Shown: positions 1-64,000 of the stretch, one piece after another
How positions within the stretch are numbered: the first letter of the stretch is position 1
How the letters are laid out: every line of letters starts with the position of its first letter
Translations under genes and position numbers: made by a program
NCBI GenBank assembly: GCA_964016885.1
Contig: OZ024740.1
Span: 62,496,001 to 62,560,000 of the forward strand
Source: Eledone cirrhosa
Lineage: Eukaryota
Direction of reading: 5' to 3'
Length of the DNA: 64,000 nucleotides
The notes under the pieces: model-generated
Database searches by the model: none
The model's input: the letters and a program-made list of their open reading frames with translations, nothing else
What the model was told of the DNA's origin: nothing

Positions 1-1012
1 AGTGTGGCCGTTCATATGGCTTGAGATTGCTAGGCTAACGTCTTTGTACAGGGCTGAATAATTATACTATATCTCTCAAACAATTCAGAAATGTTCATAC
101 TCTCACTGACAAAACAAAGAAGATCTACAAAACGAACACCACCATCGGACTCCCGATTAACACCATCACCAATATACACCGCACTCCACCCCACACAAAA
201 AACCAAAGCTAAAACATATGAAGACGTAAACGAAGGAACTATCCTCTCTTCTTAAGACAGACGATCATGTAGACTGCTTCACCTTTAGTTCCCGCCCTAC
301 CTCACCCTTAAGGATCACAAACCTTTTTTCAAATTGAAATTGAAAAGCATGGTGAAGAAATTTCTAAGTTTACGTGTAGCGTATTACAAATATATATCGG
401 TATTCAATAAATGAAAACATAAACAAACGGAAATATAGATAACAGTGTAAGTCTAACAGAAAAAAAAGAAGGTATTTTTAAAAATATAATTTTATCAAGA
501 TAGTCATAATGGAAAACGTGTTTCTGCAAAATTTCATTAAAGCATGCACATATAGGAGCAGAGTGGTGGTGGTGGTGAATAAACTGCAGTAATACCTGGT
601 GTATGTGTGTATGTGTGTATGTGTGTATGTGTGTGTATGTGTATATGTGTGTGTGTGTATTTATGTTTATACAGCTTAATTTATTGCATCGACTGATTAT
701 CATTAACCTAAGTAATGATGATATAAATAGATAACACACACACACACACTCATACACACAAACACGCACATACACACACACCTATATATACACAGACACA
801 CACACATACACACAGACACACATACACAAAGTCACACAGACACACACAGTCACAGACACACACACACACACACACACCATGGAGTGATAGATAGATAAAT
901 AGGTAAATAGATACATAGAAAAAATAGATAAATATATATATATATATTGTTATACTTGGGGAAGGTCATATTTGTGTAATATTGCCAGAATTAATAACTA
1001 ATTCATCGCCGC

Positions 1013-1044
<32 letters not shown>

Positions 1045-1406
1045 AAGAGAGAGAGAGTGAGAGAGAGAGAGAGAGAAGGCAACAGCGTGAGATAGATCTA
1101 AAGAGACAGTAATACAGATATAACTGGCATGTATTGCGTTTTGGGAAAAAAAACCCACAACAAACAAAACCAGAAACAAAACACGACTACATAACGTTTC
1201 CTGTTGCTTTGTGCTTTTTAACTAATAAAAAAAAACTTCTTATAATCAGTACCAAGACATCATAGCGTGACAGACGGACAAAAAAAAACAAAAAAACAAA
1301 ACAAATGCTATACAATTAATATGATATAGATTTTTACTTTTGGTGACGTAAGACACAGTTTTTAGACCTCCTGATAAGTAAGTCACCATGAATCCAGTTA
1401 ATTATA

Positions 1407-1601
1407 CGAGGGTTGGCTGAAAATTTGATAGGCTGAGCAAGATACTCTCATGGAATGACCAAATGAGGTTTATTTATCAACCTAGTCCCTGGAAAAAAAT
1501 GCTGTTATTAATAAGAAAAGTTGAAATTAATGCAAGCAAGATTTCACAGTTGTAGCATCATTCCTTCATGGACAGCATATGAACTTTTTAGCCGACCCTC
1601 G
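1407..1601. mobile_element. Tc1/mariner-type MITE
   Basis: Imperfect TIRs CGAGGGTTGGCTGAAAA ... TTTTAGCCGACCCTCG, flanked by TA on both sides (1405-1406, 1602-1603); no ORF. Confidence 0.8.
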
Positions 1602-1654
1602 TAATACTGTATTCTAACAGAAGCTCAAGTTCTCAAATTTTAGATGGAGGAAGT

Positions 1655-2022
1655 TTATAGTGGATTATTTTGACTTTAGTACTCTCGTGACGCTGAACTC
1701 CGCTGAACTTAGACTGCGTATTAACATGTGATATCTTTCTCCACAAAGTTCGATCACCAGCAGCAGAGTTCAAGCAGCAAAGATCAACTCCAGTCCATGA
1801 ATTGACATTGTCAAGCCATCGTTTTGGCTGCCGGCCTCTTCTGCTTCTCTTACCAGCCAACCTTCCTTCCAGGCATAACCTACTCACACCACGAGTTGAT
1901 CTTTTTATATGGCCGTATAGTTTGAGTACTCTTGACTTGACAATTGATGTAATTGGTCTAAGTTTGGTAATGTTGAGCAGCTCACTGATACAGATACGGT
2001 CGCCGAGCCGCTTGCCAGTCAT
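1655..2022 (-). mobile_element. RTE-type LINE 3' fragment
   Basis: ORF 1633-2022 reads DRICISELL...LKLYGHIKRS...LEGRLAGKRSRRGRQPKRWLDNV...DRTLWRK, the typical post-RT C-terminus of RTE ORFs. Confidence 0.8.
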
Positions 2023-2180
2023 AGATAGCAGACTTTATTGTGGGAATTATCGTCCTAGCAGCTTACTGAGTCACGTTTACAAGCTTTTCATAAGTATCCT
2101 TGCAGCACGAGTGAAGTCAGAACTTTACGCCTCATTTCCTGAAACACAAGTCGCGTATCCACCACGGAATGGTGAAAGGT
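2023..2180 (+). mobile_element. LINE RT N-terminal fragment, inverted relative to the adjacent 3' fragment
   Basis: CGNYRPSSLLSHVYKLFISILAARV...PETQVAY matches the NYRPISLL..YK...RL...QxGF region of non-LTR RTs. Confidence 0.75.
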
Positions 2181-2499
2181 AAATATATAATTCGAGATAA
2201 ACACGCCAAACACAGAGATACATTAACACCGAGTCTTATTAGTTTTAGACTCATTATTTAATTCGCCAGGTGTCTTTACGATCGTGAGCCAAACACCCTA
2301 ACCACTAAGTCACGCGTTTTCAACCCCCCCCCCCCCCCCACATGCAATTTAGACATGATTAATAAAACATCAATAATATTTTGGTTATTTATTAATATAG
2401 TGAAGGTGATAAATTGGCAGATTCATTAGAACGTCTGTGATCCGAGTTCAAATCCTACCGGTGTATCTATCTAAAAAGAGAAAGACTAAGAATTATATA

Positions 2500-2691
2500 G
2501 AGAGATCACTAAATCGCCTAATGCGGTCCCTAGGGCATTGAAAATTTGAAATTGTTTTGGCTCAGAATATTCCCTGAAACATAAGTATTACACGTGTAAA
2601 GTTTGAAAACAGTCGGTTGGGTGCTTCTCTAGTTTTAGGGATTCAAACTCACACACACACAGACAGACATCCTCAGTTTTATATATATAGA
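2500..2691 (-). mobile_element. Non-autonomous Helitron-like 5' end
   Basis: Minus strand starts A|TCTATATATATAAAACTGAGGATGTCTGTCTGTGTGTG, the usual TC-start plus microsatellite pattern of animal non-autonomous Helitrons; 3' boundary not determined. Confidence 0.5.
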
Positions 2692-2703
2692 TAATATAAT
2701 ATT

Positions 2704-2970
2704 GGATGAAAGGCTAAGTTAACCTCGGCGCGATTTGAACTCAGAATGGCAAGGACTAAAAGCATAGTGTCCGACCCTCTACCGATGGTGGATTGGCAGT
2801 ATCGGTAGAGGGTCGGACACTATGCTTTGACGCATAGAGTCACAGCCCTTGCCATTCTGAGTTCAAATCGCGCCGAGGTTAACTTTGCTTTTCATCCTTA
2901 CGGAGTCGATAAAATAAAGTACCAGTAATGTACTGGTTAAATGCTGGCCTCATGCCAAAAGTAGAAACAT
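2704..2970. mobile_element. tRNA-derived SINE (Meta-domain-like): full + copy 2790-2970 preceded by an inverted partial copy 2704-2786
   Basis: A box TGGCAGTATCGG, B box GAGTTCAAATC, central GCCGAGGTTAACTTTGCCTTTCATCCTTACGGGGTCGATAAAATAAAGTACCAG resembling the Meta domain; family recurs throughout the window. Confidence 0.8.
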
Positions 2971-3078
2971 TTATATTATATTATATTATATTATATTATA
3001 TTATATTATATTATATTATATTATATTATATATTATATTATATTATATTATATTATATATTATATTATATTTTTTTAT

Positions 3079-3195
3079 GGTCTGAGTTCAAATCCCGCCG
3101 AGGTTAACTTTGCCTTTCATCCTTACGGGGTCGATAAAATAAAGTACCAGTAATGTACTGGGATAATTGCTGGCCTTGTGCCAAAAGTAGAAATA
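3079..3195 (+). mobile_element. SINE (Meta-domain-like), 5'-truncated
   Basis: Same consensus from the B box to GTAGAAA, set between (TATTA)n arrays. Confidence 0.8.
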
Positions 3196-3418
3196 ATTAT
3201 ATTATATTATATTATATTATATTATATTATATTGTATAGTTTACTAAATTCCCATTATTAAATTCATTACAGTGCTTGGAGGGAAAGAAATCGGTGGCGC
3301 CTCCATTTTAATTAACTGGCATTCACATCTTCGCCCGAGAGATACAGTTATATGTATGTTTGTATGTATGTATGTATGTATGTATGTATGTATGTATGTA
3401 TGTATGTATGTATGTATG

Positions 3419-3449
<31 letters not shown>

Positions 3450-3567
3450 GTATGCATATATATATGTATGCATATATGTATGTATGTATAAAAATACTCA
3501 CATATATACGTGTATATACATTCATATATATGTTTATATATAACTCGTCAAATACCCTACACTTACA

Positions 3568-3615
<48 letters not shown>

Positions 3616-4239
3616 TATATATATGTATAAATATATATGTTTTTATACATACATACATAATTACTCACACAGTAATGTTATGTCTGTGTAGCGTTAATGA
3701 TATAAATATGGAACACATTCATATTTAATTTGCCCATTTCTGTAACAGTTTCAGCTGTTTTAGCCGCAATAGCACACTGGTTAGTGTTAAGTACCAGGGT
3801 CCCTCTCATGCTTTAAATCTCGATTAGTTTCAGTGTAATCTGTACAGTCAGTGCCTTTGGGATATCCTTAATCACAGGCAAATTCTGTCTCCAGCTATCG
3901 AAGGGAAGTACTGTTATTCCTCCCAATGGTTGCTAAATTACAAGGGGAACTTGCTGATATGAGGAATACTATTGTGGTATGAAAACTGGTAGGTCTTCCA
4001 GAATGACTCACATCATATATTGACGAAGCTCTCTCACTTTCATTGTGTCCTAATTCGTTGTTACAAGGCTCAATTCTGAAAAATCAATGTGACTCAGTCG
4101 CTTCCCCTACCGATGAATCTGTAGCAGTACTTCACAGCCTTGACATTTTGCATAATATCACAATAAACTTGGTAGCCTTATCACATTGAGAGAAGAGTAG
4201 ATTGTATAGCAATGCCTAAATTAGAAATTATTACCATAT

Positions 4240-4970
4240 CTAGCAGAAAAACCACCCTTTAGGTGGTTTTTCTGCTAGCATGTGTAGTGTGCATATTGAT
4301 ATTATATGCAAATATATATGCATGTAGATATATGTTAAATAAAATCGTAATTGACAATATGCATAGAAATTGAAGAGAGACTGTCTTGCACTCTCTTCTG
4401 TAATCAGTAAAGTAATCCATGATACATTTAAAAAAGACGATATTATATATAAACTACATTACGGCAAAATGTTATGAAAACGAAAAAGAAGAAAATTAGC
4501 GACAGAAATATAAACCTTATATAACGATGCAAATATATAAACGTCTACATAAGCAATGTAATAAGTGTTATGATATAATGGACGCTAACCGGAAGTGTTG
4601 ACATTTGAACATTTTAAAAGAAGTGAATCTTAAAATCAGCACTCATTATATATAAGAATATTGATGTTTAATCAACAGCTACGAAATTTAGTACCTAAAT
4701 TATATAATATTCATTCATTATTTATTCACGCAATGCTTTGACGCATAGAGTTACGGCCCTTATCATTCTGAGTTCAAATCCCGCCGAGGTTAACTTTGCT
4801 TTCATGCTTACGGGGTCGATAAAATAAAGTACCAGTAATGTACTGGGTAATTGCTGGCCTTGTGCCAAAAGTAGAAACAATTATTTATTCAAAGTAATCC
4901 AATTTATTTTACTAACGGAATAAAAAATATATATTCAGGACACAGTCCCGCACTCCTCCCTTTATTATAT
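4240..4970 (-). mobile_element. Dispersed repeat, probable non-autonomous Helitron (copy 1), with a nested SINE at about 4733-4880
   Basis: Colinear with 61357-61907; minus strand starts ATATAATAAAG and ends in a 17-bp hairpin CTAGCAGAAAAACCACC/GGTGGTTTTTCTGCTAG terminating in CTAG. Confidence 0.55.
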
Positions 4971-5629
4971 TATGATGGTGACGGTACCAGTGTGGCAAAA
5001 ATGCTGGATAAAATTCGTCTCGATATTCGTTTCTACTATTTATGTTCTAAGTTCAAATCCTGTTCTGGTTAACTTAACATTTAATCCTTCGGGGGTCGAT
5101 AAAATAGACTACCAGTCATGTATTTGGTTATATTTATTTGACTAAACTCGTTCTCCCTCAAATTTATGGCATTGTATCTATATTAGAAGTTATTATTACT
5201 GAAGTGGTGGATGTCAAAATTGGTTGGGGGCGACGGACGAAATGCATTGCATCATTTAGTTTTGTCTCATGAAATTCTGGGTTCAAATCCAGTTCCAGTC
5301 GATTAATAAGGCTTCAAACGTTCGTCTGGAACAACAAAGTTCGACGTTTTCAAATTCACACGGTTACACCATCAGAAGTGTTTTAACTACAACAACAACA
5401 TGCTTTATTTCTTGAAAGGTTTTGTGAAAGACTAAAGTGCTGAATTCAAATTATAAACACTGTTTTATTACTATATTTGTATTGATTTATGCAATAATAA
5501 ACGAGACAAACACAGAGATGCAAAAGAACGAAGTCTTATTAGGTTCACGCTTGGGAACGAAGATAAAGAAAAAGGAAGCAGGAAGTAAATAAATGTGTCA
5601 ACGTATCGGACATAACTCTTTCTTCATTT

Positions 5630-6109
5630 AAAAAAATCATTTAAAAAAATTATTGTAAAAAATCATTTTAATAAAAAAATCATTTAAAAAATCATTTCAA
5701 AAAATCATTGTAAAAAATCATAAAAAAAAATAATTTAAAAAAATGATTATAAAAAATGATTTAAAAAATCATTTAAAAAAATCATTAAAAAAAATCATTT
5801 TAAAAATTTAAAAAATCATTGTAAAAAATCATTTAAAAAAATCATTTTGAAAAATTATTTTAAAAATCATTGTAAAAAATCATTTTAATAAAAAAATTAT
5901 TTTAAAAAATCCTTTAAAAGAATCATTTCAAAAAGTCATTTAAAAAAAATCATTTAAAAAAAATTCATTTCAAAATATTATTGTAAAAGATCATTTAAAA
6001 AAAGTCATTTTAAAAAATCATTTAAAAAAAATCATTTAAAAAAAAATCATTTAAAAAAAATCATTTAAAAAAATCATTGTAAAAAAACCATTTTAATAAA
6101 AAAATCATT

Positions 6110-6110
<1 letters not shown>
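5630..6110 (+). repeat. Degenerate 12-13 bp tandem repeat (AAAAAATCATTT)n
   Basis: Directly visible array of AAAAAATCATTT/AAAAAATCATTGT units. Confidence 0.9.
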
Positions 6111-6454
<344 letters not shown>

Positions 6455-6806
6455 TACGTATATAGAGAAAAGGTGAAGTTAGAAATAGCACGGAAAATAT
6501 ATTTAAGGGTCTGTTTTTCTTTTTTTTATAATTTCTTTGATTCGTCATTTTTAAACAATGATATTTCCAAAGATTGTTTACCCCTCGGAGCTCCAGTTTC
6601 AAATAATTAAGAAAACGATTCTCCTAAGAAAAGAATCGAAATGATATATTTGACAATAATTTCAAACTAATTAAAGATATTTTCATTTTCATTAATTGCG
6701 TGTTCTTATTTAATAAACATGAATCAGGTGTATGGCATGTACAACATTAAAAAATATATATGATATAAAAGAAATATGTTTATTGATTGGTTGAATCACA
6801 TGAAAA

Positions 6807-6856
<50 letters not shown>

Positions 6857-7458
6857 AGAGACACGCACACACACATACATACACATACATCTAAAGAGGG
6901 AGAGAGACACAGAGGAAGAGGCAGAAAGAGAGAAATAGGCTGTTATACAGAGAAACATACAATTAAAGTGTTAGATATTCAGATAGAGAGAGAGAGAGAG
7001 AGAGTGACGTCCCACAAAAGTATCAGTTGAAGGTTTATCAATATTGTGTTAGCTTTTATAAAGTCGTTTTACAGTCTTTGATTTTACAGAACAAAGAAAA
7101 ATTGATACTATTTGAAATTAATCTACCCTCCAGCTTTTATCCATATACTACTTAGAGTCCGTACTAACGAAGTTAAACACTCCAGAAGCAATGTTTTGTG
7201 GTATATTGTTGTGTTTCAGATGACGTTCTTTGGAGCTGAAAAAGATCATACTGACTATGGTTATTTCACAACATTTAAAATCCAAGGCTAATGCTACCAT
7301 TTAATCGGCAGTTTACTGCCCCCAGCCTAATAAGGAAGTTTTATGCTTGTGTTTTTTTATATCTCTCCCACACACACTCCCATTAAGGTCTCACCTCATA
7401 CCAGACAACGCATCCAATACAGTCGTTATCTCTTTTATCAGTCTTCTCTTAACTGTTC

Positions 7459-7487
7459 ACCCGGACGAGGCCGGGTACCTCAGCTAG
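7459..7487 (+). mobile_element. Helitron 3' terminus
   Basis: Hairpin ACCCGG acgagg CCGGGT, then 7 nt, then CTAG|T. Confidence 0.55.
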
Positions 7488-7739
7488 TATGAAATATGTT
7501 ATTTATAATTTATATCAAGCATGTATCTGTAGCATTGTGCATAAGACACAGAAATTATATAAACATTTTGGAATAAAAATAATTTCTTACTAGAAAGATA
7601 ACTTTTCAAGAGAAATCTAATAGAAATTTCTCAAACTAAATATGCCTCCATTAAGTACAATACTGACACATTTATAGCTAACTTTGAACATTGGCAACGA
7701 CAGGTGTTTTACTAATATATATATATATATGTATACACA

Positions 7740-7830
<91 letters not shown>

Positions 7831-8063
7831 TTATATGTAACGAAGATCGCTGGTATTAAGTCCCCGGTCAACGCCTAGCTCACTCAATGAACCTGCCGAA
7901 TTGCAATAATGCATCTGTTCAGAGTGTACATATTTAGTTAATAGCAGATACGGTGGCTGTGTTTTGGTAGAGATAAAAGTAAAAATCTCAAGCCCTGGAC
8001 GATATTTCTGTGCAACATAGCTTCACAAATGCAGGTATTAAATCCGCAATGTTCAGAAAGTCA

Positions 8064-8167
<104 letters not shown>

Positions 8168-8183
8168 TAAAATAACAGATTAA

Positions 8184-8234
8184 AGTTTAAGCAAAGAATC
8201 GCTGCTTTCACCCTTAACGGGATCTTCTGAAACT
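8184..8234 (-). ncRNA. Hammerhead-like fold (type I) with variant core CAGAAGA
   Basis: Minus strand AGTTT-CAGAAGA-tCCCgttaaGGGt-GAAA-GCAgcgattcttTGC-TT-AAACT; stems I, II and III all pair. Confidence 0.5.
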
Positions 8235-9159
8235 AACAAAGTCAATCTGTAAACGCAGAACTGGATATTTCAAAAAACGTTGCAACCGGAGGAAGACAGG
8301 AAGACGATACTTTGGTTCGTGGAAACGTTCGCTGGCGAAGTACGGGAAAAAACGAATAATACGTCATTAAATAGGAGCGGTGAAAAACATTTACGCGCAA
8401 AGACAGAACCACGTTTATGGTATAAAAGAGGTCGTAGACTAATGTTCTCTTAGGTGGTGCATAGAGACGTTCTCTGGCAATGAACGAAAAAACGAAGATA
8501 ATACGTCATATGTGGAGCGTGGAGAACAATAGCACGCAAAGACAAAACCACGTAAATGGTATAGCAGAAGTTGTAGACTAAAATTCTAACTAGGAGACCA
8601 AATGAATCTCCGCTACAGAGTTAAGAACAAAGTAAATAAATACAATACAGAAGTAATAAATAAATACATACACGCAAACAAAAACGTACATACACAAGCA
8701 TACGCAAAACCTTACCATAGGTATACAAAACCACGCACATATAAATATGTGTGTGTGTGTATGCGTGTATACAAATAAATAAATAATTATATAAACGTAT
8801 ATAAATAAATAAATACGTATATAACCAGCGCACACACATACCTACATATAAATACACGAATGTTCGGAGACGTAAGTCAACTAAAACAAGAAGTACACAT
8901 ATACACACACCCACCATACGTACGAACCTACATAATCACACAGACGCAAAAACTCCCGTATACACATAGCCAAACCCTATGTACCAGAATATATAAAAAA
9001 TTATACGCCATAGCAATCAAATATACGTACGAGAAGGTATATGTACCTTCACAAAACATACGGGTAGTATATACTTACCTATGCAAATAAGTAAAGGAAT
9101 AAACAAAACATATACTTAGCTCCCACATCAAGACGTAAAATATCCACGTATAGATCGTA

Positions 9160-11270
9160 CTATCCGTTAGGGTATAACGTGGGGCTGTAATACAGGAAAG
9201 TTTTGTGCAATTTATGTTTACAAGCCGAAATTGCCTCAGATTTTTTGTTTAAGATGTGGTCTGCGGCGTAGAGTATTTCCAGGGCCTCAGCGGCGCAGAG
9301 GTCACATGGTCTTTTATTTCCGTTATACGATCTAGCCCTAGCTAGGATCTCCCAGTGTAACTTATATTGGGTGTGGTTGTCTTTTAGACTCCAGATATAA
9401 GCTGAAAGTGACGTCATATTCCTTCTTAGAGGGTAACGAAAAGAATGGGTATGCATGTAAAGACACTGCTTGAAACTATTGGCGGTTAACCCTATGTAAG
9501 CCCTACGGGACGTGGGTGTTACAACCTTACATTTGTAGACAATGTTACTAGAGAGGCATTTCCCAGATAGGGGGCAATCAGCCCGATTCCTACAATTACA
9601 GTTAGTACTAACTACAGGGTTGCACGTGTTCCTACGGCTAGGTAGTTTAGCTAAATTTGAAGCTGTGATGTTATGTGCAAGGTTAGGAGTCGTAGAGTAA
9701 GAAATTTTAATAGTATTTCTATTAAAAATGTTACTATATTTATGTGTAGGGGGAAAATGCTTCGTAATAAGGGAAAGAAAGATCTTAGCTCATGGTGTGG
9801 CCACCTCCATATTATATGGTGGATTATACCAACAAATGCGACGGGATCTATTTCTTCTAGGTCTATTTTCGTACTCTGTATATGCTACCTTATCGACAAA
9901 TCCACTTCGAGCAAGAGCTTCATTGTAATAAGTGGAATGGTCGTTGAAAATACGCTCGTTGGTGGAAAGACGGGAAAGCCTCAACGAAACGTTTCTTACC
10001 AGGTTCTTGGTTATGCTGGCAGGATGGTTGGAATGCTTACTTATGTAATTAAGCGTATCATTCGGCTTTCTATACGGGTAATACAACCCATTCAATAAAT
10101 TGAGGGTAACGTCAAGGTAATTAACGACCGAGAGATTGGCCTCAACCTGTATAGAGAGGTTGAAGCCTTTAAAGAAGGCTGTGAGTTCTTTTCTGAACCT
10201 GTCGCAAGCACGAGGTCCGCACTTAGTCATGGTCAAAAGACCATCGTCACGGTACAAACCACCGCCCGCGTTGGGGAATTCGTCCTTGATAGAGAAAAGA
10301 AGGAAAAGGCCAATAAGATCACTAACCTCCGCAGAGTCACTGGCGCCTATACTCACGTCGAATGGGGTACTATTGGATTTTTTTATCCAAATAGAGTCGT
10401 CGAAATTAATCACCGACTTTCGGGCATTGAGGATGACATCAACTTCGAAATCCTTAACCACTGTGAGTGTTTTAGCGAAATTTATAGCTCTAAGGAGAAG
10501 TGGTAAAGTGATGGAGGAGTAGTAATTGTTGATGTCGAATTGGATAACACGGCAATGTTCCTTGTTACATATGCCGTTGAACCAATCAATCACCGCGAAA
10601 GAATTGTTCCAGTGCAAGAGGGGCCAAACTTCTAATTTCAGGTATAATTCTATCAAGAATCGTTCTACTAAGTCTACCTAAATCGGACTTCGTAGGGTTA
10701 ATAAGCCGAATAGAGGGGTTGTTCGGAAAATTGGATTTGTGATCCTTCAGGGTAAAGTGGGGAGAAATAGGGTCCAGAGGTTCGGTTCGGTCCAGGATGT
10801 TGAGATCAGATGTGATTTTAAACCCAGCATCGTTGATTTCATTGATGACGCACCGATTAGTTTTACGGTAATCCTTAGTTACAGCATTATGTAGTAGTTG
10901 ATGGTAAGTACTGCGTTCCACTTGATATAGGTTGCCAGTTTTGTCGGAATGGACGTGCACGGCGTTAGAATCCTTAATAGAACGAATTCTATTCTTCAGG
11001 TCTGGCTGGGAGGAATTGCTCCTATTCCGAAATTTGATACTCCGAATGAGTTCCAAGACATCATTTTCGAAGGGTAGCAATGCTGGGTTCCACGGGGGGT
11101 TATTATAGGTTTTAAATCCAAATTTATCCTGTTTGTTGTCTGCTTTTCGCGGATTATCGAAATAAAAGGCACGCCAACGCAACCTTTTAATGAACGCGTC
11201 TGTTTTCTGTATCAGGAGTTTTAGGTATGTTTTCTTGCTTGGTACGGGTATGTTCTTTGTAGAAATATTC
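9160..11270 (-). pseudogene. Penelope-like RT / GIY-YIG endonuclease ORF with one frameshift (about 10620) and one in-frame TGA (9790-9792)
   Basis: Motifs SDKTGNLY, TLKDHK...RLINPTKSDLG, FDINNYYSSI, YRDDGL, NYLDVTLNL, SNHP, WYNPPY. My translation past the TGA continues in frame: KHFPP...CNCRNRADCPLSGKC...IVYKC...YIGLT...CDLC...CKH. Confidence 0.9.
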
Positions 11271-13804
11271 AGATGTTGTTTCTGTGTATATATTACCTTA
11301 AATAGCAACCACACAGCCATTTTTATTCTCCATATATTTCATTAATGCACTGGGTATTTGCTGGCCTTGTGCCTAACGTAGAAACAATTATATATATATA
11401 TATATATATTAATGAAAAAGAACAAAGGAACTATTATGACATTATAACAAGTTTATTGCCGACAGCCGTTTCGTTCGACCATATAACATGTGATTGTAAG
11501 TTCACATGTAAGTTCACATATAACATGTGATTGTAAGGCATATAACATGTGATTGTAAGTTCATTATTTACATCAACGTTTCACTCAAGATTAGCAGTTT
11601 GAAATTGTGGTATACATCAGCAGCTCCGCTTGTATATTTGGGGTCTATATTCTAAGGGGGCTCTTTTATATTAGTTGTCGGAGTTGTAAAAGGGATGGGT
11701 TATGGGGAGTTAAGAGAATTTGAAAAGGGCCTAAGAGTCAGGGAATGAAGGTTAAAAATTAGATAATTTATAATTTACGCATTAAAAGTAAAGGACTTGG
11801 GGCCTCGTACAAGCACCTTAAAAAATCCCTCAATAAGTGCATAAAGCTTATAAGCCCCAATAAACATAACAAACCAGAAGAGATTAAGAGACTGAAAAAA
11901 TAAAAAAATAAAAAAATAAAAATATAAAGTTTCCTAAAAAATTCCTTCGAGAGAAAAAAAATTTTTTCGAAAGAAAAAAATTTTCTTCCCCAGAGATCAC
12001 GTTAAGAAATTTCCCGTTAAAAAATTTCAGAAAATTTACGAAGTTTTGATAATCCCTACTAAGTTGAAAGAAACTAATCAATTAAAGGTTAATTCAAAAA
12101 GCCTTCAAAAAATCCCCCAGAAAAGGCCCCTTTAATATTTTTAATAAGAACCTCTCCCGAGAGACCCTTCGAAGATTTTAGAGAGCCTTTAAGGATATAT
12201 ATAAACGAATTGAGGAAAATTATGAATTAAAAGTTAAAAATTACGGGATTTGGGATATTCGAGGAATTTTCAAAGGGCTGCTTCAACAGATAGAACTTAG
12301 GTATAATAGATAACATAATTTAAGTAATTTAAGTAATTTAAGTAATTTAATTAGGGAGCAATTCAAAGAGCTTATCAAGTTGGGCAAGATTAAAGAAAAT
12401 GATAAGTAAGAAAATACATAAGCAAAAAGACAATAATTATAAAATGTATTTTTAAGAAGGTATAAGGTAGCTTCAGTAATCTAATAATGTACTATCAAAA
12501 AATTATTATAACATTATTAATACAGGATTAACAAAGACATAATAATATATTCCTGCCTAATTAACAAATAATCAATAAACAATTAACAGTCAAGCAAAAT
12601 TAGCTCAGGGATAACCCGCGCTCGGATACTTTACACACATACAGCAACACATAGGATTAACAAAGACATAATGGTGTATTCCTGCCTAATTAACAAACAA
12701 TCAATAAACAATTGATAGTCAAGAAAATGTACTCAGGGATATCCCACGCACGGATACTTTACACACATACAGCAAGATGAACAATACAGGTGACCTTGTG
12801 GGTGCGATATCCATTGTGCGTATGTAGTCATCTGCATAGCTCCAGGCACAGTTGGTCTTGTTTAAAAGTTCAGAGTTCACGAATCAACTGGGATTCACTA
12901 TCAGCTGTGTGGACTCTCTGGGAAATGTACCTGTGGATCAAATAGCTAGTGGTTGCTAGGTGTGGTCCGTTCGAACTTTTAGTTTCGGGGGTTGCACGCT
13001 TTTGCGATAGATCAGCCTGCCGGTTCTAAATCCAAGGTCTCGCTGCATAGGATGTATTGGTTTACATGCTATATTGGTAAAAAAACCAGTGTGGATTTAA
13101 CTGGGGTGGTATATTGCGTCTCTCGCTAATATCACCTCTTCTCACGAACTCCAAGCACACACGCGACTGGTCAAATGCGAAGTGCTGTCCCCTCTTTGTT
13201 TATTGTAGGGGTCGGTTCCAGCTTAGATGGTGGTCGTGTTATCCATATTCCGTCAGCCATGCATATTCAAGATCAGGGTATATATTTGCGGGTATGGTCC
13301 GGCGTCTACGCTATCCAAAGGGTCTCTCTTGTGGTATTTTCAAGTTCGCATGTCATCTCCCGGTTAAGACTGCGCATGCTTCGGTGAATCTCATGCATGG
13401 AATCTTGGGGTATCATATTACACGGGGTGACTAGCAGAAAATATATATTCCATGCTATCGCGCACGCGCTGGCCTGTGGCTTCGACCGTGTCCAGTCTCG
13501 GGTAGTAGCCGACAGCAAGTAGACCAGCTAGACTCACCCCTGCTCAAGGGGCACAACCCCTAACTTATCGAGTGATCAGACATCAAGGGAGTCAACTCTC
13601 CAAGCCCATTAAGTCAACCGTGGTAATATACAAAAAATCCCTATTAATAAAGAACTAACTCAAAAAGAACCACTAATAATAAAGAAGAACTAACTCAAAG
13701 GAAGTGAATGGGGGAGAATGGGGAGGGGCATCTATTTGGGCGTCGCATATTTGGTAGGTCAGGCGTGATCATCGCGATTCACATACGACCTACCATACAT
13801 CTTG

Positions 13805-13841
<37 letters not shown>

Positions 13842-13900
13842 TAAAATAACAGATTAAAGATTAAGCAAAGAATCGGTGCTTTATTATTATTATTACTATA

Positions 13901-14000
13901 GCCGAGGTTGACTTTGCATTTCATCCTTACGGGGTCGATAAAATAAAGTACCAGTAATGCACTGGGTAATTGCTGGCCTTGTGCCTAAAGTAGAAACAAT
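13901..14000 (+). mobile_element. SINE (Meta-domain-like) 3' half
   Basis: Family consensus; its 3' end variant (GTGCCTA) also occurs at 11343-11390. Confidence 0.8.
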
Positions 14001-14034
14001 TATTACTATATATATATATATATATATATATACA

Positions 14035-14089
14035 TGAGATTCTACAGGACTAGAACTGTTTCATTCTTTAGAAATCATCAGGAATCTCA
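14035..14089 (-). ncRNA. Type I hammerhead ribozyme (inverted copy)
   Basis: Reverse complement of 14090-14143 with intact CTGATGA/GAAA core and GTA cleavage triplet. Confidence 0.7.
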
Positions 14090-14143
14090 GGGATTCCTGA
14101 TGATTTCTAAAGAATGAAACAGTTCTAGTCCTGTAGAATCTCA
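14090..14143 (+). ncRNA. Type I hammerhead ribozyme
   Basis: GGGATTC-CTGATGA-tTTCtaaaGAAt-GAAA-CAGttctagtcCTG-TA-GAATCTC: stem I 7 bp, short stem II, stem III ACAG/CTGT. Confidence 0.7.
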
Positions 14144-14224
14144 TCTATATTAAAACTTTTATACTCTGCAATGTATTGTGTACCTTACTTACTGTGGTTA
14201 CCTCCAACTCAACCCGGAATAACG

Positions 14225-14255
<31 letters not shown>

Positions 14256-14302
14256 ACATAGGGACCCCTGATATTGAGTGACGGAGTATTCATTAATCAT
14301 AT

Positions 14303-15061
14303 AATTGTTTCTACTCTTGGCACAAGGCCAGCAATTACCCAGTGCATTACTGGTACTTTATTTTATCGACCCCGTAAGGATGAAAGGCAAAGTTAACCTC
14401 GGCGGGATTTGAACTCAGAATGGCAAGGGCCGTAACTCTATGCATCAAAGTATGGCGTCCAACCCTCTACCGATACTGCCAATTCACCGCCCTTAATCAT
14501 ATAATTGTTTCTACTTTTGGCACAAGGCCATCAATTATCCCAGTGCATTACTGGTACTTTATTTTATCGACCTCGTAAGGATGAAAGGCAAAGTCAACCT
14601 CGGCGGGATTTGAACTCAGATCGTAAAGGGACGTAACTATGCTGGAAAGCATGGTGTCTGACCCTCCACCGATACTGCCAATCCATATAATGGTAGTTAA
14701 TTACCATTATTTGATATATATATATATATAATAAGTTGACGGAACTAGTATAGGTATCACTGCTAGGACCGGTTGCACCTCAGTAATGTATTCACAAACA
14801 TCACTGCTCAGCAGTTTGCTGAAAACATGATGAGACAGTATTCTGTTCGTAAAGCAACGGGTCATGTACTATTAGTAATACTTGTTTCTACTTTTGGCAT
14901 TAGGCCAGCAATTACTCCAGTGCATTACTGGTACTTTATTTTATCGACCCCGTAAGGATGAAAGGCAAAGTTAACCTCGGCGGGATTTGAACTCAGACCA
15001 TAAAGGGCCGTAACTCTATGCTGCAAAGCATGGTGTCCGGCTCTACCGATAGTGCCAATCC
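14303..15061 (-). mobile_element. Three SINE copies (Meta-domain-like): 14303-14491, 14502-14685, 14882-15061
   Basis: Full-length family consensus on the minus strand. Confidence 0.85.
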
Positions 15062-16101
15062 ATAGACAAAGTGGAAAGAACTATTGCTGAAATAACTCTT
15101 GAAAGTAAATTAATTCTTGTTAGGATTTCTATTTTTGAAGTTTGTGGTCATATTAGTCGAATAGAGCACGTTCATACTTGTCAACAAATTTAAATATGGA
15201 TTTAAAATTTTAAGAGAATGATGTGGAGAAGAAAAGAGAGAAAAACGCTTCCCACCATCTTAACTTGAACATTTTCACATCACTTAGAAAATGAAATATC
15301 TTTGTGGATTGTGGAATTTTCACCATGGATAGTCAAACTAATGAAAAGTATGTGTCTTTATATATGCATATATATATATATATGAACTAGATACATCTCA
15401 CTGTCCACACCACCACAATAACGTCTACACTCTCTCCCCACCATCACATGTCATTACCATACCATACCCTATCGAGACTAAAGTCATCGACCTGTTGTCA
15501 AACTCTCTACTCTCTGATGAATGTATATATATATATGTGTGTGTATGTATATGTGTGTATATACATCACTCAGTCAAACAACCAGATTTCAACCCCAACA
15601 TCTACAACAACAACAACACCGGCCCTAATGTTTACAGCAACAACAGCTTCAGAATGAACTGAAATGAACATTTACAACAATTACAACAACAACAACAACA
15701 GCGGCATCAAAACATAAAAAAAGGAAGGGGAAAGAAAAAAGAAAAGGGAAGGGGAAAAAAAAAAAAAAAAAAAAAAGGAGAAAAAAAAGAAAGGAAAAAA
15801 AAAAAAAAAAACTCAAAATAACAAAACACACACACACACACACACACACAACAGAACAACAACATCAACTGCCACCACCACCACCGCCACCGCCGTCGCC
15901 ATCACCATCACCAGCGACCTGGCCTTAAGAACAACTTTAATAATAATTTTTCTGCTTTTGGCACGGATCCAGCGACTGGCCAGCGCATCACTGGTACTCT
16001 CTTTTGTTGACTCCGTGGAGAGCCATAACTCTATGCTGTAAAGCAATTATAGTAATACTGGACTGTAATACGATCGGCTTCAACTATACAAACTCTTGAA
16101 A

Positions 16102-16288
16102 GTCAACAGTTGACATAATCTGGTAATCTTGTATCAGTAATGACGGTAATATATATATATATATGTGTGTGTGTGCGTGTAAGTGAGTAGAGTAGCGTGT
16201 GTGTGTGTTTGTTGTGTGTGTGAGTGTTGCTGTGTGCACGCATATGTATGCGTGTGTGTGTATGTCGTACGTATAAGTGTCAATAAGT

Positions 16289-16322
<34 letters not shown>

Positions 16323-16663
16323 GCGGGGACATAGAAATAATCGGGCTGGATGCCCGATCGCGCAGTTAAACCACTGGGAGTGAAGAACCCCTAGCCCATG
16401 TCAGGGTATTCTTCTAGGAGAAGGCATCTCAGGAAACTGGGTTAACTCCGATATAAAACCTGCGGCTCAGTAGTTACCGATGATGTTGATCTTTTCTTCT
16501 TTTCGGGTTATAGCTACTGTCGCTCAGAGAGTGGGATTGGTTCAGTGCACAGTCTTTCCTCACTTTAAAAATATTCGTCACGCACAGGCATTGCACGAGT
16601 GCATTAATAATTATTAATAGTGTAGTATTATTATTATTATTATTATTGTTATTACTATTATTA

Positions 16664-16703
<40 letters not shown>

Positions 16704-19700
16704 CCCCAATTCAATGATGTTCCAGAACAATGTAAACGAGATAATTGCCAATTTGGGTTCTGGAACAAAAAAGATCATTGGCAATAAGGGCAGGGGCCCC
16801 AAGTTATCACAACCTGGGCCCGCCCGTCATCGTGCCATTGTAATAGAGCCAAACAGGGCATTTAGTCTTGGCTGCTGGAACGTACGGACGCTGCTTGACA
16901 GGGATTCTTTGGAGCGTCCTGAACGAAGGACCGCTCTTGTTGCGAAGGAGCTTCGACGTTACGATCTTGACATCGTGGCTTTGTCTGAGACGAGGTTAGC
17001 TGGAGATGGTCATCTTACGGAATTTTGTGGAGAATATACATTCTTCTGGAAAGGAAGAGATGAAGGAACCAGAAGAGAGGCTGGGGTGGGATTTGCTGTT
17101 AAGACTGTACTGGTGAATAAATTGGAAGAATTCCCAGTGGGGATTAGTGAGCGTCTTATGTCCATGAGAGTTCCGCTGGACAAGGGAAGATATGCTACCC
17201 TGGTGAGTGTGTATGCTCCAACTATGAATTCTGTCGATGAAGAAAAACTGTCCTTTTACCATGCCTTGAAAGGTGTTTTAAGAAATATCCCTCAGGCAGA
17301 CAAAGTCATCGTGCTTGGTGACTTTAATGCTAGAGTGGGTAGGGATTTTAACACATGGAATGTAATCGGAAGGCATGGGGTGGGAAAGTGTAACAGCAAT
17401 GGTATGCTCTTGCTGCAGATGTGTGAGGAGCTGGATCTGTGTGTTACCAACACCATGTTCCAACAAAAGAACAAATTCAAGACCACATGGATGCATCCTG
17501 CATCTAAGGAATGGCATCTTTTGGACTACGTCCTAGTCAGGATGCGTGACAGACAGGATGTGCGGTGTGTTCGTGTTCTTCGTGGAGCTGAGTGCTGGAC
17601 GGACCACCGCCTGGTACGCGCAAAAGTGAATCTAATCACCAAACGTAAAATCCGGGCTCCTGGTGTTACCCTGCCCAAAAGATTGAATGCTGCTCGTCTT
17701 AAGGATAAAAATGTGAAGAGGACATTGGAAGAAGAGATGCAGGCTGCAGATCTTGGTGAGGATTGGCCGACCCTTAAAAAGTCGGTTTATGATGTAGGCA
17801 GACGTGTTCTGGGATTGGTGCAGAGAAAACATCAGGACTGGTTTAATGAGAAAGATGTGCATATAGATGACTTGTTGGCTGATAAGAGGCGCGCTCTGTC
17901 ACGCTACTTGACGGCAAGACCACAGGAGAGGAATACGTTGCATGAGGAGCTCAGGGATGTAAAATCACGTGTTAGGCGGAGTCTTTCTCAGATGAAGGAT
18001 CAGTGGTGGAGTGAGAAGGCTGGTGAGATACAAACTGCGTCTGATTGCAATAACACAAAGCTGTTGTACAGTCTCTTGCGTGAGGTTTATGGACCGTCTT
18101 CTTCTCTGGTGACACCGATTCGCAGCAGGGATGGCAAAGAACTTCTTCGTGACTCACAGGGAATTCTACGAAGGTGGCGGGAGCACTTTGATGATCTTTT
18201 GAATCAGCCGTCTGTCGTCAGTGAAGATTTCCTCAATCTCATTCCGGAAAGTCCTGTGAAAGTAGCTCTCGCAGAGCCTCCGACACTTGTGGAGGTTGCA
18301 GTGGCTATTTCGAAGCTGAACAGTGGAAGATCTCCAGGTATGGATGGCATACATGCTGAGCTCCTACAATATGGTGGTGAGAGACTCCTGCAACATCTTC
18401 ACTCTCTGTTTGGAGGGATATGGGCTAATGAATCCGTGCCTGAGGACTGGAGAGATGCAGTAATGGTGGTCTTGTACAAGGGAAAGGGTAACAGGAATGA
18501 TTGTGGGAACTACAGAGGTATATCATTGCTTTCTGTCGTGGGGAAAGTTTTATGTAGGGTGCTTCTGGACCGTCTGCTGACACACATTGCAGATTGTGTC
18601 CTTCCTGAAAGTCAATCTGGTTTTCGTGTTGGACGCGGCACTACTGATATGATCTTCTCAGCTAGACAGCTCCAGGAGAAGTGCATTGAACAGGGCTTGG
18701 ATCTGTATCAGGTTTTTGTCGATCTGACAAAGGCTTTCGATACTGTCAACAGAGATGCATTATGGAAGGTTCTCCAGAAACTTGGTTGCCCTGATAAGTT
18801 CCTTGCTTTAGTTAGGTCTTTCCATGACGACATGAAGGCTTGGGTTAATGTCGGAGGTAACATGTCGGAGCCTATCTCAGTAAAAAATGGAGTGAAACAG
18901 GGGGATATTCCAGCACCGACCCTGTTTGCCATATACTTTGCAATGGTTTTCTGTATTGCATTCAGGAATTGCGAGCATGGTGTTTACATCCGATATCGAA
19001 CCTCAGGCAGCATATTTAACATCAGGCGCTTTGCTGCGAAGACAAAAGTATTTACATCAGTCATAAGAGACCTCTTGTATGCAGATGATTGCGATCTTGT
19101 AGCGCACACAGAGAGTGATATGCAGCACATTTTGAATGTATTTTCTGACGCTTGCACTGCCCTGGGTTTGACTGTCAGTCTCAAGAAAACCGTCGTCATG
19201 TACCAACCTGCACCTGGTAGGCAGTACACTGAACCAAACATCTATGTGTATGGCAGACGACTTGGAGTGGTTGATCAGTTTGTCTACCTGGGAAGCACTG
19301 TCAATCGATACGGCAACCTTGACAGTGAAATCTCACTTAGGATTAGGAAAGCAAGTGATGCTTTCGGAAAGCTAGAAAGGCGACTCTGGGGTCGGCGAGA
19401 CATATGCAGGAGGACAAAGGTAAAGGTGTACAGGGCATGTGTACTCTCTTGTCTTCTTTATGCCTGCGAGACCTGGGTCACATATCGACGCCACCTTAAG
19501 CAATTGGAGCGTTTCCATCAGATGTGTCTCAGACGGATACATGGCGTTCGCTGGAGGGACCACATCAGTGATGTCGAGATTTTGGAAAGCTCTATGTGTG
19601 ACAGTATAGAAGCTCTTGTGCTTAAGCAGCGACTCCGTTGGAGTGGTCACCTTGCCAGGATGAAGGATTCTAGAATACCAAAACAACTCTTCTATGGAGA

Positions 19701-20267
19701 GTTGGTTAAAGGAAAACGACCGCCACATAAACCAAAAAAGAGGTATAAGGATTCCTTGAAGGCCTCTCTGAAAGACGCTAACATCTCTGCTGATACATGG
19801 GAAAATATTGCTGCTGATCGTAATAAATGGAGAAAGACTGTATATGAGGGAAAAGTTGCCTTTGAGGCATCTCGAATCGCACACGAGAAAGTAAAGCGGG
19901 ACGTGAGGAAGGGTATTGCTGTTGCACTTCCAGACGGCGAGGGTCCTCCTATGTTTCTGACATGCAGCGTCTGTGCGAGACTCTGCCTAAGCAAAGCTGG
20001 ACTCGAAAGTCATCTTCGCAGTCATAAAGTAAGACCAGTGGTTGACTACCAGGCTGCTGTTGGAGATGCTACTCATCATGCTTGCCAAACATGTGGTAGA
20101 GAATGTAAATCAGCAGGAGGACTCAAGCGACATGCAAAAGTACACGAACTCCAACCACAGCCGACTATTCCCAGTAAATGTTTTGGTTGCCGACTCTGTG
20201 CAAGACATTTTGGATCATTGGCTGGGCTAAAAAGCCACATTCGATCGCAGCACTGTTAGTTGCTATC

Positions 20268-20305
<38 letters not shown>

Positions 20306-20384
20306 GCTTATGTGCGTGCGTGTGTGTGTATATATATATGAATATGTATATTATTATTGTTGTTGTCGTTATTATTATTATTGC

Positions 20385-20472
<88 letters not shown>

Positions 20473-20512
20473 TGTGCAATGGCCATACTCGATAACGAGG
20501 GGGCAGCCATCA
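16102..20512 (+). mobile_element. Full-length RTE-clade LINE
   Basis: RTE-type 5' UTR (CTAGGAGAAGG...ACTCCGATATAAAACC), intact single ORF, 3' stem-loop TGGCCATACTCGATAACGAGGGGGCAGCCA followed by (TA)n; 5' boundary inferred from similarity to the 59188 unit. Confidence 0.9.
16714..20259 (+). CDS. RTE LINE ORF: APE endonuclease + reverse transcriptase + three C-terminal C2H2 zinc fingers (1181 aa)
   Basis: EN motifs WNVRTL, ALSETR, VYAPT, GDFNARVG, LDYV, TDH; RT motifs NYRGISLL, QSGFR, VDLTKAFD, GVKQG, YADD, YLGS; fingers CSVC..H..H, CQTC..H..H, CRLC..H..H. Confidence 0.97.
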   Translation: MMFQNNVNEIIANLGSGTKKIIGNKGRGPKLSQPGPARHRAIVIEPNRAFSLGCWNVRTLLDRDSLERPERRTALVAKELRRYDLDIVALSETRLAGDGHLTEFCGEYTFFWKGRDEGTRREAGVGFAVKTVLVNKLEEFPVGISERLMSMRVPLDKGRYATLVSVYAPTMNSVDEEKLSFYHALKGVLRNIPQADKVIVLGDFNARVGRDFNTWNVIGRHGVGKCNSNGMLLLQMCEELDLCVTNTMFQQKNKFKTTWMHPASKEWHLLDYVLVRMRDRQDVRCVRVLRGAECWTDHRLVRAKVNLITKRKIRAPGVTLPKRLNAARLKDKNVKRTLEEEMQAADLGEDWPTLKKSVYDVGRRVLGLVQRKHQDWFNEKDVHIDDLLADKRRALSRYLTARPQERNTLHEELRDVKSRVRRSLSQMKDQWWSEKAGEIQTASDCNNTKLLYSLLREVYGPSSSLVTPIRSRDGKELLRDSQGILRRWREHFDDLLNQPSVVSEDFLNLIPESPVKVALAEPPTLVEVAVAISKLNSGRSPGMDGIHAELLQYGGERLLQHLHSLFGGIWANESVPEDWRDAVMVVLYKGKGNRNDCGNYRGISLLSVVGKVLCRVLLDRLLTHIADCVLPESQSGFRVGRGTTDMIFSARQLQEKCIEQGLDLYQVFVDLTKAFDTVNRDALWKVLQKLGCPDKFLALVRSFHDDMKAWVNVGGNMSEPISVKNGVKQGDIPAPTLFAIYFAMVFCIAFRNCEHGVYIRYRTSGSIFNIRRFAAKTKVFTSVIRDLLYADDCDLVAHTESDMQHILNVFSDACTALGLTVSLKKTVVMYQPAPGRQYTEPNIYVYGRRLGVVDQFVYLGSTVNRYGNLDSEISLRIRKASDAFGKLERRLWGRRDICRRTKVKVYRACVLSCLLYACETWVTYRRHLKQLERFHQMCLRRIHGVRWRDHISDVEILESSMCDSIEALVLKQRLRWSGHLARMKDSRIPKQLFYGELVKGKRPPHKPKKRYKDSLKASLKDANISADTWENIAADRNKWRKTVYEGKVAFEASRIAHEKVKRDVRKGIAVALPDGEGPPMFLTCSVCARLCLSKAGLESHLRSHKVRPVVDYQAAVGDATHHACQTCGRECKSAGGLKRHAKVHELQPQPTIPSKCFGCRLCARHFGSLAGLKSHIRSQHC

Positions 20513-20574
20513 TATATATATATATATATATACGATATATTAACAAATGGAAACTATATTTCTAAAACCATATT

Positions 20575-20639
20575 TATTTCATTATACATATTTCAAGGAG
20601 ACCAAGTTAAATTATGGTGCGCTTTCATCAGATAAAATA
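20575..20639 (-). ncRNA. Type I hammerhead ribozyme (left arm of palindrome)
   Basis: Reverse complement of 20794-20858. Confidence 0.6.
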
Positions 20640-20793
20640 TAATATAGACCAGTTTTATAAATAAATATTGACATACCCTTAAAGAATGCGACCATTTCTG
20701 CTGGAAGCTCCCGGACTATCGGGAGCTTCCAGCAGAAATGGTTGCATTCTTTAAGGGTATGTCAATATTTATTTATAAAACTGGTCTATATTA

Positions 20794-20858
20794 TATTTTA
20801 TCTGATGAAAGCGCACCATAATTTAACTTGGTCTCCTTGAAATATGTATAATGAAATA
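20794..20858 (+). ncRNA. Type I hammerhead ribozyme, Penelope-type
   Basis: TATTTTAT-CTGATGA-AAGcgcACCA...TGGTctcCTT-GAAA-TATGTA-TA-ATGAAATA; stem I 8 bp, near-palindromic minimal stem III. Confidence 0.6.
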
Positions 20859-20910
20859 AATATGGTTTTAGAAATATAGTTTCCATTTGTTAATATATCG
20901 TATATATATA

Positions 20911-21083
<173 letters not shown>

Positions 21084-21114
21084 AACATATACCTATATAT
21101 ATAGATAGATATAT

Positions 21115-21176
<62 letters not shown>

Positions 21177-21181
21177 CATCA

Positions 21182-21254
21182 GCCGAAATAGCTCAGTTGG
21201 GAGAGCGATAGACTGAAGATCTAAAGATCCATGGTTCAATCCCGGGTCTCGGCA
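21182..21254 (+). pseudogene. tRNA-Phe(GAA), probable pseudogene
   Basis: 73-nt match to the conserved metazoan tRNA-Phe with about 5 substitutions, three of which break the anticodon, T and acceptor stems; no downstream oligo-T terminator. Confidence 0.85.
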
Positions 21255-22103
21255 TCCGGTGGCTGGCAAATATATATATATACACACACACACCATAAAC
21301 CCCCCCAATTTTGAAGGAATTTTTAAGTTTTTGAAAAATCTTTTTGAATTTTGAAGAAAAATTATTTTTTAATTTCCCACCACAAAGGGATCTGTGACAG
21401 ACATACTGACCTCCCCCCACATGTGTGTATTCCTAAAGGGACTGTAACAGACAGGCTGAAAAATCACACACACCTGTGTATTATTATATATACACCCTCA
21501 CACTATATATATATACACACACACTCCCTAAAACCATATTCCAATAATAGAATTTCTCTTACACTCCTGCTGCTGCCATAGAACTTACCCCTAGCTTACA
21601 ATACGCCATCCCCTTTTGAACTCTTGACCAGTCAATTAACACAATCAGATATACACACACATATTTACAGGATGATTCCAAAAAACAACTTTGTTCTGTA
21701 AAGAAACACAGCTGCTGCTATCTTCACTACCATCTTTCTATTAACAAGAACTCATTCTGCAGCCAAATTTTGAGCAAGGAAGATGGAAAAAAACTTACTC
21801 CAACATTTGATTTTAATTTAAAATCTTTAATTTTTAGTTTTTACCTCCTATTAATATTTTAACATATTTTATTTCAATACTCAACATTTGATAAGATGAA
21901 TTTTAATAATACATCTAAACCGGTAATACTTTATATACTTTATATACATCATAACACTTTTTTTAAAAAAGAATTTCGCCTCTCATTTTTCAATAATGTT
22001 ATCTTCTCAATAATGTCACTTTGAAGAATCAAAGAAAGGATAAAAAAAGAAAAACAGACCCTTAAATATATTTTCCGTGCTATTACCAACTTCACCTTTT
22101 CTC

Positions 22104-22164
<61 letters not shown>

Positions 22165-23327
22165 TTGTTAACGAAGTTAGCGAAACAAAAGATCCGAATA
22201 GCCTTGGCCGCTCCACTACTCATTTAATGAGATACACGATTTGAACGCAAAAACATTCAATACCTATAGCTCAGAGCGTATACTAATACGTTAATCAGTA
22301 ATGGAAGAAACGACACATGGGTAATGATAATTGATTATAAGTTCCAGGATTCACGTTAGCTTTTGAAAAACAGAGTGATCAGATGGTTACAGCTGCACCT
22401 ATCTTCACAGTGGTTATGTATTTTATTGAGGCACGTCAGAAAATATTCCATAATGCTTCATCAGCTGATAAATGTCCTTCCCTACAATAGATACCTAAGG
22501 TATAGCTTGGCAAGTCAAGTTGTCAACTTTTCCAAATATTTCCTTTTTACAAAATATAATCAATGTATCAGACGGGGAAAATAAGGGAGTTATATACAAG
22601 AAGGGAAATAAATAATTTTCTATATAGATAATAAACACAACCACAAGGATATGGTCCGAACGTGGAAGATCCGAACTCCCACTGTCATCACCTCCATCTC
22701 TCTTGCCCTCCCCATCTCTCTATGGTGAACAAATGGGGTCCCACGTGCTAACCTCCCCACAGCCCCCGCGTACAGAATGGAGAAGGCGTTTCCCTGGAGA
22801 ATGGTAAGGGAGATGCGTTGGAAGAGTCATTCCATCTCGCGAGGCTCACACCTACAGCTGGTCAGCTCAGCGCCTATCGTGGTGAGCTTATAAGTGTAGT
22901 GGTTTCAAAATAGTTGCAAGACGTGACGCCAGAGGAAGAAGGAAATCGTATTGCTAACCGTTGCATGGAAACGTTGTGGCGGGAAATTCAAATATTGAAT
23001 TCTTAGCCATAAGCTTTCAGCCAGTGAAATAAAAACTGACTTACGGAGATCAATCTAGATAAGAAAACAAAAACAAAAACAAAACATTCTACTTACATTC
23101 TTGTCCGCCGAACCTGTTGACTGGGAGATGATACCCCCCCCCCCCCCCACACACACATATATATATAACAAATAGTTTTATGGCTGAATAATACAAGAAA
23201 TGTAAATCTGAGTTTTTCGAATATTAATAATAATATTTGACTCGTTTGCAATTATGTAAACAAACTCTTAAGCCATGTGAGTAGAACAACCTTGTCATTC
23301 TTGCTCTTATGTTCGCATTTAAACAGA

Positions 23328-23374
23328 ACGGCAGACACTAATCTTTCTGGGTGATTACCCTTCATCAGTATCGT
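23328..23374 (-). ncRNA. Decayed hammerhead ribozyme
   Basis: ACGATA-CTGATGA-aGGGTaatcACCCa-GAAA-GATTAGTG-TC-TGCCGT; core intact, stems I and III mismatched. Confidence 0.45.
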
Positions 23375-24294
23375 ATACTGTTTACCTGCTAATTGTCAGA
23401 GCTAGTGAAAATATTTGATATTTTCTCGAATATATAGTGACTGATCGGCCTGATTTACATACCCACTGATCAGTGTGTCGACTAATATGCAGATTTGACT
23501 GATTGGGCAATCTGTTAGTATGCAAATCAGGCCGATCAGTCTCTGTATTTGATGTTTTCCCATTATACCAATGTGATTATGAAATCACAGAACAAGGTAG
23601 ATTAATAAAGAGAAAATGTTTTTAGAAAATACAAACCCAATCTATGCTCACTTACAGCATAATTATTTTTCAAACACTAAAAGTAAGTAGAGTTACACCC
23701 CTTGTCACAATTCAAATCTTTTTTTTTTTATCTATACAAGCATCAGGAAACGAAAAGAACAAGTTGTATACCTTACTTTAATAAGTTCAGAAGCGACCAA
23801 AACCTTGCAATCATAAAACGGCATGCAAGAGTCTGAACGAAAGGACAATTAAACTTAAAAAAGAAATGTTTTTGAAAATCTGAAGACGAGAAAGCAAGCT
23901 ATGCTAAACATCAATTTTTTGTACATGATATAAAGATCCTCTTTTTAATAGATATACCAGCTGCACTTTTCGAACCCCCTTTTTTTCTTATCATCATTTC
24001 CCTTGTCTGTTGACAAGATAACATTCTTTCTACAGGCGGCCTTCAAGTCAAATGTTCTTGTTCTTTTTACTTTTCACTCTTCAGTTTTTCAACTTGCTAT
24101 TCTCATTTCCTCTACGATGAGTATAGGTTCTACGTAACCCTGTTTTTGTAATTGAGATCATCCTGTCTTGTCTCATAATTGGATGATTGAGCTGGGCCAT
24201 TGAAATATGTATAATGATTTCACGGTATTAAAATTTACAACATATCTTCCAGTACGACCTTCTGTTGTCGTTTGAAATACACACACACATACAC

Positions 24295-24429
<135 letters not shown>

Positions 24430-26105
24430 GATTTGAGCTGAGAACGTAAAGAGCAGAAAAAATGCCGACAGGCATTTTGTCTGACCTTCACTCAATTCTG
24501 CTAAATCTTAATAGTCGCCTGTTTCTATACTTAGAGATGCCTTTCAATCTGTTTGATTTTTGTTCCCCACTGAATCATGTTATTTAAATTGATATTTATC
24601 TATTTATTATTCCCTATTATTTGTCTTATTCATTACTATCTATTACACCCGTTAGTCAGATAATGTTGCGCTTAACCAAAGATTAAGATAGTTCAAGTTG
24701 TGTTTTATAAAAATGTACAAAAATAAACATATCTGTAGCAATGACACGTAACATTCTAGTGCTTAGTCCCCCCTTTTGTTTTAAAAATTGCTCTTCAAAA
24801 TCATATTTTGTACAGAGGTAATAAATATGTTATTTTACTTCAAATAGCAACGGCTTATATATATATATTGTTATTTCATGTTCCCTTATGCGACCATTGC
24901 CGATAAAACAATCTTACATAATTACATAATTTATAAACACCAATTCAATTTAAAATTCTCTTCAAAATCACAATCTAACCACAATCTAAATATGCAGGCC
25001 ATACGCCGTACTACCTGATATGCAACTATACATTTGACTATCATAAAAATTATTATAGTCAAACTGGTCCCTAAACTTAAAGATAATTTTGTTGATTTAT
25101 AAAAAAAAATAATTTGTATTACGAAAATGAAGGTAACTTTATATTTGTGATCATCGAGCATATATGGTAGCATTCACCGTTACCGTATAATTGCCTCCTG
25201 TTTTAAACACATTTTCTAAAATACTTCTTCCATTGTTTTAATTTGGAAAGAAATAGATTCTTGTATTATGACTAGCTGTTGATACACTGCGCCAGGCTGT
25301 TCTTCACTATTCCACCACAACCCATTTACTTATTGCTATTATAACTTCTCAGTCAGCTTTTCTTATCTCTTTCCGGCATCTGACAAAATAACTAGTCAGT
25401 TGTATGCAATAAAACTGCTTCTATGTCAGTGATATTTCCGATGACATATCTTAGCTATTAAGTCTAACCTATGCACAACAAGGATAAAGAAATTCGAGAT
25501 TACAACCAAGAAATGATCATGTGGAAGATTAATTCTTCTTGCCAAGAGTATTTCTCTATAAATGTAATATTAATCCTTCGACACAAATCTGATACAAAAT
25601 AATGATATAACTAAGTCTCAGCCACAATCCTGAACATTTACGACATCTTGGCTCCGTATTAGCATACATAAGACACACAATCTTATCGATTGTCCACAAA
25701 TTGCTGCTAAATAAATTTATTTCTGGAATATATATGAGTATTTAATATTGATCTCAAGAACATTCTAAAAGTGATTAGTAAAGATTCTACAAATGGATGT
25801 AGATGATTTTTGATTAATGCGCATAATGCACGTTATAAACAATACGACAAAGTAAGTTGAAATGTCAACGCTAAATTGATAAGTTAGTTTGGATATGTCT
25901 GCAAAACTACCAGTAAATACTATTTTTACACAAAACACCAGATGTCTCTAAAACTGTCTAATCATTTCCAATCAGAACCTGATTAAATGACCACATTTCC
26001 TTAGAATAGAATAATTTTCAGGGAAAGATTCGAAATTAGAAGAATGTTATTAATTTGATGAGTCAAATTTAATAGTGTTGCTTCAAAGAAGCCAAATATT
26101 TAGAG

Positions 26106-26371
26106 CAGTCATGGGCTGAATGGCTCGCCTAAGTCACCTAAGTGAAATCTTTCTGGGTTTTTTACTCCAATATTTCAGTTGTAATTTATCTTTCTATCAT
26201 TTTTACGACCGAGGAAAACATGTACGAATTCTGAAGAAACAAATCAAAACAACCTGAGTTACCGCCCTTTTTTTAAATGTAGGCACGAATGTAAATTAGC
26301 GCTTGCGGCCCGCCTGATGATGAGCCATATCTAATGCGGCCAGCTTCTCGAAAAAAGGTTGCCCATGCCTG
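26106..26371. mobile_element. hAT (Charlie-like) MITE
   Basis: TIRs CAGTCATGGGC / GCCCATGCCTG and a perfect 8-bp TSD ATTTAGAG (26098-26105, 26372-26379). Confidence 0.85.
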
Positions 26372-27219
26372 ATTTAGAGCCTGCAGTTCGATGTTTGAAC
26401 TGGGTCAAGATTAACTCTTAACAACATGTAATGATTTTGTAGAAAATATTTAGAAAGGGGTCCGTTATTTCGAATTTTTCTATCTTTACTGTTGGACAGA
26501 TTGTTGTAAGCATTTACAATACTACAATGTTTAATGTGATGCAGGCATAGTGTTGTTTGTACTTTAAAAAAAAATGTTTTGCTATTCTGGTTTCGTGTGA
26601 CACAGGTTATTGAGAGTTATAGACTACAAATAATACAGTTACTGGATACAAATGTAATTTTTGGACGGGCTATAAGTTTAAGGTACAGTTTAGAGAAAAA
26701 GTCGGAAATATGTTTTTGAGCCAGAGAAGCTCTGCATGTGAGTTAAAACTAACGAATGATTTACTTTAGCTAAAATGATGAGTAAAACTACAATAAAAAT
26801 AATGTTTTAAAATATAAATGAATAAATAATATATAAATGACTAATTAGAATATAAATGAATAATTAAAGTACACAATAAATAAGTTCTTTAATCTATCTT
26901 AGGTAATTAAGTTTACTTCTTGTCAAATGTGTTCCCAGTGGTTTTGATTTGCCGGTTAATGTACAAGTAGCATACCACTAAAAGGGGAGCGCATAACTTG
27001 GCTGTTCTGAGTTTGATGAAAGAAGCACCCGCCCCCAAAGTCCTTCAAATCCCGATCGTCTGGTTGTCAGCACAGGTTTTCCTGCTATATATAGAGTTTT
27101 AACTCCAAAATAGTTTTACGGAAAGACTAAATGGTCTTAAAATATAAGAACAATACATCTTCACACAATAATAATTAATTGAATAATCAATAATTTGACT
27201 GAATTAGATTCACACATAT

Positions 27220-27375
27220 AATTGTTTCTACTTTTGGCACAAGGCCAGCAATTACACAGTACATTACTGGTACTTAATTTTATCGGGATTATAGCGGGAT
27301 TTGAACTCAGTCCGTAAAGGGACGTAACTGTGCTGCAAAGCATGGCGTCCGACCCTCTACCGATACTGTCAATCC
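27220..27375 (-). mobile_element. SINE (Meta-domain-like), internally deleted
   Basis: Head and tail of the family consensus, most of the central domain missing. Confidence 0.75.
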
Positions 27376-28510
27376 ACCAATCCACCAAAGGAGTACTAGC
27401 ATATTGTTACACTGTTCGTAACTTGTAAAAAATGTTAAACATATATTCAATGTGTATACAAAACGAATAACATAGTAGTTTTGCTGTGTTACACAACATA
27501 ATATCAACATCCTCTATAACTGGTTCTACATCTTTTCTGAAATATGATTAACAAAAAAATGGAAATAATGTAATTATTTCACTAACATTAACACAAATGG
27601 AACTGTTAAAATATTCGCTTTGCATACATCTCGGACAGGTCCGTCTGACAGCACTTCCGCGTCTGTAGAGTTTGTCTCGAAACGTCAGTGTCCCCGGTAG
27701 TATTGCCTGGCCAGGGATTTCTGGAAATTGACCATAGTCAACTGGTGCTTAACTATTCTGCTAATCCGGTCGCTGTAGACTTTATGCGCCAGGACCGACA
27801 CTTAGTAACATATATTTCCCTATTCACTTTTGAATTACCCATTCTTTAACTGATATATATATATAGTTTATACAAATCTACCTTAATTCTATAAACTATC
27901 CAATATACACAACTATCTTAGTTTTATGTATCAGCCAAATGCCCACCTGGTGTACACAGAATAAAACATACATAAGTGTCACAACCCCATTTTATCTCTA
28001 TACCCCTTAATATCAATTTCGTTTTATTTTGTTTTAGTTTCGCATTCAAAGCATTACCTAAATTCACTCCACAAATTGAAATACACATACTCTTAATTGT
28101 GGCATAAGTTTTTTTTCAGATTAAACTGTTCTCTCAAATTACACTCACCTGCCTCTGCCGAAAAACATTGTTCGTACATTACTCGGTAGAAAATCATCTC
28201 TTGTTTTAAACATTACTTGTACTTAAAAACGAATTTTAAGGAATATAACTTTAGAAAACAGCATTTTTCTATATTCTCTATATCAGTAATTCAGATATGA
28301 CAATTTAAATGTAAACACTATTTGTCATCTCTGTAAATATTTTATATGAGATTTTGTACATATTTTATGAGATTTTCTTGTTAAATATCTCACCCAGACA
28401 TTTAGTTTCATATAATCTTTCTATAATAACTATTATAACTTGTCTATTATAACTTGTGCTTAAATATTTATTTTGTTTTACAATTTCCGAACAGCATAGT
28501 GTTTATTTTA

Positions 28511-29015
28511 TCCCGCCGAGGTTAACTTTTCCTTTCATCCTTACGGGGTCGATAAAATAAAGTACCAGTAATGTACTGGTTAATTGCTGGCCTTGTGCCA
28601 AAGGTAGAAACAATTATTTTAAGGGGGATTGGCAGTATCAGTAGAAGGTCGGACGCCATGCTTTGCAACATAGAGTTACGCCCCTTTATAGTGTGAGTTC
28701 AAATCGCGCCGAGGTTAACTTTGCCTTTCATCCTTACGAGGTCGATAGAATAAAGTACCAGTAATACACTGGGGTAATTGCTGGCCTTGTGCCAAAAGTA
28801 GAAACAATTATTTTAATGTCAAAAGGGCGCTGGATTGGCAGTATCGGTAGAGGGCCAGACGCCATGTTTTGTAGCATAGAGTTATGGCCCTTTACGATCT
28901 GAGTTCAAATGTGGCCGAGGTTAACTTTGCCTTTCATCCTTACGGGGTCGATAAAATAAAGTAGCAGTAATGCACTGGTTAATTGCTGGCCTTGTGCCAA
29001 AACTAGAAACAATTA
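28511..29015 (+). mobile_element. Three tandem SINE copies
   Basis: Family consensus three times, first copy 5'-truncated. Confidence 0.85.
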
Positions 29016-29533
29016 TTTTAATGTCAAAACGCTGTTTTAATATTCTTATTTCTGTTGTGTCTACCCAACAAAACATTTACGTATCATCAAATAACAAATT
29101 TAAGTATTTCCGATACTCTGAACATGTAATTTATGTACTAAATGAATGTTTTCAGGCAAAACATTGACTCTTGATGTTTTTCACAAGTAATATCCACACA
29201 AGTAAATGTATGCTTATCTTCTATTAAACAGCTTCTTTGCAAATTAAGCAGAATTCTTCTGATATCACACTTTTCCAATTTATCGAATGTTTTATTGGGA
29301 TCAATTGTATGAAAGCTTACACGAGGTCTATAAACACCTAGACAGCATATATATCTTTGCTTATGAAATTTGCAATTTCTTTGGAGGCAAAGAGGTTGGT
29401 CTCTTGTTGAATATATACTGACAACCTGGAAAATACTAATGATAATGTTTTTACTTTCATGAAATTACATAACCAGACATTTCAGAATGCTGAGGGGGAC
29501 TTCATCAGAACTATTCTTATATTTGTGCACGCA

Positions 29534-29668
<135 letters not shown>

Positions 29669-30410
29669 GATAACTAGAAATTGATTAACATATATATAAA
29701 CATGAATAATCACAGGAGATAATTTTTACAAGTGTGTAACCACACATAGCTAGGTAGGTAACTAAATAAAGTTGACTAGAACTTCAAAAATAGATACCTT
29801 ATAATATGATTAATCTTCCCTGTATATATTCCATTAAAGAAATATATTTCACCAATTAATCAGATGGTAAACCACGGAAGTGGATATTTTGGATTTTTAA
29901 CAAGGAAGAAAATTTCCAGCAATCCGTGTTTACACTACAAGTTCAAATCTGCAACTGGCTATTACCACGTGTTGTATTTACAATAAATACACACATAATA
30001 GTAGCTTCGTCCCAGTGGCCTGAATAGGGTTATCGACAACTAGAAACAGCAGTCGAGTCCTTTCAACAGAGTTAGCTCTACAATATATTTATTGTAAATA
30101 CAACACGTGGTAATAGCCAGTTGCAGGTTTAAACTTGTAGTGTAAACAAGGATTGCTGGAAATTTTCTTCCTTGTTGAAAATCCAAAATATCCACTTCCG
30201 TGGTTTACCATCAGATTAATTGGTGAAATATATTTCTTTAATGGAATATATACAGGGAAGATTAATCATATTATAAGGTATCTATTTTTAAAGTTCTAGT
30301 CAACTTTATTTAGTTACCTACCTAGCTATGTGTGGTTACACACTTGTAAAAATTATCTCCTGTGATTATTCATGTTTATATGTTTATATATATGTTAATC
30401 ATTTTCTAGT

Positions 30411-30551
<141 letters not shown>

Positions 30552-31070
30552 TGTGTGCACAAATATAAGAATAGTTCTGATGAAGTCCCCCTCAGCATTC
30601 TGAAATGTCTGGTTATGTAATTTCATGAAAGTAAAAACATTATCATTAGTATTTTCCAGGTTGTCAGTATATATTCAACAAGAGACCAACCTCTTTGCCT
30701 CCAAAGAAATTGCAAATTTCATAAGCAAAGATATATATGCTGTCTAGGTGTTTATAGACCTCGTGTAAGCTTTCATACAATTGATCCCAATAAAACATTC
30801 GATAAATTGGAAAAGTGTGATATCAGAAGAATTCTGCTTAATTTGCAAAGAAGCTGTTTAATAGAAGATAAGCATACATTTACTTGTGTGGATATTACTT
30901 GTGAAAAACATCAAGAGTCAGTGTTTTGCCTGAAAACATTCATTTAGTACATAAATTACATGTTCAGAGTATCGGAAATACTTAAATTTGTTATTTGATG
31001 ATACGTAAATGTTTTGTTGGGTAGACACAACAGAAATAAGAATATTAAAAAAGCGTTTTGACATTAAAAT

Positions 31071-31588
31071 AATTGTTTCTAGTTTTGGCACAAGGCCAGC
31101 AATTAACCAGTGCATTACTGGTACTTTATTCTATCGACCTCGTAAGGATGAAAGGCAAAGTTAACCTCGGCCACATTTGAACTCAGATCGTAAAGGGCCA
31201 TAACTCTATGCTACAAAACATGGCGTCTGGCCCTCTACCGATACTGCCAATCCAGCGCCCTTTTGACATTAAAATATTTGTTTCTACTATTGGCACAAGG
31301 CCAGCTATTACCTCAGTACATTACTGGTACTTTATTTTATCGACCCCGTAAGGATGAAAGGCAAAGTTAACCTCGGCCACATTTGAACTCAGATCGTAAA
31401 GGGCCATAACTCTATGCTACAAAATATGGCGTCTGACCCTCTACCGATAGTGTCAATCCAGCGCCCTTTTGACATTAAAATAATTGTTTCTACTTTTGGC
31501 ACAAGGCCAGCAATTACCCCAGTACATTACTGGTACTTTATTTTATCGACCCCGTAAGGATGAAAGGAAAAGTTAACCTCAGCGGGAT
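31071..31588 (-). mobile_element. Three tandem SINE copies (mirror of 28511-29015)
   Basis: Family consensus three times on the minus strand. Confidence 0.85.
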
Positions 31589-33125
31589 AAAATAAACACT
31601 ATGCTGTTCTGAAATTGTAAAACAAAATAAATATTTAAGCACAAGTTATAATAGACAAGTTATAATAGTTATTATAGAAAGATTATATGAAACTAAATGT
31701 CTGGGTGAGATATTAAACAAGAAAATCTCATAAAATATGTACAAAATCTCATATAAAATATTTACAGAGATGACAAATAGTGTTTACATTTGATGATTTT
31801 CTACCGAGTAATGTACGAACAATGTTTTTCGGCAGAGGCAGGTGAGTGTAATTTGAGAGAACAGTTTAATCTGAAAAAAAACTTATGCCACAATTAAGAG
31901 TATGTGTATTTCAATTTGTGGAGTGAATTTAGGTAATGCTTTGAATGCGAAACTAAATCAAAATAAAACGAAATTGATATTAAGGGGTATAAAGATAAAA
32001 TGGGGTTGTGACACTTATGTATGTTTTATTCTGTGTACACCAGGTGGGCATTTGGCTGATACATAAAGCTAAGATAGTTGTGTATATTGGATAGTTTATA
32101 GAATTAAGGTAGATTTGTATAAACTATATATATATATCAGTTAAAGAATGGGTAATTCAAAAGTGAATAGGGAAATATATGTTACTAAGTGTCGGTCCTG
32201 GCGCATAAAGTCTACAGCGACCGGATTAGCAGAATAGTTAAGCACCAGTTGACTATGGTCAATTTCCAGAAATCCCTGGCCAGGCAATACTACCGGAGAC
32301 ACTGACGTTTCGAGACAAACTCTACAGACGCGGAAGTGCTGTCAGACGGACCTGTCCGAGATGTATGCAAAGCGAAGATGTATGCAAAGCGAATATTTTA
32401 ACAGTTCCATTTGTGTTATTGTTAGTGAAATAATTACATTATTTCCATTTTTTTGTTAATCATATTTCAGAAAAGATGTAGAACCAGTTATAGAGGATGT
32501 TGATATTATGTTGTGTAACACAGCAAAACTACTATGTTATTCGTTTTGTATACACATTGAATATATGTTTAACATTTTTTACAAGTTACGAACGTATGTA
32601 TCTTTCAGATAGAAAAATCCATCAATATTTGCATAGGTCATGTATTGATACTTCGATAAAATTTAAAATCATGGTGGATCATTTATTCAGAGATTTCTGG
32701 AAGTCGCAGTTAAATCCAAATAAAAGTTAAATACATAAAAAAAAAATCACCACCAAATACTAATAAACAGAGAACCGAAGTTTAATACATTTTAGGTACA
32801 TTTTTCATTGGTAAAAAAATCCCATTTCACTGTATTTTTTCGGTTTGACTGCCCATTAGTTAAAGTGAAAGCAATAATTTCTTCACGAACCTGTTGTGGT
32901 AAACAGAAGCCAAGTGACTTACATATATACAATATTTTACTACAAACTGTGGTAATAATATTTCTTCACATAAAAGAAGAAATCAAGAAATTGCAGACTT
33001 GGAGTTTTTGTTTAGGAATGACTCAGTTGTGTTCTTCTTTATATATATTACCCTCTTTTTAATTTTTTTCCTTCCTTTAACCCCCCCCCCCCCTTTTAAT
33101 ATCTTTCCACCACTCCCCCTCACAG

Positions 33126-33372
33126 ATAGAGCGCTCGTGATGTTTGCTCTAATCAGATTAGAGCAAACATCACGAGTGCTCTATTCAAAATTATTTTTGA
33201 AAAGCATTAGAAATGCGCAACCGGTAAAAACTTAAAACTAAAAGTCAATACTAACCAATACTTATTACTAATTTATACTTATTCCTAATTAAACTATTTT
33301 TCACTGGGAAAAATTTGTCAGCATTTTCTTTTTCTTTTTACTAATATATCACAACTCGTGTGTCACACCTCT
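33126..33372 (+). mobile_element. Penelope-terminal-repeat-like repeat (copy 2) starting with a 29-bp-arm palindrome
   Basis: ATAGAGCGCTCGTGATGTTTGCTCTAATC-A-GATTAGAGCAAACATCACGAGTGCTCTAT, then sequence near-identical to 6110-6330. Confidence 0.55.
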
Positions 33373-33479
33373 ATTTAAAAAAAAATATATATATATATAT
33401 ATACATAATATGACATGTGCACCATAACTAGTGTTTGTGGCACTTCAAACGTGCCGATGCCAACAATTTCCCTTCTCTC

Positions 33480-35060
33480 TCAATATCTTTATTTCGTGCT
33501 GTGATGGTCATCAATTCTTCGTTGGCTCTCCTTACTAGCATGAAGTTTGGTGTCTGTGTGGCTGGTTGGTTTTGTTGTGTTTTCTTTTAGTCAGGAGTTG
33601 TAGTTGTGGTAGTGTTGCTGGTGGTAGCGATGGTTTATTATGGGTGTTTTCTGTGTTTTCTTGAGTTTGTGTTAGTGTGAAGCACGATGATTTTTTGTGC
33701 GTTTTCTTTTTTTTATATTCTTTTTTGGAGGTGGGGGTGGGGGAGGAGGCTTAGCCCCCCCCTCCCATCTTCACTTTGAGATGAAGAGGTACTGGTGTCT
33801 GCAGAATCAGTCTCGGATATAAGTAGAGGTGTATTTGTATTTGTTTGAGTGTATGTGTGTGTTTGTGTTTGTTTGAGTGTATGTGTGTGTGTGTGTATGT
33901 CTGTGTGTGTGTGTGTGTGTGTTTGTGTTTGTGCGTGTGTATGCCTGTGTTTGTGTGCCTGTGTGCGTGCGCGCGTGTGTATGTGTGTATGTTTAAAGGG
34001 AGCGGAGAGAGAGAAAGAGGGAATTTAGTTGAGAGACACTCAGTGAATTTTTTACGATGTCTATTGTATTTTTATCTGCTATTGGTAGTGGTGGTTGTGC
34101 TTCTTGCTGATACTATTGGTGCTGTTTTTGTGTCAGCTGCTTCTGTTGTCGCAACTGTCGGTGTATCTATTGGTGTTGCTGTTGTTCCTATTGTCACTGT
34201 TGTTGTTGTTATTGCAAGTATAGCAAAGCCTCTTTGTTGTGCTTTTGTTGAGGTCGTGGTGTTGCTAGTAGCAATGGTCACTTTACTCTTATATTTTAGG
34301 GGGTCATGAGGCTCTTTGGTGGCTCGCTATCCCACACAGATGGCATTTAAGCTTTTCGCATTGAATGTTTATTCTAAGTTCTACCCCGTTGGGCAGCTGT
34401 ATTATGTCTGTGATTTTTTGTACCGGCCTCATCTGAAGCAGAATCTCCAGGTTTATCCCGGACCATTTTTGTCTTTTGCTGTGTTTGATCTCAAGGAGCG
34501 TGTGCTGGTCCTTAAGGGCAACGCAGGCAAAATTCCACCAGATATTTAGGCCTGGTGGAACACTCGATATCCCCAGCCTAATAGTTATCCTTGAGAGGTA
34601 CATCAGATATAGGACAAACTTCTCATTCCAACGGGGAACCACCAAATGTTTTCGTACGAGGTCCTCACTTTTGAAGCCTTCTATACTGGAATGACTGTAG
34701 CAGGTTCGGCTTGCCGGATCCGTAGGGACATACTTCAGTAGACCAGTTTTTTTTCTCCTGTCACTATTTCACGTGGCACCAATACTGTTGTCTTCTCACT
34801 TTCAAAGTGTATGATCTTTTTGGCTAGAGTCAATTCAATCTTTCATTGCCAGTGTTAACGGAAACATTTCTTTTATATTTATACTCTCGATGTCCGAAAA
34901 CATTTTTGGTTATTGTGTTGTTAGTGTTGTTAATTGTTTCTTTGGATTTGATGTTATTGTTGTTGTAGTTTCTTTTGTCACTGCTGTCGTTATTGTTGGT
35001 GTTCATGTTGTCGCTGGGGTTGTTTTTGATGTTTATGGTGTTGCTATTATTTGTATCAAT
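33480..35060 (-). pseudogene. Decayed L1/Tx1-type ORF1 (gag-like, zinc knuckle)
   Basis: GINLEILLQMRPVQKITDIIQL...KCHLCGIASHQ aligns by eye to GMGLDLLVQMRPERIAQIPDRI...YSCTERGHVKANCP of ORF 38780-40051, followed by a similar Thr-rich tract; boundaries approximate. Confidence 0.6.
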
Positions 35061-35113
35061 TATGATGGTGGATTGACAGTATTAGTAGAGCGTCGGTCAC
35101 AGAGCTTTGAAGT

Positions 35114-35280
35114 ATAGAGTTACGGCCCTTTACATTATGAGTTCAAATCCCGCCGAGGTTAACTTTGCCTTTCATCCTTACGGGATCGATAAATAAAGCA
35201 CCAGTAATGTACTGGGATCGATTTAACCGACTTTCCTCTCCGCTTCAAGCTGCTTGCCTTATGCCTATAGTAGAAACGAT
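35114..35280 (+). mobile_element. SINE (Meta-domain-like variant)
   Basis: B box and central domain; longer 3' part. Confidence 0.7.
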
Positions 35281-35637
35281 TATTTGTATCATTTCTTTTC
35301 GTTGTTGACTTCATTTAGCTTTTCTGAGTTCAAATCTCTCCGAGGTTAACTTTGCTTTTCATCCTTTCCTGGTCAATAATTAAATATCATTCTTTTACTG
35401 AGTTGAGATTTTCTCTATATCTCTTTCCCACGTTATTTTCCTCTCTCTCACCTATTCAAATACCTAAGATACATTGTATGTCACGGCAGTGTCTTACATC
35501 TCTATCAAGAGTTTAATCAGTGGATGGTTAATAGAAACATATCCAAACGACAATAACTTTTTCTTGCACATTTTATGCATTTATACAAATATAAGAAATA
35601 AAAAAATGTCGAAAATATTGAGATGAAGTGAGTCCTA

Positions 35638-35921
35638 CTAAAAGTCTAAAGTCTGTCTTAAGCCAGAAGGCATTTTGGCCGATGCTTATCCCGGTTTCAT
35701 GGCGTGAAGCGACTGAGAGTACAACACTCCCCACTGGACAGGACGCCAGTCCATGGCAGGGTTAAACCTCCAGCTATTGCTGGTACTCATTTTCAGCTGA
35801 GTATACTGGAGCAACGTGAAATGAAGTGTTTTGCTCAAGAACACAACACGCAACCCAGGAATCGAGCCCACGACATTATGATCGTAAGTCCAACACTCTT
35901 ACCACTAGGCCACGTGCCTCC
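35638..35921 (-). mobile_element. tRNA-derived CORE-like SINE
   Basis: A box TGGCCTAGTGG, B-box-like GGCTCGATTCC, CORE-like GTGTTCTTGAGCAAAACACTTCATTTCACGTTGCTCCAGT, short-repeat tail AGACTTT. Confidence 0.75.
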
Positions 35922-36028
35922 ACAGAAGTGATCCCTACACCCGCAGACATTACATCTTTTTTCTTCCTCTGATCGCCCTGTATGAGAAATCAGTCGACCA
36001 ACCAGACTTACATCGTTACTTGCCATCG

Positions 36029-36118
<90 letters not shown>

Positions 36119-38272
36119 CCAGGTCTCGACAGTCTACCCTACGAATTTTACGTAGCAATGCCGGACTTATTCTCCGGTCTCCTGGAAGCGGTCTACTGCA
36201 ACTGGCAACAGAACGGGAGAATTCCCAGTTCTGTAACCGGGGGCGTGGTCACACTAGTCAGGAAGGACGAGAATAAGGGGGATGACATAGGCAACTTCCG
36301 GCCCATAGCTCTTCTAAACACAGAGTTACAGATTTTGGCCAAGGTGTTGGCAAAGAGGCCGGCGCTTGTCGTCGAGAACCTGGTGGGAGAAGCGCAGACA
36401 TGCACAATCCCGACCAGGTCCATACACGACAACCTCCACCTCATGCGATACATCATAGAGAGGGTAGGGTGTAAACCCGGCTTCGGTGGGGCCCTGATCA
36501 ACTTGGATGAGTCTAAGGCTTTCGATAGGGTTGACCATCGTTACCTGGATGCGGTGCTCGAGGCGGCAGGCTTCGGACCTGTGTTCAGGGGCTGGATTGC
36601 TGCAATGCACAACAGCAACATCTGCTCAAGGGTCAAGGTGAACGGCTACCTCTCAGAGCCGTTCCATATTACGCGATCCATTCGACAGGGATGCCCTCTC
36701 TCCTCCCTTCTGTACGTACTGACTCTCGAACCACTACTGCGGAAGTTGGAGCTATTGCAGGGCATCCCTCTTGAACCGGGACTGCGGAAAGCGGCGTCGG
36801 CCTACGCCGACGACGTGACAATAGTGGTGTCGAACGCCTCGCAAATCGAGGAAGTCGGCACCTTACTGAAGGAATACGAAAGTTTCACAGGAGCGAAGCT
36901 GAACCGGGACAAGTCCATCGGTTTGCAACTCGGATCGTGGAGAGGCAAACCGATGCCTTCCGATGGCGTCGTCTGACGCTGGACGGAAGGACCGGTAAAG
37001 CTGCTCGGGGTCTGGTTTGGTCCGGACCTCCAGGTGGAGAAGAACTGGAACGAAGTGACGGCCAAGGTGTTTGCACTCACCCAGAAGTGGGCCGAGTGCA
37101 AACTATCCTTGAAAGGTCGAGCGGAGGTGATGAACACTTTTATAGCGTCCGCCATCTACTACCGCTTGACCGTCGTGCTTTGTCCAGCCAAAACGCTCTC
37201 CAAAATGGAGCGCGCGCTCTTCCAATTCCTTTGGAAGAGGCGGGCTCCTTTGGTGAGAAGATCCATCTGCTGCCAACACCCTTCTAACGGAGGGCTGGGG
37301 ATGCCGTGGTTAACGATGCGCAAACACGCGCTCAGGCTGCGGCATCTCTACGTATTCCTCACCGGACAACCGGTGTGGGCCCCGTTCGTGAGGCGAGCCT
37401 TCCCACAACTCGTCTCGCTGACCGAGCTGCAGTCCTGGGTCAAGTAAAGACCGAGGAAAATGGGCGACTGGCACATCGAATGTGCTCAGGCGCTCACAGC
37501 CCTCTGGCAGGCGGACCCGGCGATCAGTGGAGACTCCACTTCGTCATTCTATAGAGGGTTGATCCGCAGCAAGTGCGACGACGCGCTCTAGGCGTAGAGG
37601 TAGGACCTTCCGCCCGGGACCGATGGACAACTTCCAAAAGTCGCTGGCCTGACAGTGCTACAGAGGAGCTCTACCAGTTCGAGACAAGCTCTACAGACAC
37701 GGGCGCCCGGGCAGGGACCCTGCAAAAAAGATCTGTCCGAGGTGCGTGCGTAACGAAGAAACCATCGCGCACGCATTCATACACTACCCGGGCGTCACTG
37801 ACCTGTGGGGCTATGTAGAACGACTATTGTCGCGGGTGGGACCAATCCGGTTGACCACCGAGTCCATTGTCATGATCAAACCGCCACCCCCCTTCAAAAA
37901 CGAAGGAGAGGCGGTTTTCCTTTGTGTGATAGCTATGGCGAAAGAAGTTGTATGGTGGACAAGGTTGAAAGGTGGGTGAAAGTGGCGAGAATGGCCCGAG
38001 TGAATGGGCCTTCTCTCTATATCAGCCTGTAGGTTGAGGAAAAGGAGGAGGAGAGGAAAGGAGTACAAACTCTTCGTACTCCTGGAGATGAGGGTTGCAC
38101 ATTTTTTTCGGGGGTATGTGTTACCCATATGAACTGTCTCCCCCTATTGGGGAAAATCGACTAATTTTTTAAATTGCATTTGTGATAACATTTTACACGT
38201 TTTTATTGTATGTAAACTTCCCCCTTTGTATTTGTCCCCTTCTTTTGTGCCCCTGTGGCTAATAAAGAAACA
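36119..38272 (+). mobile_element. L1/Tx1-clade LINE copy 1, 5'-truncated and internally deleted
   Basis: SPGLD, NFRPIALLN, LDESKAFDRVDH, SIRQGCPLS, AYADD, GGLGMP; flanked by (ATCT)n on both sides. Confidence 0.9.
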
Positions 38273-38289
38273 TATCTATCTAGCTATCC

Positions 38290-38368
<79 letters not shown>

Positions 38369-38596
38369 CATCTATCTATCTATCTATCTCCAGATGGCAT
38401 AGACGTGTTTCACATCGACTCCGCGAATATTGGAGATATTACGTGTTAACAGTAAGTGTCTGTCTGTATTCTTGCGTTATTTTGTTAATTAACCCCCTTG
38501 CCTGGGTCTTCGGACATTAGGGTTAATTTATTTCACCCCTTTTGGGGTGAAATTTTTCATCCTAAAAATCTTGCAATTGTCTCTACGCTAGTGGTA

Positions 38597-40560
38597 ATGG
38601 AAGCTATTACCACAGGTAACGATGACACGCCCACTAAACAAACTGAAGGAGAGCCGGTAGCTGAGGCAACAAGCCACCCTACTGAAAGAATAATGATTAT
38701 TAGAAACATTGAAAAAATGGAACCTAACCCTAATGAAAAAAATGTGAAAAAAATTAACTCGGAGAAATAGCCAAAATTAATGGATGACGTTTCGACTTTT
38801 CACGGCGCCACGCCCACCAGCAAAGGTGAAAGAGAAGTAGTAGCTGTGACTACAAGTCTCTCGGATAATGAAAATATAAGTGAAGATTTTGAAAAAATGG
38901 AGTCTAACCCCCCCCCCAAAAAAAATGTGAACGAATACACCAACATAAATAACACAAACACAACAAAAACAACTTTCGCACAGACAACAAAAAAATCTAT
39001 CATATATACACCTATTGACTTAACTGCCGCCAGAGAGAAACTGACAGAAGCAAAAAAGCACATAGTCTTGGGGGAGAACGGAATGTTTTCCATTAATTCC
39101 CCTCCAGAATTCAAGAAAACGAGACTAGAAAACACTGTTCTGTTTAGAACAGTCCTAAACCACACGAGAAAGCCAGCACAGCCCAGCCAAATGGAGATAG
39201 AGTTGGTCCTAAAATACCATATGAAGAATATTCTCTTCATACGAAAGGACCGACTCTATGGCAGCATTTCTGTTTTAACAAAAGACAAGGAAACAGCACA
39301 GAGGCTTTCCCTAATCCCACTCACATCAACAGCATACAGTTTATATCCCTCCTACATGGGCAGAAGAACTCAGAGAGTCAAAATACAGACAATGCTGCCC
39401 ACAATGGACTTCTGGTGGGCTATTGCTGGCTTCATAGACATGGGCGAGGACACAGTGCTGTCAATGGGGAAGGCATCTGGAGATGCGTTCCTGGGAATGG
39501 GCCTCGACCTACTAGTCCAAATGAGGCCCGAAAGAATAGCGCAAATCCCGGATCGCATCTGGCTGGATGACCTCACCCCAATATATATAATTGTAGAGGG
39601 GAGAAGACCAGCATACTATTCATGCACGGAAAGAGGACACGTTAAGGCTAACTGCCCGAATCGTATCCCCCAAAAAGGACTATTGCCCACACCCACCACA
39701 AACACTACACCAACACCACCCACCTCCAAAAATACACTAATACCACACACAGCAAACAAAATACAGACACCACCAACCACAAGCACAACACAAACATCAC
39801 CACCACCATCACCAACCACAAGCACGACACAAATATCACCACCACCACCACAAAACACATTCCAAACAAATAATACAAAAAACAGCAACAAATCTACCCC
39901 TCCCGCAAAAAAACAACAACCAGACACCACGTCCCTCCCACCTAGCGCTGAAGAGTTCCCCCAACTTCTGAAGAAGAAGGAGGAGAAGCCTTCAGACAAG
40001 TTAAAAGAAAAAAACGAAAGCACACACCCAGCACACCACAACAACAAATAACCCACACACAAACACCAACTCCAATCAAAAACACCCCACCCTCGACAAA
40101 CAAAAATAAATCTGCGCCTCCCCCCTTCGAAACATTGACAGCATCACAAAAAAAGACTTTACAATACACATATATAAATAAAGAAAACAAAAAACTGTTT
40201 AAATTAATAAACAATAGCCCTTTGGTGCAGACCGAAGGGCCAAACTTTATCTCAACAGAGAACTTCACCCATTTAAAAATGGTAAAGGTCCCTCTGGACC
40301 TTTATCGTTCCTTAAAAGAACAATTTAAACAGGACGTGAGCCCCCCCCCCCCTGTTTAAAATCGTTAAATCGCGTCCTCTTGAAATATTTCCCCATAACC
40401 TCCCCTCTCCCTGACACAACTCCAAATACCCCAACCCCACCACACTCGGATACCCCACACCACCACAAAACATCCCTCCACCCAACACACCCGACTCCAT
40501 GGAAATTACACAGCCCGGAGAGGTAGGTGCTTTTCTTTCTTCACTTTCAACACCAAAATA
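38597..40560 (+). pseudogene. Tx1 ORF1 (gag-like; degenerate zinc knuckle, Thr/Pro-rich tail)
   Basis: ATG at 38597, in-frame TAG at 38768, 423-aa ORF with YxxCxxxGHxxxxCP, later frameshifts; end approximate. Confidence 0.75.
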
Positions 40561-40566
40561 GATCAA

Positions 40567-43500
40567 TTGAGAGTTGGCTGTTTGAATGCGCGTGGCCTGG
40601 GCTCAGCTTGGAAGCAAGCAAAGCTTCTAAGTGACCTCAGGTCACGAAGTATAGATGTGATGGTTGTTTGCGAGAGTCGGATCAGCAGCGTGCGACAGCT
40701 GGCTCCCGCCTTCGATGACTTTGAGATGCACGCATCTCTCTGTCAACCCGGAGGCGGGGGTGGGGTTGCCGTACTGCTGGATAAACGTCTGGCTCTCGAC
40801 GTACAGATTGTTTACTCGGACCCGGGGGGTCGATTACTGGTGCTGGACGTCGGAGGCGGTGAAGGCGGGGCTTTCAGACTGGTCGGTCTTTATGCCCCCT
40901 TCGGGGCGGAAAGAGCCGACTTCTTCCAGCGTCTGGAGACTTTTCTAGGAACGTCGCGTTCCCTGCTTTTAGTGGGAGACTGGAATGGAATCCTAGATGC
41001 GCGTTGGGACTATGCAGGGGCATGTCCCGATAGAGGGGGGTGTAGCAGCCTCAAAGGGTTACTCTATCGATTCGACCTGGTCGATAGCTTTCGACTAGAT
41101 TTTCCAACTGTGCCAACCTAGACCTGGGCAAACCGCAGTGGTCAATCTAGATCGTACCTAGATAGGTTTTTGGTTAGGAGTAAGGATAGGGACGTATTTA
41201 GTTGTCCAGAATTGCTCATGGCTGGCTATTCAGATCACAAATTAGTGACCTGCGTGGTCAACCTTGATAGAACGCATAAACAGGGCCCCGGTTACTGGAA
41301 GATGAACTTGTCCTTGCCGGCAAAGGAAGCTTACAGGAACCGGATTAGTAGTTTAGTTAAGATGCGGTTGATGGGAGCGATCGTCAACAGCAGGTGGTGG
41401 GTATCTCTAAAGAGAGAGATTAGAGTAAGTTCGATAGGTTACAGTAAGGAACTAGCGGCGAATAGAAATAGGAGGGAAAGGGAGTTGACAGATAAACTAG
41501 AAGAGGCGATTAGGAGCGGAGACGTGGCCAGAGTGTTAGCGTCGAGAACGGCGTTGAGCCAGTTCTTTGACGCGAAGCACGAAGGCTGCGTTGTCCGAAG
41601 TAAAATACGTGCTTTAGGAAACGAGGGGACCAAAGCTGTTAGCTGGGCCCGCGTGACAGAAGCCAAGAGTGGGATTAAATCCACCATTCGGTCTTTGCGA
41701 GACCAGGATGGACGGGTGATCATTGAACCTGAGCGGATGTGCGAGGCCTTTCAAAGGCACTTTGCTCGACTGTTCGGAGGGGGCGGGGGGCCGGACGGGG
41801 ATGTGGACTTCGGTCCATACCTCGACGGTCTACCGCGTCTTTCGAGCGGCGAAGAGGAGTGCTGCGAAAGGCAAATCACAGCCACTGAAATCGGGGAAGC
41901 GCTCAGCCAATGCAGCAGACTCAAATCTCCGGGTCTCGATGGTCTACCATACGAACTTTATTTAGCTATGCCGGTCTTGTTCTCCGAACTCCTCGAGGCT
42001 GTCTATTGCAACTGGCAACAGAACGGGAGAATTCACTGTTCTGTGACCAAGGGCGTAGTCACGCTAGTGAGGAAGGACGAGAGGAAGGGGGACGACTTAA
42101 GTAACTTTAGGCCCATAACCCTGCTGAATGCAGAGTTACAGATTTTGGCCAAGGTGTTAGCGAAGAGGTTGGCGCTTGTGGTGGGTGGCTTGGTGGGAGA
42201 CGCGCAGACATGCGCTATCCCGTCCAGGTCCATTCACGACAACCTCCACCTCATGCGATACATCGTAGAGAGGGTTGGGAACGAACCCGGCTTTGGTGGG
42301 GCCCTGATCAACTTGGATCAATCTAAGGCGTTCGATAGGGTCGACCATGGTTACCTGGATGCGGTGCTAGCGGTGGCGGGCTTCGGACCCGTTTTCAGGG
42401 GCTGGATTTCTGCCATGCACAGTGGCAACGTCTGCTCTAGGGTTAAAGTAAACGGCTACCTCTCGGAACCGTTTCAAATCACCCGGTCCATCAGGCAGGG
42501 GTGCCCCCCTCTCCTCCCTTCTGTACGTATTGGCTCTCGAGCCACTGCTGCGGAAGTTGGAGTTGCTGCGGGGCATACCCCTGGAACCGGGATTGCACAA
42601 AGCGGTCTCGGCCTATGCCGACGACGTAACAGTAATGGTGGCGGACGCCTCGGAAATCGGGGCGTCGCCACCCTACTGGAGGAATACGAAAGGCTGACGG
42701 GAGCTAGGCTGAACCGGGACAAGTCAGTCGGTTTGCAACTCGGAACGTGGAGGGGCAAACCGATGCCATTAGACGGTGTCGTCGGACGGTGGACGGAGGG
42801 CCCGGTGAAGCTGCTCGGGGTCTGGTTCGGACCGGACCTCCAGGTGGAGAAGAATTGGGGCGAGGTGACGAGCAGGGTGTTTGCGCTAACCAAGAAGTGG
42901 GCCAAGTGCAAACTATCACTGAAAGGTCGGGCGGAGGTGGCGAACGCTTACATAGCGTCCGTCATCAATACCGCCTGACCGTCGTGCCATGCCCTAAGGA
43001 AACGCTCACCATCATGGAGCGCATGCTCTTCCAGTTCCTCTGGAAGAAGCGGCCTCCCATGGTGAGGAGATCCATCTGCTGCCAGCACCCTTCGAAAGGA
43101 GGGCTGGGTATGCCGTGGCTGTTGATGCGCAGACACGCATTGAGGCTACGGCATCTACAAGTATTCCTCACCGGTCAGCCGGTGTGGGCCCCGTTTGTGA
43201 GGCGAGCCTTCCCACAGCTCGTCTCGCTCACCGAGCTGCAATCCTGGGTGAAGCAAAGACCGAGAAAACTGGGCAACTGGCACACCGAGTGTGCCCAGGC
43301 GCTCACGGCTCTCTGGCAAGCGGACCCGACTATCAGTGGAGAATCCACCTCGACATTCTATAGAGGGCTGGTGGCTAGCAGGGGCGACGACACCCTTGGA
43401 GAGTCGCTAGGCATGGAGGAGGACGAACTGGCCAGCCTGTTCGGTAGAACTTTCGGCCCGGGACCCATGGACAACTTCTAGAGGTCCCTAGCCTCGCAGT

Positions 43501-43994
43501 GCTACCGGGGGGCTCTGCCCGTTCGAGAAAAGCTCTACAGACACGGGCGCCCGGGCAGGGATTCCGCGAAAAAGATCTGTCCCAGATGCGTGTGCGACGA
43601 GGAAACCGTTGCGCACGCACTAGTACACTGCCCAGGCGTTGCCGATCTGTGGGGCTACGTCGAACGACTGCTGTCGCGTGTGGCGCCGATTCGATTGGCC
43701 GCCGAGTCTGTGGTGAACATCAAGCCGCCTCCTCCCTTCAGAAATGAAGCAGAGGCGGTCTTTCTGTGCGTAATAGCCATGATGAAAGAGGTTGTGTGGT
43801 GGACGCGCCTGAAAGGTCTGAGGTCGGGTGACTTTCTCTCCGGCCAACACCTGGTTTACTTCTTCCGATACCACTTCGGAAGAAGGATCAGGATGGAGAG
43901 AGAAGTGCTTGGCCCCAGACAGTTTTATGAAAGGTGGGTGAAAGAAGCGAGAATGGCTCCTGTAAATGGGCCTTCTCTCTACATTGTTCTGTAG
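40567..43994 (+). pseudogene. Tx1 ORF2: APE endonuclease, RT, C-terminal CCHC finger; several stops and frameshifts
   Basis: CLNARGL, CESR, LYAP, GDWN, SDH; SPGLDGLP, NFRPITLLN, DQSKAFD, RQGCP, YADD (shifted frame); CPRCVCDEETVAHALVHC. Confidence 0.92.
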
Positions 43995-44262
43995 GTGAAG
44001 AAGTGAAGAGGAAAGGGGGAGCGCCCCCTCTCTGGGCTTCCCCCGCGAAAAGGGTTGCACACTTTTCGGGGGTATGTGCAATCCCCAACACACCCCCTCC
44101 CTTTTGAGGACTTTTTATTATTATATTATTATTGTTATTCTTTTTTTTCTTTACTCGATTTATGTAAACTCCCCCACTGTGTATTTGTCCCCTTCTTTTG
44201 TGCCCTCGTGGCAAATAAATAGAAATCTATCTATCTATTTATCTTCTATCTATCTATCTATC

Positions 44263-45382
44263 ACCGTGGCTGACGATGCGCAAACACGCGCTCAGCTGCA
44301 GAATCTCTACGTATTCCTCACCGGACAACCGATGTGGGCCCCGTTCGTGAGGCGAGCCTTCCCACGACTCGTCTCGCTGACCGAGCTGCAGTCCTGGGTC
44401 AAGCAAAGACCGAAGAAAATGGGTGATTGGCACATCGAATGTGCTCAGGCGCTCACAGCCCTCTGGCAGGCGGACCTGGCGATCAGTGGAGACTCCACTT
44501 CGTCATTCTATAGAGGGTTGATCTGCAGAAAGTGCAACAACGCGCTCGGTGAAACTCTAGGCGTAGAGGAAGATGAACTGGCCAGTCTGTTCGGTAGGAC
44601 CTTCCGCCCGGGACCGATGGACAACTTCCAAAAGTCGCTGGCCTGTCAGTGCTACCGAGGAGCTCTACCAGTTCGTGACAAGCTCTACAGACATGGGCGC
44701 CCGGGCAGGGACCCTGCAAAAAAGATCTGTCCGAGGTGCGTGCGAGACGAAGAAACCGTCGCGCACGCATTCATACACTGCCCGGGCGTTACCGACCTGT
44801 GGGCCTATGTAGAACGACTATTGTCGCGGGTGGGACCAATCCGGTTGACCACCGAGTCCATTGTCATGATCAAACCGCCACCCTCCTTCAAAAACGAAGG
44901 AGAGGCGGTTTTCCCGTGTGTGATAGCTATGGCGAAAGAGGTTGTATGGTGGACAAGATTGAAAGGGCTGGGGTCAGACACCTTTCTCTCCGGCCAACAA
45001 CTGATTCTTTTTTTCAAATACCACTTTGGAAGAAGAATCAGGATGGAGAGAGAGGTGCTGTACCCCAGCAAGTTTTATGAAAGGTGGGTGAAAGTGGCGA
45101 GAATGGCCCGAGTGAATGGGCCTTCTCTCTATATCAGCCTGTAGGTTGAGGAAAAGGAAGAGGAGAGGACGGGAGTACAAACTCTTTGTACTCCTGGAGA
45201 TGAGGGTTGCACATTTTTTCGGGGGTATGTGTTACCCATATGAACTGTCTTCCCCTATTGGGAAAATCGACTAATTTTTAAATTGCATTTGTGATAATAT
45301 TTTACACGTTTTTATTGTATGTAAACTTCCTCCTTTGTATTTGTCTCCTTCTTTTGTGCCCCTGTGGCTAATAAAGAAACAT
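44263..45382 (+). mobile_element. L1/Tx1 copy 3, 3' fragment
   Basis: ORF2 C-terminus with CCHC finger and the copy-1 type 3' UTR; ATCT repeats on both sides. Confidence 0.9.
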
Positions 45383-45393
45383 ATCTATCTATC

Positions 45394-46177
45394 ACCGTGG
45401 CTGACGATGCGCAAACACGCGCTCAGGCTGCAGCATCTTTACGTATTCCTCACCGGACAACCGATGTGGGCTCCGTTCGTGAGGCGAGCCTTCCCACGAC
45501 TCGTCTCGCTGACCGAGCTGCAGTCCTGGGTCAAGCAAAGACCGAGGAAAATGGGCGACTGGCACATCGATTGTGCTCAGGCGCTCACAGCCCTCTGGCA
45601 GGCAGACCCGGCGATCAGTGGAGACTCCACTTCGTCATTCTATAGAGGGTTGATCCGCAGAAAGTGCGACAACGCGCTCGGAGAAGCTCTGAGCGTAGAG
45701 GAAGACGAACTGGCCAGTCTGTTCGGTAGACCTTCCGCCCGGGACCGCTGGACAACTTCCAAAATCCCTGGCCTGGCAGTACTACAGAGGAGCTCTACCA
45801 GTTCGAGACAAGCTCTACAGACATGGGCGAAGAATCAGGATGGAGAGAGAGGTGCTATACCCCAGCAAGTTTTATGAAATGTGGGTGAAAGTGGCGAGAA
45901 TGGCCCGAGTGAATGGGCCTTCTCTCTATATCAGCCTGTATGTTGAGGAAAAGGAGGAAGAGAGAAAAGGGGTACAAACTCTTTGTACTCCTGGAGATGA
46001 GGGTTGCACATTTTTTCGGGGGCATGTGTTACCCATATGAACTGTCTCCCCCTATTGGGGAAAATCGATTAACTTTTAAGTTGCATTTGTGATAATATTT
46101 TACACGTTTTTATTCTATGTAAACCCCCCTTTGTATTTGTCTCCTTCTTTTGTGCCCCTGTGTCTAATAAAGAAACA
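45394..46177 (+). mobile_element. L1/Tx1 copy 4, 3' fragment with internal deletion
   Basis: Same 5' breakpoint as copy 3 (ACCGTGGCTGACGATGCG) and same 3' UTR type. Confidence 0.9.
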
Positions 46178-46323
46178 TATCTATCTATTCATCTCTCTCT
46201 CTCTCTCCCTCATATATATATATATCCATTCATATTCATGCATGCACGTGTGTATGTATATATGTATGTGTGTATGTATGTTTGATGTATGCATGCATGA
46301 ATGTACATATATATACATTCTAT

Positions 46324-46362
<39 letters not shown>

Positions 46363-46434
46363 CATACATTCATACATACATACATATATATATACATATA
46401 TATACATATATATGTATATATATGTGTGTGTGTG

Positions 46435-46760
46435 TTGGACTTTCGTCAGTTCCGACAAGTGTTCCGGCTGTTCGAACAATGGAAGAGCCTGCGCTTGAAA
46501 AATATGGTGCAAATGGTTGAGCATTCTACAGACACGTGCACCCTTGACATAGTTCTCAAAGTGATTCCGCATAATACAATTGTGTGAGATATCTGCCCTT
46601 TTGAATTAAAGTAATAATTCATTTTTGCCAGCTGAGTGGATTGGAGCAACGTGAAACAAAATGTCTGTTCAAGGACACAACCTGCTGTCAGATCCAAGAA
46701 CCAAACTCACGCCCTTGCGATCATGAGTTTAGCACCTTAACCACTAAGCCAGGCACCTCA
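46435..46760. mobile_element. Old SINE remnants: interspersed repeat (+, 46435-46608) and CORE-like SINE head (-, 46620-46760)
   Basis: First part resembles 49370-49535; second part resembles the 35790-35921 head and CORE-like region. Confidence 0.55.
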
Positions 46761-46870
46761 ACAAAAAAATAAAGCAACAAAAAAAAAAACAAGAAATCCA
46801 CATGTTTCGTTGTACAATCTTGTCTGACAAGACTCGATAGCAAAAGAAGTGTTGTCTCTGAAACATTTTC

Positions 46871-46970
<100 letters not shown>

Positions 46971-47014
46971 ACACATACACCTAATATATATGTAGGTATG
47001 CATGCCGAGAATCA

Positions 47015-47448
47015 TTCGGTTTCCTAGTTAGAATTTTAGTCTACGACTTCAGTTATACCATTTACGTGGTTTTGTCTTTGCGTGCAATTGTTCTCTCCGC
47101 TCCACATATGACGTATTATCTTCGTGTTTTCCGTTCATTGCCAGAGAACGTCTCTATAAACCACCTAATAGAACATTAGTCTACGACCTCTTTTATACCA
47201 TAAACGTGGATTTGTCTTTGCATGTAATTGTTTTTCACTGCTCCTATTAATGACGTATTATATTCATTTTTTCCCGCCTGGGAACGTTTCCACGAACCAA
47301 AGTATTGTCTTTCGTCTTCCTCCGGTTGCAACGTTTTTTGAAATATTCACCTCTGCGTTCACAGATTGACTTTGTTAGTTTCAGAAGATCCCGTTAAGGG
47401 TGAAAGCAGCGATTCTTTGCTTAAACTTTAATCTGTTATTTTAATAAA
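47015..47448 (+). mobile_element. Solo Penelope terminal repeat, same family as 8163-8600, with hammerhead-like fold at 47377-47427
   Basis: Reverse complement of 8163-8600 including the internal ~150-bp duplication; ends AATAAA(TA)n. Confidence 0.85.
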
Positions 47449-47460
47449 TATATATATATA

Positions 47461-47560
47461 TATTATCTGATGAAAGCGCACCAAGGTTGGCTTGGTTTCC
47501 CTTGAAATATAATAAAATAAATATGGTTTTATAAATATAGTTTCCATTTATTTAATATCA
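47461..47560 (+). mobile_element. Short hammerhead-bearing repeat, same family as the 20533-20900 arms
   Basis: TTATCTGATGAAAGCGCACCA...TGGTTTCCCTTGAAATATAATAAAATAAATATGGTTTT between (TA)n tracts. Confidence 0.7.
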
Positions 47561-48838
<1,278 letters not shown>

Positions 48839-48875
48839 AATAAATAAATATATAAACATAAATAAACATACACAC

Positions 48876-48920
<45 letters not shown>

Positions 48921-49369
48921 ATAAAATATGTTCAGTTCAGCATTGATTCCAATTAGGTATATATACATATACGTAATTTCCATTGATAAAAGCATTTGAT
49001 GCATACTTTTATAAAGTAACATAAAACACGCTCTCTCTCTCTGCCTATCTGTCTGTCTCTCTTTCTCTCTTTCTCTCTCTGTCTGTCTGTCTGTCTCCCT
49101 CTCCCTATGTCTGTCTGTCTCTCTTTCTCCCACCCCCCCACCCCACATTCACACACACACAAAGAATTCGTGAGGTTATTATTTCTTAATATCCCACTAT
49201 TGGAATGGTTTTTGTTCTGTAGTGTAATTTTAGAATCATGCATTCTACTATTTGTTCTATAGATAAAGATTTTGTAAGCCGTTCAAAATTAACATCATGC
49301 ATCATGCCTCATAGTGTTCAAGCATGGTGTTTGTTCTGCAGTGGAAAATAGATAAAGTGGATCTACATC

Positions 49370-49790
49370 GATTTCGATGATGAGTTGTCCAGTTCTTCGA
49401 TCAGTGGAACAGCCTGCTCATGAAATTAACGTGCAAGTGGCAGAGCATTCCACAGACACCTGTGTATTTAATGGAACTTTTAGGGAGATTTAATGTAACA
49501 TAGTGTGTGACAACACCAGCCCTTTGTATTACAGGTAGAGTCTATCCGATAGGTTTTCAAACAGTTTCTGTATACGTAGTTTTACTCATAAGGCCTCCGC
49601 CGAGGCCTTCGAATTACAGATACAGTTTATTCGATGGGTGTTTAACAGTTTCTAACTACCCTATTTCGCTCATAAGACTTGGTTTGATCCATCACTATGT
49701 AAAATGCCACTTGCACAAGAAGCCACGCAGTGGGATCGAAAACGAAACCGTATGATTGTGAAGAGAATTATTTAAACATTTGGCTATGCT
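49370..49790. mobile_element. Old SINE remnants
   Basis: 49370-49535 resembles 46435-46608; tRNA-like head on the minus strand at about 49690-49790. Confidence 0.45.
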
Positions 49791-50920
49791 TCATTCACCT
49801 ACATAGCGTTACAGAGGTTCTGTAAGATAGGATTTTTATATCGTACATTAGGCACCTTCTACTGGTGCTTGAGATATATAATGTTCATTGTTTAAACCCT
49901 AATGTACATGATTTATGTAATCTTACGTTAAATTGAACATGTTGCATATTACAGGCCATTTCGGATGTCTCTTGGAAAGAGCATCGAACAAAATGAAGAC
50001 TGTACAGCAATTTGTTTTCAATTAGTGATGTAATTAGAAGTAATCAAATCCGCTTTGCTGAATGGCTAAGCTCTCAATTGTGACATACTCCAATGGACAC
50101 CCCGAGATGGCTATACATCTTACATAAACATCTGAAAAGTCTGTCAGATTCCCACAGGAAACACTTCAATTGAATATAGTTTCTGTTTAAATTTTCATAC
50201 CGTGGCTTATAAACTGTAGTTATACCCACATTAAATTTAACAGATTTTCTAATATACGGTGAATTGGGCATACATATTTTTCCTCACACACACAGACACA
50301 CGAACATACATACATACATGCACGCACAAACGTACACACACATATTCATATATGTAATTATACAATTGGATAAGAGATTTAGGAAATTAACAAAAATGAA
50401 TGAAATCACACACGAAACCATTCATCAGCTATCGTCTAGATCCTTACGAATTCGACACCTAAATCGGCACCTAATTCGGAAACTAGCAATGCTGACAGCA
50501 TGACTATACATAAATATAACAATATCGGTTTCAACACACGATTTCACATCAAGAATCTTGCAAAATAAATACATGAAATCCTATTCATTTTATATAAAAA
50601 TGACTTCTATTGGACTAGAACTGTTTCATTTGTATGAAATATAATTATGTGTGTGCATTTGTGTGTGCATGTGTATGACAATTCAGATTACCATAAAATC
50701 TATAGCTATAAAACCTTTAATATAGCACAAACAACTGGTATTTTATAAAGTTCAATATATGATTACTGCACTTACTCCCGAACGCACTCTAAAATATCTA
50801 CATTAGACGTATTCCGTTTACAAGTCCGTAATAATATATTTACGACTTTGATCATAAAAGCTAAATTAAGACAATATAATCTATTAAATGAATTCATTCA
50901 GACCATGAATGCAACATCAT

Positions 50921-51095
50921 AATTGTTTCTACTTTTGGCACAAGGCCAGCAATTACCCAGTACATTACTGGTATTTTATTTTATCGACCCCGTAAGGATG
51001 AAAGGCAAAGTTAACCTCGGCGGGATTTGAACTCAGATCGTAAAGGGACGTAACTACGCTGGAAAGCATGTCTGACCCTCTACCAATACTGCCAA
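50921..51095 (-). mobile_element. SINE (Meta-domain-like)
   Basis: Family consensus. Confidence 0.85.
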
Positions 51096-52056
51096 TGCCC
51101 CATCATAATGATTCTATATGTATTATATAAAAATATTCAGCTTCCCAGATGAATATTCCAACATAGATGAAAACAAAGACTGGTGGAGCCAACTTGACTG
51201 ATGTAAACCCTTGTAATGGTGAAGCCTTTACCAAGAAAGGTTACCATCAACTGGAACATCATCACACTGACAGCCGGAAAAATGTAAGCGAGTATCATAT
51301 ACTCTTCTCAATGTCACTCTCCGCGTACTTGCCATCTGTCCGCCGGGGCTGTGGGGAGGCCACCAATATGATTGACTGACTTGTCATTTATCAGTCAGAT
51401 ATTACATACTTATGCATACAGCATGTACCTAAGAGTCTTTGTTTTACCCTCCGTTTCCTCTCGTTTAAGATACTTCTTTATAAAAACTGTTAACCTGTTT
51501 ATTTATTTTGAAATTTTGTGGAGAAAATTTGAACATCAAAGATTGGCAAGGATTGAACTTTAACAAATAAACCACTAAATTAATAAATATATACAGATGA
51601 AAAACAAGAAGCTGATATACTTCATTATCAAGGAGATAAACATAGAGTGACGGAGGATTAGAGAAAAGGCATCTGCTACACATGTCAAGATGACAAAGAT
51701 CAGAAATGTTATATCCACTTTTAGAAGTTTCAGTTAAAATGTATTTGTAAAGGAAAAACAAAGAAATTATTTTTCAACCATTTTAAAACCACACCACAAG
51801 TTATTTATAGAATATGTATGTGTGTGCGAGTGTGCGTATGTGTGTGTGTGTTAGTGTGTATTATGTGTGTGTGTGTGTTGTGTGTATGTGTGTTATCTGC
51901 ATTTACCATTCAGTTTTCAAAGGTCAGTCCACTACTTGGTCCCGGCGGGCAGAATGGTGAAAAACATTGCCTCGGTGCATGTATTATATTAAAGTTAGTG
52001 TTTTTGTGGCGTAAAATCTGTCAAACTGTGTAAAGGGAATGTTAAGTCTGTGTGTG

Positions 52057-52153
<97 letters not shown>

Positions 52154-52257
52154 AGCGGTAGAAAGGTGATGTGTGTGTGAGTTAGAATGTAATTTTCATA
52201 GAAAAAAGATAGAAATTATTTTTTCACCATTCTAAAATTATGCCCATAGCCTATTTA

Positions 52258-52311
<54 letters not shown>

Positions 52312-52744
52312 AAGAGAGAGAGAGAAGAAGAGAGAGAGAGAAGGAGAGAGAAAATTAGTTATTTGTTCAAGTTATTCGATATATTTCGTTACATATTACA
52401 TATATTGAGATATATTTTTATATTTCACTGGATATATTCATATATGGAACAGAGCTATTTAATTAGAAATTGAACAACACAAAATATAACTACTTCATTA
52501 CTAAAGGTTTCTGGATCACAGACGATAATAATATACGTCTGGATCGGTCGTCAGACGGAGATGTAGTGGTGGTGATAGTAGAAGTAGAAGAAGAAGAAGT
52601 AGTAGTAGTAGTAAGCATTCATCCTTGTTGTGTAAGCATTCATCCTTTGAATCATAAGAATTTGTTTACAGATTTTGAACGCTCCAGATATCGGAACCAC
52701 CTGTAGCTTATAAATTAAGGAGCTACGCCTTTTCTCCACAAATT

Positions 52745-53650
52745 TCAGTAAAACTTTGGTCCCGGTGGGTTGGTATATAAGCTACAGCGCCAATAATACT
52801 GGGTTTGAAGTTTGGGTGCTGAATCTGCAAACTCCTCATCAATTATCTGTAGATATCCTCCTCTTTTCTTATTACATTGACATCGTGTACGCAGCTGACT
52901 TCTACAACAGACAATGTTTTTGTGTGGTCCCAAACAGCAATTTCAGACTGGTTGTATATCGATTTGGTGGCGGTATTTATTTTTAGGTCAGTCTCAACAT
53001 ATTCCACATTGTTTGTTTTTATTTTCATCTTCCGTAATGCATTCCAGATTGTTCTAGCTATCACATCATGCCTCATGGGGAGGTAGTAATGAGAAAACAT
53101 TCTTTCACGGTAATAATGTGGCTAACATCTTCGGTGCTTGGCTTGCACAACCTACATTTATTGTCAACTGATGACTTTCCTCTTTTGTGCAGTAGTTACT
53201 TAGTTGGGATTTCTTGTTCCTAGATTACATGGAGATATCTTTTAAGGTAGAATGTTGCAAAGTTGTCGGAAATCCTTGTCAGGGTTTTAGTAGGGTTTGT
53301 CCCTTCTATGGTCTGTCGTTTTCGTCTCAAGTACCTATGTACGACATTCTCAGTTAATTTTGCTCGAGTATTAGTGTCTTCCATGTTCCTGAGAGAAAGA
53401 TTTGTGTCAGCTTTTATTTCATATCTCTCCTTTAGATCAATGACTACCCTAACAATAGCATTATTCTCATGCTAATAAACCTGGGCGAAATGGCTGCTGA
53501 CCTGTTTCTTCTGTTGAAGATGTGTGTTTGTAGGTTCTGGTTTTATTATTTTATAAATTTTCACCAATAGAGAGAAAGCCGATTTCTAACATAGAAACAA
53601 GACTCTTTCATTGGAATTTAAACAACATCAACTAGGTAAATAAGTATGTA
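52745..53650 (-). mobile_element. Decayed R4/Dong-clade fragments (RLE region about 52745-53330; 3'-UTR-like copy about 53533-53650)
   Basis: YLPMRHDVIAR...IAVWD..KTLSVVEVSC similar to ORF 55231-55764; 53533-53650 similar to 55007-55120. Confidence 0.7.
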
Positions 53651-53739
53651 TGTCTGCATGAGTTTGAGTAGTAGCCAAGAATCAATCATAGCTTTTTACC
53701 AAGATTTACGAGGGTGTATAAAATCGATTCCACATTCAG

Positions 53740-54840
53740 ACAAGATTTTACTTCCTGGAGATTTTACTGCACTCGTGAGAGAGGACGACCAAACCTGGAG
53801 TGTTTAGGACGTCACGGAATGGGCAAGATGAATGCCAATGGTCTTCTTTTGTAATTATGCACTTAGTTTGAGCTGGTCGTGTGCAATACTTTTTTCAGCA
53901 AAAGAAGATCTACAAGGAAACATGGATACAACCGAGATCCAAAATGGACACATCCTGCATTATATCATAACTAGGAAGAGAGAAATCCAGGATATCTGCT
54001 CTGTAAGAGTAATGAGTGGTGCAGAACGTGGTACAGACCACAAACTTGTACGTGACAAGATGAAAGCGTTGATCAGAGGAAAAGTGAGGGAAGCAGAGGT
54101 ACAAGTGCCAAACCTATAGATGTGTCCAAACTGCAAAGTTTAGGAATGCGAGATGCTCTTTATAATGCAATTGACAACGTTGTTTGTGATGGAACTTGGG
54201 AACAGTTTAAAACACAGGTTTACAGTGATGGAGCTGATGTATTTGGTCTTAAGAAGAGAAAACACAGAGACTGGTTTGATGATAACGATGCTCCAATCAC
54301 CATGCTCATTGAAGAGAAGAGCAAGCTGTATGTGATGTACCTTCTTGCAGAGGGTCCAGCGAGGACTATATTTGAGAAGTCCTTCAAAGAAGAAAAATCA
54401 AAATGGCAATATAAAACTCGTAAGATGAACAGTAACTGGTGGTCTAAACTTTCAGCAAAGATGCAGAGACGTGAAGGCATTATACAGCACAATAAGGCAA
54501 GTTTTGGGCTCACAACCCTCAAAAGTTGCACTACTGAAGTTCAAAGATAGAAACGTCCTCATCAAAGATCCATAGGAATCATAAGTCGGTGGGCTGAACA
54601 CTTTCAAGATCAGTTTGACAACCCATCTGTAGTTGACGAGGAAATTATTAATTGACTGTCACAAAATGAAACTAACAGAGATATTGATTGATCTAACCAT
54701 TAATAAAATAAGGTCTACTATCAAAGAGATAAACATAGGGAAATCTCTAGGTTTGGATGGAAAACCTGTCGAGCTGATCCGCTCTGGAGGAAACAATGTT
54801 GTTACGGCCATTCATGGGCTAGTTTATTCTAGATGACATA
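53740..54840 (+). mobile_element. Decayed RTE LINE fragment (EN C-terminus to RT start)
   Basis: VRVMSGAERGTDHKLVR, GLKKRKHRDWFDDND and GKSLGLDG parallel the intact 16714 ORF. Confidence 0.85.
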
Positions 54841-55006
54841 GTGAGCCGGCTTGCAAAATAAAAGCTGGTCTGAAACGTCACCTGGGAATAGCACACTTTT
54901 GACAAGACGTAGTAATCAACATGTATGTATTATGCATGTATGTATGTATGTATGTATGTATGTATGTATGTATGTATGTATGTATGTATGTATGTATGTA
55001 TGTATG

Positions 55007-58000
55007 TTCTTCTGGTTTTATAATTTCACAAAGTTTTACCAATAGAGAGAGAGAGTCGGTTTCTAACAGACACAAGACTTTCTCATTGGAATTTACACAA
55101 CATCAACTAGGTAGATATGTATGGATGCATGTGTAGATATGGATGTTACTATAAGTGTGGATGTGTATGTTTTGAGCTGTATGTGTGCAAGTGTATATGC
55201 TTTGTATCTGTATATGTGTATATGTAGTTATTAGATGCAACATTTTTGGAATGTTTTACATATTTTTACTGTTCCATTAATGGATTGTACTTGTAGTTTC
55301 CTAACTAGTTGTGTTCTTTCTGTTCCTGTGAAGACTAGCTTCTCAAGATTTGTATTGAGGCAGTTACTAATATGTCCCAGTGCCCCAACAATCACAGGCA
55401 TAAATCTGAAGGTGTAATCAGGGTGGAGTATCTGCAGATTTCTCATCAGTTCTGCATAAATATTCTCCTTTTCGCTAATCTTTGATATTATATTGGCATC
55501 TGCTGGGCAGCTAATTTCCACTACTGTGCATGTTTTCTTCTCCCTGTCCCATATCATAATATCTGGTCTGTTATGCCTGCATTTTATTGGGGTTTTTACT
55601 GGAACATTCCACCAGTACTCTTTCATATTATGTACATGGATGTCTTCCACATTGTTGTAGCTTTTAATGTGTTTATTATGGGGGCTATCTTTTTTACGAA
55701 ATGCATTGTACAATATTTTGGTCACTACATCATGCCTCATAGGTAGATAGTACCGCGATGACATCTTTGGACAGCTGCTGATGACATGGGTGAAATCCTC
55801 GATGTTAGTTCTGCAGAGGCTTCACTTGTTATCACATCTAGGTGTTTTTCCTGCATCCCTATCTCTTTTGTGAATCAGGTATTTCGTGCTAATCTCCTGT
55901 TCTTGGATTGCAAAAGCGTATCCTTCAAAGTGGGAGCCAATATAGCGGTTGTTGGTCCAAGATAGACTACTTTCCTTATCTATATTACTCTCACTATGGA
56001 GCTTCCTGGCAACATATCCATGCATGATTTTTTGCTGATAGGCATGCAGTTTTTCATCCATGGATTCACTGCGATACTGCTAAGCGACATCCCTGGGTGT
56101 GAGTTTTTGATTATCACACAGGGAATATCTTTCAAGGAGTTCCTTCCCAACTCTCATGATGTTATCTGTTTCATGCAGATAGACTTGCTCGAGAAGCGGG
56201 CTCCTACGCTTCGAGGTTCGTAGATGTTGTCGGAGAGATATGATGCGACATTCAAATGTTGTCTGGACTGATGTTAGGCCTCTGCCTCCCTGCTTACGTT
56301 TCAAGTAAAGGCGGTCTATGTCACTGTTGATGTGGAAGTTTCCGGTGTTGTTCAGTATTTTTCGAGTTCCAACATCAACTGCTCGGATCTCGTCTATCGT
56401 CCAATTGAGTCTTCCAAACGTTGGTGTTAGGACAGGCACAGCAAACACATTGTGAGCCACTGTTTTGTTTTGCGCAGAGAGTTCCGATGACCAGATCTTT
56501 CTTAATCGGGTGTAGTATTCTCTGGTTACGCGTTCTTTATTACAGATACCATTATAGGATATGTTCTCATCTATCCCCAGGTATCTGTAGCAGTCCTCAT
56601 CAGATATCGGTGAAACAGTTAGACCATTGATGACAATGTTGCTAGATTGGGTTGTTGTTTTTCCCCGCTTTACAGTCATGTATGAGCATTTATCTTGGCC
56701 AAACTCCATTCCTATATCCTTTGAGAACGTTGTAACCAGGTCAAGATTTTTCTTCATCCCATCCATGTTCTTGGCATAGAGTTTCAGATCGTCCACAAAG
56801 AAGTTATGGGTTAGGTTCGTATTTTTGTCCTCCTGTGAGCCAATGATGTATCCCTCACATTTCTTGAGCAGAAAGGACAAGGGGTTTAATGACAAGATGA
56901 ACAATATCACAGAGAGACTGTCCCCATGAAATATACCGCTGCAATATTTTATTTTATCAGTGAAAATAGAGTCCCCCTCCCCCTCTCTGTCTTTAACCTT
57001 AGGATAGTAGCCCAAGAAGAAGACAGCCTCTCTATGGCTCTGACAATAATGTCTGGGACTTTAGCAAGTTGGAGGGCCTCTATCATCCAACAGTGGGGAA
57101 CAGAATCGAAAGCTTTTCTGTAGTCCAGCAAGACTGTAGTCATATTCCTCCTAAGTTGTTTTGTTGATTAGGAGTTGTTCAGCACATCCCCAAACCCTTT
57201 TCTTTCCAGCTGCTTGTTCATCTGTGATGATGTTATTATTTTCACAGTGATCTTGGAGGAATAGGTTCAGGTAGGCTGTATACATCTTATACATCAGGTT
57301 CTGGCATGCAATGGGTCGGTAGTTTTTTGCCAAGTGTGTGTCTTTGTTCTTGGGGACCAGTAACGTTTGTGCTAATGTCAACCATTCTGGTATAAGTGTA
57401 TCTCCCTTAAGAACCTGTTAGTAGAGGTCAGTAAGATACCTCCGATAGAATATTAGTTTTTTGTACCAGCAGCCGACAATCATGTCTCTTCCTGGTGTTT
57501 TCTTATCTTGGAGTTTTCCTATCACAGTCTCAAGGGTACCCTCACTTATTTCGTATGTTTTTGTTGTAGTGTAGGAGCAATAGTTCTTTCGGATTTCTCT
57601 TAGCCACACTGCATCTTGGTTGAAATTCTTCTTTTCACCCCATATTTTTCTCCAAAAGGAATCTATGTCATTCTGGGATGGGGCCTCAGTGACACTTATT
57701 ATTTTGCCCTTCATATCCTATAGACTGATGTTTGGTTTCGTTTGGTTAAGCATTTTCTCTCTCATCTACCTTCTTCAGGTATCGGCGTTTTTCGTTAACA
57801 GCTCTCAATTCTTGTTTGAGGGTGATCAGCTTATACTGGAAAGTTCTGGTTCTACTGTTACCAAACATCGTCTCTATTTTATTTTTCACTCTTTGTTGGT
57901 GAGGAGTGAGGTTTTTTTGTGTTTGTTTGCATGTAAGGAGCATTGTCACATATCCTATGTTTTTTCGTAGGTCAGCACTCTTTTTTTCTATTTTAGTTAT

Positions 58001-59098
58001 ATATGATGGTATTTTTGGTGGTGTTTTGTTCTTGTTAATATCTCTGTTATCACTAAGATAATGCTTCACTGTCCTTGCTAAGGCATATAAACAGGCGTTG
58101 ATTTGCCAAAATGTTGGGGTTTTTATCCGTTGTAAATATTCATCCCTTATTTCGTGAATAACACGTAGTATTTCATTATTTGGTTTTTTATTCACCATTG
58201 TCATTTTAACACGTTCAGCAAGAGAGATATTTATACATGAGTTAATTTCTCTCTGGAAGATTTCGTTGAGAGAAATTTTCAATTGTTTATACTTTTGATT
58301 ATCATTATCGATAGTATTTTCCACAACAGTCGAGGTAGACTCGGATGGTATACGTGGTGTCACATTTATTCGATTATTATTATTATTTCTTCGATTATTA
58401 TTATTATCGATAGTGTTTTCCCCAGCATTCGAGGTAGACTTAGATGGTACAGGTGGTGTACAAGCATAGTTGTTTCAAGGCGGTGTTCGACCTGGCTGCT
58501 AGGAAGTCTAGTAGCATGGCGATCTGTAGCACGTGTTGTTGATCCCATGTTTGTTGTGGGGGACTTACAATTAATAATATTTATCTTATTTTTACGTTCA
58601 ACAAACGTCGCTTGTTGGCGTAATTGTTTCGCTGTGAAATAATTTAACTCTGGCTGCATTTCGTCCCAGTGTAGCTTCATTCTATTCATATAGCCAATGG
58701 AGGTATTGTTTTTTGCCATTTTATAACAATTAAATAAATCATTATTAAGTTCGCAACTCCAAGAGAAATGCGATTTATAATTTCGGTTTTTTCTGTAGCT
58801 ACAACTGAATAAAGTTTGATTACCTTCCTTGTTATTTGTCTTCTGTACTTCCTTAATTTTTTTGTTGATGTTGTGTTCAGCCATGCTGTTTGTAGCAAAT
58901 CCTTGTAAAATGAATTATGTATTTAGTCGGATATCTCTACGAATTCGAAGAAAAGGTGTCTTCAGAAGGTATAGTTAGAAGAATAACCAGTTATTCAACC
59001 TGGCTGTAGTTGTGGCATTACTGTCGGAGATAGTATTCATCTTAAATTTAATAAATAGTCTCCAACGCCAAAATATGCGACTGACCGCGTTGACTGTC
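55007..59098 (-). mobile_element. R4/Dong-clade (restriction-like endonuclease) non-LTR retrotransposon, near full length, frameshifted
   Basis: NYRPIACQN, DYRKAFDSVPH, GIFHGDSLS, FFVDDLKLY, RLYLKRKQGGRGL, AIQEQEI, RHD, RPDIMIWD...VEIS; (CATA)n at both ends. Confidence 0.9.
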
Positions 59099-59187
59099 TA
59101 TGTATGTATGTATGTATGTATGTATGTATGTATGTATGTATGTATGTATGTATGTATGTATGTATGTATGTATGTATGTATGTATGT

Positions 59188-59793
59188 CAGGTCACCAGTT
59201 GGTGCTACTGGTAACATGTATCCCAGTGCAACCTGTCTCATGGTCGGGTCGTTGGCGACTAAACTGACAACCCCACCAAGGTTTCTTGGTGAGGAGGGTG
59301 ACTTTGGACATCCCGCAGGACTAAAAACAACACCCGTCAAAGGGCAAAGGAGCTCTTAAGAGTCAATGGCCTTCCAAAATCACCAGGAGAGATGACCCCT
59401 TAGCCTTTGTCAAGGCAGAATTCTAAGAGAAGGAAAACTCTGATATAACACCTGCAACCCTGATGGTATCCAATGATGTTGACTTGTTCTTCTTTTTGGT
59501 AAATATCATCTTCGTTAAGAGAGTGGGACTGGCTTTGTGCAGTGCCTTTGCTCACTATAAAAGCTTCACGGCACAGGCATTGCTTTATATCTGGAGATCT
59601 CTCTGCACTTGTCGTCACATGGTACCATGGGCCCAGCACTATGTGTCAATAACTGTCACAAGTGTAGTGTTTGTACCAGAGTATTCAAGTCGCTGGCTGG
59701 ACTAAAAGGTCACACTCGTTCAGCGCATCGGTAGGGGTTCTCCTACATGGAATTAAAGTAGTGGTCGTACTCGAAAACAAGTTGGCAGCCACC
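59188..59793 (+). mobile_element. Non-autonomous bipartite RTE-derived retroposon, unit 1
   Basis: Middle resembles the 5' UTR 16376-16595 and the end resembles the 3' stem-loop 20480-20511 of the intact RTE; (ATGT)n flanks. Confidence 0.8.
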
Positions 59794-59882
59794 ATGTATG
59801 TATGTATGTATGTATGTATGTATGTATGTATGTATGTATGTATGTATGTATGTATGTATGTATGTATGTATGTATTATATGT

Positions 59883-60491
59883 CAGGTCACCAGTTGGTGC
59901 TACTGGTAACGTGTATCCCAGTATAACCTGTCTCATGGTCGGGTCGTTGGCGACTAAACTGGTAACCCCACCAAGGTTTCTTGGTGAGGAGGGTGACTTT
60001 GGACATCCTGCAGGACTAAAAACAAAACCTGTCAAAGGGCAAAGGAGCTCTTAAGAGTCAATGGCCATCCAAAATCACCGGGAGAGATGACCTCTTAGCC
60101 TTTGTCAAGGCAGAATTCTAGGAGAAGGAAAACTCTTATATAACACCTGCAACCCTGATGGTATCCAATGATGTTGACTTGTTCTTCTTTTTGGTAAATA
60201 TCATCTTGGTTAAGAGAGTGGGACTGGCTTTGTGCAGTGCCTTTGCTCACTATAAAAGCTTCACGGCACAGGCATTGCTTTATATCTGGAGATCTCTCTG
60301 CACTTGTCGTCACATGGTACCATGGGCCCAGCACTATGTGTCAATAATTGTCACAAGTGTAGTGTTTGTACCAGAGTTTTCAAGTCGCTGGCTGGACTAA
60401 AAAGTCACACTCGTTCAGCGCATCGGTAGGGGTTCTCCTACATGGATATAAAGTAGTGGCCGTACTCGAAAACGAGTTGGCAGCCACCACC
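59883..60491 (+). mobile_element. Non-autonomous bipartite RTE-derived retroposon, unit 2
   Basis: Highly similar tandem copy of unit 1 with scattered substitutions. Confidence 0.8.
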
Positions 60492-61356
60492 ATGTATGTA
60501 TGTACGTACGTATGATGCATGTATCTACCTATGATGTATATATGTATGATGTGTGTATGTATTTCATTTCGGAAAAAAACAAGGTATTACTAAATATTTG
60601 TTTCGAGTATGACTTAGGATAGAATTTTTTAAATTAAATCTCAATTGCGGGAAATCAAAGAACTGCTTTGCAATTGTATTTAAAACAAACAAACAGCAAA
60701 AAAAACCAACTAGATGATGAAATCTCACTTCATTTAACATCTGTTTATGTTTGTGTTTGCTTTGTTAACTTGTTGATAGTAAACTTCATTTAGATGACAA
60801 AGACAGTCGCTTTGTAACACCAGATCGGTGGTCGTTAACATGCTGTTAATTATGGAATCAACGTTTTTTTTTTTTAAATTACAAACATGTTTAATCAAAA
60901 ATAACATTTTTTCCTTTCAAGATGGCTTTTCCTGATGAATATCTCAATCAGATGGTAAAACCATTTTTGTAGTTAATCTATTGGGTTTAATTAGAAACAA
61001 CCACGAAGTATTAAAGATCAATATAACTTTTTAAATGTAATAAGATATACACACAAATAATACATACAACATATATACAACACAAGAAAATAAATCGAAT
61101 AAATTTAACACAATGGTATATTTTACTCTTTTATAACGCGAAGATAAACAAACTCTCCTTTTTTTCTCTTTCTCCCTCGCACATATACACACACTTACCT
61201 TCCCGTTTTCAAAGATTTGTTACAGCGTGGGATTAAACAAATTAGCTGTCCTCGCACTCACACGCTTTTACCATTTACTCCCTCTCACACACTTTTATCA
61301 ATTACATTACAGTGTGACTGACGTTTTATACGAAATATAAAACAGCTTTAATATAA

Positions 61357-61907
61357 CTAGCAGAAAAACCACCAGAAGAGTGGTTTTTCTGCTAGCATGT
61401 GTAGTGTGCATATTGATATTATACGCAAATATATATACATATAGATATGATACATCAAATGAAATCGTAATTGACAATATACACAGAAATTTAACGAAGT
61501 CTGCATTACACTCTCTTCTGTAATCCATGATACATTAAAAAAAGACGATATTACATATAAACTGCATTAGGAAAAAAAAATATCCATCGGTAGTTGTTTA
61601 TCTTTCTCCAATATTGAGATAGGAAAAGGGTTAATGTAAACAGTAAATTTTAAAAACTTGATTCAGTGGAACGGTACGTGATGCCCCCCCCCAGATGTGA
61701 TGTTTTTATAAGCAATCGCTAACCGGAAGTGTTGACATTTGAAAATTTCAAAGAAGTGAATCTTAAAATAAGTAATAAAATTATTTATATTTAATCAAGA
61801 ATAACGAAATTTAGTAGATAAATTATGTAAAATTCATAACTTATTTTACAAACGGGATAAAAAATATATATTCTGGATGCAGTCCCACACTCCTTTCTTT
61901 ATTATAG
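61357..61907 (-). mobile_element. Probable non-autonomous Helitron (copy 2 of 4240-4970)
   Basis: Colinear similarity; terminal hairpin ending CTAG|T on the minus strand; lacks the nested SINE. Confidence 0.55.
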
Positions 61908-62198
61908 TTAAGATAGATCTTCTACAAACAGCAAATCAGCAGAATAATAGATTCTATTCCACAACCCCCCCCCCCCCAAAAAAAATATTTAAAGCCATTT
62001 TCCCGCTTTTCAAAAGGTTCTAATCATGCAGGCACCATGGCAGTCTTCATATTCATCATGTTTATCATGCATTTACTCGTGCCAAACCTTTTAGCAGTTG
62101 TAGAAACGATTGTTACATAATAAACAAACGTTACACTGAAATCTCTAAATTCTGATTATATAGACACACACCGCTCACACACATATATATATATATAT

Positions 62199-62231
<33 letters not shown>

Positions 62232-62896
62232 CAGTATTTTCCGTTGTGTTGTAATATAAATATTACACACAGTAGATTATCAGCTCACGTAGAGTTTGCT
62301 CGACCTAAGTTCGTCCGCAATACTACTCCAGAGAAAACCCAACGTACACAACTGTAACTGCACCTATCCTGACAACTGCCCCCTCGGCAATAACTGCCTG
62401 GAAAAAAATATTATTTATAAGTGTACCATTAAATCCGGAGGCAACGAGTGGTATTACGTGGGATCAACGGCAACATCGTTTAAATCTCGATTGTATAGGC
62501 ATTCTTACTCAATAAAACACCAGAGCCAAAGAAATGTAACAACTTTAGCAGAAAAAGCTTGGACGCTCAGGGATAGCGATCAAAAGTTTACCCTAAAATG
62601 GGAGAAATTAGCTAAAACCCAAAGCTTTTCCAGGAGCCAAAATTTCTGCAAATTGTGTAATCTTGAGATTTATTACATAATCACACACAAGAAGAAACTG
62701 CTGAATAACAGAATTGAACGAACATTATTCTGCCGTCACAGAACTAAAACCCTTTTTTCCCACTACAAGCCGAATATTACATAAAAGAGGGACATCCCCC
62801 AACTATATAAACCTTAAGCTAGTTAGAAAAATATAAAAACAATCTCTTCTCAACATATATTAATAACCTTAAATTACCACACTAATAATGGAAAGA

Positions 62897-62954
62897 TATG
62901 CTGATGAGAATAGGTGCAAATATGCGATAATGAATGTGTCTAAAAACGTCCATA
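62897..62954 (+). ncRNA. Decayed hammerhead ribozyme
   Basis: TATG-CTGATGA-...-AAAA-CG-TC-CATA; stem I pairs but G12 is replaced by A. Confidence 0.35.
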
Positions 62955-63050
62955 AGTATGAATATATATGTGAAAATGTATATAAATAAGTAAATATATA
63001 TATATGTTTGATGTGTATAGTTAGATGTAAGTGTATTCATGTATTAAAGT

Positions 63051-63130
<80 letters not shown>

Positions 63131-63686
63131 ATATGTGTATATAGATGTGTATGTATGTGTATGTGTGTACACATGGACTAGAGTATGTATGTATATATGT
63201 GTGTGTCTATACGTGTGTATATAAAGATAAGTTGAGTATGAAAATGTATACACATGAGCGCGTATGTATGTACATGAATACATGTGTGTATATATATGTG
63301 TATGCATGTGTATATATATGTAAGTATGAATATGTGAATTGTGAGTATATGTATTTTGTAGAGGTGTGCAAATATATTTGTGTGTGAATGCGTGGGTGAA
63401 AGGATACGTACACTTGAAAGAAAAATTTAAGTCTGAATGTTAATTAAGTGCAAACACAAAACCAACCACGCATATCTTTACTATCTCTAATCCTTCTATA
63501 GATTTAGAAAAATAACCAATAATATATTCTATAAAAAATGTCAAAACAACAGATGGGAATCTAATTACTCACTGCCACCAAGAATTCTCACTGCTATCGA
63601 AAAACCACTCCTTCAACTATTCTTCTAACAACTTCACCCCTCCCTCCTAATATTCTCTATAAAAACTAAATAGGTCCTCAGTAATA

Positions 63687-63806
63687 TTATTCTGATGAAA
63701 TGACAGTAAATAATAACATTGAAATATTGAATGTCTGCATAACTAAAAGTTTGTAGATAGCAGCTGTTTTAGGTTATGTAACTGTTATAGAAACACGTGT
63801 CAATAA
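63687..63806 (+). ncRNA. Type I hammerhead ribozyme with very long stem II
   Basis: TTATT-CTGATGA-[aATGACAGT...ACTGTTATa, about 91 nt]-GAAA-CACGTG-TC-AATAA; palindromic stem III ACACGTGT, GUC triplet. Confidence 0.65.
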
Positions 63807-63877
63807 ATTCCTTTCAACTAAACTGTATCCATTCAAATCTTTCTATATATATATATATATATATATTGGTAAACGGA

Positions 63878-64000
63878 ATAGAAAATGCTGACAAATTGTT
63901 CACAGTTGAAAAATGGTTTAATTAGGAATAAAAGAGTATTAGTGATTGTATGGGTTAGTATTCAGTTGTGGTTTTAAGTTTTTAAGTTTTTACCGGTTGC
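63878..64000 (-). mobile_element. Diverged copy 3 of the 6110-6330 repeat, running off the window
   Basis: Minus strand GCAACCGGTAAAAACTTAAAA...ATTCCTAATTAAAC...TTTGTCAGCATTTTC. Confidence 0.7.

What the first reader, a model, noticed from the sequence alone, without database searches (positions are those of the whole stretch)
14034..14144. Minimal palindrome made of two hammerhead ribozymes, one on each strand
Seen: a 111-bp near-perfect inverted repeat consisting of nothing but two complete type I hammerheads head to head, within a ~190-bp insert between (TA)n tracts; a decayed relative lies at about 50601-50640. Known: Penelope-like elements form inverted terminal repeats and carry hammerheads. 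Inference: a very small ambisense ribozyme unit. A transcript from either direction holds one ribozyme and its antisense, so folding could switch between self-cleavage and a dsRNA hairpin.
Basis: partly seen in the sequence, partly recalled or inferred. Interest (0 to 1): 0.75.

Follow-up and report, generated by a model that had tools for sequence, protein, structure and literature searches.

The report
Penelope retrotransposon start-site hammerhead palindrome
This palindrome is real but is one of thousands of stub-sized, head-to-head insertions of a Penelope-like jumping gene in this genome; it was likely made when two reverse transcriptions ran off the start of the element's RNA, and it is unlikely to be a ribozyme switch.

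Summary
The 111-bp palindrome and both type I hammerhead motifs are confirmed. It is two copies of the first ~55 nt of a Hydra-clade Penelope-like element's predicted transcript, joined head to head in a (TA)n tract; one arm carries 80 nt more. The parent element (RT + GIY-YIG ORF) was found. 1,069 such palindromes keep both stem I strands, and 3,103 turn inside stem I (sister subfamilies included), against 52 just upstream and 91 around the cleavage site. The turning point sits 30 nt below a TATA box, at an initiator match. An untemplated G precedes +1 in 19 of 21 arms. 91 of 97 sampled copies pair one long end with one short end, and either arm may keep more 5' sequence (25 vs 20). That favours two separate primings over single snap-back. 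The switch idea is not supported: antisense comes first in either direction, the ribozyme fold costs ~68 kcal/mol, and the core is not protected after insertion. No RNA or cleavage data. The scan already found this pattern on other DNA of this genome.

The parts
14007..14032 (.). Left (TA)13 target microsatellite
   Evidence: Hydra elements insert in (TA)n (PMC8557442)
14034..14087 (-). Short arm: element positions +1 to about +54, with a complete hammerhead motif (predicted cut 14043/14042). The outer end lies at the family's short end (..CTCAT|TA)
14088..14091 (.). Junction: four bases not in the parent sequence. 14088 is the extra G next to +1 of the short arm (cap-derived or stem-I-templated, inferred). 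The same junction occurs at L004 and L146
14092..14144 (+). Long arm, hammerhead part (+2 onward): stem I GAUUC/GAAUC, CUGAUGA, U.U, 3-bp stem II, GAA, 4-bp stem III with 8-nt loop, GUA/ at 14135/14136
14145..14224 (+). Rest of the long arm ('tail'), ending at the family's fixed long end ..GGAATAACG. In the parent this is 5' leader that continues 47 nt to the ATG
14225..14251 (.). Right (TA)13 target microsatellite
50588..50630 (-). Sister-subfamily single arm, truncated in stem II, lacking CUGAUGA

Best explanation
The palindrome is a dead, stub-sized insertion of a Hydra-clade Penelope-like retrotransposon, likely made when two reverse transcriptions, primed on the two sides of a cut in a (TA)n tract, both ran to the predicted 5' end of the element's RNA and were joined head to head. 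Shown: the sequence is the element's terminal repeat and leader; the outer ends are two fixed family sites, one per arm; the junctions pile up at the 5' edge of stem I. Inferred: the repeat's CCAAT/TATA/initiator promoter starts the RNA at the first base of stem I, so the hammerhead lies right at the cap. RT starts internally at about +55-66 and at about +135 (as shown in vitro for the lizard element PAc), so copying an RNA that begins at +1 gives only 55-135 nt per arm. The two cDNA ends are joined with 0-2 nt of microhomology or a few untemplated bases. The hammerhead is likely under selection in the active element but would be locked in a 54-bp hairpin in any read-through transcript of this copy.
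For: Parent: L062 carries the same leader running into a ~714-aa ORF (one frameshift) with RWR, DKT, GLYRDDGL, CxCx5C, CxxC and CxH motifs, the Hydra features in PMC8557442 section 11. L035 and L042 show promoter + hammerhead + tail + ORF in one piece. Hot spot: 1,069 + 3,103 palindromes at or in stem I vs 52 upstream and 91 in stem III or at the cut site. Single arms on (TA)n start there too: 246 vs 14 minus-strand matches. TATA-to-core spacing is 36 nt in 74 of the 84 arms with a TATA-like box upstream and 35-36 in the sister-subfamily promoters; CCAGATT matches YYANWYY (motif recalled). An untemplated G precedes +1 in 19 of 21 arms. Long+short ends in 91 of 97 minimal palindromes and in 10 of 12 longer head-to-head pairs (read). 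The long arm keeps more 5' sequence in 25, the short arm in 20, equal in 19 of 64 (p=0.55). In 6 of the 17 junctions that differ by 3 nt or more, the short arm holds bases the long arm lacks, which a copy of a single first strand cannot do. PAc cuts and extends both strands, has two internal RT starts, is predicted to be a dimer and uses uncleaved RNA (PMC11167929).
Against: No RNA data, so start site and cap are predictions. The extra G equals the base that cDNA self-pairing on stem I would add, and some junctions carry 5 nt of that sequence (L197, L199), so the G is not a clean cap signal. D. virilis Penelope has a TATA-less internal promoter (PMC2377424), so a TATA promoter is not universal in the class. 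R2 also adds untemplated G and T (PMC13000458). The sample is the first listed copies on contig 1, chosen by junction patterns, and the count patterns differ in length. Post-insertion deletions could account for some asymmetric junctions. Raw RAD reads barely cover the centre (3-7 reads per run at 14090-14091; one opposite-strand joint of 4 reads near +1).
Confidence: 0.78

Rival explanations
1. Single priming with snap-back: one cDNA from the long end reaches the RNA 5' end, folds on itself and is copied back until it is resolved at the TA-rich short end.
For: Self-priming was proposed for Penelope head-to-head palindromes (PMC3846280), and the one-sided tail was ascribed to endonuclease resolution (PMC8557442). 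It explains long+short pairing. Junctions such as CAGG-ATT-CCTG fit a 3-nt loop (L105, L190, L191).
Against: The mirror junction is as common (L106, L113, L129). The short arm is the longer at the 5' end in 20 of 45 unequal cases. 12 of 64 junctions have a 1-nt centre, too tight for a loop without added bases.
Confidence: 0.1
2. The hot spot is set by the ribozyme's stem I (cDNA end pairing with its own stem I complement and derailing RT) or by a splice acceptor at stem I, not by a transcription start.
For: Junction bases sometimes continue the stem I 3' strand. The native upstream sequence resembles a splice acceptor, and the D. virilis intron ends at the 5' end of Helix I (PMC4209133).
Against: 88 of 128 arms stop at exactly +1 or +2, 30 nt below a TATA box whose spacing is kept across subfamilies. 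No constant upstream exon or leader appears in the junctions. Stem III, also a helix, is not a hot spot.
Confidence: 0.07
3. A selected ambisense ribozyme unit that switches between self-cleavage and dsRNA.
For: Both motifs are intact and identical here; thousands of copies exist; such hairpins could feed small-RNA pathways (inference).
Against: Antisense precedes sense in both directions. The hairpin is favoured by 67-70 kcal/mol. No promoter in the unit. No protection of the core between arms. Junctions are diverse, as expected if each copy arose independently rather than by spread of one master palindrome.
Confidence: 0.03
4. Fold-back artefact of library or assembly.
For: Few raw RAD reads cross the centre; this locus with its flanks was not seen in reads.
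Against: The mirror stops at family-specific ends, long on one side and short on the other in 91 of 97, with unrelated flanks. Arms diverge with subfamily age (1.7% vs 8.0%). 15 contigs of run X1 carry a similar centre with one other base.
Confidence: 0.02

Closest known systems
Hydra clade of Penelope-like elements (Craig et al. 2021, PMC8557442; section 11, passages and supplementary Files S1/S2 read in part), e.g. Hydra-1_Obim, Penelope-9_HM, Penelope-13_HM
   Same: Short RT + C-terminal GIY-YIG ORF, RWK-like, DKT and CxCx5C motifs, (TA)n targets, hammerhead near the end with CUGAUGAU...UGAA (U.U at the base of stem II), inverted 5'-truncated copy, one-sided tail.
   Different: A distinct family: its hammerhead differs from Hydra-1_Obim's and the protein is similar by eye only. 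Stem III loop is 8 nt against 1-3 nt in the listed Hydra motifs. The tail is ~70-80 nt against 30-40. Thousands of insertions consist of terminal stubs only.
PAc (Poseidon of Anolis) in vitro mechanism (Frangieh et al. 2024, PMC11167929; parts 1-2 of 4 read)
   Same: Hammerhead at the repeat/ORF junction, two fixed internal ends that define the tail, AT-rich target, uncleaved RNA as the main template.
   Different: Other clade. The parts read do not show formation of inverted copies or a start-site hot spot.
Head-to-head inverted pLTRs of Adineta vaga Penelope elements (PMC3846280, passages) and opposite-strand min-HHR pairs 100-700 bp apart in Schistosoma (PMC4209133, parts 1-2 of 4)
   Same: Palindromic junctions, TATA + initiator in the repeat, paired hammerheads on opposite strands.
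   Different: Here the spacing is near zero and the copy number allows a test; the data favour two primings over the proposed self-priming.
Animal non-LTR retrozymes (bioRxiv 10.64898/2026.07.22.740005, part 1 of 5 read; PMC7229834, search listing only)
   Same: Non-coding type I hammerhead repeats derived from Penelope-like ends; this family also forms ~1.08-kb tandem arrays.
   Different: This copy is inverted, not tandem, so it cannot release a monomer for circularisation.

Membership tests
Penelope-like element, Hydra clade | Single short ORF (<3 kb) with RT and C-terminal GIY-YIG | tested here: met
   L062:3936-6081, one frameshift; motifs read by eye. Library support is weak: Pfam GIY-YIG E=0.022 only; no meaningful PDB match.
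Penelope-like element, Hydra clade | RWK, DKT, CxCx5C linker, CxxC and CxH around E/N | tested here: met
   RWR, SDKT, CNCLNKEAC, CDLC, CMH
Penelope-like element, Hydra clade | Phylogenetic placement with Hydra RTs | not tested
   Compared by eye with the printed Hydra-1_Obim protein; no tree built
Penelope-like element, Hydra clade | (TA)n insertion, terminal repeat with hammerhead, inverted truncated copy, one-sided tail | tested here: met
Type I hammerhead ribozyme | Core CUGANGA / GAAA / UH with three stems | tested here: met
   Two stem I pairs change on both sides among 12 rows, from few lineages; subfamily variation sits in loop II (sample biased by search patterns)
Type I hammerhead ribozyme | G10.1-C11.1 pair of canonical motifs | tested here: not met
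   U.U instead, as in many published Hydra motifs; so a Hydra-type variant, not a canonical motif
Type I hammerhead ribozyme | Self-cleavage at GUA | not testable with these tools
   Model puts the active fold 4.5 kcal/mol above the single-arm ensemble, ignoring tertiary contacts. Insertions that start at the cut site are rare
Non-LTR retrozyme | At least two tandem units with complete hammerheads | tested here: not met
   This locus is inverted; other loci of the family are tandem (L066, L067)
Ambisense ribozyme RNA (viroid-like) | Distinct ribozymes able to fold in both polarities of a replicating circle | tested here: not met
   The two motifs are one sequence mirrored and sequester each other; no circle tested

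The most novel reading that the evidence does not exclude
These thousands of stubs are a fossil record showing that Penelope-like elements integrate by priming both ends of one break from two different internal start sites and joining the cDNAs at the RNA's capped end, with the hammerhead placed exactly at the cap yet mostly uncut on integrating RNAs. That would replace self-priming as the origin of the class's inverted repeats and point to a decapping or quality-control role for the ribozyme.
Probability: 0.45. Interest if true: 0.6.

Novelty: new member of a known kind. Interest (0 to 1): 0.4.

Why it matters
As an object it is ordinary transposon debris. As a population it bears on an open question named in PMC8557442: how Penelope-like elements build inverted repeats, and what their hammerheads do. 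The long+short rule, the symmetric junctions and the scarcity of cut-site starts give sharp predictions for an existing in vitro system. Several thousand perfect hairpins may also be a source of dsRNA or genome fragility (inference, untested).

Tried and rejected
Rfam scan: no hammerhead hit at E<=1, not informative for this variant. Run search: no RNA holder listed. RAD reads could not confirm this locus's junction; loss of hairpins in amplified libraries is a recalled explanation, not tested. PDB sequence search gave only noise; the protein atlas gave no answer. A first alignment script returned nothing through a pattern error (redone). A hot spot at the cleavage site was sought and not found; one ORF copy, L062, does begin 1 nt after it. 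A spliced-leader or short-exon origin of the junction was rejected for lack of a constant leader. Paper searches for a two-primer or start-site account of Penelope inverted repeats listed none by title or abstract start; subscription papers, including older Penelope work, are not covered, and bioRxiv supplements were not seen. Sequence look-up in earlier scan notes found nothing.

Full report
Observation. The inverted repeat is as described: 53 perfect base pairs around a 5-nt centre, between two (TA)13 tracts, with 80 further bases on the right. Each strand meets a type I hammerhead descriptor, with the predicted cut at 14135/14136 on +. The relative at 50588-50630 is a single arm lacking the first half of the core. 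The window holds transposon ORFs and repeats; I saw no host gene among ORFs of 130 aa or more.

Family. The window lies on contig 1 of a 3.0-Gb genome. The 31-mer core has 7,717 exact matches. Of the 40 best copies scored, 25 showed an inverted partner arm in that listing. 5,079 arms carry the native upstream sequence, some in ~1.08-kb tandem arrays and some in head-to-head pairs kilobases apart. In L035 and L042 the promoter region, hammerhead and tail run on into an ORF, and L062 holds that ORF whole apart from one frameshift. Its motifs are those that define the Hydra clade of Penelope-like elements, and it resembles the printed Hydra-1_Obim protein by eye. The U.U at the base of stem II is common in published Hydra hammerheads. 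Stem I changes on both sides at two pairs between subfamilies. The host is probably an octopus; this rests on that likeness and on an unchecked scan note.

Why so small. The right end (..AATAACG) and the short ends near +55-66 are fixed across copies. In the parent they lie inside the 5' leader, 47 nt or more before the ATG, like the two internal RT start sites that define the tail of PAc. The inner ends pile up at the 5' edge of stem I: 1,069 palindromes keep both GATTC strands and 3,103 turn within stem I (roughly a third of the 49 fetched were this subfamily, the rest sister subfamilies). Only 52 turn in the ~15 positions upstream and 91 in stem III or at the cut site. Single arms lying directly on (TA)n show the same bias, 246 against 14 minus-strand matches. 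The native sequence has a CCAAT box, a TATA box and an initiator match that put +1 on the first base of stem I (consensus motifs recalled). An RNA that starts there and is copied from +55-66 or +135 gives exactly these stubs. An untemplated G precedes +1 in 19 of 21 arms. A cap would explain it, but so would self-pairing of the cDNA on stem I, and some junctions show the latter.

One priming or two. I fetched 97 minimal palindromes: the first 50 distinct places listed in each, less the window's own copy and two near duplicates. 91 have one long and one short end, 1 has two long ends, and 5 scored as short+short (two of these are long arms with internal deletions). In the 64 long+short copies of this subfamily, the long arm keeps more native 5' sequence in 25, the short arm in 20, and 19 are equal. 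A snap-back copy cannot hold bases that its template strand lacks, and a short first strand cannot yield a tail. The symmetry therefore favours two primings, one per side of the break, in line with PAc cutting and extending both strands. It speaks against the self-priming proposed in PMC3846280. Later deletions could mimic part of this. Earlier AI notes on other DNA of this genome reached the same two-primer, start-site reading. I read them before running this test, and they are not independent evidence.

The switch idea. Head-to-head order means the antisense arm is transcribed first in either direction. Forcing the ribozyme fold costs 69.6 (+) and 67.2 (-) kcal/mol in the unit, against 4.5 for a single arm; the stem III sequence can also form a dimer duplex of -12.8 kcal/mol. 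Between arms of 88 palindromes, catalytic positions differ as often as others. So the copies look neutral once inserted, while the motif looks selected in the active element. Whether it cleaves is untested. The rarity of cut-site starts fits uncleaved RNA being the template, though cleaved RNA may simply be lost.

Reality in DNA. Raw RAD reads from three samples hold the family and both outer ends, but only 3-7 reads per run cover the centre, and this locus was not seen with its flanks. The long+short asymmetry, unrelated flanks and age-dependent arm divergence argue against a fold-back artefact.

Verdict. A real feature, a new family of a known clade, in a known kind of arrangement at its smallest size. 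The value lies in the mechanistic record. Interest 0.4.

Noticed in passing
window 8167-11338 (-) and 47252-47447 (+): Another Hydra-type element (about 51% protein identity, broken ORF). Both copies of its end read CAGAAGA where the hammerhead core CUGANGA is expected, so this may be a family-wide core variant.
   Followed up: partly
window 20533-20900: 368-bp palindrome in (TA)n, 98% arms, with a different hammerhead-like motif in each arm and a turning point about 80 nt upstream of the core; a single arm of that family sits at 47467.
   Followed up: partly
window 47607-48720: 1.0-kb palindrome between (TA)n tracts, with one arm extended; probably another Penelope-like head-to-head insertion, family not identified.
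   Followed up: no
window 27414-32593: 5.2-kb nested inverted repeat (arms 85-100% alike) that contains microsatellites, short repeats and a CTGATGA...GAAA motif in each arm (29508, 30577).
   Followed up: no
window 62293-63840: 3' piece of a further Hydra-type ORF followed by a terminal repeat with a TATA box about 34 nt before a hammerhead-like core at 63692.
   Followed up: no
window 13838-13880: About 40-nt end stub of the 8167 family directly left of the finding; TA tracts here collect several insertions.
   Followed up: no
window 13880-14005, 14293-14682 and elsewhere: Abundant ~130-200-bp short repeat, facing outward on both sides of the finding and in tandem at 14293, 28432 and 31056.
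   Followed up: no
window 16621-20256 (+): Uninterrupted 1,212-codon reading frame that looks like a LINE endonuclease-RT protein (not scanned); an identical-looking 3' end occurs in L021.
   Followed up: no
L066-L067 (G000:C1:83678500-83698300): Retrozyme-like tandem array of at least 13 units of ~1.08 kb of this family's terminal repeat, attached to an ORF-bearing copy.
   Followed up: partly
window 21182-21254 (+): tRNA-like gene (Rfam 52 bits, GAA anticodon) right after a long TA tract.
   Followed up: no
joints; L022:1072-1180: A minor class of fold-backs at the stem II loop gives palindromes without CUGAUGA; not counted genome-wide.
   Followed up: no
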